From Nitrososphaerales archaeon (GTDB taxonomy: Archaea; Thermoproteota; Nitrososphaeria; Nitrososphaerales; UBA213), in contig CBDAOC010000020.1 in the NCBI GenBank assembly GCA_965197925.1, forward strand, positions 1,001,497 to 1,065,496: 64,000 nucleotides of DNA, written 5' to 3'. The notes under the pieces are model-generated. The model ran no database searches. It was given only the letters and a program-made list of their open reading frames with translations, and was not told the DNA's origin. A program made the translations under genes and the position numbers. Positions 1 to 64,000 of the stretch are shown piece after piece (position 1 is the first letter of the stretch; the number at the start of each line of letters is the position of its first letter).

Positions 1-611
1 ACGCTCAGGTATAGATACAGATGCTCGATGGGGATTCAGCAGAACCAAGGGATGGATATTCGGATACAAGATGCATCTAGCATGTAGTACTGGTTCGTTG
101 ATAGTTCCATTATCAGCTGATTTCACAACAGCTAACATTACTGATAACAAGATGTATGAAAGCATAACATCTTCATTGCCTACAGGAATGGTAAGGTATG
201 TTGTAGGAGATGAAGGATATGATGATCACAAGTTATGTGATTTCAGCAGGTATAGAGGGCATCTACTAATATTCCCATTGGAAAGGTACAAGCATACTAC
301 AGATAATAATAGACTGGCATTGCTGCAGTTCTATAACTCTGAATATGGGCAGCATGTATATTCTCGGAGGAGCATAAGCGTTGAGCCATTGATAGAGCAG
401 ATAAAGGATGTATTTGATATAGACTCATTACCAGTTAGAGGATTTGATAAAGCTAGGAGCATCGTTCTGATTTCTATATTGCTATACCAGCTGATGGTAT
501 ACTACAACTACTTGACAGGAAGACCATTAAGGGCATTGAAGCACATGTTGGGAAGTTAATCAATCAGAGGCATCAAGTTATTTTTGTTATATGGAATAAT
601 GCCCATGCCTC
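1..611 (+). mobile_element. IS type A copy 1 (DDE transposase), cut by the window edge
   Basis: ORF 71..559 is near-identical to the other four copies; right TIR AATAATGCCCATGCCTC ends at 611. Confidence 0.92.
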
Positions 612-696
612 AACTATTTATGAAATCCTTGGTAATTATGGGTTAACTAGTCAAAATTGCATAGTTATTTATTTAGTTCCAATATTTAGCATCTTC

Positions 697-1236
697 ATGA
701 TGTGTAAGATTTATTCCAATTTGTTACTTATTGGTACAATGGTAATATTGACTGGAACGGAGCTTGCTTCGGCTCAGGAAGCTACCCTAGGTTTGGAAGG
801 ACCAATTGTAACATCAACGGACAAGGATTCAATTGACGTAGAACTCTCCTGGTCCCCCACACCTTTAGAACCAGATCAGGAAACTAAAATGCATATTCGC
901 TTCCTTCAAAAAGATAAGGGAATATTACAACAGCATGTAGATTATAAGATATTTATTGAGAAGGATGGAAGTGAAGTTTATAGAATACCTATTACACATA
1001 CAAATCCAGGGGAAGTTACAATACCTTACACCTTCACCACTACAGGTGATTTTCTGATAGGCATTGATGTTGAAGGCATACTCTTCCAACCCATCCCCAA
1101 AGAAACTGCAACTTTTTCGATCCTAGTGGTGCCGGAATTCCCGGTTAGTGCAATTATTGTAATGAGTGTTGTTATAGCTTTTGTTGTTTTGTTGGCACGA
1201 GCGCAACCAATTATGAAACCTATATATAAAAACTGA
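697..1236 (+). CDS. Secreted YtkA/Ig-like domain protein with PEF-CTERM sorting signal
   Basis: Signal peptide; QHVDY and HTNPG motifs; C-terminal VPEFP + TM helix + basic tail. Confidence 0.8.
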   Translation: MMCKIYSNLLLIGTMVILTGTELASAQEATLGLEGPIVTSTDKDSIDVELSWSPTPLEPDQETKMHIRFLQKDKGILQQHVDYKIFIEKDGSEVYRIPITHTNPGEVTIPYTFTTTGDFLIGIDVEGILFQPIPKETATFSILVVPEFPVSAIIVMSVVIAFVVLLARAQPIMKPIYKN

Positions 1237-1250
1237 ATACCTTAGAAAAT

Positions 1251-2675
1251 ATGAATAGAGATTATTTGATGTTTAGTCTTGTAACATCCCTATTGGTTTT
1301 TTCGGCTTTGAGTTATAGTTCAGCGTTTGGTCATGGTCTAGCAGGTGATATGCCACCACCCGTTGATCTAAGTGGTAAGAATGTGACAGTTTTTGTCAAG
1401 ATGAGTCCTGCCGCATTGAGTGCTAGCGCTCCTGAAGATGCTACACTTGATATAAGATTCTTCGATACCAAAACTGATGAAAACTTTGAGCAGGTCACGT
1501 ACCGAGTGTGGGTGAAGAAAGAGGGCGAATTGTTAATGAATGAGTGGTTTTATCATCCCAATGGAGATCTGCAGATAAAGATCAGACCTACGGATACAGA
1601 AAAGGTAAAGGTTTATGGTGAGCAGGAATTGCAGCTGGGAGGATGGTTTGGTAGAGGCGGACCTCCGGTTGTGGAAGCGCCTATATTTCTTGAAGGTGGA
1701 TTGTATAATATTTTTGTAGAGATATTTACCGTTGGTACTACTAGGCAGATATTGGATCCACCATTGGAATTTGATGCTTGGGTAAGTGTGGCTGAAGATA
1801 ATTTATTCACAGTTGTTGACAATGGCAAAGAATATCCAATCACGGTTAGAACTTACTTCGACACGATAAGTGAGTTTGAGTTTGATGAGAATAACAAGAC
1901 ATTAACCTTTAGAATGCCATTCAACTGGGAGCCTCAATTTACAAAGCTGGTCTATGTAGTACATGAAGAGATTATCGTTCCAAAGGATTTTCAGCAATTC
2001 ATTGAATCAGGCAAATATCAAGCAAGTGTGAACGATGTTCCAATAGTGGGGAGGGCTCTCCTTGTGGATCCATATTCTTTTGAAGACAAACTCGTGATAC
2101 ATTACTTGATTCCTACTCAGGAACTTGAGCAGATAGGTGAGCAAATTGCAACGGATTCTACATATCCAGAAGAGATGGTATTTAGCCTCAGACCAATCGA
2201 AGGCAGTGAAATAAGTAAAGGCAATAGCATGAATCTGTTCACCGATAACAACAAGGTAAGGATAGTGGTTGGATGGAATCAGGAGATGATCGAACCCACC
2301 GAGCCTGTGAATTTTGATCTTACCTTTTTCGATACAGATACCAACGCTATAATGCGTGATGTTAATTATAACTTTAAAATATTCGATGATAATGGTAATG
2401 AGATTTACTTTAGGAATAATATGTTAAGTGCTGAAGGGATAGACACGCATACCCATACATTTGAAAGCATTGGTTCCGCTACAATACAGATTCATGTGTT
2501 AGGCACTGGTTCATTTACTCAGATAGATGACTCCCTCATGGGAACTGCTGAAGGTTCGATAAGTATCGTGCCAGAGTTTCCCATCGGCGCTATAATAGCC
2601 ATGGCAGGTGCTGTTACTGCGGTATTATTATTCACACGTGCTAAGCTATTTCCTGATTTGATGAAAATTCATTGA
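1251..2675 (+). CDS. PEF-CTERM surface protein with predicted mature N-terminal His (paralogue 1)
   Basis: AFG|HGLAG after signal peptide; C-terminal IVPEFP + TM; aligns by eye with 2646..4025 and 19939..21366. Confidence 0.85.
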   Translation: MNRDYLMFSLVTSLLVFSALSYSSAFGHGLAGDMPPPVDLSGKNVTVFVKMSPAALSASAPEDATLDIRFFDTKTDENFEQVTYRVWVKKEGELLMNEWFYHPNGDLQIKIRPTDTEKVKVYGEQELQLGGWFGRGGPPVVEAPIFLEGGLYNIFVEIFTVGTTRQILDPPLEFDAWVSVAEDNLFTVVDNGKEYPITVRTYFDTISEFEFDENNKTLTFRMPFNWEPQFTKLVYVVHEEIIVPKDFQQFIESGKYQASVNDVPIVGRALLVDPYSFEDKLVIHYLIPTQELEQIGEQIATDSTYPEEMVFSLRPIEGSEISKGNSMNLFTDNNKVRIVVGWNQEMIEPTEPVNFDLTFFDTDTNAIMRDVNYNFKIFDDNGNEIYFRNNMLSAEGIDTHTHTFESIGSATIQIHVLGTGSFTQIDDSLMGTAEGSISIVPEFPIGAIIAMAGAVTAVLLFTRAKLFPDLMKIH

Positions 2676-4025
2676 TCCACATCTCGTAATTACTATCATG
2701 GTAGAAACTATAGCAAGAAAAATTACAAATGGGCCCAATGGAAATTCAGGTACCACGGTTATGAGCAGAGGCGCAGACTCGCCTGTATTGTTTATGTTTT
2801 CAATTAGTAGAAGTATGGTCCCCGTCTGTTCTTCAGTAAAGGTATAATCCTGCACTATTGCTCCAATGGGAGCTTTGTGATGCTTTCTTACAATCTCCTT
2901 TCCATCCTTGAAAATCACCAGGTCAGCACTAGAATTTTTCAGTGTGTCAAGTGTTTTGGGGTCTCTTAATGTAACTATGAATTTTGTGGGTTTGCCAGGT
3001 TCTATAATCCCTGGACTCCATGATATCTGTAGTAAGAAATTTTCCTTCGCAGATAAGATCTCCAGAGGAAATTTTGGAATATCCCTTGGCATAAGTGTAA
3101 ATACAGAAACATTCTGTTCAGGTTTTTGATTTTGTGCTATTCTTATCAACCTATCCTTTCCCACAATGAAATGCACTGTTCGCGTGTTCTCGTATGAATA
3201 ATCATCGAGTAGCAATTCCCTGTTTGAAACTTCAACACCGTTTATTGTTCCGATGTAACTGTTGGACATCAGTCCAGCAAAGTCATTGGAAATCTGTACC
3301 TCCTGATGAATAAAGGGAATCTGGATGAGATAGTTAACATTCCATTCTAATGGCATTCTAAAAGTTATCTTCCTTTCAGAACTATCATAAGAAAGATCAC
3401 TTATTTCATCATAGTAAGTCTTGATGAACAGCATTTGTTTATTATCTTCAGCATCCAAGACCTCATAGTGTGAAGTTTTACCCATACTTGCGAACAGATC
3501 GAATTCCAAAGGCTCTTCAAGTTTATTTTCGTACTTCCACATTGACAAAACAGTGAATTTGTAATGATAAAGTCCCCCAACAAGCACCTTTCCCTTGACC
3601 AAAGCAGGATTGTCAAAATTCACATTAAGAGCATTGTATAGGGATTCCCTATTACCGTACACTTCCATCCTTTCATTATTGACATGTTCAAAACGCATTG
3701 CTATTATTCCATCATGACTATGAAACTTATCGTCGAGTAGAATTTCTCCGGCGCGTATGATCTTTACATTGAGTGTTACATGGGGAACAGTGTTGTCGTT
3801 GTTAATTTCCCGCAGCCGTATTGATGCACTACCAACTTTATCGTCTTCCGTCAGAAATACAGGATTCATGTCTAATGTTATGGAAATTCTTTTATTATCA
3901 ACCAATACCGATCTTGATTCATCGAATCCCAACCCCTGTCCAAATGAGAACTGTTGTATCGAGCTTATTGATACTATTAGTATACCTAGGGCCATCAGTA
4001 CAGAAATTGGAATAGACACATTCAT
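2646..4025 (-). CDS. PEF-CTERM surface protein (paralogue 2)
   Basis: SFG|QGLG; KTYYDEI and FRMP motifs shared with paralogues; VVPEFP + TM; 3' end overlaps the convergent gene by 30 bp. Confidence 0.85.
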   Translation of the reverse strand: MNVSIPISVLMALGILIVSISSIQQFSFGQGLGFDESRSVLVDNKRISITLDMNPVFLTEDDKVGSASIRLREINNDNTVPHVTLNVKIIRAGEILLDDKFHSHDGIIAMRFEHVNNERMEVYGNRESLYNALNVNFDNPALVKGKVLVGGLYHYKFTVLSMWKYENKLEEPLEFDLFASMGKTSHYEVLDAEDNKQMLFIKTYYDEISDLSYDSSERKITFRMPLEWNVNYLIQIPFIHQEVQISNDFAGLMSNSYIGTINGVEVSNRELLLDDYSYENTRTVHFIVGKDRLIRIAQNQKPEQNVSVFTLMPRDIPKFPLEILSAKENFLLQISWSPGIIEPGKPTKFIVTLRDPKTLDTLKNSSADLVIFKDGKEIVRKHHKAPIGAIVQDYTFTEEQTGTILLLIENINNTGESAPLLITVVPEFPLGPFVIFLAIVSTMIVITRCGSMNFHQIRK

Positions 4026-4068
4026 GTTAAAAAAAATCTAGTCTCCCCAATAAATATATTCAGAAATG

Positions 4069-4755
4069 TTAGAAATCTTCACCCTTTCTTTTTCTGGTTA
4101 GAGAAAATATTGCTACAATCACACCTGCAGCTCCAAGTCCAATACCCATCATGCCAAAGTTGTAAGCCCTTTCGGCATCTTTGCGTAGACCTGATGATAG
4201 TTCTAGAGCTTCAGAAGCACTGTCTTCAGCATTACTGATCCTTCCCGATACTTGATCCACGGTTACCTGCAATTGATTCACTGAAGACTGTATTTGTGAT
4301 GCAAGGTTTTTCAACTCGGTAGAGTCTGCTGAGGTATCTGGAAATGCCAATTTCTGTTTACCCTCTGTATCTTCTATCGGGATGTCAGCTTCAACATTAT
4401 TTCCATCAACCATGCCCTTGATCGAGACCACATAACTTCCAGGCCTGGTTGGGATGATGGGAGACAAGTAAGTACCTAATTCTTCCCCCGGGTCTATATC
4501 AATAGTCCTTACAACACCACCATACTTTACCTCTATTGTGATGCTTCTGGGGTCTATAACTAAAGGATTAGAATCCTTTGAAAACCCTAAAAATATGGAA
4601 TTTAGTTCTCCAACAAGAGGAGGTTCATTTTCCCATCCAACTTCTATAACGGCTTCTCCTACATGAATATCAGTATGAGCATATACTTGATGGACAAGAG
4701 AGAAAGAAAGCAAAGATACCACTAGTACAACTGTCGAACATTCTAATCTATTCAC
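4069..4755 (-). CDS. Membrane-anchored surface protein with predicted His1, coiled-coil stalk and C-terminal TM
   Basis: VYA|HTDIH; GWENEPP and PTRPGSY beta-sandwich motifs; heptad-rich stalk; TM then RKRK. Confidence 0.75.
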   Translation of the reverse strand: MNRLECSTVVLVVSLLSFSLVHQVYAHTDIHVGEAVIEVGWENEPPLVGELNSIFLGFSKDSNPLVIDPRSITIEVKYGGVVRTIDIDPGEELGTYLSPIIPTRPGSYVVSIKGMVDGNNVEADIPIEDTEGKQKLAFPDTSADSTELKNLASQIQSSVNQLQVTVDQVSGRISNAEDSASEALELSSGLRKDAERAYNFGMMGIGLGAAGVIVAIFSLTRKRKGEDF

Positions 4756-4871
4756 ACAAAGAGTGGCTAGTTATCCAAATATTACCTTTGTGGAAAAACA
4801 TGGATTATAAATTATAGAATTCCTTACAACTGCACAAGACACAAATAGCAATCCGGGCATTTTTAGTTTTA

Positions 4872-7730
4872 TTGAATAATCATTTTTTAAAAGTGTGTCA
4901 TGTAGGCGCTATAAGTTTCGTTCTCTTGATCACACAATTTTCGGTATTACCTGCCTTTGCTCATCCATTCACCGTTGATACGGAACCGGTGGGACTTGAG
5001 CAGTTACAACAGTCACCTGATAAAGTAGTGATAACATACAGCGAACCTGTTGAAGAAGGGTTCAGTACAATAAAAGTAACTGATTCTTCAGGTAATAGAG
5101 TAGATAATGACGACGCAGGATTCTATCAGGATGATCAGTCGATGCTCATTGTTACTTTACAACCACTACAAGACGATGTATACGCTGTTACATCGAAAGT
5201 CTTGTCACAGGTGGATGGGCATGTGGTAGAATTCACTTATGCCTTCATTGTAGGTATTCCAGGCGTACCCATCCCTGCTGATACTGGTGTTCAAACTACT
5301 ACGCCCGCGATTTTCTTGCCAGAATCATTATCCAGATTTCCTGGACTTGTTGGTCAGGTGATTATTGTTGGTATCAGCTTTGCAACACTATTCCTTTGGA
5401 GACCTATAGATAAGGTAGGCAACATTGACTCTGCTATCTCACAGATTAGATCCTCAATTGACCGACGATTTAAGAAACTGTTGATTATTGGTGTGATACT
5501 TGTATTGGCTTCAGGTTTTGCAATGATCTTTGTACAGGCAGCATCATTAGGAGCTGGTATTGAAACTGCACTTGCAACAAATTTCGGTAGTACTTGGCTT
5601 GTAAGAATGTTGATAGCGTTAATAATCCTAGGGTTATACTTTGCTCTAAGAACTAAGAATCCTCTGAAGAAAATTCATCATGTATCTATTCTTGCAGTTG
5701 GAATAGTATTGCTCGCAACAACTACCATGATGGGTCATGGTTATGCAACTACAATACCAATTGCCGGAGTACTGGACTTTGTACATAATTTGGTGGCATC
5801 GGCATGGATTGGAGGTCTCATCTACCTTGGATTTGTTGCAATACCTTCTATTAGGAAAATAGGATTGAATTTCAAATCTGCTATTATCGCATTGCTAATC
5901 CCAAGGTTCTCAATGATGACCGTGGTTATTCTTGGGGTAGTAGGGATAACAGGACCGCTCTTACTATGGATGCTTGAAAGCAATGTCAATAGTCTCCTAT
6001 TGACATCTTACGGGAAGATTCTGATAACCAAAATTTCGCTTGCTGGGTTTATGATTGGGGTAGGAGCATTCAATCAATTCATTATTCACAGTAAGTCAGT
6101 TACTATCATTAAGTCAGGTGAAGGTAGTAAACGAACGGGTGTGTATAGGAGGTTCAACAAAAGTCTCAAGGTAGAGTCAGCAATAGGTATTGCGCTTTTG
6201 TTAAGCGTCGCTCTCTTGACGAATACATCCCTTCCAGGGGGTGAGTTGCCTGTTGAGACATTATCTGCAAAACAGATTGATGATACTCAAATAGTCGATG
6301 GGAGTTCGCAGAGGAAGTTAATGCAGACATTATTTGTTGATGAATCTATAGTAAATATTTCAATCAAGCCTGCAAGGATTGGAATGAATGAGGTGACGGT
6401 AACCATAACGGATAGTACGGGTAAGGCGTTGGACGACATTGAGAAAGTCCAGATAAAATTAACACAAGTAAAGGAAGGCATAGGCCCACTAATTTCTGGA
6501 TTAACGAAAGTTAAAGATACAAATTTTGATGGTAATACTACTTTAACTGCAAATGGTCGTTGGAATATAGAAGTTCTGGCCCAGAGACAGACAGCTTTGA
6601 GTATTGTTGCATTATTTGATGTGGTGATAAAGCCTGAACTTAGTGAACTACAGTTCAAGGTAGAAGAATATGCAATGCCAGAAGGTGACTCACTCCCCCT
6701 TTACCCACTTTACAGCGACGGCATTCTGTGGGTAAGTGATACAGTCAAACCAAGGATATGGAGTTTCAATATCGAGAATAAACAATTCAACAAGTATGAT
6801 CTGGGTGGAAATCTTACCACTTTGCTTGACCTGGATTCAAAGGGAAATGTATGGTTCCTTGATCCAGTAAGCAGGGAATTTGGTTATCTAACACCCGATG
6901 ATGGAATATTCAAGACCTACGGTACACCTTCCTCAGGACTTCCTGTCTCGCTTGATATAGATTTTAACGATAATGTATGGATAGCCTTGCTGGACACAAA
7001 TAAGATTATGAAGTTCAGCTTATCCAACGAGAAATTTGAAATCTTTGTGCTCCCAACGGAAGAATCACAGCCTTCCGCTGTAAAGGTTGACGATTTTGGT
7101 ACAGTTTGGTTTGTTGAGGCGGCAGCTGGAAAGATAGGGAGAATGGATCCTGATACGGGAAACATTGAAGAATTCATTCCTCCAACTGGACCACTGGCAG
7201 AACCCTTTGCCTTGTTGATAGATGAAGATGGAAACATCTGGATTGCAGAGCACATTGGCCCTAAGGTAACACGTTTTGATCCAACTCTGCAGACTTTTAC
7301 CGGTTTTCTAGCATTGGATCAGGATTCCTTGCCATATGGGATGACGCTGGACAAATTAGGTAACATTTGGTTCGCACAACATGTAGTTGACAACCTTGGT
7401 GTGTTGAATCCACAAAGCAATAACATGGTTGATGTTCAGGTACCAACTCCGACATCCTTTACCCAGTGGTTGACTATAGATGATACAGGAAAGATATGGT
7501 TTGCCGAGCAACGAGGTTCGAAGATAGGCAGTGTAACGATTACACAGAAACTTATAAGCCCCATGATTCAAGCCAAACCCGAAGCGGTACCAAAACTACT
7601 CGAGATAAATTATGTTGATCTAGTTGCCCCTGGCATGTCTGTAGGAATAATCGTATCTTCTTTATTTTACGTTAAGAGCGTACATGATCTGAGAAGGAGT
7701 ATTAAACTCGTGAAGGCAACAGTTCGATAG
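4872..7730 (+). CDS. copCD: CopC-CopD-YtkA-like-beta-propeller (Vgb-like) fusion, copper uptake
   Basis: AFA|HPF and DGH CopC ligands; CopD multi-TM region with GH, HNLVASAWIGG and YGKIL; repeated GNVWF/GNIWF propeller blades; C-terminal TM. Confidence 0.88.
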   Translation: MNNHFLKVCHVGAISFVLLITQFSVLPAFAHPFTVDTEPVGLEQLQQSPDKVVITYSEPVEEGFSTIKVTDSSGNRVDNDDAGFYQDDQSMLIVTLQPLQDDVYAVTSKVLSQVDGHVVEFTYAFIVGIPGVPIPADTGVQTTTPAIFLPESLSRFPGLVGQVIIVGISFATLFLWRPIDKVGNIDSAISQIRSSIDRRFKKLLIIGVILVLASGFAMIFVQAASLGAGIETALATNFGSTWLVRMLIALIILGLYFALRTKNPLKKIHHVSILAVGIVLLATTTMMGHGYATTIPIAGVLDFVHNLVASAWIGGLIYLGFVAIPSIRKIGLNFKSAIIALLIPRFSMMTVVILGVVGITGPLLLWMLESNVNSLLLTSYGKILITKISLAGFMIGVGAFNQFIIHSKSVTIIKSGEGSKRTGVYRRFNKSLKVESAIGIALLLSVALLTNTSLPGGELPVETLSAKQIDDTQIVDGSSQRKLMQTLFVDESIVNISIKPARIGMNEVTVTITDSTGKALDDIEKVQIKLTQVKEGIGPLISGLTKVKDTNFDGNTTLTANGRWNIEVLAQRQTALSIVALFDVVIKPELSELQFKVEEYAMPEGDSLPLYPLYSDGILWVSDTVKPRIWSFNIENKQFNKYDLGGNLTTLLDLDSKGNVWFLDPVSREFGYLTPDDGIFKTYGTPSSGLPVSLDIDFNDNVWIALLDTNKIMKFSLSNEKFEIFVLPTEESQPSAVKVDDFGTVWFVEAAAGKIGRMDPDTGNIEEFIPPTGPLAEPFALLIDEDGNIWIAEHIGPKVTRFDPTLQTFTGFLALDQDSLPYGMTLDKLGNIWFAQHVVDNLGVLNPQSNNMVDVQVPTPTSFTQWLTIDDTGKIWFAEQRGSKIGSVTITQKLISPMIQAKPEAVPKLLEINYVDLVAPGMSVGIIVSSLFYVKSVHDLRRSIKLVKATVR

Positions 7731-7954
7731 TTGTTCTAGAATATACGAAAACGTAAACTAACCAATTTAAAATTTTGACAAATCTGCCGGCTATTATATA
7801 ATACCAAAAAAATTGTTTATGGTTGAATGAATTGGTAACGGCGAGGTTAGGTCACAACGATGTATGGTACTGCATCCTGTTGTGATACTGATATGAGCGT
7901 AAAGGAACTTGAAGGATATATATTCTGTGGGAATTATGCTCAATCCTTAGCCAT

Positions 7955-8299
7955 CTAAAATTCTCGCTCCTCATATTCCTTAGAACGTTTAATGTCATGA
8001 TCTAATGATCTTATGTAATAATCCAGCCATGATAAAACATTTACGTCGGTTTCTTTTTTCCTTAATTCTTCAAATCGTTTTTTCTTTTTTTCATAGTGTA
8101 CTGTTTCAGAACCTGTCCAACCCTCAATATTAAAACTCATGCACGAGTATCTTTTTACCTCTTCTTGATCTCCGTATTTTACCAGAAATTCTCTAATTTC
8201 TTCAAATTTTGGTGGAAGAAAACTTGCAACGTAGCCAAGCCTCGATTTTTCGTCTTCATTTATCCATGCGATAATGTCAGACATGGGAATTATAGTCAT
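7955..8299 (-). pseudogene. Orphan C-terminal fragment of a larger protein
   Basis: Reads like a natural C-terminus (GWTGSE...EEREF); upstream sequence is broken by stops. Confidence 0.4.
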
Positions 8300-8911
8300 T
8301 ATTCCATTCCTTAGCCATTCTCGTATGCCGTGCGCTCTTGAATCTATGGGATCATTCAGAACCAGATTTCAGACATAGGTAAAATCAGACCGAAAATAAG
8401 AGAAATGAACCTAAATGCAAATCGCAAGAGATTCTGGTTAGGAAGTTTAAAATCAATAGATTCTACAGTATCCAATGATTCTATGCCTTTATCGATGAAT
8501 TACTTTAAGAAAGAAGAGATTTAGCTAGATTGTATGGATTTCAATGAATCTGCTCCAAATATACCTGAAGAAAACTAGTTCTTGAGGATGTAGCCACAGC
8601 TGTGCTAAACCTTATTTTGCTTTCGGAATCGTAAATTCCCTCTTAGGGATGCTCATTGTGTAAAATGTGGAGCAATAGGACAGAGGAAGAACTATCAGGA
8701 CAGCACAAACTTAAGGTTCATGAAGGCAATTGAAGGAGATGAAGTTATACGTTTCGACAACACATAGGTGCAGTATGTCTCATGCTAACATTCATGTAGG
8801 AACCTACCCTTAGCAAGTTTTAACAGGACGCAGGCTTGTGCCTACGTTTTCGGTCTAAATACAACTGAAATTTTATCTGTAAGTTCAAGTATAGTTAACA
8901 TACCACTAATA

Positions 8912-11900
8912 GTGATAGAGATGAATCAGCCTAACACAAAAGATGAAATGCTCGAACTTATTAAGAATGAATCAATTAAAAAAAATTATAACTTTGAGAC
9001 TCTACCTGGTTATCTCTTTAAAATAGTATCCAATAGCCTAGAGATCAGGGGTAGTATTCATGAAACGGGTAAGGAGGATGTCAAGGTTAAGGACAAGTGT
9101 TGGATAGGAATTTGGAATCCTATATGGGAGTTCTTTGATGAACTCGGAGACAGATCAAAATGCTTTATCATTGAAATAGATCATCTACAAAACAACCATG
9201 TGGTCATTCCAGTGGACAGAATACCAGAATCTGCTCTTCAACCAGTCGGCAGTGGTCGTGGTTTGTCATTTATTCTAAAAAGAAAGAATGGTTCTTATCA
9301 AATAAATCGGAATGAATCTTTTTCCCTAACAGAATATACTAATAACCTTGAGAAAATGTATGAAGCGCTCTTGCAGGAATCAGTATCTGCTACTGACTCG
9401 CTTTGCAATGAGATCGTTAAGTTAGCGGATCCACAGAAATATTTGGATTCATTAAATAGAGATACTATTACCAGGTGGACAGAAGCACTAAAACCACTCA
9501 ATGCTAAATCGTCAGATGCTTCGTATTACGAGTGGATATCTAAATTGGATTTAAATACACTTACCGAAATTTACGAATTCATTATCCATAAAGAGCAGAC
9601 TATAGAAAACGAAATTGATATATCTGCCATACCCCGTGTTGATAACCTGTCGGGCGCTGCTGTTGTAGTCATGTGCGGTCTTCGTTTCTTACAGAGACAG
9701 GTTTTAGGTAAAGCCAACATGAATGCTCATAAATATACAGTATTAAAGTATCAACTTCAAAAGGCGTTAGAAGAGCAATCCAATTACTGGGTATTCGTCG
9801 TTACTGATCATCCTAAAGAGAACCTAACTACGCAACAAATCTACGAAACGAGAATGAAGGATAAGTTCTGGGGCTTAAACGAAAGAACCCCGTTTCGTAA
9901 TGTACTTCGCAAGGGAGACAGAGTCATTTTTTCCTACGGTGCAAAGCAGTTTCTAGGTATTGCAGCATTGGCCTCTAGTTCGTTTGAATTGTCAAATGAG
10001 CAAAAGACCACTTTGTCACATGATAATGAATACTTTAAGCCGGATTATGGTGTGACGTTGACGGATATAATCACGTGGCAAACACCAAAGCCGATAGAAT
10101 CAATTATTGATATGCTGTCGTTCATAAAAAACAAAGATCAATACCATGCCTATTTCCAAGGTGGTATCAAAAGAATATCAAAAGAGGATTACGAAATCAT
10201 TACCGGAGATTCCCTTGTACCCAAAGAAGAGATGAAAGAGGAAAGCAACTGGATTAAGGACCTTACACAAGCATTTATTGAACTTGGTGGACCAGGTAAT
10301 TTCTATCGTCTAAGTCAAATATACGAAACTATTGTGAAAATCAGAGAGCAACGGAGTGAGGGTCTGCCTAAGAATTATGAAGCCATGATCAGGTTCTATC
10401 TGGAAACGAATTCCCGTGGTACAGGTAGAGATTTGTTTGCACTGAAGGAAAAAGGATCTGGATATTGGATGTTAAAATCTAGCCCATCTACGCAAGAAAG
10501 GGGGATTTGGAAAGTCACACCAGGGAAAACTGCACAATATTGGAATGAATTCCTATCAGCGGGAGTTATAGCAATAGGTTGGAATGAGTTACCTGATTTG
10601 TCTAACGTAGAAAACAAAGAGGAACTCAAAAAATTATTCAGAGAAACATATCCAAATAGAAGTGATGATGAAGTGAATCATCAGACCGCGGAGATTTGGA
10701 ATTTCGTCAAGGAAATTAAGGAAGATGATATAATTGTAGCAAACAAAGGAATAACCAAAATAGTTGGAATTGGAAAAGTGATAGGCAATTATTATCATGA
10801 ACCTGACTTTGTTTATCACCACACAATTCCCGTAGATTGGTATGATACGAAAGAGAAGGACATACCACCACAAGCTTGGCAAAGGACTGTTATGAAATTA
10901 GAAGAGGATAAGATAAAAGAACTTGGCATTATCACAGAAGTAACAGTAGAAGAAATATACCTGAGAAAACCGCAGAATCTAGCAATAAGAATTCAGAATG
11001 TTATGGAAAAACTAGCGGTATCAAGAGAGACACTTGAAGATATAGTGACTAACTTACTTGCTGGAAATCATGTGATTTTAATTGGTGCACCAGGAACGGG
11101 AAAGACAGAATTGGCTAAATTACTTCCGAAATTATTCTTTGATAATAGTGATTCTCTTGATTCCGAAACAAATTACTGTGATATTGTTACGGCCAATGCT
11201 GACTGGACTACCTACGATGTTATTGGTGGACTAAAAAAAGTTGGTAATGATTTGAAGACCTACAAGGGATGCGTAGTAAAAGCAGTAGAGAAATGTTCAC
11301 GCACAAAGAGTCACTGGTTAATAATAGACGAGTTCAACAGAGCCGATATAGATAAGGCCTTTGGTGCTATGTTTACAGCAATGAATCATGGTTTTATTAA
11401 TCATCCATGGCTTAATCCTGATAAAGAAATGGAGGAAGGTGATGTATTAGTACCTGCAAATTTCCGCATTATCACCACGATGAACACCTTCGACAAAAAT
11501 TATCTGTACACAATGTCTTATGGCCTGAGTCGCAGATTTGCGCATATAGACGTTCCTGTACCCCCAAGAGATCAAGAGAAAAAAATCTTAGATCGAGAGG
11601 TAACTGAAAGGTTAAAAGGTTTTACTAGAGAGGAAGTAGAGAATATTCTTAGGTCAAAATTTTTCGTTAATGCAAAGGAGGAGTTGCTTAAAGTTGTCTA
11701 TGAGATTAGAAGCGAGTGTGGTTTACAAGTTGGAACCGCGCAGGTAATTTCAACACTTACTAGTATAGCAACATACTTGTTGCTGGGGAATGAGAATCAA
11801 ACCGTAGACAGAGCGTTTCTTTCTAATGTAGTTGCTATTTTTGAAGGTCAACCCGATGACATGCTTGAAAAGATCATAGGTGCAGTGCCGTGGCGAGAGA

Positions 11901-11947
11901 GTAAGAAAAAGACAAAAGAACTCAAAGAGACAAGTCTTAAGGTGTGA
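8912..11947 (+). CDS. mcrB: McrB-like AAA+ GTPase with several N-terminal DNA-reader domains
   Basis: Walker A GAPGTGKT, Walker B LIIDEFNR, McrB signature NTFD, SRRF; two EVE/PUA-like segments and a winged-helix-like segment. Confidence 0.9.
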   Translation: MIEMNQPNTKDEMLELIKNESIKKNYNFETLPGYLFKIVSNSLEIRGSIHETGKEDVKVKDKCWIGIWNPIWEFFDELGDRSKCFIIEIDHLQNNHVVIPVDRIPESALQPVGSGRGLSFILKRKNGSYQINRNESFSLTEYTNNLEKMYEALLQESVSATDSLCNEIVKLADPQKYLDSLNRDTITRWTEALKPLNAKSSDASYYEWISKLDLNTLTEIYEFIIHKEQTIENEIDISAIPRVDNLSGAAVVVMCGLRFLQRQVLGKANMNAHKYTVLKYQLQKALEEQSNYWVFVVTDHPKENLTTQQIYETRMKDKFWGLNERTPFRNVLRKGDRVIFSYGAKQFLGIAALASSSFELSNEQKTTLSHDNEYFKPDYGVTLTDIITWQTPKPIESIIDMLSFIKNKDQYHAYFQGGIKRISKEDYEIITGDSLVPKEEMKEESNWIKDLTQAFIELGGPGNFYRLSQIYETIVKIREQRSEGLPKNYEAMIRFYLETNSRGTGRDLFALKEKGSGYWMLKSSPSTQERGIWKVTPGKTAQYWNEFLSAGVIAIGWNELPDLSNVENKEELKKLFRETYPNRSDDEVNHQTAEIWNFVKEIKEDDIIVANKGITKIVGIGKVIGNYYHEPDFVYHHTIPVDWYDTKEKDIPPQAWQRTVMKLEEDKIKELGIITEVTVEEIYLRKPQNLAIRIQNVMEKLAVSRETLEDIVTNLLAGNHVILIGAPGTGKTELAKLLPKLFFDNSDSLDSETNYCDIVTANADWTTYDVIGGLKKVGNDLKTYKGCVVKAVEKCSRTKSHWLIIDEFNRADIDKAFGAMFTAMNHGFINHPWLNPDKEMEEGDVLVPANFRIITTMNTFDKNYLYTMSYGLSRRFAHIDVPVPPRDQEKKILDREVTERLKGFTREEVENILRSKFFVNAKEELLKVVYEIRSECGLQVGTAQVISTLTSIATYLLLGNENQTVDRAFLSNVVAIFEGQPDDMLEKIIGAVPWRESKKKTKELKETSLKV

Positions 11948-11951
11948 TAGT

Positions 11952-13307
11952 ATGAGTGAAGTGAAACCCCCTTTTACTCCCGAACAAAAAGACTATATGG
12001 TCAATAGATCCATTAATCTTCTTCTCTCTGACTTTGAAAAACCTGAAGCAACCCCTGAAATCGGCTATACTCTTGCCTCCGATCCCGACAAGATAAAAAC
12101 TGTTTTCAGTATGATGTTTCTACGGCAGTTTCTTTTTCTAACTAGAGAACTTTTGAATTCTGTAATCCCTCTGATATTAAGACGATTGGTTAGCCTGTCA
12201 CAACGAGTCGAACATGAGTATGAAGGGTTCATAAAGGGAAATGTGAACTGGCATAAAACGATTCTGGCACAGTTAGAAAAAGAGGGCGTGTTTGTTGTAA
12301 GGAAACCTACAAGAGAATTTTTGACTCCAGAGAATACACTACTAGCCTTGACACTTCGAGAAGTAAATATTCATACAGGAGATCTGATCAGTTTCTTTAA
12401 ACCAAACTTGATAGTCGAAAGAGAAAAACTTAGGAAGATAAAGTTAGTCTCACAAAAATATTACCAAAATATCTATTTGCAGTCTTGTGTTGAAAGAGCG
12501 ACCAAATTTCTTAATCTAGAAAGGAACTTTCTACGAAACAAACTTGCAAAGAATATGTCGAGTCACACTGAAAGATATCAGATGTTCTGTGATTACGCAG
12601 AGAAAGCAATCGTAAGACGCAGGATTGTCAATAAGAGTTACTTAGACTTGCTTGTATGGAGAAGGGCCTATGCTGATTTGGTAAATGGATTTGCATCACT
12701 GAGTAAGAAAGAGTTCTTGCAAAGAAAATGGGAAGACGACAGACTTTATGAAATATGGGCTTTCTGTGAAATACTTGCTAGTGCGAAACGTTGGAAAGTT
12801 AACGTCAAACCCTTCAGCGCTCTGTACCAGAGTCGAGGCAGACCTCTTTATTACCTGGGAACACTGGAAACAAATCCTGTATATTATAACACATCGCTTG
12901 AAATAGAAAGTAGTAAAGAAATTATTCCTGAACTGGAACTCCAACTACAACGACTTTTCGTACGAGGCAGCAGGCCAGATATGATCGTTGCTAATACGGT
13001 TTCGCCATATTCCTCTATAATTATCGACATGAAGAATTACCTTGACACTAAAGGAGATGCATATGTTAAAGTCCTTGGCTATATGAAGAACTATAACGTG
13101 CAGAATGGTGCAGTGGTTTATCCGGTCGATATTAAACATAAAGATTTGGTCAATCCTGTTGAAGAGTTGCCTAACTTTGTTCGTACCGAGGTTTTAAATG
13201 GGAATTTTATAGCATTAACATTGAAACCTGGAAGAGATTTCGAGAATATGAACAGTATTGGTCTCAAAAAGTTTACAGAATTTCTTGCTGATAAAGTGTT
13301 GAACTAG
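11952..13307 (+). CDS. mcrC: McrC-like PD-(D/E)xK nuclease
   Basis: ATG 4 bp after the mcrB stop; TPEN, LYEIWAF and RPD...IIDMKNY motifs. Confidence 0.82.
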   Translation: MSEVKPPFTPEQKDYMVNRSINLLLSDFEKPEATPEIGYTLASDPDKIKTVFSMMFLRQFLFLTRELLNSVIPLILRRLVSLSQRVEHEYEGFIKGNVNWHKTILAQLEKEGVFVVRKPTREFLTPENTLLALTLREVNIHTGDLISFFKPNLIVEREKLRKIKLVSQKYYQNIYLQSCVERATKFLNLERNFLRNKLAKNMSSHTERYQMFCDYAEKAIVRRRIVNKSYLDLLVWRRAYADLVNGFASLSKKEFLQRKWEDDRLYEIWAFCEILASAKRWKVNVKPFSALYQSRGRPLYYLGTLETNPVYYNTSLEIESSKEIIPELELQLQRLFVRGSRPDMIVANTVSPYSSIIIDMKNYLDTKGDAYVKVLGYMKNYNVQNGAVVYPVDIKHKDLVNPVEELPNFVRTEVLNGNFIALTLKPGRDFENMNSIGLKKFTEFLADKVLN

Positions 13308-13645
13308 GTTTCTATTTAAGGAGGCCTAGCGTTGGACTGAGGAACTTGACTAGAAAAGCCAAGAATTGTTTGTTTCTTGGTTCAGCGAATTTTGTAGATT
13401 CCTTCTGTTCCAGGGTGAACTCTGCTTATGAAGCATCAAATAGTGAAACAGTTTCTTTTCCCTACACAATACTCAGCCAAGTTCTGTATGTTGATCTTAG
13501 CAATTGTAATCTCTTCCATTCTTTGATACCAATCTAACTTTATAATCTGTGACAGAGAGTGATTTGTAATATTTTATGAAAAAATGGTAGAACGATTTCC
13601 CACAACTTTATTATCAAATAAGGAATTTTCCATATAATCTAATGC

Positions 13646-14254
13646 TTACTTAATTTTGCCTAGCTTATTAAGAGCTATATCTTTGTTATTCAATGCTTTA
13701 GCATCATCAGGATCTATAGCCAGAGCTTTATCAAAATACGTAATAGATTCCTCATAACTGCCTAATTGACCAAGAGATGTTCCCTTGTTATACAATGTAT
13801 AAGCATCGTTAGGATCTATATCCAGAGCTTTATCAAAATACGTAATAGCATCCTGAGATCTACCTAAACTATCAAGAGCTATACCTTTGTTATTCAATGC
13901 TTTAGCATCGTTAAGATCTTGTTCAAGAATGCGATCGTATCGTTCTATAGCTTTATCATATTTCTTAGCATAATAGTAAGAGTTCGCTTCCTTTAGAAGA
14001 TAATCTATATCAATAGGCAACTTTTGATTCAATTTCTCAAGTTCTGTTCTCAACCTCTGAATTTCTTTATCACGTTTCTCAAGTTCACTCAGAAATTCCT
14101 CAGAAACGTCTACTTGTTTGTCCGGAGTTATCTGGTTTTCAATTCCTTTTGCCGTCATCATGATTTTTTGATTTTCTATCACTTTGTATATCATCTGTTC
14201 TATTGTGTTAACATGGTTGTCAACACTACTAACACCTTGAGCAACTTCCGTCAC
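13646..14254 (-). CDS. Tetratricopeptide-repeat protein, possibly 5'-truncated
   Basis: ALNNKG/YFDKAL repeats; DNA-level repeat with 102-bp period (13720 vs 13822). Confidence 0.85.
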   Translation of the reverse strand: MTEVAQGVSSVDNHVNTIEQMIYKVIENQKIMMTAKGIENQITPDKQVDVSEEFLSELEKRDKEIQRLRTELEKLNQKLPIDIDYLLKEANSYYYAKKYDKAIERYDRILEQDLNDAKALNNKGIALDSLGRSQDAITYFDKALDIDPNDAYTLYNKGTSLGQLGSYEESITYFDKALAIDPDDAKALNNKDIALNKLGKIK

Positions 14255-14589
14255 ACCTTTTCTAATATCCTTCCTTTCCTCCTTAGCTAACTGTAATTCA
14301 TCGAGTATTCTAGAACTGAAAGTAACAATTCAGTTTTGGTAAAGAATGTGTGTAAGAACTGTAGTACCGAGAACGCAATTTACTGGCAAAAAACAAACGC
14401 TTAATCTACAAGATGAAGAGTTCTAGTTTGTGATGTTTACTAGTAAGCCAATTTACCAATGAAGCATATACTGCATTTTGGACTAGAACTATGCAAGCGT
14501 GGTCTTAAATACTCACGCACAAAATTTGATTAACAATTATTTTATGCGAGTTTCACAATTAATTTGAACATGGCAAAATTATCTGAAGA

Positions 14590-14673
14590 CATCATTCTAT
14601 GCATATTGTAAGCAATTACCCTAATGTTAATTCCCTGCTCTGCATCTTAACAAGTCTTGATGTTACATGCTCT
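14590..14673 (-). mobile_element. Remnant of the 3' part of an older IS type B copy
   Basis: Reverse complement matches ~15515-15595 of the adjacent IS; also matches 49165-49235. Confidence 0.75.
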
Positions 14674-14674
14674 C

Positions 14675-15623
14675 GGCTCTGTAGAAACCATGGATTTTAG
14701 CCCATTGTATATCGAATTGCACCATTGGATCAATGTGTTACGTGCCATGCATCCTATGCATGAAAGAGTCTAGATATGTCAAACTTGCCAAAACTATGTT
14801 GAATGTGGTAATGAAGGCCAGAATTCCTCCATACATGCACAGGAAGGGCAACCACATCCATACGGTCTGGCAGCATACCATCCTGCTGGCATTCAGGCAG
14901 CATGAAGGGAAGAGCTGCAGAAGGTTTGTGGAATGGTTGCATGAAGCATGTCATCCCGGAATGTTTATGCAGCTAGGCAGGGTGCCACATTATACAACGC
15001 TCCAGAAGTTTGCCTCAGGAATCAATGGCACCCTGCTGTACAGAATGGCATCCTCATTCATACTTCTCACCAAGATTAGAAAATTGTTGGTAGGAATAGA
15101 CGCTTCCGGATTCAGATCCAGCAATGCATCATCATACTATACGGATAGAACAGGGATAAGGAAGAAGTACATCAAGCTATCGATAGGTGCTGAATTAAGA
15201 GAGCAATAGCTGTATTGAAGATAAAAAGCACCTAAACACGATACCATAAATTTAAACACATTATGGAAAGAGCATCAAACATAATGCCACTCTAAAGTTG
15301 TAGCAGACAAGGGTTATGATAGCGAAGCAAATCATGAATTTGTACGAGAACTTGATGCTGTCAGTATAATACCAGCTAGATATGAAGATGTTCCAATATG
15401 GAGAACGCATGGAAGATATAGGAAGCAAATGAAGAGGAAGTTCTATACACATCTATACTATCAAAGAAACAAGAATGAGACTGTCTGTGGTAAAGAGGAT
15501 GTTTGGTGACCATATAGCATCAAGAATGGTGAAGATGCAGAACAGGGAATTAACATTTAGGGTAATTGCTTACAATATGCACAGAATGACTGACCGTCTA
15601 TATAGTATGGTTTCTACAGAGCT
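14675..15623 (+). mobile_element. IS type B (IS5-like DDE transposase), disrupted
   Basis: TIR GCTCTGTAGAAACCAT at both ends; PHYTTL, IDASGF and ADKGYD motifs; internal stop and frameshifts. Confidence 0.88.
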
Positions 15624-15638
15624 GATATTTCCTTGCAT

Positions 15639-16970
15639 CTACTCCCTCAAATGAGGTGCGGAACCATTGTGGTAATATCCTATAGCGCACCGCATGCTGC
15701 AAAAGTAATCGTAGTTCTCGTCCTTAATTTCTGGTGGATTGTGATAGTAACAAACGTCCTGCATGAGTATGGCCTCTGCAGTTGTGCGTGCGTACACCTT
15801 CAACAGCGTGTTGACATCATCCCATCCCATTGATGCTACAAGGGTTGCATTACTTGCGGTCCTCCGCATCGCTGCATGCGCCCCGCTGTGCCTTAACACG
15901 TATACGGGCTTGTTTGCCCAGTACCATTCATCCGTTCCTTTGGGATAATTCCACTTTTGGTGCATGCCATTGTGCTCGTCGTAATGCGCCCTGTCAATTT
16001 TGCCCAGGGATATGTAATAATCACTCAGTGCAGATGCAAGCTCGCTCTCCAGTGCAATGACACGGGCATTACTGCCAACGTCGTTAGTACAGAACGTTGC
16101 ACCGTGCTTCACACGCTTGATTATTTCAATCACCTTGGGATGTATTGCCATCTTGTCAAAGGCACGATCTGTCTTGGACTCGTATAACGACATGATTGCG
16201 TACTCACCATGAACGCCCTTGGCATCGATTGGTCTGATCTCGAATTTGTTCACCATCGTGATTCCCGTCTTGGTCCTGGGAAAGACCTCGTGCAGCACTC
16301 CAAATAATTCCTCAAAGCCATAACCACGCATGAACTTGAGCCCCCGTTCAAACTCCCTGTCCGTAAGCTTCACGTTGGCATATGCACCAAAACGCTTCTT
16401 CTTGCCTGACATGATGCCCGTGATGCCACGTGGAATGGCAATGCCATTCCTAATCATGAAATTACGGGTTGATGATGTGTAACGTGTTATCTCCCTGGAA
16501 CTGAAATCGATGTTATTGAGTTGACGTGCGTACCTTGCCTCGCCTGCCTTGAGCCTTCTTTCAAACTCCTTTAGCAGGGCAACGCTTGTGTCAATATCCT
16601 GGAGAAGTGCGTCAGGGTGAATGTTCAGCGTGTTGCATACGACGTTCAGGCCTTGTATCATATGATTAACCGATACCGCTGGCTGCCCATTCTTTCCAGC
16701 GGTCATCAAGTCGTTGAACCATTTCTGGACTGATGGAATTTGTAAAAATTCAGACCTTGCCATTTCTGCATATTGTACCTGCTTCCTGTCCTGTTCTGAC
16801 CTGAGTAGATGACCAGTATTGGGGTCTTTTTGAAGTTTCCCAGCCTTGACTAATTTATTCCATTCTAACCATACCCATTGTTCTGAACGATTCATAAGGG
16901 AGGCAATTTCACTCCTGCTCTTTGATGAGATGCCTTTGGACTTGTTGCCGATTGTATGCTCATATACCAT
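15639..16970 (-). CDS. Divergent tyrosine recombinase/integrase with N-terminal HTH and C-terminal Cys/His cluster
   Basis: Catalytic residues in order: R (FPRT), K (ESKT), YVLRH, MGW, Y (KVYA); C-terminal CYYH...FCSMRC. Confidence 0.75.
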   Translation of the reverse strand: MVYEHTIGNKSKGISSKSRSEIASLMNRSEQWVWLEWNKLVKAGKLQKDPNTGHLLRSEQDRKQVQYAEMARSEFLQIPSVQKWFNDLMTAGKNGQPAVSVNHMIQGLNVVCNTLNIHPDALLQDIDTSVALLKEFERRLKAGEARYARQLNNIDFSSREITRYTSSTRNFMIRNGIAIPRGITGIMSGKKKRFGAYANVKLTDREFERGLKFMRGYGFEELFGVLHEVFPRTKTGITMVNKFEIRPIDAKGVHGEYAIMSLYESKTDRAFDKMAIHPKVIEIIKRVKHGATFCTNDVGSNARVIALESELASALSDYYISLGKIDRAHYDEHNGMHQKWNYPKGTDEWYWANKPVYVLRHSGAHAAMRRTASNATLVASMGWDDVNTLLKVYARTTAEAILMQDVCYYHNPPEIKDENYDYFCSMRCAIGYYHNGSAPHLRE

Positions 16971-17035
16971 CTGGGTTAGTTGCTGTTGATCTTCCTCGCC
17001 ACCGGCACGGTTCTTCTGCCAGGAGAATCTAGTTC

Positions 17036-17179
17036 TTATGTTCCCTCACCTTGACGGCATTCCATGCACAAAAATTCACGATCGGCTGGATTCGAGCAGT
17101 CACACCTCTCTATCGTGCTGTGAAAGTTGCATCCAGTGCATCTTATCTCATGTTCATGTGTTAATACATTGGTAGTCAT
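17036..17179 (-). CDS. 47-aa Cys-rich zinc-finger microprotein (absent from ORF track)
   Basis: MTTNVLTHEHEIRCTGCNFHSTIERCDCSNPADREFLCMECRQGEGT; start overlaps the upstream stop (ATGA). Confidence 0.7.
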   Translation of the reverse strand: MTTNVLTHEHEIRCTGCNFHSTIERCDCSNPADREFLCMECRQGEGT

Positions 17180-17331
17180 GCTTCGGCCTCAAGATTTTCG
17201 AGTTTTTCACGTAAGGCTAAATCGATGAATTGAGTTGGATTGGACATTGTAGGATCTATGTTTCTATCTACAATTGATTCTATTTTTTCTAATATAGCTG
17301 TTCGAACTTGTACACCACTCCATTTTTTCAT
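17176..17331 (-). CDS. 51-aa ribbon-helix-helix regulator (absent from ORF track)
   Basis: MKKWSGVQVRTAILEKIESIVDRNIDPTMSNPTQFIDLALREKLENLEAEA; similar to the N-terminus of the divergent gene. Confidence 0.8.
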   Translation of the reverse strand: MKKWSGVQVRTAILEKIESIVDRNIDPTMSNPTQFIDLALREKLENLEAEA

Positions 17332-17382
17332 ACGATAACCTTATCGTACTCCATATATAAATTGTACGCTAAATTTATCATA
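17331..17382. promoter_or_regulatory. Two operator-like palindromes flanking a TATA box
   Basis: TACGATAA-CC-TTATCGTA (17331-17348) and TACGCTAA-AT-TTATCATA (17365-17382) around TTTATATA on the minus strand. Confidence 0.65.
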
Positions 17383-17431
17383 AATAATTTACAGCTAAAC
17401 AAATATACAAATTTTGTGAGAAGATTATGAT

Positions 17432-17818
17432 ATGGTAAAAAGCGATTGGAGGACAGTAAATGTGAAAAAATCTCTACTTGAACAAATTGAAAAAATACTA
17501 TACAGTGATGAAGTAAAAAAAGAAGGCATCACAAATATGTCCCAATTTATAGATTCGGCATTAAAGGAAAAAATCGAAGACATAGAACAAAAACGCATGA
17601 ATCATCTCAACATGTATGATGACCACATAAAAATTATGGACAACAATCTTGGCAAAATAGGCAGAATCGTATCTGTATACTTTAAAAAAGGAAATAAGCC
17701 GTGGTGTGATTACTGTGAGGAATCAGATTGCATCCATGTCCAGTACGCATGGGAGATTGCAGACGTGCGAAAGATTCTGGAAAAACATAGATTTAGTCCT
17801 CCTCCGTCAAGGGTATAG
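17432..17818 (+). CDS. RHH regulator with C-terminal SWIM-like Zn site
   Basis: WRTVNV...SQFIDSALKEKIE RHH pattern; CDYC-x4-CIH. Confidence 0.75.
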   Translation: MVKSDWRTVNVKKSLLEQIEKILYSDEVKKEGITNMSQFIDSALKEKIEDIEQKRMNHLNMYDDHIKIMDNNLGKIGRIVSVYFKKGNKPWCDYCEESDCIHVQYAWEIADVRKILEKHRFSPPPSRV

Positions 17819-17855
17819 TTATTGAAAATAAGATACCTAATGCTGGAATGATATA

Positions 17856-18248
17856 TTAAAGAAAGAATCTATAGCGTTGATATGTTGTCATGGGCATAAG
17901 CCAAGGTTTCATGTCGTAAAAGGTTCTGCATCCAGAGTGCGATGATCTTGATTGGAATCTTGTAAGTAGTTCTATTGTGACAGAAATGTTGTCCTCCGGG
18001 AACAGAAGGAACCTTTCCGCCTGCCGCTTGTACTGTCTTGCAGCGATGTTCAGGATGCTTATCAGCCACTTCTTATTTTTTTTGTATAGTCTGATCCTGT
18101 TTAAACAGCACATGCATTTGTGTTCGGTTACTCTGGCATAATGCCCGCAATTCTCACAGAATATTATATGTCTTCTATGGTCCTTGAGGCTTGATTTGAA
18201 TTTTCTGCAGTCGACCTGGATACTTATTCCTGCCCACCCTTGGGGCAA
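17856..18248 (-). pseudogene. Zn-ribbon protein, probably frameshifted near its 3' end
   Basis: CENC...KCMCC; a plausible C-terminus continues in the overlapping frame 17869..18069. Confidence 0.45.
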
Positions 18249-18581
18249 ACATCTTATTGATGCCCTTCTTGCCCTTTACATCATCGTACTCATAGCGCAC
18301 CTTGGTCTGTGTCAGCTCCTTTATCAAGGCACCATTGATTGACCTGGTCGCCGTTAGTGACCTGATGAACAGGTTGTAATAATCTCTTGCAAGGTGCCTT
18401 AGTTTCGGTGGCAATGCGTGAGCCAGTAACGGTATGTGCTCTATCTCAAAAACCGCCAGGGGAGGGCATCTGTGCTTATCATAGAGGAGTAGAGTTGCCT
18501 CATGGGATCTGGGTAGTAGCTATCGCCCTGCCTGTTGCTGTTGCTCTCCTGTATGAGTTCCATCAGCCTATCGCTGGACAA
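18175..18581 (-). pseudogene. Hypothetical element protein split by a frameshift near 18460
   Basis: TTG at 18581 directly after the repeated 38-bp motif; joins ORF 18175..18414 in another frame. Confidence 0.45.
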
Positions 18582-18672
18582 TGGTTGGTGTTATGCAGCA
18601 TGTGGTTATGACGTTGAATTTTTCAGTTGGGCAATCGCCCTGTTAATGGTTCAGGTTCCAATGTGCGCATGT

Positions 18673-19167
18673 TCACATGGCATCAAGCCATTTTTTACCC
18701 TCAACCTCGAAAGGGTCATTATTGATGGTAGTTGCGTTACGTCCTACAGGATGACCATAACCATAAAGCAGGCCGTCCGATGGTGGTGGATAGTTTCTCA
18801 TAGTCTTACGCTTGCTTTTACTTTTACTCTTACCCTTCTTCTTCGTCTTCTTCATCTTCTTCGTCTTCTTCACCTCTACCCTGTATGGTGCAAATGGATT
18901 CCTATTGGAGTCTGTCGCTTTCGCAATACGGTTAATTTCTTGTAGTTCACCGACCACACGACCTATTGGTGACTGTCTTGGATAAGTCCTCAAGGATTCT
19001 TTCTTTGCGGCTTCCCCTGCCCTCTTCGCAACTTCTTTCTTCATTTGCTTGGCCTTCGCTTCCTCATAAATGGCGTCAAGTTCCTTCTTGGTCTTGTATT
19101 TTAAAGCCTGCTTTTCCTTGTATTTTTTCGTGATGCTGCTTATCCTGTCTCTTATTCCTGCGGGCAA
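18673..19167 (-). CDS. Highly basic Lys-rich protein, candidate DNA-condensing protein
   Basis: KKTKKMKKTKKKGKSKSKSKRK tract; preceded by the repeated 38-bp motif. Confidence 0.65.
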   Translation of the reverse strand: MPAGIRDRISSITKKYKEKQALKYKTKKELDAIYEEAKAKQMKKEVAKRAGEAAKKESLRTYPRQSPIGRVVGELQEINRIAKATDSNRNPFAPYRVEVKKTKKMKKTKKKGKSKSKSKRKTMRNYPPPSDGLLYGYGHPVGRNATTINNDPFEVEGKKWLDAM

Positions 19168-19440
19168 TGGTTGGTGTTATGCAACGTATGGTTATAATGT
19201 TGTAATTTGGAAGCCTTGCCCTCCTCGCTATCCCTGCCTGGTGGTTTGGGTAGTTCGCACCGTGTTGGTTTTGGTAGGACGCTGTTTATTGCGTTGATGT
19301 ATAACATTATATCATACACCTTGTCCTGCTGGATGGCAGATACTATGCCCTGCCTGTACTGTTGTAGTGTCGTTGTAAGTATCCGTAGTAGGCCTGTGTT
19401 AGGTCGGTAGTAGTAGGGAGGGTGGTCAATGATGTTGAAA

Positions 19441-19740
19441 GCATTAAAACATACTATATATATTATAAGCACTTCGTTCCTTCGTATCCACTGGCTACCC
19501 CCCCGAAAAATGTTAGTGTTACTTAACTTTTTATTTTATGTTAACTCTCCAGAACAGTTAATATCCCTAAATTTAGTTGTAGCGTTGTAAGTACAACGGT
19601 TTACGCATTAAAACATACTATATATATTATAAGCACTTCGTTCCTTCGTATCCACTGGCTACCCCCCCGAAAAATGTTAGTGTTACTTAACTTTTTATTT
19701 TATGTTAACTCTCCAGAACAGTTAATATCCCTAAATTTAG
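19441..19740. repeat. Perfect 136-bp direct repeat (19441-19576, 19605-19740) with 28-bp spacer
   Basis: Both copies read identically; spacer contains CGTTGTA-AG-TACAACG. Confidence 0.95.
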
Positions 19741-19810
19741 GTAGCACAACTTTACGTAAAGGTGCGCTACCTAGTGCGCACTTTTTTGATAAAGGTGCGC
19801 TACCTAGGTA
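19738..19810. repeat. 36-bp near-palindrome plus 18-bp direct repeat
   Basis: TAGGTAGCACAACTTTAC|GTAAAGGTGCGCTACCTA (16/18 arm match); TAAAGGTGCGCTACCTAG at 19757 and 19790. Confidence 0.9.
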
Positions 19811-19938
19811 CTCTACCTAATTTCAAAAACTGTGTTAGTTTATGTCCTATTTTATGGTAAACATAAAATAACACGCCTATCATCCCCGATATTAACACTT
19901 CTAGAACTAATTTATAACTTAGAAGTACAAAATATGTT

Positions 19939-21366
19939 ATGCGAGTGGGTTTAGCAATAATTCTTGCCGTGGTAATAGCAAGTTCAATTCTCTTGAATAG
20001 TTATTCAATATTACCTCCGGCTTTTGGACATGGACTTGGGAAGCAAGAAACGCAGCCTCAAAATGTTGGCGATCGCATAGCTTTCATGATTGTGAAGATT
20101 GCCCCAGAATTGATAGAATATGGGGAATTGAAGGATATTATGTTAACAATGGAGTTAGTTGACGCTCAGACTGAGGAGAAGATACCAGGTACAGCTTATC
20201 ATCTAATTATAGAGAAATTTGCTGATGACATATTACTGTTGGACGAAGCCTTTCATATCATGAGTGACAGCGATACACTTGTTATCAATTTCAAAACTTC
20301 TGACGAGGGAGATGTAGTAGTAAATGGTATGAAGATAGGTGAAACCCTAGGTTACATGGCTTCTGAGGATGAACTTGTTGTTGAGGGTCCTATTTTCAAC
20401 CAACTGGGGTTGTATCGTTTTACGATCGAGGTTGTTGCAATGGAGGGTGAAACTTTGGATCGGGAAACAAGATCGACATATGAGGCCCTTATTACGCTTG
20501 CTGAGAGCAAGACCTACATTGTAACATACGATGAGGAGGAGTATAACTTGGAAACGATCTCGTATTTTGATAATATCGTAGATTTCAAGTTTGATCCTGA
20601 CAGTAAGAGTATAAAGATGACAATGCCATTCAGGTGGCAGAAGGATTTCGTGGAGCAGATACCATTGTTGCATGCTGAGATCTTCATCCCAAAAGCGTTC
20701 TCAGAATTGGCGGGACAGGAGTTAGGTGGTTTGATAAATGGTATTGAAGATCCAATATTCGTTGACCGTTCTCCTCCGGACGAGGTGGTGGTTCACTATA
20801 TGACACCGAACAACCGCCTGCTCAACCTTTCGGAATTGATCACCAATGATGGGATGGAGGATGATATAGTTGAATTTGGCCTTGTGAGTATGGGTGCTGT
20901 TGAAGAAGAAAATGGGAAACCCTTACCCATGCCAGTTCCAACAGGTGATTGGTCACTTGTAATGCAAACTTCCACTAGTGGTGAAAGTATTCTGGTTAAG
21001 GTTCAATGGTCACCATTAACCATCAAAACTGAGGAGGATGTTACCTTCAAGCTGGAGTTCATAGATCCTGATACAAAAGAGGAAATCGAGGACGTTAGAT
21101 ACGACATAATGTTGTATGATCCTGATGAAAATCATGTGGATGCTTCACATAGGTCAAAGCAGACGACAGGTACCCAAAGCTACACATTTGATAGAGTTGG
21201 GACTTTTACACTGCTACTTACGAACGTGAATTTTAGTGGAGAAAGTGCAGAATTCCACCTGTCCGTCGTTCCCGAGTTTCCAGTTGGAGTCTTGATTGCA
21301 ACCGGTGTTATGATAGCGGGTATGTTGGCATTGGTGAGGTTCAAAGGACCGGCAATCAAATTATAA
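19939..21366 (+). CDS. PEF-CTERM surface protein with predicted His1 (paralogue 3)
   Basis: AFG|HGLGK; SYFDNI, MPFRW, LHAE and VVHY motifs; VVPEFP + TM. Confidence 0.85.
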   Translation: MRVGLAIILAVVIASSILLNSYSILPPAFGHGLGKQETQPQNVGDRIAFMIVKIAPELIEYGELKDIMLTMELVDAQTEEKIPGTAYHLIIEKFADDILLLDEAFHIMSDSDTLVINFKTSDEGDVVVNGMKIGETLGYMASEDELVVEGPIFNQLGLYRFTIEVVAMEGETLDRETRSTYEALITLAESKTYIVTYDEEEYNLETISYFDNIVDFKFDPDSKSIKMTMPFRWQKDFVEQIPLLHAEIFIPKAFSELAGQELGGLINGIEDPIFVDRSPPDEVVVHYMTPNNRLLNLSELITNDGMEDDIVEFGLVSMGAVEEENGKPLPMPVPTGDWSLVMQTSTSGESILVKVQWSPLTIKTEEDVTFKLEFIDPDTKEEIEDVRYDIMLYDPDENHVDASHRSKQTTGTQSYTFDRVGTFTLLLTNVNFSGESAEFHLSVVPEFPVGVLIATGVMIAGMLALVRFKGPAIKL

Positions 21367-21478
21367 GATAATTCCATGCCTGATTTTGCCAAAATTTGTA
21401 TTTGAAATAACATAATCATTACCACTGTAATCATAATGGGAGCGGTCTTTATACTATTATTTGAATTTGCATATAATT

Positions 21479-22570
21479 GAGGCTTGGGCGTAATTTAGTT
21501 CGAAACGATAAGATCAGGTTTCAATTTTCATTGGTAATGTGTTTAGCTCAGACTCCATTACTTCTTCGTATATTATTTTTGATTGGTGTGATTTGGTCAA
21601 AACCTAATAGGAAAAGGGGTAGACCATTTTATTATTCTCCTACAGTTATGGTAGATGCTTCATCGTTAGAGTATGGATAAGAATACCAAGCAACAATGCT
21701 TTGTATGAATATTTTTCGATAGACATGCCATACAACAGGAAGGTAATGAAGGCATGTGGTCTTGATAGGTTGCCAGACAGAAGAACATTCGACAGAAGGT
21801 CAAGGCCATATCAATTGACATAAGATCAAGGATAGATGTTATGGGTATGCTCTTCATAAAAGATGGGTTGGTAGACCCAGCCATAATATCCGTTGACAGT
21901 TCATTGTTGAAAGCAAAGGGACATGTATGGCATAGATCAAACATGAAGAAGAACGAAGTGCCACGCTCCGGTATAGATACAGATGCTCGATGGGGATTCA
22001 GCAGAACCAAGGGATGGGTATTCGGATACAAGATGCATCTAGCATGTAGTACTGGTTCGTTGATAGTTCCATTATCAGCTGATTTCACAACAGCTAACAT
22101 TACTGATAACAAGATGTATGAAAGCATAACATCTTCATTGCCTACAGGAATGGTAAGGTATGTTGTAGGAGATGAAGGATATGATGATCACAAGTTATGT
22201 GATTTCAGCAGGTATAGAGGGTATCCAGTATTCCCATTGGAAAGGTACAAGCATACTACAGATAATAATAGACTGGCATTGCTGCGGTTCTATCAATCTG
22301 AATTTAGACAGCATGTATATTCTCGGAGGAGCATAAGCGTTGAACCATTGATAGAGCAGATAAAGGATGTATTTGATATAGACTCATTACCAGTTAGAGG
22401 ATTTGATAAAGTAAGGAGCATCGTTCTGATTTCTATATTGCTATACCAGCTGATGGTATACTACAACTACTTGACAGGAAGACCATTAAGGGCATTGAAG
22501 CACATGTTGGGAAGTTAATCAATCAGAGGCATCAAGTTATTTTTGTTATATGGAATAATGCTCATACCTC
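21479..22570 (+). mobile_element. IS type A copy 2 (1092 bp) with 8-bp target duplication
   Basis: Ends GAGGCTTGGGCGTAATT / AATAATGCTCATACCTC; ATATAATT at 21471-21478 and 22571-22578; DSS, GYKMH, GDEGYD and VEP motifs; 5' frameshifts. Confidence 0.95.
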
Positions 22571-22822
22571 ATATAATTATCATTTTTAGCATGACGATGT
22601 CCAGGTGGTTAACACATGCTTTGATCTTGAATATCATATTATTTCCAGGGGTCTTAAGAATTCGAAGATCTACTACACCTAAATATCGATTTACTTGATA
22701 CATGGAGTCTAAAAATTGTGACCAGTGATTTACCGTACATGGCTGTAGCTTTTGAAAATCAATAAATGTAATATCAAATCCAAAAATAACTATCTCTCAA
22801 AATACCTGAACAAATCTAAATC

Positions 22823-23278
22823 TTACCTAACGGAGACAAAAAATCTTGCAGTCTCTATGGGCATAGGTTGGAAGAATACGCCTTCAACATCAACCCGGAT
22901 TATAAAATCACCATCATATGGAAATGTATATGTTGCAATTACTATACCCGGATTAGAATGTATGAGGGGGGTTTCATAAATCTCACTCCCATTCCTCTCC
23001 ACAAACAATCTATAGTCGATATGCTCCTGTGTCAGATCTTTGTCTTTCTGAAGGAATCGCATACGCAAGTTTGTTTCCTGACCCTGTTCAAGGGGTGATG
23101 GAGTCAAAGAGAGCTCCACGTCAAGTCTAGCCTTGTCAGTTGGTAGGACTAAAATTTTTGTAGAGGATTTCTGATCAGAATAATTTGAACCAGTTGAAGC
23201 CATTGATACAACAACTGCTATTATTACCGCAGCAACAATCCCCACTCCTATTACTCGAACCTTTTGACCAGGTTTCAT
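22823..23278 (-). CDS. N-terminally anchored YtkA/Ig-like protein, paralogue of 697..1236
   Basis: RFLQKDK, EHIDY, HSNPG and DVEGVFFQP shared with 697..1236. Confidence 0.8.
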   Translation of the reverse strand: MKPGQKVRVIGVGIVAAVIIAVVVSMASTGSNYSDQKSSTKILVLPTDKARLDVELSLTPSPLEQGQETNLRMRFLQKDKDLTQEHIDYRLFVERNGSEIYETPLIHSNPGIVIATYTFPYDGDFIIRVDVEGVFFQPMPIETARFFVSVR

Positions 23279-23388
23279 AAATTATGCATTGTATGTTGTC
23301 TGTAGTTAATATGCATTAAATCCATTGCTGATCCTCCTAAACAATTGGTTCTAAAATAAAATTATAGGTTAGTGGGAGTTTTCCTCAT

Positions 23389-23943
23389 CTATAACAATCT
23401 GATCTTCCTAGCCAAAATAACCCCTAGAACAATTGCAAATCCACCACCAACAACAGCAATAATTATCGGTTCAATAGAATTCCTTGGAACAGCACCCTCC
23501 GTTGATGATACACTTGGATTATCCTCTTTTTCAGTTACAACAACATTAAAATCCACAGAAATTGGAGGTGCATTAAAAGGCACTTTGGCTTCAAGCAAGA
23601 CCCTGTAATTTCCTGTATTTGGAAATACAAACGGCTCATATATGTCGCTAAATTCGTATATGTTCTCAAGGGTAGTCACCACCATCCCATCATTATCGAA
23701 AATTTGTATTGTGGTGGGTAGATTGAATAAGTTTAGACCATCTTCATCCAGAATGGAAATGCCTAGAGTGGTGGTCTCATTGGGAGAAGGATAAGTAGGA
23801 AAGCTCTGGAAAGTGACATCGTAATTTCCTACTTGCTTGGTTACCCCTCCATACAAATGGGCATCTAAAGAAGGGAAATGGATAATAAGGAAGCAAAATG
23901 ACAAAGAGAAAAATAATAATGAAATTGACTTGACCGGGATCAC
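23389..23943 (-). CDS. Surface protein with predicted His1 and C-terminal TM
   Basis: LDA|HLYGG; domain homologous to the N-terminus of 27141..28331. Confidence 0.75.
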   Translation of the reverse strand: MIPVKSISLLFFSLSFCFLIIHFPSLDAHLYGGVTKQVGNYDVTFQSFPTYPSPNETTTLGISILDEDGLNLFNLPTTIQIFDNDGMVVTTLENIYEFSDIYEPFVFPNTGNYRVLLEAKVPFNAPPISVDFNVVVTEKEDNPSVSSTEGAVPRNSIEPIIIAVVGGGFAIVLGVILARKIRLL

Positions 23944-24227
23944 TTGAATATGTGAAAGCTCATATTATTTATCTGTACTGCAGAAATAATTTTGATTATT
24001 CTTAGCTTGTCAATAGTTTCAATGCCAGAGAATCCACACTTAAATTATTTCTTTTAAAATCAATATTTCATATGTTCATAACATTCCTATTCCAGGTTTC
24101 TTGATCATGAAAATACAAACTTTATCATCTAGGGGTACAACTTTCCTGTTGTGCAACACGAGCAATTTTGCCTGTGTACATAATGCCACGAAAAGAGTTT
24201 AAAATCTAGGGGTGAATATAATATTTA

Positions 24228-24872
24228 TTGAGCTCACAGAATCTAGTCATTAAGGCCTATAGAAAATATGCAGATAATTACGATTTGGTGGTAAAGTTTT
24301 ACCGTCTGTTAGGAATCAAAATTGGAAAATATCGAAAAATTACGGTAGATGCACTAGAGTTGTCAAAGGGAGATATAGTTGTGGAATTGGGTTGTGGAAC
24401 TGGATTGAATTTCCCTCTAGTTTTAGATGTAATCGGTCCAGATGGAAAGCTAATAGGAGTAGACATCACTGACAAAATGCTTGATCAAGCAAGAAAAAGA
24501 GTAAAAGGAAATGAGTGGAATAATGTTGAATTGGTACAAAGTGATGCTGCAGAATACAACTTCCCAAAAGATGTAGATGGAATTTTCGCAACTGGTGTAA
24601 TTCAATATTCTCCACAATGTGATAAGATAATCAAGCACGGATATGACGCATTAAAAACTGGTAAGAATTTTGTGATACTTGATTTTAAAATGTCACAGGG
24701 GACAGCCAGAATCTTTGCACCATTATTGCTTTATTTAACAAAACCCTTTTTCTCCAATAAAGAGTATATGGTACGCTCTGCATGGAAATCAATTGAAAAG
24801 TATTTCGAAAAAACTTCATTTAAAGAAGGTTGGGGCGGTTTTTTGTATATTTCAGTTGGGAAAAAGATCTAG
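24228..24872 (+). CDS. Class I SAM-dependent methyltransferase (UbiE-like)
   Basis: VELGCGTG motif I, GVDIT, ILDF. Confidence 0.88.
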   Translation: MSSQNLVIKAYRKYADNYDLVVKFYRLLGIKIGKYRKITVDALELSKGDIVVELGCGTGLNFPLVLDVIGPDGKLIGVDITDKMLDQARKRVKGNEWNNVELVQSDAAEYNFPKDVDGIFATGVIQYSPQCDKIIKHGYDALKTGKNFVILDFKMSQGTARIFAPLLLYLTKPFFSNKEYMVRSAWKSIEKYFEKTSFKEGWGGFLYISVGKKI

Positions 24873-25019
24873 AAATTATCAGGAATAGAGATGGCTAGAT
24901 AAATAGCAATAATAGGAATTGGTAAAATACAATCTACATATTAAAATTCAATTTCTTAATTAGGCGTTCATAATAACTTCCTGGTCTCTTCCAACGCTAT
25001 TAACCCGTTAACTAAGTAC

Positions 25020-25779
25020 TCAGATTATGAAGAGTTCTAACATTCCGATCTTGTACATTATGTATACACCAAATCCAATGTTTGTTAAAGCTGCAGTCAC
25101 TTTGATATGTTGGCTTATTTTCCCATGTCTTTTTTCGATGTAGACAAATGGCATCCCTATAATTGTACTAATTAATATCATACCAACTATGGATCCTATT
25201 CCGAAGATCACTATGTATGTTAGCCCTACCGGAATGGAGTCCAGTGTAGATAACACCACAAGCATGAGCACTGCTCCCTGCGAGCCCATGCATCATTCCT
25301 ATAATGAGAGCTTTATGGCTGTGAGAGTGTCCATCATAATCAATACCATGCTCATGACTATGAGGATGAACATGAATTTTATCGCCGTGGTAATGTAGGT
25401 GAATATGTTTTCCAGTAAACATTGTAAAGAAATTATCCAAGAGCTTGTTGCTTTTCACACTTCTTAGTGAAGCAAGTCCTAGAATGAGGAGCATTACTCC
25501 TACACCAAACTCCAGCGATAATCCCAGATCCTTGGGTATATTCACTGCCAGCAGTAGTACGGCAAGTCCTACGAGGGATAATGTTAAAGTGTGGCCTAAT
25601 CTCAAGAATGCGCCAAGCAGCGAGGCTTTGGTAAGTTTCTTGTTTCTGCTCAGCAATGTAGTAACAGCTACAACATGGTCGGCTTCAGTGGCATGTTGCA
25701 GACCTACAATGAATCCAAAAGTAAGAAATGCTAATGGATAACCTGTTAATTCACTTTGTATGAAAGATTCAAACATCAA
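25020..25779 (-). pseudogene. NiCoT/UreH-like Ni/Co permease, frameshifted near 25275
   Basis: HATEADH (HX4DH), GHT, His-rich loop, HGLAGS; C-terminal FGIGS..GM helices in a second frame. Confidence 0.85.
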
Positions 25780-25898
25780 TACTCCTTAACATTTACTTTC
25801 AAGGTTTTTATCATTTTTATCTTGAAACAGCATACATTTTTCCCCATCTGGTTAAGTACTCACTTCTGCTTTTTATAGGAAGCGTTTTATCTAATAAT

Positions 25899-26778
25899 CA
25901 ACTGATCCCAAAACTGATCATTTAGTGAATAATTGACGATCATTTGGATCTATTTGCAATGCTGCCCGTAGCAGATCATGAAATTTCAGGAGATAACAGG
26001 TGAACAATGGAAGATGATATCACCGCATCTCCCCAAGCCAGCCAGAACCGGAAGGCCAAGGGCAGACGACAGAAAGACAGTCAACGGAATCCTGTTTGTC
26101 GGGATAACAGGATGCAGGTGGACTGGGATGTCACAAAGGTACGGCTCCAAATCAACTGCGCACCGCAGACTGCAGAACTGGCAGCGACGTGGAATATGGA
26201 AGAATATCCTCTCCGCTGCAGTCAAATCAGCCCACAGATCAGGCAAGATGCAGCTGCAAAAAACGGTCGATTCGTCATCAATTCCGGCCAAAAAAGGGGA
26301 AGCGTCATAGGATACAACGGATTCAACAGGATTTCAGGCACAAAAATACACGTTGCGGTGGAACAAAACGGACTGCCAGTCTCAGTAGTGATGGGTCCTG
26401 CAAATCAGCATGACTCTGCAAGATTTGTAGACGTGATGGATGGCATCTCACAATATCTGGATGAGAGATCTATCAGAAAAATTGCGCGGTGCCAAGCAGA
26501 CAAGGGCTATGATGCAGAATTCATCAGGAAATACCTCACCAAAAGAAAAATCTCTGACTGCATACCTTACAGAAAAAACAGTAAGACACAACAACAAAAT
26601 GATGATACAGAACAATACCTATACGGCAAGACGCGCTATGTTGTGGAGAGATTCTTTGCCTGGTTGAAGAATGGGTTCCACAGAACCAGGATCAGATATG
26701 AGAAGAATGCACAAAACTATCTGGCATTTGTTATCATTTCGTCGATTATGATGTATTGGAGAGTATTGGGATGACTTT
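25899..26778 (+). mobile_element. IS type C copy 1 (IS5 family, two-ORF -1 frameshift type)
   Basis: Imperfect 16-bp TIRs, AAT duplication at both flanks, slippery AAAAAAG at ORF junction, VDSS/ADKGYD/VERFF motifs. Confidence 0.92.
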
Positions 26779-27140
26779 AATGTATCACGACACCCTTCTT
26801 ATATCAGTTTATTTGGTGCAAGTTTTCTTTCGATGTTTATATTGCATATACAGAGATTAATGAAGTGTGTACGTAGAGGATTTGGGTCATTTATTTGGCA
26901 ATAACTACGGTAGTTACCGGTATAGTGAGCTTATAGACAAGATAAGATTCATCTTAAATACATAAACCATGACAGAAATCCATCAAGTGTCATGACAGTA
27001 TTATCGTAAAATCCAGTTTTTTGAACCATTACGTTTCTTCAGTCTATGCATGGGAAGTAAAACACCATCGTTCCAACGAGAAATGATTACTAAACCTAAC
27101 ACCAATTCATTTAAATTAAATTGCAACTTCACGAAAACAG

Positions 27141-28331
27141 ATGAAATATTATTTTTCAATTATAATTATTTTGTTATTAATGACTCCTGTTATCGCAGAA
27201 GGTCATCTGCTTGTTGGAGAAACCAATCAAGTCAGAGGTTATAATGTGACATACATGAGTACACCATCCAAACCCATACTAGGTGATGATGTTTTACTTG
27301 CGTTCAGCATTGTACGTGATGATGTTGATGTTTTCAACGTATTAACAAAGTTAACTTTTATGAAGAATGATGCCATTATAGGAACAATTTCAGAAACCAG
27401 ATACCCAGCAGGTGATTTCTTTGTCCCATTCACGTTCACAGAGGATGGTCTTTACAGAATTGTGTTAGAAGCAAAAGTGAGTGGAGAATTGGAACCGATA
27501 GTGGTCACTTTTGATCAGAGAGTTGGGTTAATACCAACTGAAACTACTTCCACAGAAATTTTGGATGTGAACAAGGCAATATTATTATCTGTAGCTATTG
27601 GAGTGGTTCCACTATTTATCGGTCTTACCAATTCTAAACTTTCACACAAACTTCGTGACTCATTTAAAGGTTTCATTACCAGTATAGCATTCGGTATAGT
27701 GATATTTTCGTTAATAGATCTGTTCGGAGGGGCTTCAAGACTAGGTATTGATTTTGGTTTGAGAGCAATTCCTCTACAATCAACTCTCTTACTGGCTTTT
27801 GCACTAGGTCTTGTCATTCCATTTGCAGTGGAAGGGTATTCAAAAACCAAAGGAAATGTAGAATCGAAAATCGTGACTTATTCTTTAGTATACCTTTTTG
27901 CGTTGGCGGTAGCTTTTCATAGTTTTGCGGAGGGGGTGGTCATAGGGTTTGATCTGCAGGCTGGATATTCTTTTACTTTTACTCAACAATCTCTGCAAGG
28001 AACAAGCTTCTTCATGCATAAAATAGCTGAGGGCTTAGTCATATCGATACCCGTCATGTTGATCAAACCAAAGGCAGAGACATTCATATTGGCAGGTGTG
28101 GTAGCCTCCATTCCCTTACTCGTTGGGATTTCTACCGCATATCTGAACATTCCCGGCTTAGCGGCATCATATGGATTTGCGTTGGGGGCTGGAGCATCTA
28201 CATATGTTCTCTTCAAACTCAGTTATCTTTCGAATTTGCTTCTGAAAAACAAGATGTTGATATTTTCAGGAATTGTCATAGGATTGTTTTACACGTATTT
28301 TGCTGGATGGATTCATGCAATAGAGATTTAA
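27141..28331 (+). CDS. ZIP-family metal transporter with His1 extracellular domain
   Basis: AEG|HLLVG; TM motifs HSFAEG and HKIAEG resemble the ZIP HNxPEG pair. Confidence 0.8.
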   Translation: MKYYFSIIIILLLMTPVIAEGHLLVGETNQVRGYNVTYMSTPSKPILGDDVLLAFSIVRDDVDVFNVLTKLTFMKNDAIIGTISETRYPAGDFFVPFTFTEDGLYRIVLEAKVSGELEPIVVTFDQRVGLIPTETTSTEILDVNKAILLSVAIGVVPLFIGLTNSKLSHKLRDSFKGFITSIAFGIVIFSLIDLFGGASRLGIDFGLRAIPLQSTLLLAFALGLVIPFAVEGYSKTKGNVESKIVTYSLVYLFALAVAFHSFAEGVVIGFDLQAGYSFTFTQQSLQGTSFFMHKIAEGLVISIPVMLIKPKAETFILAGVVASIPLLVGISTAYLNIPGLAASYGFALGAGASTYVLFKLSYLSNLLLKNKMLIFSGIVIGLFYTYFAGWIHAIEI

Positions 28332-28369
28332 GGATAGATATGGGCTTGTAATAGAAGGCTTGGAGTGTA

Positions 28370-28681
28370 TTGGTTAGTAAAGGTTTAGGAGCAGGGATAG
28401 GCGGTGTTGTTGTGGTGGTTATGGTGTTGGCCGGTTTATTCATAGTAGCCGAATTTAGGCAGCAGCAAAATCCTTTTGAATTCTGGGCGAATCAACCTAC
28501 GACATTCATGGATTCGACCGAATATTACCCGGATGAAATATTAGGACGATCAAACGAAGATACGATTGCTATGTGTAAAGCAATGCTTGATACAACAATA
28601 GAAAAGGACAGATTCGTAGATAAGGATATTAATTATTGTGAGGAATTTTTGGAGCACGTTGAAGAAAAAAGTAATGGATAA
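28370..28681 (+). CDS. Small membrane-anchored hypothetical protein
   Basis: N-terminal TM helix, clean ORF. Confidence 0.6.
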   Translation: MVSKGLGAGIGGVVVVVMVLAGLFIVAEFRQQQNPFEFWANQPTTFMDSTEYYPDEILGRSNEDTIAMCKAMLDTTIEKDRFVDKDINYCEEFLEHVEEKSNG

Positions 28682-28801
28682 GAATGAAGTTTTATTTTAT
28701 TAATTAAGAAGATCAAGAACCATTATTTCTCGTTTTGTTGTACCTACATATTACCTACATATGGCAACATTATGTCATAGAAACTTGTGATGTAATAAAT
28801 A

Positions 28802-30560
28802 CTAATATTCTTGGGGGCAGTTGGAGACAGTTTCAACCGTGAGACATTGATCGGTACCAATCCTTCCATCTAGTTTGCCTTCACCACCAGCTCCTAAAAG
28901 TAAATCATCACCTTAGTTTCCTTCAAGGTCATCATTACCAGAACCCCCGAAGAGTCGATCGTTACTAACACGTCCAAAAATTTGATGCCATCTTTACCGC
29001 CAAACAACTCGTCATTATCGAAACCTCCGGATAGCCTATCGGTCCCGATACCTCCAAACAATACATTCTCACCCGGGCCACCAAATATCATATCGTTGCC
29101 CTCAATGCCATATATCCAACTCATCTCAAAACTAACCATTTAGACAATTTTTAGCGACCATTTAGATCCATGAATAGCGACATCTAAAATTATTTTATGA
29201 AATTCCAAGAATTATCAGACAAACAGTGGAGTATGATGGAATCACACATACCACCACATGCAAAAACTGGCAGGCCTAGGGATGATGATAGAAAAATCAT
29301 TAACGGAATAATCCATGTTCTAACTACTGGATGCCGATGGGACGATATGCCAAAAAGATATGGTGATGATTCTACTGCAAACAGAAGGTTAAACAAATGG
29401 CAACAAAAAGGAATCTGGAAAAAGATTCTATCACGTACTATTCACTCAGCACATAAATCTGGCAAAATTAATCTACAAAAAATATCAGTTGACTCTTCAT
29501 CCATTCCTGATAAAAAAGGGGCAATGTAACTGGATATAATGGATTCAAGAGAATAACAGGTACAAAAATACATGCCGCAGTAGAGGGTAACGGATTTCCA
29601 ATATCCATACTGTTGAGTCCAGCAAATGAACATGACAGTACAAAATGCATGGATGTTACAGGATCAATTTCAGACTATCTTGATGATGATTCAATACAAC
29701 AGATAGAATCAGTTTATGCAGACAAAATGATGCAAAATACATCAGAATGTATTTGTGGGATAGAAATATTGCATGTTGCATCCCATACAAAATAAATTCC
29801 AAGTTCATCTTGCAAAATAATGATTACAAACATTACAGCAAGACAAGATTTGTAGTTGAGAGATTCCTTGCATGGCTCAAGAATGGATTTCACAGAACAA
29901 GAAGCAGGTATGAAAGAACGGCAGAAAACTACCTGGCATTTGTTAATCTTGCATCATTTTTGATGTATTGTAGGGTTTTGAGATGAGTTGATCGTGTCTC
30001 CCTCCACTACCGTAAATTATATCATTACCAATACCATCTATAATATCATCATCGCCGGGACTACAACAGACATTGTCGTTGCCGACCAAGCCATGTATTA
30101 CATCAACTTCAGGAGTTCCCAGTATAACATCATCAACTTCAGTTCCTAGTATGGTACCCGGTAACCTATCACACATTTGTGGTTCGGCCACACATTGGGT
30201 ATTTATGGTGACATCTGTATTTTCTATAAAGGCGTCAGTGTCAAATGTGTTAAAGACCACATCAGATATGGAAGCAGGTGTGTCTGTTACAGGAGAACCA
30301 ATATCTTTAACGTTAGCATTGCTATCTTCTAAAAAGTCTTCACTGCAATCACCTACTTTGCTCTCTGAATCAAGCTTGAGTATCCAGACATCTCTGGAAC
30401 CCGTGCCAGATGATTCCGTAAATCCCAACGCCACATATCCTCCATCAAAAGTCTGCTGTATAGAATTTCTACTCGAACTGTCAAAAAGAGGATCGCCATA
30501 GGTCTTGGACCATGTACTCTGTACTGCAGGTTTCCACTAATTGCAATGGCATAGTCGGCA
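28802..30560 (-). pseudogene. RTX/haemolysin-type Ca-binding repeat surface protein, interrupted by IS and frameshifted
   Basis: GGxGxD repeats on both sides of the IS; removing the IS and one ATC restores DTIYGIEGND. Confidence 0.8.
29117..29990 (+). mobile_element. IS type C copy 2 (IS5 family), degraded
   Basis: Perfect TIR CAACTCATCTCAAAAC, ATC target duplication, homologous to 25899..26778. Confidence 0.93.
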
Positions 30561-31384
30561 GTAGAACACCAAGTAGCAATATAGCAGTCATGGCCTCATA
30601 TCCTGCTAGCATGCATTCAGTATACAGTAAAATAATTTATTTCTTATTGAAGGCGAAATAGGTATCGCCAAGCCCGTACTTGGATATATCACGTTCTTTA
30701 GGATGTAGTACGTGGTAAATGAATAAGCAAATAATATCGTAATGGACCCTCCATAACAAGAAGCAGAAACCCACATTCAGCACTTACATTCATTTCATGA
30801 TAATTGATTAAAAGAGGGGGAAAAACCTGATCAAACGCCGTAATAGCTCCAATGGAGAAAAAGAAGGGGAAAATGTTGGTTCCAAACCAAGTCTAGCATA
30901 TGATTCCCCCTTTACTTATCCCAGTCCAGAGAGGGGAAGGATTGAGTTTGAAACTGGATCTAGAATTTTTGCAATCTGCAGGGTAAGATCAAGGATAAAA
31001 CTACCAGCAGAAAGTTGTACAATTTTGAAGATAACATAATGATTGTAAAACGATTAATTAAAAGTGGTTTTATTTAGAAAATATTATACAAACACGACAG
31101 GTAAGATGATCGTCGTTAAGGTTCTTATACGGTTATAGGTATGAATATTAAAATTGAATTGTTGAACCAACTGTTAAACTTGGCAATATTTGTATATCCT
31201 ATTCCCTGTATGCAAATTCATTGAAATATTGGGTGATGAACATTAAGAGAAAATTAAAATGAAATACGAGTCTAATTTTTTACTTTCATCACATTATTAA
31301 AATAATCATGAAAACCTGATTGATCCCTAACATCATTATATTACACTAGAACGTTTATGAGGTTTAATTTCCGCTAAAAATAAA

Positions 31385-32931
31385 ATGAAAAATAATGTTC
31401 TTAAACTTACAACGCTGATTGCGGTAATTGGAAGCTTGATGGTTCCTTTGACAGCTAATGCACCTCCTCTAACTTGCAACGGTTTTACTGCTACCATAAT
31501 AGGGACAGATGGTGATGATATACTACTGGGGACTTTAGGTAATGATGTTATAGTTGCTTTAGGTGGAGATGATGACATCCATTCAAGGGCTGGTGACGAT
31601 GTGGTATGTGCTGGGGCTGGTCATGATGAGATTTTCGCATGGGAAGGTAATGATTTTGTTGATGCTGGCACTGGAAACGATCATATTATCTCCTATTCAG
31701 GCAACGACGTTGCCTATGGGGGCGAGGGATGTGACGAAATAGGAGGAGGTCCAGACGCAGAGAATACGACTCTTGTAGATGACGATATAGTATATGGTTT
31801 CTATCCAGATGATTACACGCCGGATTGGCACAGTTTGGTTCCTACCACGCATCCAGGTTCTCGGTCTCCAGCAAATATGACTGGAGGTGACAAAAATGAT
31901 GAAGTTCATGGCTCAAACTATGGAAATGATCGTGTATTCGGAGACGGGGGCGATGACAGATTATTCGGTCATTGGGGTGATGATAGGGTAGTGGCAGGTC
32001 GTGGAGAGGCGCGGATAGTGATGGTGATAGCTGCCTTGCAGAGGAAGTAATAAACTGTCTAAGTTCAGGAGAGGTGATAATACCCATTGTCACTTCAATT
32101 ACACTGGATCTTCCCTCTGAAGTTAACATCACCGAAACTGTAAAAATCACTGCATCCATATTGGAATTCTCCGGGAACGCAGCTAGAAATGTCACTATAG
32201 ATTTCTATGATTCAACTACATTGATAGGCTCTAACCGCTCTGATACACTTGGCATGACAAGTATTAGTTACACACCCGTAGCAGGTGCACATCCGATCAA
32301 AGCTGAACTTATGGCAAACGAACATTACGAGGCCAGTGAAAGTCCTGTAAGAATCTTGAATGTGATTGACCCTAGCGTTACCGGGACTGAATGTAACGGT
32401 ATAACTTCTACAATTATTGGTAGAGGGAGATGATTTTCTGATTGGAACAGAGGATAATGATGTGATTAATGGACTTAAGGAAACGATATAATCAGAGGTC
32501 TTGATGGTAATGATCGTATCTGCGGTGGTGAAGGCTTGGACCTGCTATTTGGTGGTGCTGGTGACGACGTAATTTTTGGATTTACAGAGGATGATACAAT
32601 ATACTTTGGGCCTGGTGATGATCTAGGATATGGTGGGATAGGTGACGATAGTCTATACGGAGCCTCGGGAAATGAACTATATGGCGGTGCGGGGAATGAC
32701 ACAATCTTCAGTGGTGGTGCCAATGATTTACTGTTTGGTGGTCCGGGCAACGATCTGATGATAGGTGGAGATGGAGGAGATATATTATTCGGTGAGCTTG
32801 GTGACGATGAGTTATTTGGTGAATCTGGCGGAGACTTCCTAAGGGGTGATGATGGAATAGATAGCGTGGATGGTGGAGTAGATTTCGATAATGATACTTG
32901 TTTTGCCGAGATCAAAGTTAACTGTCCATAG
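31385..32931 (+). pseudogene. Secreted RTX-like Ca-binding protein with Ig-like domain, frameshifted into pieces
   Basis: Signal peptide, CNGFTATIIGT repeated as CNGITSTIIG, GGAGND repeats across ORFs 31385, 32074 and 32536. Confidence 0.82.
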
Positions 32932-33226
32932 ACCGTCAATTGGAACGTTACACAATTTATTTTTTTATTTTTTTATTAAACCTACAATTAGACTTGGGTT
33001 TGATGTTTTTTAATCCCTTTCATGGTGTTGGCCGGTCATAGATATTAATTCAATGAAGAAACATTTGAGATATTTTCCTTAAACTGTTTCAATGTTAGTC
33101 TCTGCATGTAAGTAAATTGTAATTAAAAAATAAATAAAAAACATTGTTGGACTGATGAAATTGGAAATGATAATTCCAAAGGTCATCTTCTGGACCTGTT
33201 ACTTATTGTTGTGGTATTAAATAATT

Positions 33227-34310
33227 AAGGCTTGGGCGTAATTTAGTTCGAAACGATAAGATCAGGTTCTAGTTTTTATTGTTGATATGTTTAGCCCAGA
33301 CTCGATACTTCTTCGCATATTATTTTTGATTGGTGTGATTCGGTCAAAACCTAATAGGAAAAGTAGACCATTCTACTATTCTCCTACAGTAATGGTGAGA
33401 CGCTTCATCGTTAGAGTATGGGTAAATACCAAGCAACAATGCTTTGCATGAATATTTTTCGATAGATATGCCATACAACAGGAAGGTAATGAGGGCATGT
33501 GGTTTGGATAGGTTGCCAGACAGAAGAACATTCGACAGAAGGTCAAGGCCGTATCAATTGACATAAGATCAAAGATAGGTGCTATGGGTATGCTCTTCAT
33601 AAAAGATGGGTTGGTAGACCCAGCCATAGTATCCGTTGATAGTTCATTGTTGAAAGCAAAGGGACATGTATGGCACAAATCTAGCATGAAGAAGAATGAA
33701 GTGCCACGCTCGGGTATAGATACAGATGCTCGATGGGGATTCAGCAGAACCAAGGGATGGATATTCGGATACAAACTGCATCTAGCATGTAGCACAGGTT
33801 CGTTGATAGTTCCATTATCAGCTGATTTCACAACAGCTAACATTACTGATAACAAGATGTATGAAAGCATAACATCTTCATTGCCTACAGGAATGGCAAG
33901 GTATGTTGTAGGAGATGAAGGATATGATGATCACAAGTTATGTGATTTCAGCAGGTATAGAGGGCATCCAGTATTCCCATTGGAAAGGTACAAGCATACT
34001 ACAGATAATAGACTGGCATTGCTGCAGTTCTATCAATCGGAATTTGGGCAGCATGTATATTCTCGGAGGAGCATAAGCGTTGAGCCATTGATAGAGCATA
34101 TGAAGGATGTATTTACCATAGATCCATTGCCAGTTAGAGGATTTGATAAAGCTAGGAGCATCGTTCTGATTTCTATATTGCTATACCAGCTGATGGTATA
34201 CTATAACTACTTGACAGGAAGACCATTAAGGGCATTGAAGCACATGTTGGGAAGTTAATCAATCAGATGCATCAAGTTATTTTTGTTATATGGAATAATG
34301 CCCATGCCTC
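33227..34310 (+). mobile_element. IS type A copy 3
   Basis: Both TIRs present; flanks differ (AAATAATT / ACCTAGCT). Confidence 0.93.
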
Positions 34311-34647
34311 ACCTAGCTATCCAATTAAAAAGAGAAATTGGTTTGCAAGAAATATTTCTATTGCTGGAATGTATCATCTTACATCAAACTATGGTGAGTC
34401 TTATGCAAGGCCATTGATTATTATAGCATTAGCATTGCTTGGTTCAACGTTTTTCTTCCTTTCTGTAGGTACTGAGCGGTCAATTGAGGCTACTATTATA
34501 AGAAGTGTCAATTCATTCATTCCGTTTTTTAACTTTCCTGATGATGCTAAGCTAATTGATTATATTCTTGGGATGATATTGTTACCAATTGGCGCAACAT
34601 TGTTCATAGCCATGAGAAGAAAATTAGAACGGAGATTTAGACATTAG
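34311..34647 (+). pseudogene. C-terminal membrane fragment (YGES motif, as in pentapeptide-repeat/ion-channel-like proteins) truncated by IS
   Basis: TSNYGESYARP + 2 TM + RRKLERRFRH; the listed start lies inside the IS end. Confidence 0.55.
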
Positions 34648-34686
34648 TAATAATAATTAGAAAGGATTTATTCAAATTTTCAAGAA

Positions 34687-35060
34687 TCACTTGTCTGAGG
34701 GAATATTAGGTTTCGGTTCGTTGAAATCTAAATCATTTAATCTTCCGTCAATGTACATCATCAACTCTCTTGTCTTTATCTCGATTATGCTAGACCACTG
34801 ATGCTTTTTATTCTTATAGATAATCCTCATTCCAAGAAGTTTTCCAAGTTCGGTTAACAAAAGTTTTACAGCATTTGGTCTTAATCTAATGTTTCCTTCA
34901 TTAGTTTCTGAGAAATCTTTTTTCTTTATCAATCTCCTTAATGCTATTTTGGTTACAGTGATATCAACTAACCATCTGAAGGGTTCCATCAAGTCATAAA
35001 CCAATGATGCCTTATTGTTGTAGTTTTCATATATTCCCTTGATGAGATCGTCAAACTCAT
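34687..35060 (-). pseudogene. cas1: C-terminal third of a Cas1-family protein, casposase-like
   Basis: KASLVYDLMEPFRWLVD Cas1 motif; tail W..II..K..EL..Y..G...LDF.EP.P; N-terminal part missing. Confidence 0.8.
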
Positions 35061-35073
35061 CTTATTCTACGAG

Positions 35074-36573
35074 TCATACTTCCACATAGAGCACAAAAGT
35101 ACCCTTTCCTGAAGCTATGACATGCAATCCTTGATCACCTGTAAGAACTATAGCATTATATTTTTGGGCAATATCTACCAACTGTTCGTCATTGGTTCTT
35201 GACTCATTGACAGATTCTTTCAAATAAGCGAGGCCGATTCTGCCTATTGATGCATCATCAGCAATTCTTTCAAGTTCTGCTTTCCCTCCTTGGTTATCAC
35301 ATTCTTTGGTTACTTCTGGATGCAAGAGGAAAGTAAAATTTTCAAAGAATGCTCCCTTATCAAGATCTTTAGAAATAGTGTCAGACAATATTACATTACT
35401 ATCTGGAAGGAGATGTCCATTGTAGTACAGTAATGTTGTATTTAGATCTCTAATAATCTCATTACAGGATATGCATCTACCTTCCATAAAACCTACAATA
35501 TTAGAAGTAACCCTTGCTGATTTTGCTATATTTCCACATGAAGGACACAATATACTTAATGTGGTTACTGACAGTTTACCTTCACGAAACAAGTTTTGCG
35601 AATCAGATGAAATCAGTTCATTTCTGATAGGTGGATCCTGCTTCTCAATTTTACCAGTATTACCATCTAACTCTCTCACGTTAGCGAAGGATTGTTTTAC
35701 AAACCAAGGCCATGGCTTGCCAGTCTTCTTCCATCTTGTCAACCACTTTATTGTCAAAGGGTCTCCGGCATTGCCGCTACCTACTGGACAATCTTCAAAT
35801 GCAACCCTTCTTCCAATGGCCTGAATAATCTTCTCTCTTTCTCCCTTGGCTATTATGCTAGCGAGCTTTGTTTCCAAATATCTGTCATCTGCTTTGCTTT
35901 GTACGCGGATGGTTGCTCCTCTTTTTTGAAGTGTGTCCAGAAATAACGAAATGTTTCTTCCAACACCATAATCATCTAATACAATGCTACAATTCCCCTC
36001 TGGAACTCTTCTTAGAAGATGTGAAATCATTCTCTGATAAACTAGATCCATGATCTTGTTAATGTTGAACCTATCAGTATGCCTTGGTAGAATCTTTTCT
36101 ATGATGAAAGATAGTCCTTTCAGTTTTAGATGATCTATTTCTAGATATAATTGATCCCAGTATTGTGCTTCTCTTTTTTTCTTGGTGTCTGTCACACTGA
36201 TTAAATTTTCTATTTCCTCTTTTAGGGATGCAGGAAATGCAACGCCAACTAACACGGAGTGCCCAATAAATTCCCCCTTACCCGTTTCATCTAACCCTAT
36301 AAGAAATTCACTTTTTGTTGTTTGAAAACCTGAACCAATTAAATCAGAAATCTTATTCCTTACTGCTAAAACATATTCATCATTAGTAGGATTACTAAAA
36401 AGTGTTCCCGTAGAATACTGGGTAAACACAGCTTTATTGATCCTTATTCTCCAAACTTCTTTTGATGTTTCAGAAATTGACGAATCCTCGATACCACAAT
36501 TTGTTATTAGTAATTTTTTAACTTCTTCTAATTTATTATCAGGAATATTCCATTTTCTTGGTTTTGGCTGCAT
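35074..36573 (-). CDS. RNase HII/HIII-like nuclease fused to Zn ribbon and PIN domain
   Basis: GLDETGKG, VLDD, KADD...ASIIAK; CPSC/CISC; PDSNVI, TKE, NDE, LTGD. Confidence 0.8.
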   Translation of the reverse strand: MQPKPRKWNIPDNKLEEVKKLLITNCGIEDSSISETSKEVWRIRINKAVFTQYSTGTLFSNPTNDEYVLAVRNKISDLIGSGFQTTKSEFLIGLDETGKGEFIGHSVLVGVAFPASLKEEIENLISVTDTKKKREAQYWDQLYLEIDHLKLKGLSFIIEKILPRHTDRFNINKIMDLVYQRMISHLLRRVPEGNCSIVLDDYGVGRNISLFLDTLQKRGATIRVQSKADDRYLETKLASIIAKGEREKIIQAIGRRVAFEDCPVGSGNAGDPLTIKWLTRWKKTGKPWPWFVKQSFANVRELDGNTGKIEKQDPPIRNELISSDSQNLFREGKLSVTTLSILCPSCGNIAKSARVTSNIVGFMEGRCISCNEIIRDLNTTLLYYNGHLLPDSNVILSDTISKDLDKGAFFENFTFLLHPEVTKECDNQGGKAELERIADDASIGRIGLAYLKESVNESRTNDEQLVDIAQKYNAIVLTGDQGLHVIASGKGTFVLYVEV

Positions 36574-36995
36574 GAGAACAATATATTAATTTCATCTTTA
36601 AGTCTTTCAAAGATAACAAATAATGTTCATTTGTTTTCTATACATTTTATGAAAATCCACAATGGTTCTAAATTCTTGATTTTGCAATAGCTTTGTTATG
36701 ATATGCGCTGGGTAACCATGGATTATACATTCATTAGTAATCGAACTCAGGTAAAGATTAGATTGCCAATCAATGGGGAACATCATCCAAGTATTATCTT
36801 CAACCAAAATCAACATTTGATTGATGGTATATGCTACAAAGTTGTTACTGCCAGGAAAGAATGTTCTCAAAACTACCAAATAATCCATTGATCTTAAGTG
36901 GTAAGAATAATGTAATTACCTTTGAAATTAAAACCTGCGTTTTATAACCTAAAATCATTTAAATATTCAGTCAAACATAAGTTGGCAGAATTCAA

Positions 36996-37866
36996 ATGAC
37001 GAATGAGGTCAATGTAAGTAGAATCGAAGAAATTTTAAATGTTAAAGCAGAAGTCTTCTCAGAAGAGGGCGTTGTCAAGGCAAGCTTCCCGCGTACAGAC
37101 GTAAAGGTGACTATTGATAACTGGCCCATGAAACCTTTTATGGGTCTTGCTTCATGGGCTGCCTTTCAGAAAGGTGTGAAAGAAGGTATTGAAGTTATGG
37201 TCATGAGTGACCTAGTGCTCTTTGAAGATAAAGTGAATTCTGTTATGAGTGCAGCTCTGGAAACTTTGCAAGTGACCGCTTTACACAACCATTTCTTCTT
37301 TGACAATCCTAAAGTGTATTTCATGCACATTAGTGGTGAAAGTGAGCTCGATGCTTTTGCTTCAGGTATTAGAAAGGCCCCTGGATACTGTTAATGCAAT
37401 CAGGACAACTAACACCCAGCCACAAACATCATTCAAAGGACAACAGATCCCTATTGATAATGATATTGATGGCACAACTATTGAAACAATCCTCAGTGTT
37501 GGAGGTACGGCTAAAGATGGAATGTTCAAGGTTGTTATTGGACGCAAGACAAGTGCTTCATGTGGTTGTCTGGTGGGCAAAAATATGGGAGTAAATACTT
37601 GGGCCGCTTTTGCAGGTAACAATGACAACGCATTTGTAGATGGTGATTTTGCAGTCTTGGAAGGTGAACTGCAACCAGTACTCAAAGCTCTAAGAGCAGT
37701 TAGTATTAACATAGTTGCGATTCATAATCATATGACTTTTGAGCAGCCACGCATTATCTTTCTACATTACTGGGGCAAGGGCAAAGCAACTGATTTAGCT
37801 AAAGGTTTGAAGAGTGCTTTGGACAAAACTCACGATCCTGATCTATTAACAATGAAGTCTCTATGA
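36996..37866 (+). pseudogene. DUF1259/LppY-LpqO-like tandem-domain protein, frameshift near 37380
   Basis: Two repeats of WAAF...A(L/I)HNH...F(M/L)H. Confidence 0.78.
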
Positions 37867-37978
37867 TCTTAGTAGTTTCCATTGAGCAGTATCCATACTA
37901 CCAGTTACTCACTTGAGAAAAATAACAACTACACATGATAAAGGGTGAGCGGTAAAATTGCGATTCTAATTTTATGAG

Positions 37979-39637
37979 CTATCGGACAAGTGGTGTAACA
38001 GAACCCTTTACACTCATATCGGTATCCATACCAATAACCTCCCAGTCAACAACTGGCTTCGCCGAATCTACTTTGAGTAAGAAGTACTGCTTGTCATCAG
38101 GCTGTAAAGGATGTTTGGAACCTGAAAATGTCACGGTGTTAAGGTCTCCCTCCTTCTCCCATTTATTGAATGCCTTGGCTGCCTTGATTGAATCTCCAAT
38201 AGTCAAGGTAAAAGCATCAATACTTACAGCGCTATCGCCTACATTTGTCAATCTTACGATTATTAGATCTTTGATTTGTTTGGCGTGCACTCTCACTTTT
38301 AATGGATCTGGCACCAATTTATTGGCGAGAATCTCGCTGGCCAAGCTCCGCCCTGCCTCCTGTCCTTCTTGATTGCTGAATTCGAAGTGGATGCCAGCAA
38401 AGATTCTGGCTCGTCCGGCTTCCTGAGCGGCATCGGAGAAGCTCTCAAAGGTTCGCGGACCGGCAATCGCATCATCTGCCTCGAAGGTAAAGCTCATGTC
38501 GTCCCAGCCAAAGAAGCCAGCAAGGATGGTCGAGCCAGCCCCAGCTAAGACGCTCTGTCCGGCGACGTGTTCTGGTGAGCCACCCTTGCTACCATTACGC
38601 GGCTCCCAGTTCGGGTCCTTCTCAGTATCCGGATTACCATCAGTGTCGGCGTTGCGGATAGCCGTCTGCGGCCGCCAGAAGAAGTAGACAAGCTTGTCAT
38701 CTGAATAAACCCTCACCGAATCGGCCATGGCCATGCCCAACAACGCGAAGAGTCGTGCGCTTTCCGACAAGGAGAGGTCCTGTTGGTCCGCAACTAGGAT
38801 GGCGATCTTGATCCACTCGCCTGGTGATCTGGAGCTACCTGAGCCACCCTTCCAGAACCGAAAGATCTCTTCCTTTTCCTGGTCCGGTATTGCTAGGTTA
38901 CCCAGTTCCTTCACTTCGTTGAATGCATTAGTATACTCCTCGCTATCCAATGGCGGTGGACCCGCACTTCGGTAAATGAGTGGGTCAGCTATAGCGAACG
39001 GTCGCATGTTAGCATTATGTGCCGAGGTGAAATCGCTTTGGAATTCACCTGCCTCGGAGCGTGCTGATTCTACCATTTTCGGCGATGTTCCATCGTCGGC
39101 CCGCAGTTCCACGACTTGCTGTCCGACATTTGCGCCCCATGATAGGCCGGCCTCCACATCATCCTTGTCATCATCACCAATGGCATCCAGGTCAGCAGCC
39201 ATCTGCGCGTCGTAGATGTCCTCGCGGTCGGCCTGCTCAGCAGAGAGCACTACGTGAGCAGCGGCTATCGCCGCAGCGCGCCGATCAGCTTCGTTTGGTG
39301 CGTCATCTGGGCTGACGAGGGCAAAGTCAAGTGTGGAGCTGCCATCAGCCCTAGCTATACCGTTGATCGCGTCATACATAGCAATGTTGACCTTGGCATA
39401 AAGACGGGCAGCCGTCGAGGAGCCGAGCTCCTTTTCACGCACGGTGTCCAAGGCTAATTCGTTCCACGTTATGATTACGTTCTCCGGCTGCATCTCGGCG
39501 AATGCTTTTGAATTACTCACAATCTGTTCATAGTCTACCTGCCTTGACAATGATGACAAGCCCAGCGTACCTACGAGGAGAATAGCTGCAATTGAACCAA
39601 CTGCAATTAGCTTCCAGTTATTGTAATTATACATCAT
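37979..39637 (-). CDS. Secreted vanadium-dependent haloperoxidase / PAP2-superfamily protein
   Basis: K-x6-RP (KLVYFFWRP), PEHVAGQS, RIFAGIHF; AMYDAINGI. Confidence 0.82.
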   Translation of the reverse strand: MMYNYNNWKLIAVGSIAAILLVGTLGLSSLSRQVDYEQIVSNSKAFAEMQPENVIITWNELALDTVREKELGSSTAARLYAKVNIAMYDAINGIARADGSSTLDFALVSPDDAPNEADRRAAAIAAAHVVLSAEQADREDIYDAQMAADLDAIGDDDKDDVEAGLSWGANVGQQVVELRADDGTSPKMVESARSEAGEFQSDFTSAHNANMRPFAIADPLIYRSAGPPPLDSEEYTNAFNEVKELGNLAIPDQEKEEIFRFWKGGSGSSRSPGEWIKIAILVADQQDLSLSESARLFALLGMAMADSVRVYSDDKLVYFFWRPQTAIRNADTDGNPDTEKDPNWEPRNGSKGGSPEHVAGQSVLAGAGSTILAGFFGWDDMSFTFEADDAIAGPRTFESFSDAAQEAGRARIFAGIHFEFSNQEGQEAGRSLASEILANKLVPDPLKVRVHAKQIKDLIIVRLTNVGDSAVSIDAFTLTIGDSIKAAKAFNKWEKEGDLNTVTFSGSKHPLQPDDKQYFLLKVDSAKPVVDWEVIGMDTDMSVKGSVTPLVR

Positions 39638-39762
39638 ATCATCTCTTCTGGGATGTTGTACTAAAGGATTTCTAAACTTCCTTATGCATCTTCCACCTGT
39701 TAATCCAAAGTAGATTTTCTTTCCTTACAAATTATAAATAACTGTGGCTTACGTAATTAGTT

Positions 39763-40786
39763 GAGGCTTGGGCGTAATTTAGTTCGAAACGATAAGATCA
39801 GGTTCTAGTTTTTATTGTTGATATGTTTAGCTCAGACTCGATACTCCTTCGTATATTATTTTTGATTGACGTGATTCTAGTCAAAACCTAATAGGAAAAG
39901 AGGTAGACCATTCTACTATTCTCCTACAGTTATGGTAGATGCTTCATCGTTAGAGTATGGGTAAGAATACCAAGCAACAATGCTTTGCATGACCAGACAG
40001 AAGGACGTTTGATAGAAGGTTCAAGGCCATATCAATTGACATAAGATCAAGGATAGATGTTATGGGCGTGCTCTTCATAAAAGATGGGTTGGTAGACCCA
40101 GCCATAGTATCCGTTGACAGTTCATTGTTGAAAGCAAAGGGACATGTATGGCACAAATCAAACATGAAGAAGAATGAAGTGCCACGCTCGGGTATAGATA
40201 CAGATGCTCGATGGGGATTCAGCAGAACCAAGGGATGGGTATTCGGATACAAGATGCATCTAGCATGTAGTACAGGCTCATTAATAATACCATTGTCTGC
40301 CGACCTAACTACAGCAAATATTTCTGATAATAACATGTATGAGAGTATAACAGCATCATTATCAGAAGATGTTAGATACATTGTGGGAGATGAAGGATAT
40401 GATGATCATGAGTTATGTGATTTCAGCAGGTATAGAGGGCATCTACTAGTATTCCCATTGGAAAGGTATAGGCATACTACAGATAATAATAGACTGGCAT
40501 TGCTGCAGTTCTATCAATCGGAATTTGGACAGCATGTATATTTGCAAAGAAGCATAAGCATTGAACCTTTGATAGAGCAGATAAGGACGTATTTGCTATA
40601 GATCCATTACCAGTTAGAGGATTCAATAAGGTAAGGAGTATTGTATTGTTATCTGTATTATTGTATCAGGTAATAGTATTACAATCATCTAGCAGGAAGG
40701 CCATTAAGGGCATTGAAGCACATGCTTGGAAATTAATCAATCAGATACATCAAGTTATTTTTGTTATTGAATTATGGCCATACTTC
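39763..40786 (+). mobile_element. IS type A copy 4, most degraded
   Basis: Internal deletion near 39990, 3' frameshifts, eroded right TIR. Confidence 0.9.
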
Positions 40787-40848
40787 ATTTAATTTAATAT
40801 GTATTACGATCCTTGTGTTTAAACCAAGCCCACACCCAAACCCTGTAT

Positions 40849-40878
40849 GGTGGAGGGGCACACTTTTGCCTCTCCACC
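40849..40878. terminator. GC-rich hairpin downstream of the molybdoenzyme gene
   Basis: GGTGGAGGGGCA / TGCCTCTCCACC, 11/12 match, 6-nt loop. Confidence 0.35.
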
Positions 40879-40902
40879 TTAATGTCTACGTTCTATCTTA
40901 AT

Positions 40903-42570
40903 TCAGCCCTTGCTCCCCCATGTTGGTGCTTCCACCATCACAGCGGCTCTGTGATAGCCTGTGGAGCCGCTTGGAAATGGCTTTCGTAGTTCAGCTGTCT
41001 GGACTTTTCCAGTCTTGTCAGTTGCTCTAACAACAATCTCGTATCTGCCTTCTGCTACCGGATCCCAGTCAATAGCCCAAAGAACCCACGAATTGTTTGA
41101 AAGAGGATCTTTTAATCTGGCTGTTTCCCAACTCCCTCCACCATCCGTGCTAACCTCGACCCCCGATATTCCCCTAGCACCAGCGAAAGCTATACCTGCT
41201 ATTTGCACTTTACCTCCATGAACAACTCTTGAGGATAGTTCACCGAATATGTTTGTGAGCGCTTGTCCAGGAAGAACTATTGTAGAATGAGTCTGATATT
41301 CAGCGTTGTTATCCCAATCTCTTCTTTGCCAGTAGCCTTCATAGACCTTGTCAACCAGCTCTATCTCTGTTATCCATTTTGCATTCATCATTCCGTAGAG
41401 TCCAGGGACAATCGCCCTTAGCGGAAAACCATGACTTGCCGACAGAGTAACACCATTCATTTCATACGCCAATATGGTTCCTTCCAAAATACCTAGTTCA
41501 AGAGGAATTCCTACATCATAACCATCATAACACCTGAAGACAATGTAGATTGCTTCAGATCTAACATCAGCCTTCTCGAGTATGCTTTTCATAGGAACGC
41601 CTTTCCATAGGGCTGTACTGATCAAATCCCCCCCTTTCTTGTTGCTAATGCATTCTAAAGTAGCATATTCTTCTACCGCAGGGATCAACTTCAACTCTTC
41701 ATACGTGAGTTCAAAGGGATTGTTTACCAGCCCATTTACCTTTAGCTTCCAAGTATCCGTATCAACTTTGGGAGTTACGACGCTAATATCTACCTGATAG
41801 AATCGATTATTGGGGGTTACTTCTGCAGCAACAAATGAAGCAAGACTAGGTTCTGCAAATATACCTGCAATATCGGAAGGATATTTTGTGGGCTCTGTAA
41901 CTCCTTGATCTAATGATTTTGTTTGGTTTGTAGTTACATTTGATGGATCTGTAGGTTTAGAGAATAAAGAGTTTAGTCCAAAAAAAATTACCAGTGATGC
42001 AATCGAGCCCGTAACTGCGGTACGAAGGAACCACCTCTTCTTAATGTCAATGCTCCTCTCCTGAGGAGAGCTCTTTTGCTCGATAAGCTCTGGTCTAGCA
42101 ACATATCTTTGGAACATCTCGTATAAAATGAAACCAAAGGCAATGTGAGGTGGAATGAGATACAAAGATATGAGTTGAATTGGTATGGGCTGGGATAGAA
42201 TCTCTGTTACTTCCAAGAGGATTAATGCTAATACGAACAGAATAAAATAAGATAAGAGCACAAGTTGTAAAACATTAAAAAGGTATACCTTTTGAGCTAG
42301 TTTCCTGTACGGTCTATGCAGTAAGACCCCAAGAACGCCGTACAGAAAAAGATTGATAGCAATCGCCCCAGCAAATGCTGAGTATTTAGCTAAAGATCCA
42401 AATGTCTCTACGGCTTGAGACTCAATTGCTCCTGGAGTTAGAGAGAATAGTGTCTGCGCTGCAAGCTCAGGAATGAATAATCCACCAGCGAAGATTCTCA
42501 GAAAAAAAGAGAGTGCAAGAGCTACGCCACCTCCAGCAAGTCCGATAGTAAAACACTTTGTTGTCTCCAT
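40903..42570 (-). CDS. Membrane-anchored sulfite-oxidase-family molybdoenzyme
   Basis: TLECISN Mo-ligand Cys, HGFPLR, GLYGMMNAKW, VEVSTDGG; N-terminal TMs and Tat-like KKRWFL. Confidence 0.9.
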   Translation of the reverse strand: METTKCFTIGLAGGGVALALSFFLRIFAGGLFIPELAAQTLFSLTPGAIESQAVETFGSLAKYSAFAGAIAINLFLYGVLGVLLHRPYRKLAQKVYLFNVLQLVLLSYFILFVLALILLEVTEILSQPIPIQLISLYLIPPHIAFGFILYEMFQRYVARPELIEQKSSPQERSIDIKKRWFLRTAVTGSIASLVIFFGLNSLFSKPTDPSNVTTNQTKSLDQGVTEPTKYPSDIAGIFAEPSLASFVAAEVTPNNRFYQVDISVVTPKVDTDTWKLKVNGLVNNPFELTYEELKLIPAVEEYATLECISNKKGGDLISTALWKGVPMKSILEKADVRSEAIYIVFRCYDGYDVGIPLELGILEGTILAYEMNGVTLSASHGFPLRAIVPGLYGMMNAKWITEIELVDKVYEGYWQRRDWDNNAEYQTHSTIVLPGQALTNIFGELSSRVVHGGKVQIAGIAFAGARGISGVEVSTDGGGSWETARLKDPLSNNSWVLWAIDWDPVAEGRYEIVVRATDKTGKVQTAELRKPFPSGSTGYHRAAVMVEAPTWGSKG

Positions 42571-42874
42571 TATTTTTCCACATCATAACAAGTTCGATCT
42601 AACGGCGTTACCATTTTTCTGATCATTAGATTACATCTTCCATTGAATAGGGTATTGTTACTTTATAAATTGCTTTATCCAAATCCTTCGTATCTAACTC
42701 TCGAATTTTTTTGTTCACGATATGAATAATTTTTTAATAATATTAGCTTGTGCTTGTGTACTTGACAGCTTTTCAGGAACAAGTAAGCTATAAGATCTTA
42801 GTAAGGTCTTAGTACAGTCTAAGAAAAGCAAAGTACACCTTCTTTCATTTCATTTTTGCTGACACATGATGAAA

Positions 42875-42989
42875 GTCTTATTCCAGCAAGAACAAGGATT
42901 ACTATGTAGCTGCTTCCGCCTCCGAAACCCACGCTAGAGTAAACGAAGCTTATCCCAAAGAATGGGGATATGTACAAATATGATTTCAC
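42875..42989 (-). pseudogene. N-terminal stub of a TauE/SafE-type permease
   Basis: Manual translation FFGISFVYSSVGFGGGSSYIVILVLAGI starting 3 bp after the moaCB stop. Confidence 0.6.
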
Positions 42990-42992
42990 TAA

Positions 42993-43919
42993 CTAATGCC
43001 CGTGCCCTTTCAGCATTTTGTAGATATGCAGTATTCCTGGAAAGAGGGCATCCAGTGATTCGGAAACCGCCTTTACACTTCCTGGCAGGTTCACTATAAC
43101 GGTATTTCCCCTGACTCCTGCCACCCCTCTTGATAGCATTGATAACGGTGTCCTTCTTTGACCGTGTGCCCTTAGGACTTCAGCTACACCCTTTACATCC
43201 TTTTCCAGTACTTTCGTTGTCGCCTCCGGAGTTACGTCGCGGGGACCTACCCCTGTCCCCCCACTTGTTAACACAAGATCAACATTGAGCTCGTCACAGA
43301 ATCTCTTGAGGTTAGATTCTATATGATTCGCATCGTCAGATATGATTTTATGCTCCACAACATTGAATCCGTTCTTAGTAAGCTTTTCAACTGCAAGCTT
43401 TCCAGATTCATCACTTCTCTCATATCTGGATGTGGAATCACTTATCACAAGAACCGCTACCCTGAGGTTTCTGTCATATTTTTCGTAGAATCCTTTCATA
43501 CCACCATGCTTTTCCTGCAGTTTAACTGATTCTATGGTTAAGGTATCGTCGATAGGCTTCAGCATATCGTATATCGTCAGGGCGGCTATGCAAGCAGCCG
43601 TCAGGGATTCCATCTCCACGCCAGTTTTCCAAACAGTTTTCACATTCACTTTGACTTCGATGGTCTCTTCGTTCAGTGAAACATCGACCTTGACATGATC
43701 AATCGGTATAGGATGACAGTACGGTATTAACTCCCAAGTTCGCTTAGCAGCCATTGTTGCAGCCAGTCTTGCCGCATCAATTATGTTACCCTTGGGTGAT
43801 TTTCCTTCGTTTAAAAGGCGAATAGTCTCTGGACTGACTCTTACTATGGCATTCGCAACCGCCTGCCTTTGTGTATCTGGCTTATCACCAACATCGAACA
43901 TGCCCAAATTACTCACCAT
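42993..43919 (-). CDS. moaCB: Bifunctional MoaC-MoaB/MogA
   Basis: LIPYCHP, GVEME, IYDMLK; GGTGVGPRDVTPEA, NLPGS. Confidence 0.95.
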   Translation of the reverse strand: MVSNLGMFDVGDKPDTQRQAVANAIVRVSPETIRLLNEGKSPKGNIIDAARLAATMAAKRTWELIPYCHPIPIDHVKVDVSLNEETIEVKVNVKTVWKTGVEMESLTAACIAALTIYDMLKPIDDTLTIESVKLQEKHGGMKGFYEKYDRNLRVAVLVISDSTSRYERSDESGKLAVEKLTKNGFNVVEHKIISDDANHIESNLKRFCDELNVDLVLTSGGTGVGPRDVTPEATTKVLEKDVKGVAEVLRAHGQRRTPLSMLSRGVAGVRGNTVIVNLPGSVKAVSESLDALFPGILHIYKMLKGHGH

Positions 43920-44331
43920 TTATGGGGACACCTTTTACCCAAAACTCGCCAAGATCAGATTTCTCTTTTTTCCATATTGGTACTATTTTCTTGATCGTGT
44001 CGATTGCATACTTGCAGGCCTCAAAAGCTTCTTTGCGATGTTCTGAACACACAGCAGTTATCACACTTATTTCTCCAACCTTCAATTCACCTACCCTATG
44101 AATAGCAACAAACTTTCTTACACTCCATTTATCAATCACCTCACACTCGATTTTTCTGAGCATTTCTTTTGCCATTTCTTTGTATGCTTCATAATAAATT
44201 CCTGAAACTTTAGTGTTATCATTGTGATCCCTGACAGTTCCCAGGAAAAAAACAGTTGCGCCAGAGGATTCATCCTTGACATACTCCAATACTTTGGAGA
44301 CATCAATTTGGTCCTCAACTATGGCAAACAT
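43909..44331 (-). CDS. moaE: Molybdopterin synthase catalytic subunit
   Basis: FLGTVRD, HRVG, HRKEAF, PIWKKE. Confidence 0.95.
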   Translation of the reverse strand: MFAIVEDQIDVSKVLEYVKDESSGATVFFLGTVRDHNDNTKVSGIYYEAYKEMAKEMLRKIECEVIDKWSVRKFVAIHRVGELKVGEISVITAVCSEHRKEAFEACKYAIDTIKKIVPIWKKEKSDLGEFWVKGVPINGE

Positions 44332-44332
44332 T

Positions 44333-44602
44333 TCATCCGCCCCCTACGGGTGGCAGAAGCGCTGCCTCATCTATATGGCTTAGTATTGTGCTGTCATCTG
44401 CGATTCTATGGTTCAACGCAACCATGATTGGAATTCTTATTGATGAAAGTGCAGGATAAAGCTCTACGATCTTCTTTCTGAGGTCCCCAACCGTCCCGTT
44501 ATGTTGAAGTCTTAATCTTATCTCCTCTTTGCCAATAATCTCTCTTACCGAAGCAAACAACTTCACATTAACACTCAGCGGCTCAAGATTTCCCTTGCTC
44601 AT
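44333..44602 (-). CDS. moaD: Molybdopterin synthase sulfur carrier
   Basis: VKLFA...LLPPVGGG C-terminal di-Gly. Confidence 0.93.
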   Translation of the reverse strand: MSKGNLEPLSVNVKLFASVREIIGKEEIRLRLQHNGTVGDLRKKIVELYPALSSIRIPIMVALNHRIADDSTILSHIDEAALLPPVGGG

Positions 44603-44608
44603 AATTAC

Positions 44609-45601
44609 TTATCCTCCTATTGTATGCATTAGGTTTAGGGTTGGCTTGAGTGCCTTGGTTCTTATGATGCTTATTATACCTTCAGGCTTCTTGTTTATAC
44701 ATTCAAGAATATATTCTCTGATCTCATAGTCAGTCTTCCCACTTCTTAGTAACTTCTTGATGTTATATCCTGGATTTTCAAAAAGGCAAGTGAGAAATCT
44801 GCCGTCAGAAGTTATCCTTACTCTGTCACAGTAAGTACAGAACGGTTCAGTCATAGAGGGGATGAATCCTATAGTGCCATGTCCGTCAGCAAATGAGTAA
44901 AGTGTTGCTGGCTCAGAACTTTCATTTTTCAAGGGTAAAAGTGGTGTCAAATTCTTGCCTATGATTTCCATCATTTTCCTCTTACTAACTACAAGATCCG
45001 GTCTCCAGATACCTGACCCATCTAATGGCATAAACTCGATGAATCGAACAGTGTGACCCGTCTCTCTTGCAAATTCTGCGAATGTTACAACCTCATCATC
45101 GTTCCAACCTCTAATAATTACAGTATTTATCTTAAGTTTCAGACCAACATCATCTGCTGCCTCAATTCCATCTAAGACTCTGTTAAGCCCATCTAAGCCA
45201 TTAATTGCCTTGAATTTTTCAGTTCTGAAAGTATCGAGACTAACATTTACACTTTGAAGCCCAGCATCTTTAAGCTCTTTGACTTTATCATGTAGCAAAA
45301 TACCGTTAGTTGTCATACTAATGGTCTTAATTCCTTTTAACTTTGACAATTCACCAATAAAGTCTTCTATGCCCTGCCTGATCAGTGGTTCACCACCTGT
45401 AACTCTTATCTTTTCAACCCCTAGGCTTACTAGAATGGTAGTGAACCTAACAAGTTCCTCATATGTCAATATCTCACTTGCTGAAAACCATTTTGTATGT
45501 TCTGGCATACAGTAAATACAACGCATATTGCATCTGTCTGTAACAGAGATCCTAAGCTTTCTTGCAACCCTGCCGAAATTATCAACCAGACTTTCTTCCA
45601 A
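44609..45601 (-). CDS. moaA: GTP 3',8-cyclase (radical SAM)
   Basis: CNMRCIYC, TGGEP, C-terminal CxxC-x13-C, IGG end. Confidence 0.96.
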   Translation of the reverse strand: MEESLVDNFGRVARKLRISVTDRCNMRCIYCMPEHTKWFSASEILTYEELVRFTTILVSLGVEKIRVTGGEPLIRQGIEDFIGELSKLKGIKTISMTTNGILLHDKVKELKDAGLQSVNVSLDTFRTEKFKAINGLDGLNRVLDGIEAADDVGLKLKINTVIIRGWNDDEVVTFAEFARETGHTVRFIEFMPLDGSGIWRPDLVVSKRKMMEIIGKNLTPLLPLKNESSEPATLYSFADGHGTIGFIPSMTEPFCTYCDRVRITSDGRFLTCLFENPGYNIKKLLRSGKTDYEIREYILECINKKPEGIISIIRTKALKPTLNLMHTIGG

Positions 45602-45633
45602 TTTAGCTAGCCAACTCCTCTCACTCTAGTCGC

Positions 45634-46279
45634 CTACATTCTAATTTGATTTAACTGCTGGCAGAAATGGTCTCTCCATTCCTCGGGCAACGCCTCTAGT
45701 TTTGAAGCACGCCGCATAGCTTCAATGTCTTCTTTATCATGTACATATAACCTTACTATATCTTTAACAGTGATGTTATTCTTGTCACGACTGATAAGTT
45801 CGATTGGATCCACAGCACCAACTTCTCCTTCCTTCAATACCCTAAAGTAAAATCCAGGTCTACCACTTACCAGAAACTTTCTAATAATGTCTGTTCGTCC
45901 GAACCTTACACCAAGCTTATAGCATGGCATTCGTGGTTGTGTCATCATTACTCTGGCTGACCCAATTTGAAATTGATCACCGATATTGAACATATCTTCA
46001 AGAATCCCTTCCGTAGTCAAATTTTCACCAAACATACTCCATGGCAGAACAGTATCGGGTAATTGGACTTTCCAGTAGTCATAATGCTCCACTGGATATG
46101 CATAAACTGCCTTATCTGGCCCACCATGTACAGTCAAATCAGCCTGTCTGTCACCATCTAGGTTGAGCTTACGTAGTTTGACATGACCCTTGATTAGTTC
46201 TTTGAAAATTCCAGTCACAACCTCCTTTCCCTGAAAGAGCACCTCACGTGGAAGCCCTACGTTGACTAAGAATTTTCAT
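45634..46279 (-). CDS. MOSC-domain protein (YiiM-like); 5' frameshift near 46268
   Basis: HGGPDKAVY, FGENLT, QPRMPCYKL; the MKIL start at 46279 is out of frame with VNVGLPRE. Confidence 0.85.
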
Positions 46280-46484
46280 TTTAGATTGATCCGCCAATGC
46301 TCTATAAATATCAGTGAATACTCATTCATATATGTTTTCTATTCAGTTAATAGACTCCCCAAAAAAAAAGAAGGTGGTAATATTTAGAAACAAATCAAAG
46401 AAATACAGCTCTTTTTAGATTGATTCACAAATTATCGCGTATATTTGTATTAGAAGTAACTTTATTTGGTTCACAAAACTAAGT

Positions 46485-47756
46485 ATGATTATGGAACAAC
46501 ATGATACAACAAGGCATCATGGATTCAAGTCTTATATCCCTGTGGATGTTGCTCTTGGCAAGTTCTTGTCTTACATGGATATCTCCAAATTATTATCCTT
46601 TACAGAGAATGTTGACCTTGGAGATGCTTTAGGTAGAGTCTTAGCAGATGATCTTCTAAGTGATATTGATGTCCCACCATTTGTCAAGGCAGCTATGGAC
46701 GGCTATGCCGTGTTATCTAAAGATACAAAAGGTGCATCAAGTAAGCATCCAATTCTTCTTGATGTGATTGATAGCATATCGGCAGGGCAAGAAGTACGAT
46801 CCAGTGTTATATCTGGAAAGGCTGTAGCCGTTGCTACAGGAGGTATGATTCCAGATGGAGGGGATGCTGTGGTGATAGTGGAGAATACCGAATTAGTGGG
46901 TAACAAAGTTAAGATCATGGAAGAGGCAGAGCAAGGCAAAAATTTGGCATTAAAAGGCGAGGAAGTGAGCAAGGGTCAACTTCTACTTGAGAAGGGCACC
47001 TGGCTTGATGCTCAAGATTTAGGACTTGTAGCTTCTGTTGGTGTTGACAAGGTTCCAGTCCTCAGGAAGCCAAAGGTTGCAGTAATTGCCACCGGTAGTG
47101 AACTTATTGAACCGGGATCGAAGCCTGGTCCGGGACAAATTTTTGAGAGTAATAGGCATGTGATTTCGGGTATGGTGAAGGAGTTCGGGGGGGAAGTTGT
47201 GGACTTGGGTATTTGTAGAGATGAATGGGATTTAATATCATCTAAGTTAAGGGACGCACTTGCGTTCGACGTTGTAGTTGTAAGCGGTGGATCCTCTGTT
47301 GGTGAAAAAGACTTAATCCCTAATATCATAGGCAAAATGGGAAAGCCCGGATTGCTGGTTCATGGTGTAGCTATGAAACCCGGCTCTCCTACGGCCCTTG
47401 GAATACTCGATAACAAACCCATCATTGTCACGCCGGGTTTTCCTGTATCTTCATATTTTGCGTTCTACGCCTTTGGACGTCCTCTCCTCTTTCATATGTT
47501 AAAAACTAAAGGACCCCCAACACCAACAGTAAATGCGAGGATGTTAGCTGGTATTGATACACATGAGGGAATGCGTACTTTTGTAAGGGTCAAGATATCA
47601 AGAAATGATAATTGTTATTTTGCTAATCCCATTAGTGCAACAGGCGCCAGAGTTCTTTCAACACTAACGAATTCTGATGGCATAGTTATAGTGGATGATT
47701 TGAAGAGATTGCAGAAGAACGAAGAAGTTAATGTGATACTCCTAAGGAGTCTATAA
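46485..47756 (+). CDS. moeA: Molybdopterin molybdotransferase
   Basis: AMDGYA, ATGSEL, SGGSSVGEKD, MKPG. Confidence 0.95.
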   Translation: MIMEQHDTTRHHGFKSYIPVDVALGKFLSYMDISKLLSFTENVDLGDALGRVLADDLLSDIDVPPFVKAAMDGYAVLSKDTKGASSKHPILLDVIDSISAGQEVRSSVISGKAVAVATGGMIPDGGDAVVIVENTELVGNKVKIMEEAEQGKNLALKGEEVSKGQLLLEKGTWLDAQDLGLVASVGVDKVPVLRKPKVAVIATGSELIEPGSKPGPGQIFESNRHVISGMVKEFGGEVVDLGICRDEWDLISSKLRDALAFDVVVVSGGSSVGEKDLIPNIIGKMGKPGLLVHGVAMKPGSPTALGILDNKPIIVTPGFPVSSYFAFYAFGRPLLFHMLKTKGPPTPTVNARMLAGIDTHEGMRTFVRVKISRNDNCYFANPISATGARVLSTLTNSDGIVIVDDLKRLQKNEEVNVILLRSL

Positions 47757-47869
47757 ACTGAATTGAGGAAATAATTTCCTCAAGTAATTTGTTCACATGT
47801 TGATAATAATCAAAAAATAGATAAGTATAGGAAGACATTTAATAAAAATAAAAGCGGATATATCTTGAC

Positions 47870-47992
47870 ATGAATTGTTATGCTTGTGGCGGAGAATTAA
47901 ACGAAAATAACTCACATACAGTAAAATTTTATCCAGATGTTTTGGGTCCTATCGACCTCTGTGACGAATGTTGGAAAATCAAGATCGAGTAA
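47870..47992 (+). CDS. 40-aa CxxCG zinc-finger microprotein (absent from ORF track)
   Basis: MNCYACGGEL...LCDECWKIKIE; TTTAATA about 26-32 bp upstream. Confidence 0.6.
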   Translation: MNCYACGGELNENNSHTVKFYPDVLGPIDLCDECWKIKIE

Positions 47993-48099
47993 ATTGCACC
48001 TATAAAATTTGAAAGGCAATCACTGCGCCAACAAATCTCGATAAAAAGACAGTTAAGGGAAAATTAGACTTATTGCTTTACTGTAGAACTCTGAGATAG

Positions 48100-48600
48100 G
48101 CATTGTGGTACCTTTGACAGCTGTCCGGACAACGATCAATTGTTTGGTGGTCCCGATAATGATTCCGTGGTTGGAGGAGATGGTGAAGATGTAGTTCGTG
48201 GGGTCCTGGCGATGATTTACTTCGTGGGAATAATGGAAATGATTTCATATTAGGTGGTGATGGTGATGATCTCTTAGAAGGTGATCACTTTGCAGCAACC
48301 AACCCTGGCATCGACCAACTATTTGGTGGGCCGGGAACAGATCTGATATTTGGGAATGAAGATTATGACCAATTATTTGGTGAATTAGACATTGACTATC
48401 TATCCTGTGGAGAAGGTAATGATAACCACCATCAAGAAGAGAACAATAGTTGTGAGTCATTCACCTTCTTTACAAACTTAGAGGGTGTGCATGAAGTACC
48501 TCCAGTTACTACTAATGCAAGCGGAGTTGCTTCGTTCAGGTTTAATACTACCGGTAATGAATTATTGAAGTTTAGAATTACCGTAAAGAATCTAGACTAG
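48100..48600 (+). pseudogene. Remnant of an RTX-repeat + CHRD-domain protein
   Basis: FGGPDND and GGDGDDLLEG fragments in several frames; LEGVHEVPPVTTNASG CHRD start. Confidence 0.6.
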
Positions 48601-48760
48601 GATGGTAACCAGACTATAATTTTATTTAAGCCAGGCAGAGGGGTTTGAAACAGGGCAAACTTGAACTTGCGGCTTTAAGAATAGGTTATACTGAAGGTCT
48701 GATCGAGGCGATAAGATTCCTAAAGTGTGTTAATACGTGGGAGTAAAATAGTATTTATAC

Positions 48761-48952
48761 ATGATTTTTGGCTTTACGATCATGCAACTAGACGGTCAAT
48801 TTGTATCCGGAATTTCTATGACTGTATTTGGTCTTCTACTTATAATTTTAGGTGTATCTGCTGATATGTTTAACATTCTCTTCCCCGTCGCATTGGTTTT
48901 CATATTTGCTGGGATTGCTTTAAAAGTAATTTCTGTGAAGAATTTAGGCTAG
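48761..48952 (+). CDS. Small two-TM hypothetical protein
   Basis: Two hydrophobic helices. Confidence 0.45.
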   Translation: MIFGFTIMQLDGQFVSGISMTVFGLLLIILGVSADMFNILFPVALVFIFAGIALKVISVKNLG

Positions 48953-49125
48953 CCCTCCAAACTAGTTCTTTAATTGTGATTGAAATATTTCCTTTTTATA
49001 ATCTTGCTATACGCTTAATGTGAGTAGCTTTCAGCTTTGATAGCTTTGAATCTGTAATAAATAATAAAAATTAGGAAACATTCTAACATATGTTAAGATA
49101 TACCATAAAGGATTAACCAAAAATT

Positions 49126-49290
49126 GGCTCAGTAGAAACCATACTATAAAGACAATCACTCTGCAAATTGTAAGCAATAACCCTAAATGTTAATTCCTTG
49201 TTCTGCATCTTAGCAATTCTTGATGTTACATGCTCTTCAAACATTCTCTTTATCACTGATAGAATAGTTTCATTCTTCACTTTATGAAAT
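49126..49290 (-). mobile_element. Right-end remnant of IS type B
   Basis: GGCTCAGTAGAAACCAT TIR plus sequence matching the reverse complement of 15470-15623. Confidence 0.8.
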
Positions 49291-49953
49291 ATTCCTCAGC
49301 ATAGATGTTAGCGATAATTAGTCCGAAATCCTTCCCAATTATTTCTTCGTTACAAAAGGCTGCTTATAATTACCTATATCATATCCGTCCAGCCTCAAGT
49401 ACTTCAATGTAAGTTTGTAAACTAATTCGTCACGATCCTCATCCTGCATGATCTTCGCCCAAGTTATCCTAATTTTAGATTCTATCTCTGGCTCTAACTT
49501 ATTCGCTAGAGTACGTGCGCTTTGTCTGTACTCTTCGAATAGCTTGTTAAATCTCCTCGGCTTTGTATTGCAGGCTTCCACAATACTCCTTACATCGCAC
49601 ACAATTTAAGTTGATCTCCAAAGCTTATACCAGTTTTGGTTCCGTTGATGTGGTTACGACTGAAATATCAAATAGTAAAATACTAAGAATGATTAACCGA
49701 ACAAATGTAAAGGCTATTCAGTAAGGAATATTCTTGATTATGCTAAAGATAACGGAGTCAATCTCTTTCCTATAGAATTCAAGAATTTACTCCAATAGCA
49801 TCCAGAAATAAACCCGTAATTTCTCTGCAGGACTCTATATATTGCACGCATTCATATTCACATACTAATAACAATAATACATTTCAAGAATTCATTTTCT
49901 AAATATATTTCCCCTTCCTAAGCGGAAACATCCTGGTCTAGAACTAGATTTGC

Positions 49954-50595
49954 TTACTCTTGTGTCAAAGAGAAAACAATTGGTTCTAGTTCAGAAGGTA
50001 AATCTATCAAGTAATCTGGTTTTTCTTTTTTTAAGGCTCCTTTAGAATTGAAACCCCAACTAACTGCAACTGTGATAACCTTTGATTTTTTACCTGCATT
50101 CATATCTCGTACTTCATCTCCTACGTAGAAGACCTTCTCTTTTTTCAGATTATTTTTAGTGATTAGTTTTCTGAGAACTTTACTTTTCCCAAATACACTA
50201 TTGCCCGAATATAAAAAATCAAAAATATTCAATTCGTTGCTTTCTAGAAACTTTTTCACATTTTCTCCTGTGTTAGTAGTTAGAATACCTATTTTACATC
50301 CTCTCTCCTTCAATAGTGATAAAGTTGGTTTTAGGTTGGTACTTGGATGGAGATTTCCAATTTCTTGATTAATCTCAGAAGTAATTCTCCTTGTCCAAAA
50401 TGGTAATTTGTATATAGGAATTCCCAGATGTGATAGAATCTCTTTTGGTTTCTTTTCCCTAAGTAATGGAATATCTTCTTCTAAAACTTGTTTGTGTCCA
50501 AATTCATCAGAAATTCTATTTACAATTGCTATTATTGGATCGAGGGTATTCGCAATGGTCCCATCAAAATCAAAAATTATTATAGGTTTTCCCAT
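49954..50595 (-). CDS. HAD-family phosphatase
   Basis: FDFDGT, ILTTN, YVGDEVRD. Confidence 0.9.
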   Translation of the reverse strand: MGKPIIIFDFDGTIANTLDPIIAIVNRISDEFGHKQVLEEDIPLLREKKPKEILSHLGIPIYKLPFWTRRITSEINQEIGNLHPSTNLKPTLSLLKERGCKIGILTTNTGENVKKFLESNELNIFDFLYSGNSVFGKSKVLRKLITKNNLKKEKVFYVGDEVRDMNAGKKSKVITVAVSWGFNSKGALKKEKPDYLIDLPSELEPIVFSLTQE

Positions 50596-50597
50596 TT

Positions 50598-51953
50598 TTA
50601 TTTCGACCTTATTTTATCTTTAAAATATTTCAAAAGCATCTGGCCAATGATTTTAGGGTGAAATAGTACAGAAGGAGATTTGGTCATATGCATCATTTCA
50701 AGAAATGACTTTGCTGCCAATTCACTATTGGGAATCAAGAGCATCACACTGTTGGTGTATTTTTGCATAAATCTCACAGATAAACTGGGCTTTTTGCCTT
50801 TTGTTGTTGGCCATCTAAGATCATCACTTGTTCCTAAAATCCAAGGTAGGGACACAATTTCAGACACCTTTACTTGAAATTGTTTTGAAAAGTCTTTCCA
50901 ATCTGCGTCATTTTGTATTTGTTTAAGACTTTTTGAAAGATATTCAACACATAGTGCGGCTGATGTCATTCCCTGTCCATAAAATGGATTGAAGGTACAA
51001 ACAGAATCTCCTATTACGATAAAGTTTTGTGGCCATCGAGAAAGTTTCTCATATTGGTATTTTCTGCTTCCCTCTATTCTGTATCCAAAAATCTTAGATA
51101 CCGGAATTGCTTCCTTGATTGAATCATAAAGTTCTGTGGTGGGCAATTTTTTGATAAAATCTAGAAACCCTTCTTTATCGGTTGGAGGATACTCGCCCCC
51201 AATTCCTGAAACTCCAATGATCCATTGATCATTTTCAACCGGGTAGACAATTCCAGTTCTAGGATTATGAGTTGGCCTGTTAAGTATGGCTAGCATCTTC
51301 CAAATCTTTTCATCAGGTGGTTTTCTATAAATTCTAGTGGCATAACCAACATACGAATCTATCTTCAACTCTTTTGGTTTTTGAAACCCAATATTTTCAA
51401 GCCATAATGGGGTTTTTGTATTTCTTCCGCTAGCATCAACCACTAAATCTGCCTTGATAGAATCCAGATTACCATCATTTTGATACTCTAAACCCATGAC
51501 TCTTGTTTCATCTAAAATCAAATTCTTGACAAAGCAATTCTCAAAAATGGTAATATTCGAAAAGTTTTGCAATACTTTGTTTCGTATTGATTTTTCCAAT
51601 AAAGTCCGTGAGCAAGTATAAGTGATAACTTCTGAACAAAATTTTGGTGCCCATCCTGTAGGAAGCAGAATTCTTACATCATTAAGAAAGTCAATTTTAT
51701 GAGCACCATGGGCTAAAAGTTCTTCTTCTATATCGGGGCAAAGCTTTCTCAGGATTTGATATCCTCTTGAAAGTAAAAAATGAATGTGAGTTGCCTGAGG
51801 GGTTCCTTTTCTGATATTCCCATTACTTAAAGAGTCTCTTTCAAGAATAATCACTTGATCAAAATAATCAGATAATACTCGTGCGCTTAACGTTCCAGCG
51901 ATGCTCGCACCTATTACTATGGCTTTTTTTCTCAAAATTCTTTCTGCCTCCAT
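50598..51953 (-). CDS. FAD-dependent monooxygenase/epoxidase-like protein
   Basis: GASIAG, DASGR, GDSVCTFNPFYGQGM. Confidence 0.88.
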   Translation of the reverse strand: MEAERILRKKAIVIGASIAGTLSARVLSDYFDQVIILERDSLSNGNIRKGTPQATHIHFLLSRGYQILRKLCPDIEEELLAHGAHKIDFLNDVRILLPTGWAPKFCSEVITYTCSRTLLEKSIRNKVLQNFSNITIFENCFVKNLILDETRVMGLEYQNDGNLDSIKADLVVDASGRNTKTPLWLENIGFQKPKELKIDSYVGYATRIYRKPPDEKIWKMLAILNRPTHNPRTGIVYPVENDQWIIGVSGIGGEYPPTDKEGFLDFIKKLPTTELYDSIKEAIPVSKIFGYRIEGSRKYQYEKLSRWPQNFIVIGDSVCTFNPFYGQGMTSAALCVEYLSKSLKQIQNDADWKDFSKQFQVKVSEIVSLPWILGTSDDLRWPTTKGKKPSLSVRFMQKYTNSVMLLIPNSELAAKSFLEMMHMTKSPSVLFHPKIIGQMLLKYFKDKIRSK

Positions 51954-52536
51954 ATAAGGGAATTATTTGTTTTATTGGGTTTTATCCTTCCTCTCATTGT
52001 TGTGATATAACTAGATCTATTGTCCGTAGGGAATAATTGCAATTTTAGGTATGAACCTCATTAAGTTAAACGTATTGTTCTTGTCTATAACCCCTCGCCT
52101 TGACAAGAGGGGCAGACGTCATATAATGAGCATAGCAAAAAAATCCGCAATACGAACCTTTGGTCAATGACACCAACGAAGCCATTCCTACTATAGGTTC
52201 AAATTATTTTTGCAAGGCAACATTATCATTTTATAAAATACTTACAAATATCCATCAATACAAACTCTACTCTATTGGTTCCTATCTTCTTAACTGGCTT
52301 TCAAAGGAATGAAGTCTGTTAAATATAATCCCAATTGTGGGCAATTCTAATTTTATCTTGCTAATGAACCTCCTCACGTACAAATGGCAAAGAATCCATT
52401 AAGAAGAAGATCCTTAGCATTATATCTCAATCAGATATTGTAAGATGGTAAAATTGAACTGGAAATTTACTCATGCCCCACATTTTTAGTTGAATAATTT
52501 TTTATAAAAGAAATGTAGGAAGCAACTGAAGGAGAA

Positions 52537-52770
52537 TTGTCAATGCGAATTCCAATAAGATTTGCTTCCCTCCTATTTGGTGTACTTATGGGCGTGTTTA
52601 TGTCCTCAATCATGTCCTTCGCAATGTTGGCAATCAACTTTGGGTTCACTCCCAATTTTATCAATGTCTGGTTCAACTCCTTCATTGTAGGCTTCATTGT
52701 GGCTACTCCTATAGCACTTGTAGCAGTACCCGTTATTGGCAAGATCGTAAAACGATTAACTTCTAACTAG
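52537..52770 (+). CDS. DUF2798-like small membrane protein
   Basis: MSSIMS...W..SF...F.VA.P pattern, 2 TM. Confidence 0.7.
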   Translation: MSMRIPIRFASLLFGVLMGVFMSSIMSFAMLAINFGFTPNFINVWFNSFIVGFIVATPIALVAVPVIGKIVKRLTSN

Positions 52771-53075
52771 CCATATCAGAACAGTTAGATTAGAAGAAAA
52801 CAGTTTTTCTTTTTGATAACTCTCTTATTGCACACTTAATCAGCGTAGGATATATTTCTTTGATGCAATTCACAAAACAAGATTGTGATAGTTAATGCCT
52901 CTCTGATGGCTAAACTACACATTATTTGACTTTATTCCTCAATGTATCTGAAATCACTGTCTGTTCGAATCCACTTCGGGCCCACTAATTATCAGAAATA
53001 TTATATGCTGAAAATCTTCCATCTTCCTAAGTCTAGGAAGACTTAATTCACTGAAAGCTTTGATCTACCAAGATT

Positions 53076-53375
53076 ATGATTGGAAGATTGAAGAGAATTA
53101 AAACCAATGAGGATATGCAAGCAGAATTCGAAGGTCTCTTCAAGGAGTTAGACGCTCTAGTTAAATCAAATGAACCGGATTGCAAGGTTCATGAACTCTA
53201 CAAGTCTGCTACCGATAACAGCAGTTATGTTGTTGTTGAGCAATATGTTGATGAGCGGGCATTAAATGCCCATGTAGAGTCTGAGCTAGTGTACTTCGAC
53301 AGAATTCGTCCTCTCTTGGCGAAAGTAGAAATTGAGACTTTTAGTTACGAGAAATCCGAAAAGATTGCGTTTTGA
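53076..53375 (+). CDS. ABM (antibiotic biosynthesis monooxygenase) domain protein
   Basis: EPDC, VVEQY...ALNAH. Confidence 0.75.
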   Translation: MIGRLKRIKTNEDMQAEFEGLFKELDALVKSNEPDCKVHELYKSATDNSSYVVVEQYVDERALNAHVESELVYFDRIRPLLAKVEIETFSYEKSEKIAF

Positions 53376-53491
53376 AACTTCTGTCTTCAACAATGGTCGT
53401 TGGGAATTGATGTCTCTGATTTGTCGTAATTAATGGTTATAGGTAGGATACATCACATTGAATGATTCCCTTCATGAATTAGATGCTATTG

Positions 53492-54286
53492 CTACATCTT
53501 GGACATCTCATTGGTGCCTACAGTAATTCTAGAACCATCTGCTATATCACTCATGTTAATTTGAACTGCCGTATGTGTAGCATTGACATTCCACGAATCC
53601 CAGCCTGGTCCTACGCCATTCACCTCGCTAAAGAAGGATCCTTCAATTAACGACCTTTCTATAGTAAAGAACAAGTAACTGTTGATATAACCTAAATTGC
53701 TATCTACTGCGTAATTTCCTTCAACCTTATTGAGATCAAAACTTAAAGCCCATCTCTCTTCATCAAATTTCATATTCAGTGCATCATAATTGATACTGCC
53801 TGTGCGAACGATGTATTCTTGTTCGTTTACATTAATTGTATAATCCTGTGTCCTCAATACATAGAATATCGTAAGATATTCATTCTCTACTTTTTGATAA
53901 CCTTCCTTTGAAGCTTCTACGGTAGCAATATATTTCCCGATCTTAAAGTCATCCGTGATCGGAAAAGAGAATTCGAATATTCCCTTATCATCCGTTTTCA
54001 ATACCTTTTGAATTACATTGGTGCCGGCTGGATCCTTTATGAACATATTTACAGGAATGTCCACCAAACCATTCCAACTATTTGTGAGCATCACGTAACC
54101 ACGAAGTTTCACAATGTCACCATGATCAAAATAGCTGGTGAAACTTTCCCACACATAGTCGCTCGAAGGATCGTCAAATTCCATAACCGCCAGAATGCGC
54201 TCACCAGTTTCTGCACTTGTGTAATGGGTGATAGGAAATACTAACACAATGGTTAAAATCAAGGCAACAGCTTTCACATAAGACAT
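53492..54286 (-). CDS. Secreted MG2/Ig-like protein
   Basis: Signal peptide; IKDPAG and TDDKGIFEFSF motifs. Confidence 0.65.
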   Translation of the reverse strand: MSYVKAVALILTIVLVFPITHYTSAETGERILAVMEFDDPSSDYVWESFTSYFDHGDIVKLRGYVMLTNSWNGLVDIPVNMFIKDPAGTNVIQKVLKTDDKGIFEFSFPITDDFKIGKYIATVEASKEGYQKVENEYLTIFYVLRTQDYTINVNEQEYIVRTGSINYDALNMKFDEERWALSFDLNKVEGNYAVDSNLGYINSYLFFTIERSLIEGSFFSEVNGVGPGWDSWNVNATHTAVQINMSDIADGSRITVGTNEMSKM

Positions 54287-54365
54287 AGGAGGTACACATT
54301 TTTTATTATTACTGATAAATTATCTTTGACTTCTTTCTCATATTATCATCACAATAACTTATATA

Positions 54366-55931
54366 GTGATTATAGTGATTTTAGCAATTTGTTCGGACAT
54401 GTTCATGACTAGAATAATTTATGCTGGCATAACGATCTCATTCTTGCTTTTTCTGGTGCCAACTTTAAGTTTTGGCGCTGGAAAGCAACCATGTGGATTT
54501 TCCTTATTATTTGACAATCATGAATTTACTTCTAATGATCAAATACCGATAAGGATAAAGTCATATTGCGACCAGTGGCAAGGAAGTACTGCTACCGTAA
54601 TCGTATCTGATGGAAACAGTAATGAGATTGGGGGGAAGATCTTGGAGAGAAGGGTAATTGTGAATGATACTGCTGAAATTATTTTTGAGACACCTAATGT
54701 TGATGATCCTTACAGATATTTGGTTACGGTAATGGATAGCAATGGTAATACCCACAAGCAGGCTTTCTTCTTTACTAAAGAAGGAGCTAGTGAGGTTACT
54801 TTTTCTGATATAAGCATACCTAAAGAAGTTAATACAGGTGAAAAAGTAGAGGTCGAGGTTAAAGTTGTGGATGGTATAGGTAATCCAATCCCTACTGCAG
54901 TTATTGTACTTAGAATGCAATATCCTGAATGTTATGGAACAGAGTCCTATCAAGATACTTTGAATTGGGAATTAGAAAAATCCACATCCTCAACCTGGGT
55001 AGGCGAAATAGAGATTCCTAATGACATGCGTTCTGGAATTTATAATGTAGAAATTCTTGCTGAATCAAGATTTATTGGTTATGAAGAAACATCTACTACA
55101 AAACAGATCAGTGTTGATAACAAGGGACCTATATCAATTACACGGCTATTTCACAATGTAGAATTTGCTAACAGTAGTCCATTTTTTGGAGGGTCTAAGG
55201 ATACCTATGTTCTTGGAGACCGGATTATTATTAGGGGAGAAACATTATCGGATAGATGCATAAATCCCATTTCAAACGTTGAAGTAATAGGTGAATTGGA
55301 GGGACTCCCAACCCCTTTGATTAGAGATCGTGCAGTATCAGATGAAAATGGGCAGTTCAAATTGTCCTTCCAAACCTATCCTCAAATGAATATGGAACAT
55401 TCTTACAGAATTGAGTTAAAGGCGAAAAACAGCGACAAAACTTACGAATGGCATACTTCTGATATTAGGTTTCAAGATATAAAGAGGTTCAATTTTGAAG
55501 TAGAAAACAAAACATCCACAGCTGAAATATTGGTAAATTACGGCTTTCAGGTAGTTTCCTTTACTCTGGACGAGGATACAAAGACTCTCACATTCGTAGG
55601 AGATGCAACAAACAAAGAAGGTGTATTCTACATAGCTATTCCTCATGAGTTGCTTGATGGAAGTATTATGATAAAGAAAGATGGTAAGGAAGTAATAAAC
55701 ATGTTCGAGGAGATATTCTTTGTAGACGACCGGCATACCGAGCATGGGGTTGGAGTGAAAAAACATGAAGGATACACTGTAATTGACTACCACCCCAGAG
55801 AATCAGGAAAAACAACATTGGAAATAACAGGAACTACTATGATACCAGAATTTCCAATTGTAATACTGAGCTTAACATCATTGATGGGATTGGTTGTGAT
55901 CAGGAAGTATCTAGCAAGATGGTTCAATTGA
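54366..55931 (+). CDS. Multi-Ig PEF-CTERM surface protein
   Basis: Signal peptide; IPHELLDG; ITGTTMIPEFP + TM + RK. Confidence 0.82.
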   Translation: MIIVILAICSDMFMTRIIYAGITISFLLFLVPTLSFGAGKQPCGFSLLFDNHEFTSNDQIPIRIKSYCDQWQGSTATVIVSDGNSNEIGGKILERRVIVNDTAEIIFETPNVDDPYRYLVTVMDSNGNTHKQAFFFTKEGASEVTFSDISIPKEVNTGEKVEVEVKVVDGIGNPIPTAVIVLRMQYPECYGTESYQDTLNWELEKSTSSTWVGEIEIPNDMRSGIYNVEILAESRFIGYEETSTTKQISVDNKGPISITRLFHNVEFANSSPFFGGSKDTYVLGDRIIIRGETLSDRCINPISNVEVIGELEGLPTPLIRDRAVSDENGQFKLSFQTYPQMNMEHSYRIELKAKNSDKTYEWHTSDIRFQDIKRFNFEVENKTSTAEILVNYGFQVVSFTLDEDTKTLTFVGDATNKEGVFYIAIPHELLDGSIMIKKDGKEVINMFEEIFFVDDRHTEHGVGVKKHEGYTVIDYHPRESGKTTLEITGTTMIPEFPIVILSLTSLMGLVVIRKYLARWFN

Positions 55932-56570
55932 AGATCTAAAGATCATTACGCCGGACACTGAATAATTGGAATTATCTACTAGGACTAATCTTTCTTCATT
56001 CTCATTAAGGAAGGATTCGAACTCGAACAATTGGCTTAAGCAAAAACAACTCCATGCGATCCCAGAAATACACAGTATCAAAGAAAGGGGTTTTATTACC
56101 TTCTATTTACCTATTGGTTTTTCAAATTCCAAAAAAACATTACAAATAATGCTAGCAAATAAAATGAGCAATCTAACGGGTTTCACTAGCTTGAGTTTCA
56201 AGATTACCTTCTCTCTGTAAAGGTAATATATCTAACTAATCAGAATTCTTTTCTAACAATATGGACAATTTATCATTCTGTGCGGTTTAGCCGCTCATCT
56301 TGTCAACTATATTCCTGACACGATCGGATGAAATCTTCCTATGAGAATAACACTGCTCGTAGTTGCTTTGGTTTCATTAGGATTGATAAATGCTATGCCT
56401 ACACAAATGACTGTCCCAAAAACCATCATAAGCACGACTTTCTATAATTAGTAATTCACATAATAATTAGTCGAAAAATGGTTAAGACCTGTAAGAAAAT
56501 CAATAATCCATACATATTGATGCAACCTTTTAGACAAACTTCATATGTGGAATATCAACTTATTTAATCA

Positions 56571-56884
56571 ATGGATAGTGAAAAGGGGGATTCAAACGTA
56601 TTTCTGTCCTCGAGGCAAAAAAATTAGTAGAGAACGTTAATGTTACAATTGCCGATATCAGGTACAAGAAATCCTATATGAGATCCAACATCCCCGATTC
56701 GATACATTTAACTCAGGATAACTTGGAGGAATTCCTGAAAAATACTGATGCTGAAGATCCCTTATTGATATATTGTTATCATGGCATTAACAGTATAGGA
56801 GCTGCTGAATATTTTGTTGATCGTGGCTTTAAAAAAGTATATAGTTTGGATGGCGGTTATTCAGAATATTCTGATGTTTCTTAA
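56571..56884 (+). pseudogene. GlpE-like rhodanese; 1-bp frameshift in an A/G run
   Basis: CYHGINS active loop, SLDGGY; ATG 56571 is out of frame at GAAAAGGGGGA. Confidence 0.75.
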
Positions 56885-57080
56885 GGTAGATCTTAGAAGT
56901 GTTGGTAGAAGTTGCTCAAGATGCGTATTAACATCATGTGTAACCGCCTATACAAATGCTCTAATACATGCTTGGAAATATTCAAAAATAAAGATCGGTT
57001 TATGATTGCATAACCGCATACTTTTTAATTACATTAGAAGCTCAGTTGGTATTGTTGAAAATGCGTTATTTAATCCATTC

Positions 57081-59062
57081 TTAATTTGTGACATTATGCG
57101 GCCCTGGTTGAAAATTATTATCATCTATAATGAGTCGAGTTATATCACGAGGGAAAAACAGATCCACAAGCCAATCAAGTCCCGCCCTTATCCTTTTTTC
57201 CATTAAAGGCAAAGTGGACAAATAGTATTGTTTCCAGATGAACCAAGCACTATATCCAGTAAATCTATGCTCCATCAGCAAGGCCACTCCATTCCTAGAT
57301 CCAATTTTTGCCATGGATCCTTTAGTATCATAAACAAAGGTTGTCGGAGTTCTATTCCCTTCGATCGCATAAATGAGATTCTCGCCTACAGTATGCGCCT
57401 CTCTTATTGCATGCTGAGCTGTAGGAGGATATGGATTTTGAGTACGCTTATCAACAATGAAGGCACAATCCCCCAACGCAAACACTTCAGGACGATTTTG
57501 TAATCTGATACTCATCCACTACAACACGCCCACTTTTATGATGGCTAGTATCAAGTTCAGATATTGTCCGTTCCACAGTATTGCCTCCAGCCCATATGAA
57601 GGTAGAACAAGGAATCTTTTCTTCATTATCCAATATCACATAATCATATCACATAATCTTTTCCGGCATCCTTTAGTCGGGTCTTTGTAAGTATCTTAAC
57701 ACCAGCCTGGCTAAGGGATTCCATAGCATACTTTCCTAGATCGCCGATTTCAGGCAGAATACTCTCACCGGCGGCTACCAGAATTATCTTAATGCTCTCT
57801 GGATCAATATTTCTATAAAATTTTTCAACAGATTCTCGTACAAAGTCGTTTAGTTCACCTACCATCTCTACACCCGAAAAACCTCCACCAACAACAACAA
57901 ATGTCATAAGCTTGGATTGTGATTCTGGATTCATTTCCTGATCGGCATCTTCAAGCATGGTAATTACTTGATTCCTTATCTTGATGGCGTCATCGAGACT
58001 CTTTATGGTAAAAGCATATGATTCAACATTCTTGTTTCCAAAGAAATTAGTTTTACCACCCATAGCCAATACCAAATAATCATATTCAAGATCCCTTCTG
58101 CTGTTATCAGACATACGTTCAATTGGCACTCTTTTCTTATTCAAGTCAACAGATATTACCCTAGCTTGGTAAAATCGAGCCCGTTTACAAAAATTTCTAA
58201 TCGGTGTAGCAATGTGTCTTGCCTCTATCGTGCCCGTTGCCATTTCTGGTAACATAGGAGTATGCAGGAAAAAATTATCTTCGCTTACTAAGCTTATACT
58301 AACATGGACATCACTATCAAATAGTTCCTGTGCCTTCCTTAACACCCCTACACCGGCATAACCTCCTCCTAGGATGAGGATTTTTTTTATGGATGGGTCT
58401 GGTGATTCGTGCACATATCTGATATGTTCATAAGTACTCAATTTTGAAAATTCGATGTCGCATATATGACATCTATAGTTTGCTCCAACTTTTGCCGTCA
58501 GTACAGACGCTATTAAACCCAATGTCGATCCCCAGATCAAATGAATTGTAAAGGAGTAGAGCAATCCAAAACCAAGAATCCCTTTCCTTAGTTCAGAACC
58601 TTCTATCATTGACGGGGAACCAAATTGAGATCTTATTTCGTCAGCGTTAGAACCCAGTACCAACTGTCCAACCGGAATTGCGAATACCAAAAATACAACT
58701 CCTCCCGTTAACAATCCAAAAAGAAACCCATTTGTAATTTTTGAAATATTCAATAATCTGGACTTGTATAGAATAATACCCGTGACTATGCCAATTATAG
58801 TTGCCACTACAGAGTGCAAAATTATTCCCACTACGTATTGGCTGGAGTTCACGAGATTGGCTGCAGCTAACCAAAACAGGTAGTAATCACTACCAATTAT
58901 AAGATCTGAAAAGATATCTGGCACCTTCATGGTAAATCCCCCAATAATGGAACCCAAGGCTATGAAAAAGACCTCTTTTCTTAAAGAGAAGTTGACACGA
59001 GGTTTGTAGATTGATTTTCTTCTTGGAATGGTCATACTCTCCTTATTTGATACTATAATCAC
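57081..59062 (-). pseudogene. ndh: Type II NADH dehydrogenase-like flavoprotein with N-terminal TM domain and C2H2-like finger; two frameshifts
   Basis: GGGYAG, GGGFSGVE, ALGDCA, PPTAQHA; CHIC-x11-H-x4-H; 13-bp tandem duplication 57633-57658. Confidence 0.85.
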
Positions 59063-59560
59063 ACAAATTAAGATTATGAATGCATTAGATAATTCTCTAT
59101 TATACTCCTTTCATTTATTCCATAAATGTTGTAGCATTGATCATAAAAAGTTACTAATAAATTATAAACATTCTTTGGTGTTCATACTTTTGAAAGAGTA
59201 GGGATACCATCTTCGAAATTCTTGTTGCATTTCTTGAAGAAAAATAATTGGAGTGTTCTATAGAAAGTACTTTCCCACAATACTTGGAGATTCAGCAGGT
59301 TATAAAACAAATCTAGCTGAATCTTCTCCAAGAGGAAATAGTTTATTATTATTCGCACTCTCCAACACACTTTCCATTCTATTGATAAAGATCTTAAATA
59401 CAGGGATTATTCTGATACGATAAGACCTAGGATTGGCTAACTTCAATATTTATCAGTTCGAGTATTAGAAGGAATATATGAGTAAATATGTAATTGTGTT
59501 TAAGTAAATAAATTCTTCATAAGATATTCTTAATGAACTTCAGCAGCTAGGAAAGTATTT

Positions 59561-60645
59561 GAGGCTTGGGCATAATTTAGTTCGAAACGATAAGATCAGG
59601 TTCCATTTTTCATTGGTAATGTGTTTAGCTCAGACTCGATACTTCTTCGCATATTATTTTTGATTGGTGTGATTCGGTCAAAACCTAATAGGAAAAGTAG
59701 ACCATTCTACTATTCTCCTACAGTTATGGTGAGATGCTTCATCGTTAGAGTATGGATAAGAATACCAAGCAACAATGCTTTGCATGAAACTTTTTGATAG
59801 ACATGCCATACAACAGGAAGGTAATGAAGGCATGTGGTCTTGATAGGTTGCCAGACAGAAGAACATTCGACAGAAGGTCAAGGCCGTATCAATTGACATA
59901 AGATCAAGGATAGATGTTATGGGTATGCTCTTCATAAAAGATGGGTTGGTAGACCCAGCCATAGTATCCGTTGACAGTTCATTGTTGAAAGCAAAGGGAC
60001 ATGTATGGCATAGATCAAACATGAAGAAGAATGAAGTGCCACGCTCGGGTATAGATACAGATGCTCGATGGGGATTCAGCAGAACCAAGGGACGGGTATT
60101 CGGATACAAGATGCATCTAGCATGTAGTACTGGTTCGTTGATAGTTCCATTGTCAGCTGATTTCACAACAGCTAACATTACTGATAACAAGATGTATGAA
60201 AGCATAACATCTTCATTGCCTACAGGAATGGTAAGGTATGTTGTAGGAGATGAAGGATATGATGATCACAAGTTATGTGATTTCAGCAGGTATAGAGGGC
60301 ATCCAGTATTCCCATTGGAAAGGTACAAGCATACTACAGATAATAGACTGGCATTGCTGCAGTTCTATAACTCTGAATTTGGACAGCATGTATATTCTCG
60401 GAGGAGCATAAGCGTTGAACCATTGATAGAGCATATGAAGGATGTATTTACCATAGATCCATTGCCAGTTAGAGGATTTGATAAGGTAAGGAGTATGGTG
60501 TTGTTATCAGTATTGTTGTATCAGGTAATGGTGTACTACAATCATCTAGCAGGAAGACCATTAAGGGCATTGAAGCACATGCTCGGAAGTTAATCAATCA
60601 GATGCATCAAGTTATTTTTGTTATATGGAATAATGTCCATGCCTT
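59561..60645 (+). mobile_element. IS type A copy 5
   Basis: Both TIRs present; flanks differ (AAGTATTT / AGATACCT). Confidence 0.93.
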
Positions 60646-60870
60646 AGATACCTACTCATCTTTACCCTATTGATCAGGATTCAAATATGGTGCTTTCAAT
60701 ATTCGTTTAACAAGAGCTCTTTTACAATACTTTACATTACTCCGCTAAGCATATAACCAACTAGTAGAAAATGAATTAGCGACCTTTCCGATATAGAAAA
60801 AGCTATGGCTTGGGCTGAAAGGTATGTTATAATGGTTAAGCTTAAGAGTTGCCCATTATTGGTTTGATAT

Positions 60871-61764
60871 GTGAATAAGCAAATCTGTATTTTAGCAGGA
60901 CCAGCTTCGACAGTTCTTGCGGAGAGCGTTGGTAAGATTCTTGGAGCAGAAATCATTGATGTAGAAAGCAAAGTGTTCCCTGATGGCGAAATAAAGATAA
61001 AGATTAATGGTGATCCTTCCGGAAAGTTTACGTTAATAGTTCAATCAACATATCCTCCTATTAACGCCCATTTGTTCGAGGCATTGTTAATAATACAGAA
61101 GGCAAATAAGATGGGAGCTGATGTTTGTGCTGTTATTCCTTACCTGGCATATGCAAGACAGGACAAAGAGTTTATGAAAGGAGAAGCTATAACAATGGAA
61201 TCAATCGGAAGAATATTCGATTCTTCAGGTGCGAGAAATCTGATAACTGTTGATATTCATAGCGAAACTGCGCTTGCGTACTTCACAATACCAACGTATA
61301 ATGTATCTGCAATACCACTACTTGCTAATCATTTTAAGTCTCAAAACTTGGTTGAACCAATAACGGTTTCACCTGACACTGGAGGTACCAGTAGAGCTGA
61401 AGAATTTGCAAAAATTATTAAAACAGAATCAATTACGTTACCCAAGCATAGAAATAGAAATACGGGGGTAGTAAGTATAGATTATTCAGCACCTGAACTG
61501 GTAAAAGTAAGTAACCGAGATGTTATATTGGTTGATGATATGATCAGCACGGGGGGAAGTGTAATTAAAGCTACAGAAGTTTTAAGGAAAGCTGGTTGTA
61601 ACAATGTCTTTGTTGCTTGCACACATGCATTACTGCTCGGAGATGCGGTGGATGAACTAAGGGATGCTGGTGTGAAGGAGATCGTTGCAACCAATACAAT
61701 ACCTAGTACGGTTAGTAAAGTTGATGTGGCTCCTCTAATATTCAATCAAATCAACAAACTATGA
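60871..61764 (+). CDS. prs: Ribose-phosphate pyrophosphokinase
   Basis: FPDGE, PYLAYARQD, VDDMISTGGS. Confidence 0.96.
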   Translation: MNKQICILAGPASTVLAESVGKILGAEIIDVESKVFPDGEIKIKINGDPSGKFTLIVQSTYPPINAHLFEALLIIQKANKMGADVCAVIPYLAYARQDKEFMKGEAITMESIGRIFDSSGARNLITVDIHSETALAYFTIPTYNVSAIPLLANHFKSQNLVEPITVSPDTGGTSRAEEFAKIIKTESITLPKHRNRNTGVVSIDYSAPELVKVSNRDVILVDDMISTGGSVIKATEVLRKAGCNNVFVACTHALLLGDAVDELRDAGVKEIVATNTIPSTVSKVDVAPLIFNQINKL

Positions 61765-62732
61765 AAAATAAATATTTCTTTGTGTATAATGGAAAATACG
61801 TGAAACTAGGTAATGCTGAATTGCGAGCTCTTGTAAAAACTTATTATCCTTATGCAAGAGTACAAAATTTGAATGGAAGGCTCTCTATTGTTGATGGATA
61901 TATTGACCTACGACAGATAACATCACGTATCGCATATACAAAATACGCTGGTAAAATAATAAGTTTGTCTGATGATAATATTTTCGAACCAGATGAATGT
62001 TTTAAGAATTACAGAACATTTTCTTGTAAGTTGATCAATCTATCAAAGGAATGTGTAAGTATGGAAACAGTAAGTAAGTTAGGTCAATACATAAAGGAAA
62101 AATCTCCATGGCTGCAGGTATCGCTTGACTACCCCGATATCATTGTGTTGATTGTGGTTACCGATAATGAATCTATGGTTGGCCTTACAGATTGTAAGAA
62201 CATTATGATTTCAAGAGATAAGAGTCAAAAGAGGAGGTCCTACGTTCACCCTGTTGCGCTTGATCAGAAGTTAAGCAGGTTAATGGTTAATCTAACAATG
62301 GCCAAAGAAAATGATTTGTTGTTAGATCCTTTCTGCGGCACTGGCAGCATATTAATCGAAGCCTCCCATATGAATTTACGAACTTTGGGTGGCGACATTT
62401 CTGGTAAGATGTGTTACGGCGCACTATCAAATACTCGAACCAAACAAAGTTTCATATTAAATTGCGATGCATTATCATTACCAATACATACCAAAGATAT
62501 TGATGTTATAGCTACTGATCTTCCATACGGAAGATCATCTTCAACTTTTAATAGAACCCCAAAGGATTTGTTGAAAGAATTTGTGTCATTGATCAACAAT
62601 GAAATGAAAGGTAAAAAATGTTGTCTTATGTGCAGAAAGGGTGATGAAGAGTTGTTCAATAATATTGTGGAAGAGTATGATATATACGAACATAAGAATC
62701 TTACAAGGAAACTGATGGTGTTATGCAACTAA
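61761..62732 (+). CDS. tRNA (guanine-N2) methyltransferase, THUMP/Trm11-like
   Basis: LDPFCGTGS, TDLPYG, HKNLTR. Confidence 0.85.
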   Translation: MKNKYFFVYNGKYVKLGNAELRALVKTYYPYARVQNLNGRLSIVDGYIDLRQITSRIAYTKYAGKIISLSDDNIFEPDECFKNYRTFSCKLINLSKECVSMETVSKLGQYIKEKSPWLQVSLDYPDIIVLIVVTDNESMVGLTDCKNIMISRDKSQKRRSYVHPVALDQKLSRLMVNLTMAKENDLLLDPFCGTGSILIEASHMNLRTLGGDISGKMCYGALSNTRTKQSFILNCDALSLPIHTKDIDVIATDLPYGRSSSTFNRTPKDLLKEFVSLINNEMKGKKCCLMCRKGDEELFNNIVEEYDIYEHKNLTRKLMVLCN

Positions 62733-63637
62733 AAGTTATTTTATTGGGAACTGCATCCGCGATGCCAACATATGAGAGAGGATTGAGTTGCGCCGCGATA
62801 GTTAGGGGTAGCGAGGTGTTGATATTTGATGCAGGAGAGGGAATGCAGCGTAATTTCCTCCAGTCAAGTATAGGTATCAACAGAAAAACGAAGATCTTCA
62901 TAACGCACATGCATAGTGATCATTGCGTTGGTTTACTTGGATTATTGCAGACCATGTCGTTGCAGAATAGGGATATTCAGTTACAATTGTATGGACCTGA
63001 ATGCATCAATGATTTTATCTTTAGCAATATGAGAGTGCTTGACTTTGGTCTTACATTTCCATTATCAATAAGCTCCGTAAGCGAAGGTCTAGTCGTTAAA
63101 GAAAAAGATTATCTAGTAAAGGCAATAACTGCGAAACATTCTGTGAACAGTTATAGTTACTGTATGCAAGAATATGAAAGGCCTGGTATATTCTATCCTG
63201 AAAATGCAAAAGCCTTAGGTATACCCAAAGGAAATTTGTGGCACAAGCTGCAGCATGGTAACGATGTTGAATATAACGGCAAGATAGTAAGCTCCAAAGA
63301 GGTTACTGGGCCACAGCGCAAAGGAAGGAAGATCGGGATTTCTGGAGATACTAGACCAGACGATAGATTAATAGAATTTTTCCGTGACTGTGACCTCTTA
63401 ATATTTGATTCGACATATGGTGAAAATCACAAGGAAAATGCAACAAAAAATATGCATTCTACTGCAAAAGAAGCCGCTACGCTAGCTGTAAAGGCAAATG
63501 TTAAGAAACTTGTACTTACACATTTTAGTGCAAGATATAGGGATATTCAGATACTTGTTAGGGAGGCATTGGAAATACATCCAAGAGTTGTTGTAGCTGA
63601 AGATCTTCTGACCATAGAGATCCCATATGGACAATAA
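62723..63637 (+). CDS. rnz: Ribonuclease Z
   Basis: LGTAS, FDAGEG, THMHSDH, exosite, SGDTRP, THFSARY. Confidence 0.96.
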   Translation: MQLKVILLGTASAMPTYERGLSCAAIVRGSEVLIFDAGEGMQRNFLQSSIGINRKTKIFITHMHSDHCVGLLGLLQTMSLQNRDIQLQLYGPECINDFIFSNMRVLDFGLTFPLSISSVSEGLVVKEKDYLVKAITAKHSVNSYSYCMQEYERPGIFYPENAKALGIPKGNLWHKLQHGNDVEYNGKIVSSKEVTGPQRKGRKIGISGDTRPDDRLIEFFRDCDLLIFDSTYGENHKENATKNMHSTAKEAATLAVKANVKKLVLTHFSARYRDIQILVREALEIHPRVVVAEDLLTIEIPYGQ

Positions 63638-63664
63638 TATAGGCATGAACATCTAAATTTTCGA

Positions 63665-64000
63665 ATGCAATTTATGACTGTCATGATAATTATTGTGATG
63701 ATTCTAGTTGTGAGTGCAATGTTCTTTTTGTTAGCACCAAGCCTTCCCGCTTCGAGTAGTATTCTGGATGAAAGTAGTGATGTTGTAGCAATAAAAATAC
63801 ATGAAACAAATTTCTACCCTTTACTGCAACCATATCATGATTTAGTTAGGGTAAGTGTACAGCGTTTGAATGGTAACGAATTACTCCTACTGGTTGAGTT
63901 GAGCGGAGACCCGAATTTGAATACTACATTTGAGACAGTATACATCTGGGTTATAGATTATCCAACAATCACAGGAAATCAGAGGTATACTGTATTGATA
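63665..64000 (+). CDS. Partial secreted hypothetical protein
   Basis: Hydrophobic N-terminus; frame appears open to the window end. Confidence 0.5.
   Translation, partial: MQFMTVMIIIVMILVVSAMFFLLAPSLPASSSILDESSDVVAIKIHETNFYPLLQPYHDLVRVSVQRLNGNELLLLVELSGDPNLNTTFETVYIWVIDYPTITGNQRYTVLI

Follow-up and report, generated by a model that had tools for sequence, protein, structure and literature searches.

The window (the whole stretch of archaeal DNA that was analysed, 64,000 nucleotides) contains on its minus strand an open reading frame at 35074..36573 that begins with ATG, encodes 499 amino acids plus the stop codon and has no internal stop codons. Its product is one protein in which an N-terminal domain of RNase H3 type, a type 2 RNase H, a Cys4 ribbon and a C-terminal PIN domain follow each other, confirming the intact fusion that an earlier note had read from the DNA alone. 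The domains and the two neighbouring elements that matter here are located as follows.

35074..36573, minus strand: whole open reading frame of the RNase H3-like/zinc ribbon/PIN fusion (list of open reading frames, homologs, structure model)
36310..36573, minus strand: N-terminal hybrid-binding domain of RNase H3 type, residues 1-88 (4py5 profile alignment, Foldseek, rnhC model)
35644..36309, minus strand: type 2 RNase H catalytic domain, residues 89-310 (PF01351; archaeal RNase HII alignments)
35464..35547, minus strand: putative Cys4 zinc ribbon (CPSC ... CISC), residues 343-370, within the linker region 311-385 (cysteine conservation, model)
35077..35418, minus strand: PIN nuclease domain, residues 386-499 (Foldseek, profile alignments, conservation of acidic residues)
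34684..35030, minus strand: Cas1 relic, C-terminal third only (Cas1 models; nucleotide identity to other Cas1 fragments)
33215..34315, plus strand: IS4/IS5-type insertion sequence beside the Cas1 relic (transposase open reading frame 33584-34258, DDE_Tnp_1)

A search for homologs of the fusion found 336, one of which is 88% identical to it (P0002); the best 120 of these, to which all residue counts out of 120 refer, are nearly all ~500 amino acids long with a coverage of 95-100%. The AlphaFold2 model of the protein is confident (pLDDT 91.3, pTM 0.88) and its top Foldseek match is RNase H3 of Thermovibrio ammonificans (4py5_A; E 2.1e-13, 304 columns, ~24% identity). A profile built from 26 homologs likewise aligns at positions 10-259 with residues 4-237 of 4py5 (E 5.8e-21), and this alignment takes in the region of the FTxYxxGTL strand. 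In the N-terminal domain W41, R42, T51 and G56 are invariant among 26 sequences. The rnhC model (TIGR00716) touches this domain as well, since its alignment to the fusion spans residues 33-252, with a score (49.3 bits) below the cut-off of 161.2. The proposal of an N-terminal module of ~85 amino acids resembling that of RNase HIII thus holds in both the profile alignment and the Foldseek search; domains of this type are named TBP-like in the RNase HIII literature.

The catalytic domain is recognized by the Pfam model RNase_HII (PF01351) over residues 92-299 (E 3.9e-17, 63.3 bits, above the gathering cut-off of 25.8), while the score with the RNase HII equivalog model TIGR00729 (84.7 bits) lies below its cut-off of 123.3. 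The acidic set of RNase H is complete, as had been noted: D95, E96 and D200 are each present in 120/120 of the best 120 of 336 homologs, and position 229 is Asp in 115 and Glu in 5. In the profile alignments these residues line up with the active-site regions of 4py5 and 1eke. Overall, RNase HIII/RNase H3 (T. ammonificans 4py5, Aquifex aeolicus 3vn5, Bacillus stearothermophilus 2d0a) is the best structural and profile match, sharing with the fusion the N-terminal hybrid-binding domain followed by a type 2 core, a GKGE motif after the DE pair and the lack of the junction-reading Tyr. Unlike RNase HIII, which consists of two domains and ~300 amino acids, the fusion adds a zinc ribbon and a PIN domain (~190 amino acids), and the helices after its RNase H core resemble archaeal RNase HII rather than RNase H3. 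Archaeal RNase HII enzymes (1eke, 1io2, 1uax, 3p83; profile alignments with 1eke, 1uax and 3p83) align at positions 89-308 through the catalytic domain and the following helical region and keep the acidic residues, but the fusion has additional N- and C-terminal domains.

The residues that flank the active site also distinguish the fusion from archaeal RNase HII, which has GRG-Pro and the Tyr of GSGY where the fusion has GKG-Glu and Asn. Among the best 120 of 336 homologs, the GKGE motif at 98-101 is conserved at K99 (119/120) and E101 (120/120), and in the GSGN motif at 265-268 the Asn that replaces the Tyr (N268) is found in 118/120. The position of E101 is occupied by Asp, Glu or Ser in RNase H3 and by Pro in RNase H2. 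According to the available part of one study, the Pro and Tyr of RNase HII read the single ribonucleotide or RNA-DNA junction, and this pair of changes moves cleavage from RNA-DNA junctions to consecutive ribonucleotides (PMC3597693). The H3-like specificity residues of the fusion therefore predict cleavage of RNA stretches in hybrids and not of single ribonucleotides, and sensing of single ribonucleotides appears unlikely because E101 and N268 take the place of Pro and Tyr. As the catalytic site is fully conserved, the RNase H domain is probably an active nuclease and not a mere sensor. Both points speak against parts of the mechanism proposed in the earlier note, in which recognition of a hybrid or ribonucleotide would trigger the PIN.

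The four cysteines of the CPSC and CISC motifs, spaced C343-x2-C346 and C367-x2-C370, are present as described and conserved in 120/120 (C343), 118/120 (C346), 120/120 (C367) and 120/120 (C370) of the best 120 of 336 homologs. In the AlphaFold2 model they belong to a ribbon with two beta hairpins (E352-357 and E363-367) that presumably binds zinc. The C-terminal domain is indeed a PIN domain: the fold is recovered by Foldseek and by hmmsearch, and all four acidic positions are occupied and conserved (D391 120/120, E424 120/120, D462 117/120, D480 119/120, same homologs). Foldseek matches to this part of the model comprise 3i8o, 3ix7, 1o4w, 5f4h, 2hww and SMG6 (TM 0.68 to target for 3i8o and 3ix7). 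With hmmsearch the fusion profile finds 3i8o at positions 387-492 (E 8.8e-5) and 1o4w (E 1.6e-3). Among the Pfam PIN models only Mut7-C responds, at 12.7 bits and below its cut-off of 23.3. Conservation of both catalytic sets and of the Cys4 motif in the best 120 of 336 homologs implies, at the level of sequence, selection on both the RNase H and the PIN activities.

The nearest relatives of this PIN domain are those of archaeal PIN-ATPase proteins; identity to the N-terminal PIN of an archaeal PIN-ATPase open reading frame is 27% over 114 amino acids. The PIN-ATPase(-KH) proteins (MJ1533, 3i8o; 5f4h, described as a Holliday-junction helicase; NCBIfam PRK13764) and VapC-like PINs (AF0591, 1o4w) share the fold and the four acidic residues, with a sequence similarity that is weak but specific. 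Unlike the PIN-ATPase(-KH) proteins, the fusion has no ATPase or KH domain and carries a zinc ribbon before the PIN; unlike VapC-like toxins, it has no adjacent antitoxin gene, and no small antitoxin gene of a VapBC-type pair is conserved beside it among ±6 neighbours in 29 loci. A phmmer search of 1.84 billion representatives with the zinc ribbon-PIN module (53 hits) revealed no clear case of another architecture, and in hits of ~460-530 amino acids the module always occupies the same C-terminal place. Shorter hits in this search may be fragments or split genes.

The fusion was not recognized as a named system in the earlier note, and we found no name for it either. None of the PADLOC-DB v2 models matches the protein at E<=1, and no RNase HII/HIII-PIN fusion is described in the accessible portions of the full-text literature searched, although supplementary tables may mention one. 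The passages found of the PIN classification (PMC5499597) and of the RNase H-like classification (PMC3985635) likewise contain no such fusion.

Directly downstream of the gene lies a relic of cas1, in agreement with the adjacency noted before. Its open reading frame (34687..35004, minus strand) covers the C-terminal ~1/3 of Cas1 (Pfam positions 229-281 of 283), and the homology to cas1 breaks off ~44 nt downstream of the stop codon of the fusion. The relic is 81-85% identical in nucleotide sequence to Cas1 fragments on two other contigs (C17 and C18), ending at window position 35030, and the adjacent IS copy is 93% identical to copies that adjoin two other Cas1 loci of the genome (L094, L096). 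The relic is therefore one of a group of degraded Cas1 copies that lie next to this IS. The description of the neighbours as fragments is correct for the Cas1 relic, the IS4/5 transposase open reading frames, the RTX pieces and a DUF1259 gene that is broken up into a pair of overlapping open reading frames, but not for a 552-amino-acid gene at 37979-39637 and a molybdenum-cofactor operon further on, which look intact. A tandem array was not found in the window. PADLOC gave only two generic hits on 29 open reading frames between 20 and 48 kb, and the only defence-related neighbour of the fusion here is a dead piece of Cas1, which counts against a role in defence. In this genome the region thus holds the decayed remains of CRISPR and IS elements, among which a single acquired nuclease gene has been kept intact.

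Such degraded surroundings, and the fact that no obvious promoter was assigned on reading the sequence upstream of the gene, would fit a gene that in this genome is carried along in a decaying region without expression or function, whatever the family does elsewhere. With the open reading frame at full length and every conserved residue in place, we regard this explanation as extremely improbable. Moreover, the stretch that holds the fusion (at least half of the sampled words) is present in 10 sequencing runs from 4 studies, and because of this recurrence the locus is suggested to be stable; no RNA runs are among the listed runs that contain it.

Besides the fusion, the host genome encodes a separate RNase HII (214 amino acids, 131.7 bits) and an RNase HI (110.3 bits). 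The existence of a separate housekeeping enzyme, which the earlier note had wished to see confirmed, is thereby established, and since the genome has these two enzymes of its own the fusion is, judged from gene content, not a housekeeping RNase H. The full-length fusion was not found in 60 relatives of the host, nor the zinc ribbon-PIN part in any of 400 further species of the phylum. A single weak match to the PIN part in the phylum (G309) proved to be a PIN-ATPase and not a fusion. Conversely, 78 loci with 40-49% identity to the fusion are spread patchily over many bacterial and archaeal phyla, and the tree groups fusion genes from different phyla as close relatives, with the proviso that taxon labels of MAG contigs can be wrong. 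Fusion genes and PIN-less short relatives (~307-345 amino acids) are intermixed in this tree, whose well-supported branches require at least 4 changes. The short forms look like ordinary RNase H3-type enzymes and lie in lineage-conserved, non-defence contexts. These data indicate that the fusion family is rare, accessory and horizontally mobile.

The gene could also belong to a mobile element and serve it, either by supporting its replication or by counteracting the defence of the host, for instance through destruction of crRNA:DNA hybrids. The copy in the window lies in an IS-rich stretch with its 3' end abutting a truncated cas1, and serine recombinases adjoin the fusion in two other loci (L021 and L032). 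Against this reading, none of 76 pattern matches in IMG/VR (2.9 million viral contigs) was confirmed as a relative, tblastn of PLSDB plasmids and GenBank phages revealed no relative, a BFVD fold search gave 0 matches at E<=0.001, and mobile-element partner genes are not conserved in 29 loci; we therefore consider it very unlikely.

When the neighbourhoods in other genomes were analysed (±2 genes, 28 loci), 32/95 genes next to the fusion matched PADLOC models at E<=1e-8. Four of these 32 are generic hits, and specific hits remain in 17/28 loci; the kinds found include type I, II and III restriction-modification (R-M), Cas3, Cas4, Cas6 and GmrSD (HEC-05/06). In the PIN-less short relatives, used as an internal control, 9/135 neighbours were positive, all of them generic, with no R-M or Cas gene. 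The difference (Fisher p = 1.7e-7 by gene and 1.5e-3 by locus) comes from a small sample of loci that are not independent (L010 and L011 are near-identical; L013, L014 and L024 form one clade), with neighbour open reading frames called by a crude greedy picker. Within these bounds the neighbourhood of the fusion is enriched in known defence genes relative to its PIN-less control. The candidacy as a defence nuclease put forward earlier is therefore strengthened by absence from relatives, by patchy spread across domains and by a defence-rich neighbourhood compared with the control. On the other hand, 11/28 loci have no specific defence hit within ±2, and several neighbours are housekeeping genes (GatB, Thi4, transketolase). 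As cas genes occur within ±2 in only 2/28 other loci (L019, L024), linkage to them is not a trait of the family.

Housekeeping neighbours in about one third of the loci are among the observations that would suit an accessory role in nucleic-acid maintenance instead of immunity, i.e., a traded nuclease for R-loops, primer removal or repair whose PIN trims flaps or branched DNA after the RNase H has cut. The lineage-conserved, non-defence contexts of the short relatives, their intermixing with the fusions in the tree (at least 4 changes) and the tie of the nearest PINs, those of PIN-ATPase proteins, to Holliday-junction processing point the same way. However, RNase HI and HII are both encoded elsewhere in the genome, searches of the 60 relatives and 400 phylum members did not find the fusion, and the enrichment of defence genes is specific to the PIN-bearing form. 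On balance, we think maintenance an unlikely explanation.

In 6/28 loci (L003, L013, L014, L023, L024, L049) the fusion adjoins or overlaps a gene of a type I R-M system in the same orientation, and no R-M gene lies within ±2 in 16/28 loci (Pfam rows). An all-against-all BLAST of ±6 neighbours in 29 loci identified no conserved partner gene; the largest shared clusters are R-M subunits in 5/29 loci and one methylase in 3 Archaeoglobaceae loci. The position in type I R-M operons recalls PrrC, an anticodon nuclease that is kept latent by its R-M partner, and invites the idea of an abortive-infection sensor-effector, similar to the mechanism put forward in the earlier note, in which the RNase H3 module would detect hybrids that arise only upon infection and release the PIN, which would degrade host and viral RNAs and stop growth. 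The same defence-rich context (32/95 against 9/135 neighbours) agrees with this, as do, in the parts of the sources available, the growth-arresting RNase activity typical of VapC-like PIN domains (PMC5499597) and the RNase HII fold predicted for the Abi protein AbiI (PMC13064643). Yet a pure sensor would not need the invariant RNase H catalytic residues, no antitoxin-like partner is conserved in the 29 loci, and in the 16/28 loci mentioned an R-M gene is lacking within ±2. A growth-arresting switch of this kind seems improbable to us.

As the family is accessory and mobile, lies in defence islands and is often in an operon with type I R-M genes, defence is its most likely role. It is also not virus- or plasmid-borne in the collections searched (IMG/VR, PLSDB, GenBank phages, BFVD folds), which favours this role too. 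Our preferred reading, to which we give somewhat less than an even chance, is an unnamed single-gene defence nuclease with two nuclease activities, aimed at RNA:DNA hybrids of viruses or plasmids. We infer the following scheme for what it cuts, how its two sites would work together and how it would defend. Residues 1-310 form a complete RNase H3-type module that would bind the hybrid and cut the RNA strand where several ribonucleotides run consecutively. The Cys4 zinc ribbon would tether the PIN nuclease to this module, and the PIN may cut single-stranded nucleic acid beside the hybrid, such as a transcript tail, a flap or a displaced strand. Hybrid intermediates of the invader (R-loops, replication primers or products of reverse transcription) could be destroyed in this way.

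Several observations weigh against defence. A conserved partner gene that might prevent self-damage was not found in 29 loci. For a defence gene, an identity of 40-50% between domains of life is high. With PIN-ATPase proteins, including the reported Holliday-junction helicase 5f4h, as the source of the nearest PINs, the substrate of the PIN could be DNA structures and its role repair. More tentatively than the hybrid-directed defence nuclease itself, we suggest that the fusion might be the founding member of a class of single-protein immune nucleases in which the RNase H3 reads the hybrids of the invader and the PIN makes the hit lethal, for the invader or for the cell. Such a class would have been recruited repeatedly to type I R-M operons, like PrrC, and would have lost the PIN several times to yield an ordinary RNase H3.

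Neither the replication of viruses and plasmids nor reverse transcription can avoid RNA:DNA hybrids as intermediates, and to our knowledge few described defence systems are built around a hybrid-reading RNase H. The fusion family is encoded by one gene of ~500 codons, well conserved and confidently modelled (pLDDT 91), with two clearly mutable active sites, and is therefore directly testable. If it defends, sensing or cleavage of hybrids would be added to the known immune strategies, and the nucleases known to be embedded in type I R-M operons would gain a new example. If it does not, it would still be an undescribed RNase H3 variant that shows a housekeeping nuclease gaining and losing a second head.

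Two known groups of proteins resemble parts of the fusion, as far as the consulted sections of the respective papers go. The 'two-headed' RNases and the TBP-like-domain-HEPN fusions of the RNase LS (RnlA) family combine a hybrid-binding module of RNase HIII type with a second RNase in a defence context, an arrangement suggested to direct the RNase to the RNA strand of RNA:DNA duplexes (PMC3710099). In these proteins the effector is HEPN and an RNase H catalytic domain is absent, whereas the fusion described here has a PIN and a catalytic RNase H. The phage-defence protein AbiI of Lactococcus has a predicted class II RNase H fold, superimposable on 1EKE, and, unlike the fusion, no PIN or RNase H3-type N-terminal domain reported in those sections; as a lactococcal abortive-infection protein, it provides a precedent for a predicted RNase HII fold in defence (PMC13064643).

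The ORF at 35074..36573 (minus strand) encodes, from an ATG start and without interruption, a protein of 499 aa in which residues 92-299 form a type 2 RNase H domain (Pfam PF01351, E 3.9e-17, 63.3 bits against a cut-off of 25.8). The fusion stays below both curated NCBIfam cut-offs, for RNase HII (TIGR00729, 84.7 bits against 123.3) and for RNase HIII (TIGR00716, 49.3 bits against 161.2), and is therefore no rnhB or rnhC equivalog; the TIGR00716 alignment begins at residue 33, within the N-terminal domain. With an AlphaFold2 model built from an alignment of 26 homologs (A1; mean pLDDT 91.3, pTM 0.88, no low-confidence segments), the top Foldseek match in the PDB is 4py5_A, the Thermovibrio ammonificans RNase H3 with an RNA/DNA hybrid (E 2.1e-13, 304 columns), followed by archaeal RNase HII structures, and the C-terminal part matches the PIN domains 3i8o, 3ix7, 1o4w, 5f4h and SMG6. 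A search of PDB sequences with the A1 profile agrees on this RNase H3-type and PIN make-up (4py5, E 5.8e-21, profile positions 10-259; 3i8o, E 8.8e-5, positions 387-492; 1o4w, E 1.6e-3). Pfam, the alignments, AlphaFold2 and Foldseek together confirm the uninterrupted RNase H-zinc ribbon-PIN ORF of the earlier note, with all the motifs named there, including the assignment of the C-terminal domain as PIN.

A word-indexed search returned 336 homologs, the best 120 of which were aligned for residue counts. Nearly all of these 120 are ~500 aa long (95-100% query coverage, 42-88% identity), and the source annotations of the listed homologs read 'ribonuclease HII' or 'hypothetical protein'.

Conserved residues of the fusion in the best 120 of 336 homologs
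RNase H site, D95, E96 and D200: 120/120 each
RNase H site, position 229: D 115/120, E 5/120
Zinc ribbon, C343, C346, C367 and C370: 120, 118, 120 and 120 of 120
PIN, D391, E424, D462 and D480: 120, 120, 117 and 119 of 120

A complete RNase H3-type module shares one chain with a PIN domain, and catalytic residues are conserved in both; their near-invariance indicates that both sites are under selection. In the same 120 homologs the DE pair is followed by G-K-G-E (K99 119/120, E101 120/120), which also occurs in the T. ammonificans RNase H3 in the alignment of the A1 profile with PDB sequences, and the GSGY of archaeal RNase HII is replaced by GSGN (N268 118/120). Passages of PMC3597693 report that RNase H3 has Asp, Glu or Ser at the position of the RNase H2 Pro after GRG, and that RNase H2 with Asp or Glu in place of this Pro and with Ala in place of the junction-reading Tyr still cuts ribonucleotide runs in hybrids and loses single-ribonucleotide cleavage. 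Judged from these residues, the RNase H module is probably RNase H3-like in specificity, acting on RNA stretches in hybrids and not in ribonucleotide excision.

The 2.9 Mb assembly (20 contigs, 98.7% complete) encodes a separate housekeeping RNase HII, the presence of which the earlier note had set as a check (214 aa, 131.7 bits), as well as an RNase HI (110.3 bits). The fusion is not the housekeeping RNase H of this genome, and its inheritance is not vertical. Among 60 relatives searched with the full protein (8 of the same family and 52 of the same order) the full-length fusion was not found, the matches being ordinary RNase HII proteins of ~215 aa (24-33% identity) with two exceptions: a short form without PIN domain (43% identity over residues 5-317) and a weaker short match (29% identity). 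The zinc ribbon-PIN part, searched in another 400 species of this phylum, gave a single match, a PIN-ATPase protein in one genome. The fusion is thus an accessory gene, found in 0/460 other genomes of the phylum with either the full-protein or the zinc ribbon-PIN query.

Across GTDB (one genome per species), 78 loci encode relatives. Full-length forms with 40-49% identity carry the bacterial labels Chloroflexota, Acidobacteriota, WOR-3, Dictyoglomota, Thermotogota, Aquificota, Nitrospirota, Planctomycetota, Pseudomonadota, Bacillota, Rhodothermota and Thermodesulfatator (a cultured strain), and the archaeal labels Archaeoglobaceae, Thermococci, Thermoplasmatales, Methanomassiliicoccales, Undinarchaeota, Asgard and Nitrosopumilus; these are MAG labels, some possibly wrong, with contigs of 1.39 Mb and 558 kb among them. 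Short forms of ~307-345 aa, with the N-terminal and RNase H domains and no PIN, also exist. The zinc ribbon-PIN module alone matched 53 representative clusters among 1.84 billion, and all long matches have the fusion architecture; as far as a single-sequence search goes, the module appears specific to the fusion. The 310 N-terminal residues that both forms share were placed in a quick maximum-likelihood tree (26 fusion and 35 short rows; unrooted, with SH-aLRT support only and one aberrant long branch, L042). There the two forms are interleaved, with at least 4 changes required by well-supported branches, and near-kin fusion genes lie in different phyla, as in a clade of WOR-3, Planctomycetia, Nitrospirae and Dictyoglomaceae. 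It follows that the PIN head was gained or lost repeatedly and that the fusion moves horizontally. Within the Nitrosopumilaceae/Cenarchaeaceae, short forms of 330-373 aa (L030, L031 and L036 of Nitrosopumilus and Cenarchaeum, and L082 of genome G043) are sister to the full-length Nitrosopumilus fusion L007 (99% SH-aLRT), which suggests loss of the PIN head in that lineage.

The genomic context of the fusion is rich in defence genes. Neighbours were taken as ±2 genes in 28 full-length loci, with ORFs called by a crude greedy picker that split the fusion gene in two in L028, L029 and L032; three target pieces were dropped, leaving 95 proteins. By Pfam, type I R-M subunits on the same strand abut or overlap the fusion in 6/28 loci (L003, L013, L014, L023, L024, L049), GmrSD lies near it in two, Cas3 with Cas4 in one and Cas6 in one. 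Methylases (type II, type III, DUF1156) are also found, as are M78-peptidase/DUF4411, AbiEii-like ATPase/nucleotidyltransferase, Schlafen-AlbA, HNH and serine recombinase proteins; other loci have housekeeping neighbours only. PADLOC (E<=1e-8) matched 32/95 neighbours; with the four generic matches removed (ABC ATPases, small-molecule methyltransferase, TPR), specific ones remain in 17/28 loci. In contrast, an internal control of 35 short-form loci (which keep the same neighbours within lineages), treated in the same way, gave 9/135 matches, all generic (Ser/Thr kinases, DUF488, cysteine desulfurase, helicase, QueC) and none of them R-M or Cas. This difference bears out the defence-gene neighbourhood, although the p-values (Fisher's test, 1.7e-7 by gene and 1.5e-3 by locus) overstate the enrichment because the loci are not independent. 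The neighbour comparison across loci found no partner gene common to the fusion loci, and the picture is of a chromosomal defence-island gene acting alone. A mobile-element or anti-defence function appears improbable; searches of IMG/VR contigs, PLSDB and GenBank phages gave no relatives, and BFVD gave no fold match at E<=0.001.

In the Aquificaceae locus L023 (8405-9724), the fusion shares the interval between hsdM and hsdS-hsdR with a Schlafen-AlbA_2/HATPase_c_4 protein, so that one type I R-M operon has two embedded passengers. PrrC likewise sits inside type I R-M loci. In L010 and L011 (560-3622; two Archaeoglobus MAGs), the fusion comes immediately after a DUF1156 methyltransferase of 1020 aa, which also matches the PADLOC HmaB and DUF1156_MTase models.

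We tentatively read the fusion as a direct, hybrid-aimed defence nuclease, an assignment about which we are almost evenly divided. The N-terminal domain and RNase H core would bind RNA:DNA hybrids and cut RNA runs, and the zinc ribbon would hold the PIN head, which would cut single-stranded nucleic acid adjoining the hybrid; putative targets are invader hybrids such as R-loops, primers and reverse-transcription products. The earlier note had instead proposed a one-gene sensor-effector in which hybrid or ribonucleotide recognition triggers the PIN, a model close to abortive infection. Its candidate defence nuclease holds up in view of the accessory status and defence-rich context; single-ribonucleotide sensing is improbable, with E101 and N268 replacing the RNase HII Pro and Tyr, and the abortive-infection model as a whole seems unlikely. 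Non-immune maintenance or repair is similarly doubtful, and keeps its place because the nearest PIN relatives are archaeal PIN-ATPase proteins, one described as a Holliday-junction helicase, and because about one third of the fusion loci are housekeeping in character.

The fusion would work like RNase H3 with an added nuclease head. One of its two closest conceptual precedents is the RNase LS family, with a TBP-like RNase HIII domain fused to a HEPN RNase, an arrangement proposed, in part of PMC3710099, to aim the RNase at RNA in hybrids; the other is lactococcal AbiI, for its predicted RNase HII fold (passages of PMC13064643). A VapBC toxin was ruled out because no antitoxin partner is conserved across the fusion loci. 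The protein has no PADLOC family, and full-text literature searches, together with passages of the PIN and RNase H-like classification papers, gave no description of an RNase HII/HIII-PIN fusion. It is a candidate single-protein nuclease defence, of known domains in a combination not described before.

In the window, the fusion does not lie in an intact defence island. PADLOC gave two generic matches among 29 window ORFs and nothing else, TRF found no CRISPR-like array, and the region from 21 to 41 kb is IS-rich and eroding.

Features around the fusion and the Cas1 set
19441-19740: perfect tandem duplication, period 164 bp, 1.8 copies, 100% match (TRF)
21841-22518, 26007-26774, 29197-29529, 33584-34258, 40062-40601: IS4/IS5-type transposase ORFs, five within 20 kb (DDE_Tnp_1 or DUF4096)
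28894-32433, both strands: RTX pieces, short ORFs with HemolysinCabind repeats and a bacterial Ig-like domain
33215-34315: IS copy with 93% identity to copies at other sites of the genome
36996-37394 and 37300-37866, plus strand: split DUF1259 gene, overlapping ORFs with one DUF1259 (PF07485) domain each
37979-39637, minus strand: 552-aa ORF, weak DUF6851 match only, in a block of 48.9% G+C against ~36-40% around it
34684-35030, minus strand, and source-genome contigs C17 (L095), C18 (L096) and C20 (L098): Cas1 sites

The RTX ORFs resemble remnants of a large secreted repeat protein, the DUF1259 pair is probably a single two-domain gene split by a frameshift, and the 552-aa ORF block may be foreign DNA. 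Contigs from 8 sequencing runs cover the stretch 34600-37000 almost in full, and those from 10 runs cover half of it or more; the runs come from 4 studies, and no RNA run is among those listed. That the gene is a silent passenger in the source genome seems very improbable.

The Cas1 relic downstream of the fusion comprises the last third of Cas1 only. Its identity to the C17 and C18 fragments is 81-85% in DNA and 76-80% in protein; the cas1 3' end on C18 is flanked, as in the window, by an IS copy, which shares 93% identity with that of the window. Homology to Cas1 ends at 35030, ~44 nt from the fusion stop codon, and the genome holds 2 full-length Cas1 genes and 4 fragments. This break and the degraded Cas1 set place the fusion within a dead cas1, at the breakpoint of a rearrangement, which is consistent with its having been acquired through recombination into a defence locus in decay. 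Paralogous CRISPR adaptation modules that decayed repeatedly, or casposon-like elements that did so, could account for the Cas1 copies.
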